Shown here: in pieces, positions 1-12,446 of the stretch
Position numbering within the stretch: position 1 is the stretch's first letter
How the letters are laid out: every line of letters begins with the position of its first letter
NCBI RefSeq assembly: GCF_000143415.4
Contig: NW_003314271.1
Span: 1,394,141-1,406,586, forward strand
Direction: 5' to 3'
DNA from: Selaginella moellendorffii
Taxonomy: Eukaryota; Plantae; Lycopodiophyta
DNA: 12,446 nucleotides
Made by a program: the position numbers and the translations under genes
Notes under the pieces: generated by a model
What the model was told of the DNA's origin: nothing
Seen by the model: the letters and a program-made list of their open reading frames with translations, nothing else
Database searches by the model: none

Positions 1-122
1 GAGCTCATGGTGAGTTTAGAATTATCTATCAACCCTCATCTACAATCCACTGATCCTGCTCTCCACGAATTTCAAACCACTTTGAGCTCATGGTGAGTTT
101 AGAATTATCTATCAACCCTCAT
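1..122 (+). repeat. Direct repeat of 39 bp (1-39 and 84-122; period 83), first copy probably truncated by the window edge
   Basis: GAGCTCATGGTGAGTTTAGAATTATCTATCAACCCTCAT occurs identically at 1-39 and 84-122. Confidence 0.95.
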
Positions 123-134
123 AAACCATCTTAC

Positions 135-213
<79 letters not shown>

Positions 214-222
214 CATATACAT

Positions 223-267
<45 letters not shown>

Positions 268-492
268 CATATATATACATATATATGTGTGTGTGTATAT
301 GTCTATATGTATATGTATATGTATGTGTATATATATAGAATAAAAAAAATTATATAAACTTAATGATTTTTGTACTTATCCAGCAATTACTATCTTATAA
401 GATGGTTTATGAGGGTTTATAGATAATTCTAAACTCACCATGAGCTCAAAGTGGTTTGAAATTCTTCCAGAGCAGGATCAGTGGATTGTAGA
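39..492. repeat. Inverted repeat with 95-bp arms (39-133 and 398-492) enclosing the TA microsatellite
   Basis: The reverse complement of 39-133 matches 398-492 with 4 mismatches by hand alignment and no gaps. Confidence 0.95.
138..337. repeat. Compound microsatellite: perfect (TA)n at 138-209, then degenerate TACA/TA/TG/TATG units
   Basis: Directly visible in the sequence. Confidence 0.99.
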
Positions 493-1325
493 AATATCAC
501 CAAGTCTTCCAGCTTTGAGCGGGCAAGTGTTTCCCTGAAGAGGTGCTTTATCTTCAAGGATGTGAAATCCAGCAAATATCAACTGCTGCTTGACGAAGTA
601 GACGAGGAATTCCACCGTACCAATCGTAGTACAAGTCAGTTGCTTTGATGCGTGCATCCAACTGATCTGCCTCGTTCAGAAGTGCCAGCTGTGGAGACGA
701 CTGTTTCGAATACATGATGCACCGGCAGTCACTCGGCTCGCTACTCCCAGCTTCTTTCAGCAGTCTATCAGCTTCTTCCCGCATTTCCTTGCTCTCAAGC
801 TTCCACAGGCCTAGCAACGCCTCAAACTCGTCCTTATCCCAAGGGTGAACGAAGAACCCCTACTGGCTTCACGCTCTTGATGCTGCTACCAATACCCTGC
901 TGCCCAGAGGATCTCCACTCTCAATTTTCTGGTCAATGAGGTATTCCTCCAATCGACTCAAGGGGTACTCCGTCTTCTCATGGATGGATACCTGGCCTTC
1001 GGACGTGAATTCCCAGATAAGGTTCCCAGATTGGAAGACGACGACGAAGCTGGTGTTCCTAATGGTCTTCTGAATGCCGAACCGGATGAGGAAGTACCAG
1101 AGAAATGCCGACTTTCCAACGCCAGGATTCCCGTTGAGGCGCCCTAACCAATCCATAGACACTGCAGCTTCTATGGCCGAGTAGAGATCATTGAAATCCT
1201 TGCGCACGTACAGCCTTGTAATGAGGTCTTCTCAGGGCTTGATATTTCGCAGGCACACTCAAATCTATGAACTTGCCAGCGGCGTATAAGCACCCCTCCC
1301 CACCCCCGGGTTTCTATCCTAAAGC
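435..1325 (-). pseudogene. Inverted, truncated and frameshifted paralog of the adjacent CR-NTPase gene (covers the NTPase region only)
   Basis: Minus-strand ORFs 869-1207 (GNPGVGKSAFLWYFL) and 554-817 (YYDWYGGIPRLL) are near-identical to the 1461-2744 ORF. A further frame (about 578-468) reads [37 protein letters not shown] versus YLLDFASSKIKYLFTETLVRTKQEDFRTLVQSTDPEL. Deletions relative to the intact gene are about 17, 5, 9, 19, 11 and 157 bp (the last corresponds to about 2341-2497). No PHD, REase or Rho_N part is present. Confidence 0.92.
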
Positions 1326-1460
1326 GTTCATCCCTTTGAGCCAGAATATTTTACGTATATCTGGCGGCTCCATCCAACGGCCCAAATTCTCGGGTAAAAA
1401 AGCGAAACGTGCTTAATAAATGAAAGGAAAACATGGAACCTAGATCCAATTAAGGGTCGA

Positions 1461-3753
1461 ATGGGGTGCCGGAGTCGGAGTCGGAGTCCAGCGACGATCG
1501 ATGGTAGGAAGCGTTTGCGAACTGATGAGAAGTTTAGCGAAACCGGGGCGGCGCTTAGCGCGTGGTGGGGAGGGGTGCTCAACCAACAGCCGGAAGTATA
1601 CGCCGCTGGCAAGTTCATAGATTTGAGTGTGCCTGCGAAATATCGAACCCTGAGAGGACCTCGAGGCATTACAAGGCTGTACGTGCGCAAGGATTTCGAT
1701 GATCTCTACTCGGCCATAGAAGCTGCAGTGTCTATGGATTGGTTAGGGCTCCTCAACGGGAATCCTGGCGTCGGAAAGTCGGCATTCCTCTGGTACTTCC
1801 TCATCCGGTTCGGCATTGAGATGACCATTGAGAACACCAGCTTCGTCGTCGTCTACCAGTCCGCGGACTTTATCTGGGAATTCACGTCCTTAGGCCAGGT
1901 ATCCATCCATGAGAAGACGGATTACCCCTTGAGTCGATTGCAGCGATGTGTGGTTCACCTCATCGACCAGAAAATTGAGAGTGGAGATCCTCTGGGCAAA
2001 AGGATATTGGTAGCAGCATCCCCCGGTCGTAGAAACATCAAGAGCGCGAAGCCAATAGGGGTCAAAAGCAAGTTCTTCGTTCACCCCTGGGATAAGGACG
2101 AGTTTGAGGCGTTGCTAGGCCTGTGGGAGCTTGAGAGCAAGGAAATGCGGGAAGAAGCTGATAGACTGCTGAAGACGAGCGAGCCGAGTGACCGCCGGTG
2201 GAAGACGTATTCGGAAGAGTGGTCTCCACGGGTGGCTCTTCTGGATGAGGCAGATCGGTTGGATGCACGCATCAAAGCAGCTGACTTGTACTACGACTGG
2301 TACGGTGGGATTCCTCGTCTACTTCGTGACGCAGCGGTTGGCGATCTGGATGACCAAGCCTGTGAGAGGAATGTTCAGACCAGTCTCTGCAATACGGACT
2401 TGCCAAAAGTCTATCGGGCTATCCTTTCCGGGGCGACGTCTGACGACATATCGTGGTTGCTGCTTCACTTCAAGCGGCCTCTTGTCAAGGGTGCCAGATA
2501 CTTGCTGGATTTTGCATCCTCCAAGATTAAGTATCTCTTCACAGAAACGCTCGTCAGAACGAAACAGGAAGACTTTAGGACACTTGTACAGTCCACTGAT
2601 CCCGAGCTTGGTGCTCTACGGGGATATGTCTTTGAGCAGGAAGTTGTCCGGCTAGTGCTAGACAGCAATTTCGCTGCCGTCACCTTGGTGAGTGGACTGG
2701 TTTTATGTTTCCCTCCCTTTCATCACAAGTGTTTTGCAGATTGATAACAAGCACTGTAGTCGGTGCCAAGCGCGCGTCGTGGAAGAAGGAGCAAATCGTC
2801 GGTTGATTGTTTGTAGACAATGCCGAAAATGGTACCATCAGGAGTGTGCTCGTTGTCCACTACCTGTTCCTAAATTGTGGAACTGTCAATCTTGCGAAGG
2901 AGAGACAATCCATGAAGGCATAGGCACTGGCGGTCTGAGGCTAAGGTATTACAACGGTGACTTGAAAACTGCGCTCCTGGCTGCAGGTAAGGTGTGAGAT
3001 TTTCTGCTTACAATATTCGCATTCCTTCCCATTTGCTGCAGGTCGCAATGCTAAAGACTTTGTGTGGAGGCCAATAAATAAAAGCAACGCTGCTTTCGAT
3101 TTTGCAATCCCCCCTCGGGTTCTTGGCCAAGCCACAGTTGCCAGCGAGCACCCGGTGCCACGGGAGGCCGTGGAGGAAGGTGTGGCTGCTCTGGACGCAT
3201 GGAACAACGAGTACAACAAGGACCTCATGGATCCCCGGCAGCGGTACGTATTGTTTTCTACAGGCAACTCTTCAATCACTCATTGATTCATTTTAGGGAG
3301 TATATCTTGGCGTTCTACTTAGCTCGAGGCAACTTCGAACGTTTCGGGTACCAGAGCTACCGGGACAAGCATCGGCATGTTTGCAACAAAGCCGTAAAAG
3401 GTTGTAAATCGTTCGTTTTAAGCGTCACACTTACTTTTGAGTGTGTTACAGGAATTATCCAAGTCAAGATTTTGATCGAAACCTACGAGTTGCTTCAGTT
3501 AGCACATCCAGTTGCGGGCTCCGTGGATAAATTGATCGACCTTGAGTACCAGGAGCAGTATGACCTCCATAAAATGACGGTTCGGGAACTCAAGGATTTG
3601 GCGAAGTCTTGGGGTCTTAAAGGCTATTCCTCCCTCAAGAAGGATGCATTGATCGAGGCATTAAATGCTTGGGAGGAGCCACAAGTGCTTGAAAGCCGAG
3701 AGTACGAGAGCAAGTCGTACCAAGAAATGTATGGAGATAGAGTTGTCGTTTGA
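1461..3753 (+). CDS. Spliced gene encoding a Crinkler/RHS (CR)-type P-loop NTPase + restriction-endonuclease-fold protein with an inserted PHD finger and a C-terminal Rho_N/HeH-like domain. Exons 1461-2687, 2740-2986, 3042-3243, 3297-3753, with a probable additional in-frame intron at 3401-3451. About 710 aa, or 693 aa if that intron is removed.
   Basis: Three GT-AG introns of 52, 55 and 53 bp (GTGAGT..TGCAG phase 0, GTAAGG..TGCAG phase 1, GTACGT..TTTAG phase 2) join ORFs 1461, 2692, 3062 and 3199 in frame with no stops. The motif order is typical of CR proteins: LYVR, GNPGVGKS, HLID, AASP, PW-x3-E, GGIPR, RGYVFE, P-x4-N-x3-D, QATV-x3-H, F-x2-F-x2-Q. Confidence 0.85.
1677..2325 (+). other. 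CR-type (STAND/AAA+-related) P-loop NTPase domain
   Basis: LYVRKDF, Walker A GNPGVGKS (1758-1781), Walker B-like VVHLID, ILVAASP, FFVHPWDKDE and the terminal WYGGIPR (GxP-R) motif. Confidence 0.85.
2619..3480 (+). other. CR-associated restriction-endonuclease-fold (PD-(D/E)xK-like) domain, interrupted by the PHD finger
   Basis: Helix RGYVFE (2619-2636), then WRPINKSNAAFDF (Asp at 3098), GQATVASEH (Gln 3128, His 3149), LAFYLARGNFERFGYQSY and IIQVKILI. This matches the G-x2-FE...P-x-N-x3-D...Q-x-T-x4-H pattern I recall for Crinkler/RHS C-terminal nucleases. Confidence 0.75.
2755..2895 (+). other. PHD-type zinc finger (C4HC3)
   Basis: CSRC-x15-CRQC-x4-HQEC-x10-WNCQSC. It has all eight ligands and the diagnostic Trp two residues before the last Cys pair. 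Confidence 0.9.
3565..3669 (+). other. Rho termination factor N-terminal (Rho_N) / HeH-like nucleic-acid-binding module
   Basis: LHKMTVRELKDLAKSWGLKGYSSLKKDALIEAL fits L-x2-MTV-x-ELK-x2-AK-x2-G-(I/L)-x-GYS-x-(L/M)-KK-x2-LI. Confidence 0.88.
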
Positions 3754-3782
3754 TGAAACCTGAATCTTAAGAATGTTTGGCT

Positions 3783-4200
3783 TATCATTTCAGTCATTGT
3801 CTCTGCATCTTGGATATGCCCAGACTGGGAATATGCCTGGATCACATAAATGCGATCCTGGCGATGTCCGTCCACTCTGGGAATCTTGCTGCCGCCAAAG
3901 AGATCCCGTCTTGGAATTCTCTCTGGACTTGGAACGCTGGAGAAATCTGAGCGCATCGTCGCTATGTTCGTTCTCGACGCAGGCACTGATCATGATGTTC
4001 CACGAGGTGTTAAACACTTGCTTGGCGACATCCACACGGCCACACTTCCCATGCATTTGAACTTGGCATCGCGATCGCGGGTTCTAACGCCGCTGCTAGC
4101 GATCCACCTTCCGGCTGGAACCCCTGGCTATCCCTTGATCGATGGATCTCTTTTCCTCTAACGAGATCTCTCGCGGCACAGCACTCCCGCAGAGCTGGGA
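3783..4200 (-). pseudogene. Degenerate PLS-class pentatricopeptide repeat (PPR) gene fragment
   Basis: PPR-type motifs are split across three separate ORFs: ALRECCAARDLVRGKEIH (4195-4142), MHGKCGRVDVAKQVFNTSWNIMISACVENEHSDDALRFL (from 4056) and VIQAYSQSGHIQDA (about 3846-3804). There is no continuous ORF. Confidence 0.8.
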
Positions 4201-4290
4201 GTGGCGTTCCACGAAATCTTCCAGTGACGAACAAGCGATCAAGCGTTGGTTCATACAAGATGGGAATTCTACAAAGGATTTTTCTCTCTT

Positions 4291-5937
4291 TCACTGCCAG
4301 CTCCTCGTCTTCGTTCTCGCGGCGACGATCCAACACAAGCAAGCTCCAATAGCGCTGGCGGCGCTGAGAGCCGCGAATCCTCTTCGAAAGCAATGACCCC
4401 CATGGCACACCGATTCCCGGCCAGCCTCGCGATCATAGAAGTAGCCCACCACCCTGGACGAGAGAAGATAATGGCCGACTGGATTCCCCACGAGGAGAGC
4501 GTTGAACACCACGCCCAGCCTCCTCTCTCCAAACATCTCGCAGGCTATGGCGGCGGTGAGCCCCCAGTTCGCTCCATCGCTCGCCGCTCCCAGCACCGCC
4601 GCGAAGATCGCCGCTCCAGGGACCGGGACCGCCGCCAGCGCCGTGCCGATCGAGTTGGAGGCCATCCCCAGCGCCAGAAACGTGGATTTGGGAGTGCCAA
4701 ATCGCTTCAGGCAGTAGTCCGCGGCCAGGCCGGCGGCGATCCTCGCGAAGCAGCTACTCACGCAGAAGAGCGACACGAAAACGGAGCCTATCTTCTGCGA
4801 GTAGCCGAGAGAGATCGCGAGTTGGGTGAGATTGGTGGGGACTGCATTGGCGGCGCCGAATCCAAACACCAGCGCGACGAACAGTAGCCAGAAATCCACG
4901 CTGGTGGCGACCTGGGCAAGCGTGTGATCATCGCCAAGTCTAGGTGGTGGTGATGTTCTTCCTGTCTCGTGATCTTTGGTCGCCCCTGTTTCTAGCAGAG
5001 CCTCTGTTCTTCCAGCTGGTTCCTTCTCGTCGTGATCTAGCAGGGCCTCCCTCGCAGATCCTGCTACCTTGCGATCTAGCACTCCCCTTCGCGATATCAG
5101 CTGTTCCTCACGATCCAGCAAAGTTGCATTCCAATCTTTGTCTTGGAATCCCGCCACCAACGCGATCACAGCCAGTAGCAGCAGCAAGAGCACGATGATC
5201 GAGCAGACAATCACCTGTGTACCACGAGTGAATCGCATGAACACCTCAAGAACACTCACGACCAGGAGCCACGCTGCTAGCGCCACCAGGCTTCCGGACA
5301 TGCCGTACATGCCACCGTACGGCACCGGCGGAGACCCCACCGTACGAGAGAGGGGCCTCGCCGCGAGAGCCAATGGAAGCATGAGAGGGATCATCCACGA
5401 GAGCATCAACGGGAGCCCATCGCCGCTACCACCGCCGCCACTAATCGCGTAGAACGCCTGGAGGAAGATCGATCCGCCCAACACATGGTAGCCCTTGACC
5501 AATCCCAGCACCGCGCCCGTGTCGCGGCCGAAATTCCTGGCGCTCGCCAGCACCACCGGCGTCTGGACCGACGCCTGGGAGATCCCAATCAGGAGCTCGT
5601 AGAGACAGAGCTGCCACACCGCAGCGCCATGGATCCGGTGCGTGATGGTGAGCCAGATCATGAGGAGCGCCACGCTCTGGCCGGCAGCTCCGGCGGCGAG
5701 CAGCAGCCATGGTGGGACTAGGGCGTACAGAAGTCCTGGGATGATCCCGAGCGCGCTGCCGACGCCCGAGAAGGTGGTGATTGCCGTCAGGGTCTTTTGA
5801 TCCAGCGCCATGGCGATCTTCATCGCCTGGGAGTAGCCGCTAAAAGTGTAGATCGAGGAATTCAACACCATGATCCAGCAGCTGGCCGCCAGTGCGATCC
5901 ATCGGCTGTTCCTGAGATCCCATTCCATTGCTTTCAT
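4291..5937 (-). CDS. Nodulin-like / NFD4-like major facilitator superfamily transporter (548 aa, apparently intronless)
   Basis: Long GC-rich ORF with many hydrophobic segments and family motifs: SRWIALAASCWI, YTFSGYSQAMK, RNF-x3-G-x-V-x-GL-x-KGY, LGDDHTLAQ-x4-DFWLLF, ELFG-like EMFG, NPVG-x-YLLS-x4-G-x2-YD-x-EA, C-x-G-x2-CF. Confidence 0.93.
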   Translation of the reverse strand: MKAMEWDLRNSRWIALAASCWIMVLNSSIYTFSGYSQAMKIAMALDQKTLTAITTFSGVGSALGIIPGLLYALVPPWLLLAAGAAGQSVALLMIWLTITHRIHGAAVWQLCLYELLIGISQASVQTPVVLASARNFGRDTGAVLGLVKGYHVLGGSIFLQAFYAISGGGGSGDGLPLMLSWMIPLMLPLALAARPLSRTVGSPPVPYGGMYGMSGSLVALAAWLLVVSVLEVFMRFTRGTQVIVCSIIVLLLLLLAVIALVAGFQDKDWNATLLDREEQLISRRGVLDRKVAGSAREALLDHDEKEPAGRTEALLETGATKDHETGRTSPPPRLGDDHTLAQVATSVDFWLLFVALVFGFGAANAVPTNLTQLAISLGYSQKIGSVFVSLFCVSSCFARIAAGLAADYCLKRFGTPKSTFLALGMASNSIGTALAAVPVPGAAIFAAVLGAASDGANWGLTAAIACEMFGERRLGVVFNALLVGNPVGHYLLSSRVVGYFYDREAGRESVCHGGHCFRRGFAALSAASAIGACLCWIVAARTKTRSWQ

Positions 5938-5976
5938 ATTTGCATGGAATGCTTCATTTCATATTTGCATAGAATG
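5932..5976. repeat. Short tandem duplication of 20 bp (5932-5951 and 5957-5976) spanning the MFS start codon
   Basis: TTTCATATTTGCATGGAATG versus TTTCATATTTGCATAGAATG, 19/20 identical. Confidence 0.85.
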
Positions 5977-6070
5977 TTTTTAATTGAATTATTTATTTCC
6001 TTATTAGCATGAGGGAAATTTTAAGTAGCATTTATCAAATATAAATTAAAATAAATTATAAAAATTAAAA

Positions 6071-6605
6071 TATTAATTCACTTACCAACTTTGTCTTTTC
6101 ATTCGTCTTGAAAATACTTGATACTTTATAAATCTTATTCCCGATTTAGAGATTTATTACCCCTATGAATGGCATCTTTGCCATTGTGCCATTACAGTTG
6201 GACTTGGTCTGTCCAAGTGCTCCACATGTCCATTTTCATTACAAACACCCACATTAATATATTAATTTATTACACTAATGTTATATTTATTTACTTTTGT
6301 CTCTTTGGTAAACTAATGCCATCTATACTGCAGTCCTATCTCCTAAAAATTAAGTCACCAATGAGTGATCATCTTATGATCACACCTTAGCACCTTTGGC
6401 CTTAATATAATAAGTTGATATATTAATAGTACCTTTAAGTGTTTATAATGGGAATGGACATGTGAAGCACTTGGACCAAATGTAATAATAGAGTAGCAAA
6501 GAGGCCATTCATGGGTTTAATAAGTCCTTAAGTTGGGAATATAATTTATAGAGGTTGAGAGTGAAACTCTTCCAAGTGGTCAAAGGTGTGGTTAAATAAT
6601 TAATA
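6071..6605. mobile_element. Non-coding MITE / fold-back-like element with long imperfect terminal inverted repeats
   Basis: 6127-6248 aligns with the reverse complement of 6439-6550 (for example GTCCAAGTGCTCCACATGTCCATT versus AATGGACATGTGAAGCACTTGGAC, and ATGAATGGCATCTTTGC versus GCAAAGAGGCCATTCAT). Weaker similarity extends inward to about 6270/6410 and outward to about 6071/6605. AT-rich context. The outer boundaries and TSD are uncertain. Confidence 0.7.
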
Positions 6606-6930
6606 TAAAATGGAAAAATTAATCACTAAATGAATTTTTTTGTTTGTAACTCCTTGATATAAATTATTATTAATAAGTATTATTTGATATTTATTATATC
6701 TCCATATTAGGCATTTCCACATTTTATCCTTCATTTTAATTAAATAGTTTTTATCTTTAATAAAACTATCCCTCATATTATCCATGTTGCAACCTTTCCT
6801 ATATTTTCTGTATAATACTTATTATATATCACTGAACATTTGAAGTGTTTGATACATTGGTAATAAATCTTGTTTAGAAATGTAAGACCAAATTTTAAGT
6901 TATAAAATATCTTTTATAAATGATTCAAGT

Positions 6931-7105
6931 TGTGAATGTGTAGAATATAGAAAGAGAATACAAAAATGTGCCTATTAATTAACCCAAAAATCCTAACTTA
7001 TATACAAAAACAAATGGTTTAGATTGAAACCAATTTAACAACTACCAAAATCCCACTTCGCTAATATTAGTATATAATATCGTATCCGTAAACTTAGACC
7101 TCATA
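6931..7105 (-). repeat. 3' LTR (175 bp)
   Basis: Aligns end to end with 11648-11819, with about 30 substitutions and 2 small indels by hand count. Begins TGTGA on the + strand. Confidence 0.9.
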
Positions 7106-7119
7106 TCATCCCCTCATTC
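7106..7119 (-). other. Polypurine tract (PPT)
   Basis: Minus strand reads GAATGAGGGGATGA immediately 5' of the 3' LTR. Confidence 0.75.
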
Positions 7120-7229
7120 GGAATGATAGAAGACCATTAGAGTTCTTTCATGGATGGGCCGGGATCTGGAGGAACATCATGAGGAGGCATCAGTGGATTT
7201 GTAAGTGGTGCCAGTTGTTCTTAATCCCT

Positions 7230-8340
7230 TTGTATGAAACGTTTTAACGATTGCACATGCATAATTTCTGAAAGATCAATCTGTTGGATGTCATGCCAAA
7301 CCTCATAAACTTGCGGTCCCACTTGCTACAACACTTGATATGGTCTTTTCCATTGAACAAAGAGCCTCTTAGATAAATTATATACCGTAAGATTAGGAAA
7401 ATGGACTAATACCAAGTTATCCACTTTGTACTCTATAGGTGAACGATGATGGGAATTGTAATGCCATTGTTGTCCCACTTATATGCGGCCCAAGTGTTTC
7501 GTGGACTCTGCTTAAACAAGTGGAAGAATGCTCGTCAAATATTAATCTCACGACCTAGCATCGGCAGCCCATGGTAATCATGAAGGTAAACCTAATTCTT
7601 TTTTAAGTATTGGATTATGAACATATAAGAGTTTATATGGTGAAGCACTAACAGAACTCTACACCCTTATAACATACACATACTAAAGAAATGGCAAATA
7701 ACCATCCCAATTTGAATATTTTGCGATCATCCCTTTGAAAGTTTGAACAAGCCAATCCACTAAACTGTCTAATTGTGGATGATAAACACTTACGACGAAA
7801 GTGTGGCATATCCCCAAATAAAAATGTAAAACGTGAAATGCCTCAGTTATAAATGCAGAACCATTATCTAAAAGAATCCACTCTAGACAAAAATGCTGGA
7901 ACACCACTTGATTGAGGAGGAAATAACCAACAATAGTGGCAAATACACTAGTGGAAGCATTAACTTTCGCCCAACAAGTCAAATAGTCAAAAGCAATAAT
8001 GACATACTCATTGCTAGCAGTCAACTGTGGAAAATGCCCCATTAGATCAAATATCACCAACTAAAATGGACGGGAAACTACAATTGATTTTAACCATCCC
8101 TCCATCACAAGGGGGAGTATTATAAGCTTGGCACCAAATGAAACTATATATATATCGGATAATATCATGTTGCATTTTCGGCCAATAGAAAGATTTACAT
8201 AGCTTCATGGTCATATAGCAATGGCTTATATCCCTACCTAGAATAGGAGAATAATGGTAGGTATGGAGAAAGAGTGGAATAAAGATCGAAAGCACCACCA
8301 GCCATAAATGATCATTAGAATTTGTCCCCACAAAATAAAG
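7230..8340 (-). pseudogene. Gypsy integrase remnant (HHCC zinc finger, rve core, GPY/F-like C-terminus)
   Basis: FYWPKMQHDIIRYIYSFIWCQ, FDLMGHFP, DYLTCWA, ILLDNGSAF, YHPQLDSLVDW (degenerate YHPQxxGxxER), and KLSKRLFVQWKRPYQV near 7330-7380. Confidence 0.88.
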
Positions 8341-8659
8341 AAGACCGTCCTCAAGGAAATATTAAGAATGTAAATGTTAGAATGGCAAGTCATTAGTTGG
8401 TGATGCAAGATTCTCAAACTTATCTCAAATATTTCGAATTCATGGCTCAATCTTTTGAACCTTGTGAACCTTGTCAAGAGAAGGTAAATCTTATTTTGCA
8501 TCTTGTGGACATTGAATGTTAAGTATAGCAACCGCCGACGGCATGGAATCCTTGTTTAAAAAATCCATAGATACAAGAGCAACAGGCTCATCAGAAATAT
8601 GCAAAGAGAGCGAAGAAGGAAGAGGAGCTCAAGAAAGGGCACCAACATTAGCCTAGAAC

Positions 8660-9920
8660 TCCCTGGGTGATAAAAAACATCAAAATCATATATTTGAAGT
8701 TTCAAAACTCACCGAGCAATACGACCAACCAAATTCTTCCACTTCAATAATGAAGTAACTATAGCATGATCACCTTTTAATAACATTTGAGAACTATGTA
8801 AATATGCATGAAGTTTCTCAAAACCCTAACCTACTGCTAAACACTCCCCTATCGTGGTGTAATTCACCTCCTTTAGTTGTAAAGTATAGGTAATATATGC
8901 AATAGAATGGCGCTAACCATGCACACTTGGGCTCTCTTGCATGAATACACCTCCAAGACTGATGTCAGAAGTATCCACACACAAAATGAAAAGTCAAGTG
9001 TAGTCAGGATATGTCAAAATTGGTGAAGTCGTCAATAGGTCTTTGAGATCTGTAAACACACACTCATAGTCTATAGACCAGATGAAAGATGACCTTTATA
9101 ACTTCAGCAATGCTTGCAATAGTGCAGTGCAATCAGAAAGATGATCATCAAAACGATTGAGATATTACACCTTGCTCAAGAAACCCTACACATCATTCAC
9201 ACACTTTAGAGTAGAAAACTTTAAAACAGCCACAAGTTTATCAAAATCAACTTGCAAACCCTCACAAGAAATATGGTATTCAAGATAAATCGTATCTTTG
9301 GACCCAAACACACACTTCAACCACTTCAACTTTAAACCAACTTTTTGAAGTCGATCTAACACCTTATGAACATCACAGATATATTCCTTCCACGTCCCCT
9401 CTGAGTGATTCAATATATCATTAATGAAGTCAGCAGTCACCTTTAATATATTGCAAAAAACTTTGTCCATCATCTGCTGGAAAGTTGTTGGAGCATTGTT
9501 CAAACTAAATGGTATCACCAAGAACTTATACAAACCAAATAATTAGTTTTACGAATATCATCTTTGGCCATCAATACTTTCTAATAACGAAAAACAAGAT
9601 CTAACTTAGTGAACCAATGACTTCTCCCCAGACAATTTAAGAGATTAGTAGTGTGAGGAAGAGAGTATATATCTGGGATCATCACTTTGTTTAATGGACA
9701 ATAGTCGATGAAAAAAAAATACTCCTATTAAATTTTGTCACAAGATGAGGTTTATATGCTCAAGGACTGCATAACTTTTGAATAGCACTCTTTTCCAACA
9801 TCTCTTTGATGTTTGCATGTAAAATTTTGATCTTTTTGGGTGACCGACAACAAATAGGAACCTTGATTAGGTGAGTATCCTCAGTTGGAATAGGATGATA
9901 TGTTGCAATCTTAGCCTCGA
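8660..9920 (-). pseudogene. Gypsy reverse transcriptase and RNase H remnant
   Basis: HPIPTEDTHLIK...EMLEKSAIQKLCSP, YKFLVIPFSLNNAPTTFQQMMD, ADFINDIL (degenerate YxDD), VLDRLQKVGLKLKWLKCVF, and RNase H FILCVDTSDISLGGVF near 8945-8992. Confidence 0.88.
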
Positions 9921-10234
9921 ATGACAAGTCAAATTCAAAGAGATCAATAAACTCCTTCATAAGGCGGTTAACCACTGCAACACAAAGACCATCAGAAGAA
10001 TTGGAAAAGGGAAAAGAGGAACAAGATAAAAACATAAGAGGAATTAATAGAAATACGAAAGTGATGGAAGTAGAGGTAAAACTAAAGGGTTCGAAAAAGA
10101 ATAAAAGTGAGAGGAATAGAAAAAATATAAAGAAGTATAAGACAAAGAAGAGAAGTTTCAAAGGCACACTTGTCACAATTGTGTTATAATCAATCTATAC
10201 CAAGGATAAGGTTAAAAGCTTGACTCAACACCAC

Positions 10235-10483
10235 CTACAATGACTGCAACTCAAGTTCAAAATCACTCACATGCACAACTAGGTTTGCCTCATCCCGTGC
10301 ACATGTGTATGTATGGCTATTGCCATAAAGAATGAAAAGTATCTTAACCGCATGACATAAATATAGATGGCAACATATGGCAACAAACCGAGCAATAGAA
10401 TATAAACTCAAGCTTGTATCAACCAACACAGAGAGAAGAATAGGAGACCTCTTGTTATAAAAAAAAATTTGGAAAGTAAACAC
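10235..10483 (-). pseudogene. Retroviral-type aspartic protease remnant
   Basis: VLVDTSLSLYSI resembles (V/L)LVD(T/S)G(A/S)-x3-I and lies at the expected position between gag and RT. Confidence 0.65.
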
Positions 10484-10589
10484 TAGATAAACTGATGTTA
10501 AGCAAACCCTTTAATGATACTCCCGAAAGAAAAATGAAGGGGTCATTAATTTATTGATACAAGGTCTTTCCGCTACTTGCACAACTCCT

Positions 10590-11400
10590 CATTTCCTGAA
10601 AGCATCTTGGTGTTTAGATTTTCCACTATAGTAGCACCAACAGAACATTGTTGACGCCAAGGTCTCCACCTAGGAAATGGAGGTCACCAATCTAGAAAAT
10701 GCCGACAATGCCGATAAATGTAACTAACTTCATCATACGCTCAGTAGTAGATATCATGGCTATGACAATATCCTCACTCTTGTCCTTAAACTCGGGCAAC
10801 AGTAGCATCAACCCATTAGAACATGACCATCTCTCATAGAAAGTGGAGTTGAAAGACGTGCAATGAGAAGTGGAAGAGGTGACGTTTTATAATATTGTGC
10901 TAAGCAAAAAGTATCGTCAAAAGGTGGTTGGAGTACGTGTATGCATAAGTCCTACAAGATTTGATGAAGTGTTGGCCACAACATTCCCAATTTGATCTGC
11001 TCCAACATATTTTGCTCCATATGAAGAAAAGGCTTTGGAAACGAACGCCAAATTGCATTATGGATTTAGACGGCCCTTGATGAAGACGATGCAATTATTG
11101 AAAGGCATCATCATAATCATTAGCATGTCTAAATGTGCATTTAAAAATATCTGAGAGAATGCTCCAATCCTCATGAGTGGCTACGCTCAAACCATTGTAC
11201 CATTGCAGCACCATCCCTTAGAGATATGGGGGAAACTCACGCAAATGCCGAGCATTATCCCAAGAATGATATGTGACAATCATCATAAAGTGATCAAACC
11301 AATGGTACACATCATCCATAGAATTCCCACTGAAGAACTTTGGTCAGATGCAAGGATTGGCAACAAAAGCAGGAGGAGTATTGCCACACGCTATAAATAC
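10590..11400 (-). pseudogene. gag remnant
   Basis: HRLHQGPSKSIMQFGVRFQSL resembles the retrotransposon gag L-x-Q-x4-S-(V/I)-x2-(Y/F)-x2-RF motif. A possible decayed zinc knuckle CYYSGKSKH lies near 10610-10636. Boundaries are approximate. Confidence 0.6.
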
Positions 11401-11647
11401 CACTATTAACTGAGTTTGATTGTTCAATTGCAACTGTATAGCATTGAGTAATTGCACCAACTACTACTCCAGAGTAAAAAAAGGCTCCTACACTATTATA
11501 AAGATGAACGAAAAGGAAAGAATAAAAAGAAGTTGGGAAAAGCTATAAGAAAATAGAGATTTGGACAATATAAAAGTTAAATCTAAACCAAAATCCCAAA
11601 TCCTAGCACTCCTCAGGGATAATCAAAGTTGCCCCTCATCTCACTAA

Positions 11648-11819
11648 TATGAGTGTATAGAATATAGAAAGAGAATACAAAAATATGCATATCAATTAAA
11701 AAACCTTATCTTATATATAAGAGCAAGTGGTCTAGATTAAAACCAATCTGATAGCTACCAAAATCCCTCTACGCTAATATTAATATACAACATAAATAGC
11801 CGTACACTTGGACCTCACA
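11648..11819 (-). repeat. 5' LTR (172 bp)
   Basis: Direct repeat of 6931-7105. Ends TCACA on the + strand. Confidence 0.9.
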
Positions 11820-12446
11820 AAGCTATTTTAAAAATGGGATATTATATAGCCTTATTGCAAAATACTGATTATAATTTATAATTATCATTTTGTAATTTTG
11901 CACTTCAACTTCATTAATCTCTTATATTAATAATCCATTAATTTGAAGTAATATAAGCCATCATTTTTCTTTAGAATTAACATTAAATATATATAAATTA
12001 AAGTATATAAAGTAAAACTATTATCTTTACTTTGTAAAGGAGATTATGGATACTATTTAGTTTAAAAATATTTTCTTGTTTATAAAGACCGTTATAGAAA
12101 AAAGCTTAAAATATTTTTTTTCCATAATTCATATACCTTTCTTTATATACTGTTGTGATTTATGCCATGTTTCATATTAAGAAAATAGATAATGGCTGAA
12201 GAATTAATTTGTAACTTGGACATAAAGATAAAGAATGATTTACTTGATAATAATATTGACATTCAAATATTAATTATAAATTATAAAAAATCTACCATTC
12301 TCTATTTCTTTAAAAAAATTCCAGATCCATCTTGTTTATATCTTGGCTACTATTGGAGAATCTTTAATAAATTTTTATATTTATATATATAAATAATAAT
12401 TATTTTAATTATAGGTCTATATTTTATTTTTCTTTTTTATATCTAA

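Follow-up and report, generated by a model that had tools for sequence, protein, structure and literature searches.

The window analysed here, a stretch of 12,446 nucleotides from Selaginella moellendorffii, carries on its + strand a gene whose spliced coding sequence runs through 1461-2687, 2740-2986, 3042-3243, 3297-3400 and 3452-3753, and on its - strand (473..1290) a decayed, partial copy of the NTPase half of this gene, SELMODRAFT_409318 (P0005), placed head-to-head with it. The translation of the first exon (1461..2687, residues 1-409), which is covered by RNA, is 100% identical to SELMODRAFT_409319, so that the protein is indeed plant-encoded, as a first-pass annotation of the window had stated. 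In public databases SELMODRAFT_409319 is annotated as an uncharacterised 'PHD-type domain-containing protein'; its host is a 3.09-Mb Selaginella scaffold on which plant genes adjoin it. A full-text literature search found the locus tags of the gene nowhere mentioned, and Selaginella and Crinkler together only in an unrelated review.

Splice evidence was taken from stranded raw RNA-seq reads (two runs) and from transcript contigs (two other data sets), for a total of three studies. Four GT..AG introns are seen in all four RNA data sets, in RNA of the + strand. Specifically, intron 1 (52 nt, 2688..2739) is documented by spliced reads in both raw-read runs and by contigs of two studies, intron 2 (55 nt, 2987..3041) and intron 3 (53 nt, 3244..3296) by RNA reads and contigs, and intron 4 (51 nt, 3401..3451) by spliced reads (14 in one raw-read run, 5 in the other) and by two contigs, in agreement with the public model. 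The junctions foreseen by the first-pass annotation, 2687/2740, 2986/3042 and 3243/3297, are matched exactly by the RNA-seq of the three studies. The same annotation had proposed three introns and an intact protein of about 700 residues: the protein is intact, with 693 amino acids, 79 kDa and no internal stop, while the fourth intron, which lies in frame and leaves the open reading frame unbroken, had been missed. One transcript contig follows the gene with zero mismatch from position 1463 on.

Exon 1 contains a basic NLS-like start, a P-loop NTPase, a helical insert and a winged-helix region, together with the opening helix and strand of a REase-fold domain. Exon 2 (2740..2986; Pfam, public model and RNA) encodes the PHD finger and the REase-fold strands that follow it, and exon 3 (3042..3243; RNA and family alignment) the core strands of the fold with their conserved motif. 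Exon 4 (3297..3400; public model and RNA) leads to exon 5 (3452..3753, stop codon included; contigs and translation), which holds the last REase-fold strand, a linker and the Rho_N tail. Here the public model introduces a fifth splice, which removes Rho_N and which we rejected: no such joint occurs in the reads, and two RNA contigs cross the site, unspliced from 3451 to past 3753. In other words, the mature product keeps the Rho_N tail, in frame in the transcript as read from the RNA contigs, and the public model of SELMODRAFT_409319 wrongly drops it.

Domains of the encoded protein

The first 30 residues of the protein are basic (pI 10.8); in the predicted structure, residues 1-16 are disordered (pLDDT <50) and are followed by a single helix. 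In this disordered basic N-terminus the sequence RKRLR (residues 16-20, 1506..1520) is a candidate nuclear localisation signal. The NTPase is recognised by a Walker A motif read from the sequence, GNPGVGKS (residues 100-107, 1758..1781), and by a Walker B aspartate, D169 in VVHLID (1965..1967), assigned by motif position and family alignment. For the latter, an exhaustive phmmer search gave 46 relatives, and the alignment comprises 39 sequences; G105 and K106 of Walker A are nearly invariant in it, as are G283 and R286 of GGIPR, which together with SP and YMPxW belongs to the family motifs present alongside Walker A and B. The NTPase is followed by an insert of about 45 residues that resembles a coiled coil, and from the conserved GGIPR extends a region of helices and a winged helix (about residues 282-370, 2304..2570), with predicted helices (285-323), a beta-hairpin (335-351) and further helices (354-377). 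The helical/HTH linker expected of Crinkler/RHS (CR) proteins is therefore present, in the predicted structure, between NTPase and REase fold; the exon-1 part of this prediction has a pLDDT mostly of 85-97.

A Pfam scan gave no match for residues 1-409, and a profile search of PDB sequences returned generic P-loop matches alone (E >0.05), so that no solved CR relative was found. At the level of shape, Foldseek related the NTPase part to modules of NLR, Apaf-1, CED-4, ORC and RFC proteins (E 5e-6 to 1e-3), and the alignments with NLR, Apaf-1, CED-4 and ORC, of about 300-490 columns, are far longer than the NTPase core of about 140 residues. With respect to the STAND NTPases (NLR NACHT/NB-ARC, Apaf-1, CED-4, Avs), the resemblance covers the NTPase and helical domains and concerns modules of NLR, Apaf-1 and CED-4, with a low TM of 0.16-0.22; the Selaginella protein is devoid of LRR, WD and TPR sensor repeats, and the similarity gives no evidence of membership.

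The C-terminal domain is predicted with a pLDDT of 82. When it was compared exhaustively with the PDB by VIA-align, the full-domain matches were REase folds, namely N.BspD6I, McrC, BstEII, LlaBIII, SdaI, SgrAI, FokI, NgoMIV, Cfr10I, Can1/Can2 and NucC, at Z values of about 4-5.3, which fall in a range that VIA-align itself labels common; the one exception was the unclassified Upx (9wuf). Foldseek of the same domain against the PDB matched PHD fingers alone and no REase. The Foldseek check proposed by the first-pass annotation consequently recovered the STAND-like NTPase modules and the PHD finger but not the REase fold, which VIA-align alone found. Among structure clusters, the domain matches some that contain a Crinkler header and others from Euglenozoa, basidiomycetes and chytrids (TM 0.58-0.64, rmsd 2.4-3.2 A), and these predicted-structure matches place it in the CR-type REase fold. 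In particular, the matches with the nuclease domains of McrC and LlaBIII (Z 4.7-4.9), from McrBC and Type ISP respectively, provide together with the STAND NTPases a working analogy, that of a nucleotide-switched nuclease.

The nuclease motif reads E392...D511...Q521-x-T523, and the canonical lysine of PD-(D/E)xK is absent from it. D511 (3098..3100), the nearly invariant aspartate of the REase fold (D140 of the C-terminal-domain alignment, conserved in at least 90%), corresponds to the codon that had been put forward as the catalytic-Asp candidate, and is one of four nearly invariant residues of the domain. In the family alignment Q521-A-T523 (3128..3136) stands at the canonical (D/E)xK place with no lysine; T523 is itself nearly invariant (T152 of the C-terminal-domain alignment, conserved in at least 90% of sequences), and one Selaginella paralogue has V-A-T at the Q-x-T position. 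The earlier description of the protein as a nuclease is thus borne out for the fold but not for the motif. The domain may be a nuclease by virtue of its fold assignment and, because the catalytic lysine is replaced (QxT), it may either cut DNA or merely bind it.

The PHD finger, of C4HC3 type (residues 415-461, 2755..2895), occupies a surface loop of the REase-fold domain and separates its first helix and strand from the remainder. It is found on exon 2 by PF00628 (29.2 bits; cut-off 24), and its zinc-ligand pattern is readable as C-x2-C-x15-C-x2-C-x4-H-x2-C-x12-C-x2-C. PHD fingers of the PDB match the predicted structure at Z 5-6.1 (rmsd 1.7-2.5 A), and phmmer matches include PHF1, PHF13, WSTF and ALFIN-LIKE 3. 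The tryptophan of the KWYH motif is present, and a histidine, not a tyrosine, precedes the first cysteine; the finger may bind histone H3 tails. The Rho_N tail (HeH/SAP-like, residues 631-664, 3562..3663) scores 36.4 bits with PF07498 (cut-off 24.9), and the same stretch gives weak matches with SAP and ARMET_C; it lies outside the predicted whole structure, which was built on the public model with its mis-annotated C-terminus. Both modules are therefore real by their Pfam scores, as initially reported, and the order basic N-terminus, NTPase, REase fold with PHD, Rho_N is one on which motifs, Pfam and predicted structure agree. PHD and Rho_N occur in several Selaginella copies and in no relative recovered outside Selaginella; in the family alignment, the hornwort and metagenome relatives have no PHD finger.

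The replaced lysine raises the question of whether the REase-fold domain is catalytically dead and the protein a chromatin- and DNA-binding NTPase switch or scaffold, in other words a domesticated regulator. A nearly invariant threonine in place of the (D/E)xK lysine would suit such a protein, as would the V-A-T of the Selaginella paralogue and the presence of PHD and HeH, which are binding and not catalytic modules. However, conservation of E392, D511, T523 and H528 is strong even among very distant relatives, which indicates that an active site or ligand site has been preserved. Moreover, REase-fold enzymes with a displaced or substituted lysine exist, and the group of Cfr10I, NgoMIV and SgrAI, enzymes with atypical active sites, is found among the structural matches; R501 or H528 could provide the missing function. 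On balance, we regard a dead domain as a serious but somewhat unlikely explanation.

Kinship with Crinkler and RHS proteins and history of the locus

That the ATPase-helical/wHTH-REase-fold body belongs with the CR proteins, as the first-pass annotation had recognised, is supported by three kinds of evidence from models. First, the trypanosomatid RHS family (PF07999, RHSP) gives sub-threshold matches of its P-loop model in 9 of the 39 aligned relatives, the best reaching 23.7 bits where the cut-off is 25, and in a relative outside the alignment, P0027, at 24.2 bits; no relative reached the cut-off, and the protein itself has no RHSP match. Second, in language-model space its neighbours come from oomycete, basidiomycete and trypanosomatid RHS clusters (0.96-0.98). 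Third, the best shape matches of the whole predicted structure are clusters designated as Crinkler-header, RHS or 'CRN family', with 297-381 residues aligned across 1-651; for the RHS cluster, 381 residues align over the full length with a TM of 0.46.

With the Crinkler (CRN) effectors of oomycetes, chytrids and Rhizophagus the protein shares a body of three parts, a P-loop NTPase, a helical/winged-helix region and a REase fold. These effectors are pathogen proteins and bear a signal peptide and a trafficking header (Ubl/LFLAK or alpha-helical), whereas the Selaginella protein is the product of an endogenous plant gene and has neither: the Crinkler header PF20147 does not match, and neither a Crinkler-type header nor a secretion domain was found, so that a defining CR feature is missing. 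The hornwort sister P0048 shows a weak match to PF20147 (E 0.002, 19.3 bits against 24.6), which suggests that the header was lost in Selaginella. The PHD finger inside the REase fold, the Rho_N tail and the coiled-coil-like insert are additions with respect to Crinkler effectors. As for RHS proteins, the Selaginella protein lacks the RHS_N domain, and to our knowledge RHS proteins have neither PHD nor Rho_N. In the phylogenetic tree the Selaginella copies form one clade (100/96), sister to the hornwort homologue (97/94) and apart from all metagenome relatives; word-indexed protein searches, with the family profile and with the C-terminal region, retrieved Selaginella proteins or the query only and are uninformative on taxonomic spread.

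CR proteins of land plants were found by Zhang et al. 2016, according to the review PMC5289972, which also mentions a land-plant CR protein with an N-terminal Myb-like HTH. The view that the four-part architecture had not been described before was therefore too strong, the class having been reported in land plants (PMC5289972) and the gene itself being annotated already. By description, the Myb-like-HTH protein is likewise endogenous and joined to a module that binds nucleic acid or chromatin in the nucleus, with the same proposed unsecreted, intracellular logic; it differs from the protein of Selaginella, a lycophyte protein sister to a hornwort one, in its lineage and in the module, an N-terminal HTH instead of a PHD within the REase fold and a C-terminal Rho_N. 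All considered, we are highly confident of the identity and architecture: an intact, spliced and transcribed Selaginella gene for a header-less CR-class protein with PHD and Rho_N.

The copy at 473..1290 is tied to the gene by inverted repeats I1-I3 and I10, which are 75-98% complementary, the stretch 473-2602 being a quasi-palindrome, and the head-to-head arrangement is found also at a second locus. The block shared by the two loci takes in a neighbouring Nodulin-like gene, in a segmental duplication with host genes, and over about 770 nt the loci hardly differ, suggesting gene conversion. The paralogous locus carries a premature stop, and the partner NTPase copies have decayed through frameshifts, deletions and a stop codon; the genome holds many annotated fragments of the family beside several intact copies.

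A multi-copy family rich in fragments, with its head-to-head layout repeated at a second locus and a near-identical tract suggestive of conversion, might be taken for a selfish element, an 'epigenetic parasite', or for a toxin/antidote-like pair formed with the NTPase-only copy. A precedent for header loss with chromatin targeting exists in AACRNL of teleosts, a header-degenerated Crinkler-like protein that is multi-copy and acts on chromatin, favouring its own expression and copy-number growth through chromatin manipulation (PMC12957317). Like the Selaginella protein, it is CR-derived, belongs to a free-living eukaryote, has lost the host-targeting header and is multi-copy. Yet AACRNL has no NTPase-REase, no PHD and no Rho_N; its effector domain is a mono-ADP-ribosyltransferase, and hAT and mariner elements accompany its spread (PMC12957317), while both the ADP-ribosyltransferase domain and flanking hAT elements are absent here. 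Furthermore, the Selaginella copies spread by segmental duplication with host neighbours and not as a discrete unit, and the partner copies are decayed, so that a selfish origin of this kind appears quite improbable.

Still less credible is the idea that the gene serves a still mobile but unrecognised DNA transposon, as its transposase (a possibility entertained in the first-pass annotation) or as an accessory protein. The existence of several genomic copies, a weak match of one paralogue to CxC3 (KDZ-transposase-associated) on its PHD region (E 4e-4, below cut-off) and the proposal of Zhang et al. 2016, as relayed by the review PMC5289972, that prokaryotic transposons gave rise to the CR NTPase+REase module would be in line with it. 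Nevertheless, the window shows no terminal repeats, inverted or direct, on either side of the gene; four spliceosomal introns interrupt it, the Nodulin-like gene was duplicated in the same block, and the paralogue P0007 is flanked by acyl-CoA dehydrogenase, SBDS and SET-domain genes. Without termini, and with the gene duplicated along with its neighbours, we rejected this reading as very unlikely. Finally, although the nearest named families are oomycete, fungal and trypanosomatid, contaminating or recently transferred Crinkler DNA was rejected as extremely unlikely, given the long Selaginella scaffold with adjoining plant genes and the transcription and splicing in Selaginella RNA of several studies, while the clade sister to hornwort, away from metagenome relatives, and the short introns mark a plant gene.

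A possible role at chromatin

The product of SELMODRAFT_409319 is a header-less plant CR protein, probably aimed at chromatin. In the mechanism that we envisage, the basic N-terminus would bring the protein to the nucleus, where the PHD finger would anchor it to histone H3 tails and the HeH tail would hold it to nucleic acid; nucleotide binding or hydrolysis by the STAND/AAA-like NTPase could then switch the nuclease-fold domain, or bring about its assembly, on DNA. This histone-docked, NTP-switched mechanism is proposed tentatively, at somewhat less than even chances, and the whole explanation, which combines the architecture with chromatin targeting, we consider about as probable as its opposite. 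The likely role would be in intragenomic conflict or in defence against invading or repeated DNA, which fits the birth-and-death pattern of the family, with several intact copies and many decayed ones. A bolder possibility, in our opinion unlikely, is that the header-less land-plant CR clade represents a nuclear NLR-like executor of immunity or genome defence, in which the PHD finger would read the histone state of foreign or reactivated DNA such as transposons or viruses, the HeH tail would grip the nucleic acid, and assembly driven by NTP would license cutting or silencing of the chromatin concerned. If true, this would amount to a histone-mark-gated restriction enzyme in a plant.

Crinkler and RHS proteins have been studied as weapons of pathogens, and plants and other free-living eukaryotes also retain them. 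The value of the present case is tempered by the fact that the class is known in land plants and the gene was already annotated, and by the derivation of all functional statements from sequence and structure models. In this context, the Selaginella gene is an expressed and intact plant CR copy that no longer has the delivery header and has acquired two predicted nuclear targeting modules, one of which, the PHD finger, is built into the nuclease-fold domain itself, in an unusual combination of domains. The analysis also corrects the public gene model, with its Rho_N tail restored. Such a copy makes the idea of an endogenous function of CR proteins in conflict or defence testable in a model lycophyte with a small genome.

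Transcript structure and gene product

The gene SELMODRAFT_409319 of Selaginella moellendorffii (window 1461-3753, plus strand) lies on a scaffold of 3.09 Mb. Its public entry, a 'PHD-type domain-containing protein', has 651 aa, and residues 1-409 of this entry are 100% identical to the 409-aa translation of window 1461-2687. The ORF map contains the four separate ORFs described in the first-pass annotation, with canonical splice signals between them. RNA evidence over window 1300-3900, from the raw reads of two stranded RNA-seq runs and from transcript contigs of two further studies, places introns 1 (2688-2739, 52 nt), 2 (2987-3041, 55 nt) and 3 (3244-3296, 53 nt) exactly at the junctions that had been predicted. 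A fourth intron (3401-3451, 51 nt) had been read through, since it is in frame. All four lie on the plus strand, have GT..AG borders and are supported in 4/4 RNA data sets. First mates map to the minus strand, as for plus-strand RNA in a standard stranded library. Moreover, a 3,094-nt contig spans window 1463-3900 with zero mismatches; therefore, the RNA stems from the gene's own locus and not from its 92%-identical paralogue.

The public model carries an additional splice that swaps the Rho_N tail (window 3540-3753) for 22 unrelated residues. No read or contig supports this joint, because two transcript contigs are unspliced from 3451 to beyond the stop codon and no splice joint beyond the four occurs in the RNA data over window 1300-3900. 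The true C-terminus is the Rho_N domain, and the spliced CDS yields a protein of 693 aa rather than 651 (79 kDa, pI 8.1), equal to the public model through 629 residues and then continuing into Rho_N. In other words, the RNA data correct the public gene model.

Domain architecture, nuclease fold and Crinkler/RHS kinship

Residues 1-409 have no Pfam match. A phmmer search run exhaustively over 1.84 billion representatives returned 46 relatives, namely Selaginella paralogues or fragments, one transcript of the hornwort Nothoceros aenigmaticus (E 3e-20) and proteins from metagenomes or run assemblies. A 39-sequence alignment conserves Walker A (GNPGxGKS), Walker B (hhhhD), SP, YMPxW and GGIPR, and a C-terminal block with, in order, LRGxxFE, FxVRxL, YxRP...D, hFQxT..H and hhFVVP. 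The AlphaFold model of the public-sequence protein (pLDDT 79, pTM 0.67) runs from a P-loop alpha/beta domain through a long helical insert, missing in the non-Selaginella relatives, and a winged-helix-like region of helices and a beta-hairpin to an alpha/beta domain. Foldseek matches of the NTPase to the NACHT/NB-ARC of NLRs, Apaf-1, CED-4, ORC, RFC and RuvB (E 5e-6 to 1e-3, low TM) fit a predicted STAND/AAA-like switch, with no membership of these families implied.

The PHD finger, encoded in exon 2, scores 29.2 bits (Pfam cut-off 24) and Rho_N 36.4 bits (cut-off 24.9); two further HeH folds, SAP and ARMET_C, score slightly below threshold on the Rho_N stretch. Among solved structures, the finger matches PHF1, PHF13, WSTF, PHF23 and ALFIN-LIKE 3 by sequence, and shape matches reach Z 5-6.1 at rmsd 1.7-2.5 Å. 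In the model it sits on a loop of the C-terminal alpha/beta domain and separates the opening helix and strand of the nuclease fold from the remainder; at this position the hornwort and all metagenome relatives align with a short hairpin only.

A restriction-endonuclease (REase) fold was proposed for this domain in the first-pass annotation. Foldseek matches to the PDB included no REase, but an exhaustive VIA-align search returned REase folds in every whole-domain row, save PHD fingers and the recently solved, unclassified Upx (9wuf). These rows (N.BspD6I, R.BspD6I, McrC, BstEII, LlaBIII, SdaI, SgrAI, FokI, NgoMIV, Cfr10I, EcoT38I, Can1/Can2 and NucC) align 108-129 residues at Z 4.0-5.2, modest on VIA-align's own calibration, so that the case derives from the uniformity of the class and not from the strength of any one match. 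E392, R501, D511, Q521-x-T523 and H528 are conserved; D511 corresponds to codon 3098, previously singled out as the catalytic Asp, and the nearly invariant T523 occupies the canonical Lys place. Such conservation in the family alignment argues for a putative functional site, and the absence of the Lys argues against presuming ordinary REase chemistry. Active DNA cleavage is a prediction about evenly balanced.

Concerning kinship, Pfam RHSP (PF07999) matches 9 of the 39 aligned relatives below its 25-bit cut-off (best 23.7 bits), as well as P0027, a relative outside the alignment, at a likewise sub-cut-off 24.2 bits. Residues 29-92 of P0048, one hornwort isoform, give a weak Crinkler-header match (PF20147, E 0.002). 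The language model places residues 60-409 next to clusters from oomycetes, basidiomycetes and Euglenozoa at 0.96-0.98, among them one named 'retrotransposon hot spot protein'. Finally, the best ESM-Atlas shape matches of the whole model are one Crinkler-header cluster from chytrids, one RHS cluster and one 'Crinkler (CRN) family' cluster (297-381 residues aligned, spread over the full length), and the C-terminal domain alone (pLDDT 82) finds Crinkler-header, RHS and CRN clusters at TM 0.58-0.64 and rmsd 2.4-3.2 Å. These four lines, independent of one another, agree, though none is a clean threshold pass, and the protein body is therefore filed with the Crinkler/RHS (CR) class. A review gives NTPase + HTH + REase as the commonest Phytophthora CRN C-terminus (PMC5289972). 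Two of the features that define CR proteins are lacking in the Selaginella protein, which has no header and a non-canonical PD-(D/E)xK motif. Novelty is limited, as the gene is annotated already and PMC5289972, citing Zhang et al. 2016, records CR proteins in land plants; a full-text literature search for the gene's loci returned no mention.

In the proposed mechanism, a basic N-terminus with RKRLR, a candidate NLS, would direct nuclear import, the PHD finger would dock on H3 tails, the HeH tail would anchor to nucleic acid, and the NTPase would gate the nuclease-fold domain on DNA; the role would lie in defending the genome or in intragenomic conflict. The main rival is an identical architecture with a non-catalytic fold. 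For a selfish 'epigenetic parasite' role, AACRNL (PMC12957317) offers a precedent, with little specific support here.

Genomic behaviour of the locus

Directly upstream, the NTPase half of the gene recurs as a decayed, partial copy in head-to-head orientation (SELMODRAFT_409318, 179 aa; 473-1290, minus strand). Its arms are 75-98% complementary to gene positions 1590-2602 (plus), with internal deletions, and the two form a quasi-palindrome of ~2.1 kb. Inverted arms of 98 nt (39-136 and 395-492, 95% complementary) flank a (TA)n/(CATA)n microsatellite and contain ~20 nt of gene-derived sequence from where the decayed copy ends; this structure (39-492) could be foldback or MITE-like. A 47-nt direct repeat occupies 1-47 and 84-130.

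That the protein might be the transposase of a mobile element, as had been suggested, is rejected: no terminal repeats bracket the gene within the window, and L002, a second, paralogous locus on the same scaffold, repeats the entire neighbourhood, including the Nodulin-like transporter gene at 97% identity, which points to segmental duplication and not transposition. The paralogue P0007 neighbours acyl-CoA dehydrogenase, SBDS and SET-domain genes. The several intact copies and many fragments of the family in Selaginella are typical of conflict-related genes and are not evidence of mobility.

The downstream gene copy at L002 has a W332stop and no NTPase half of its own. Nonetheless, window 2987-3752 and L002 ~6370-7140 differ by one base over ~770 nt, introns included, while the flanking parts of exons 1 and 2 differ by 4-7%, which suggests recent gene conversion, into or out of the pseudogene.

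Convergent with the CR gene is an intronless Nodulin-like/NFD4 MFS transporter ORF of 548 aa (4291-5937, minus strand; PF06813, E 9e-39). Since one RNA contig extends from the CR gene ~870 nt past window 3900, the two genes may overlap at their 3' ends. Further on, at ~7300-9600 (minus strand), lies an AT-rich, stop-riddled LTR retrotransposon remnant that retains part of a reverse transcriptase (PF00078, E 6e-9) and, slightly below the cut-off, an integrase zinc-binding H2C2 fragment (E 4e-5).

Family history

A maximum-likelihood tree unites the Selaginella copies in a single clade (100/96) whose sister is the hornwort (97/94); P0008, a paralogue without the PHD finger, is placed within the Selaginella clade. 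Rho_N is carried by the gene product and by the paralogues P0003, P0004 and P0007; it went undetected in P0009 and in the hornwort relative. Given this topology, the simplest history starts from an embryophyte CR lineage, possibly with a Crinkler-type header, followed in the Selaginella line by header loss and PHD finger gain, by Rho_N gain in part of the family only, and by later PHD finger loss, or mis-annotation, in P0008. The hornwort P0048 has ~120 extra N-terminal residues, which carry its weak header match. If that header is real, P0048 would represent a complete header-bearing CR protein in a bryophyte.
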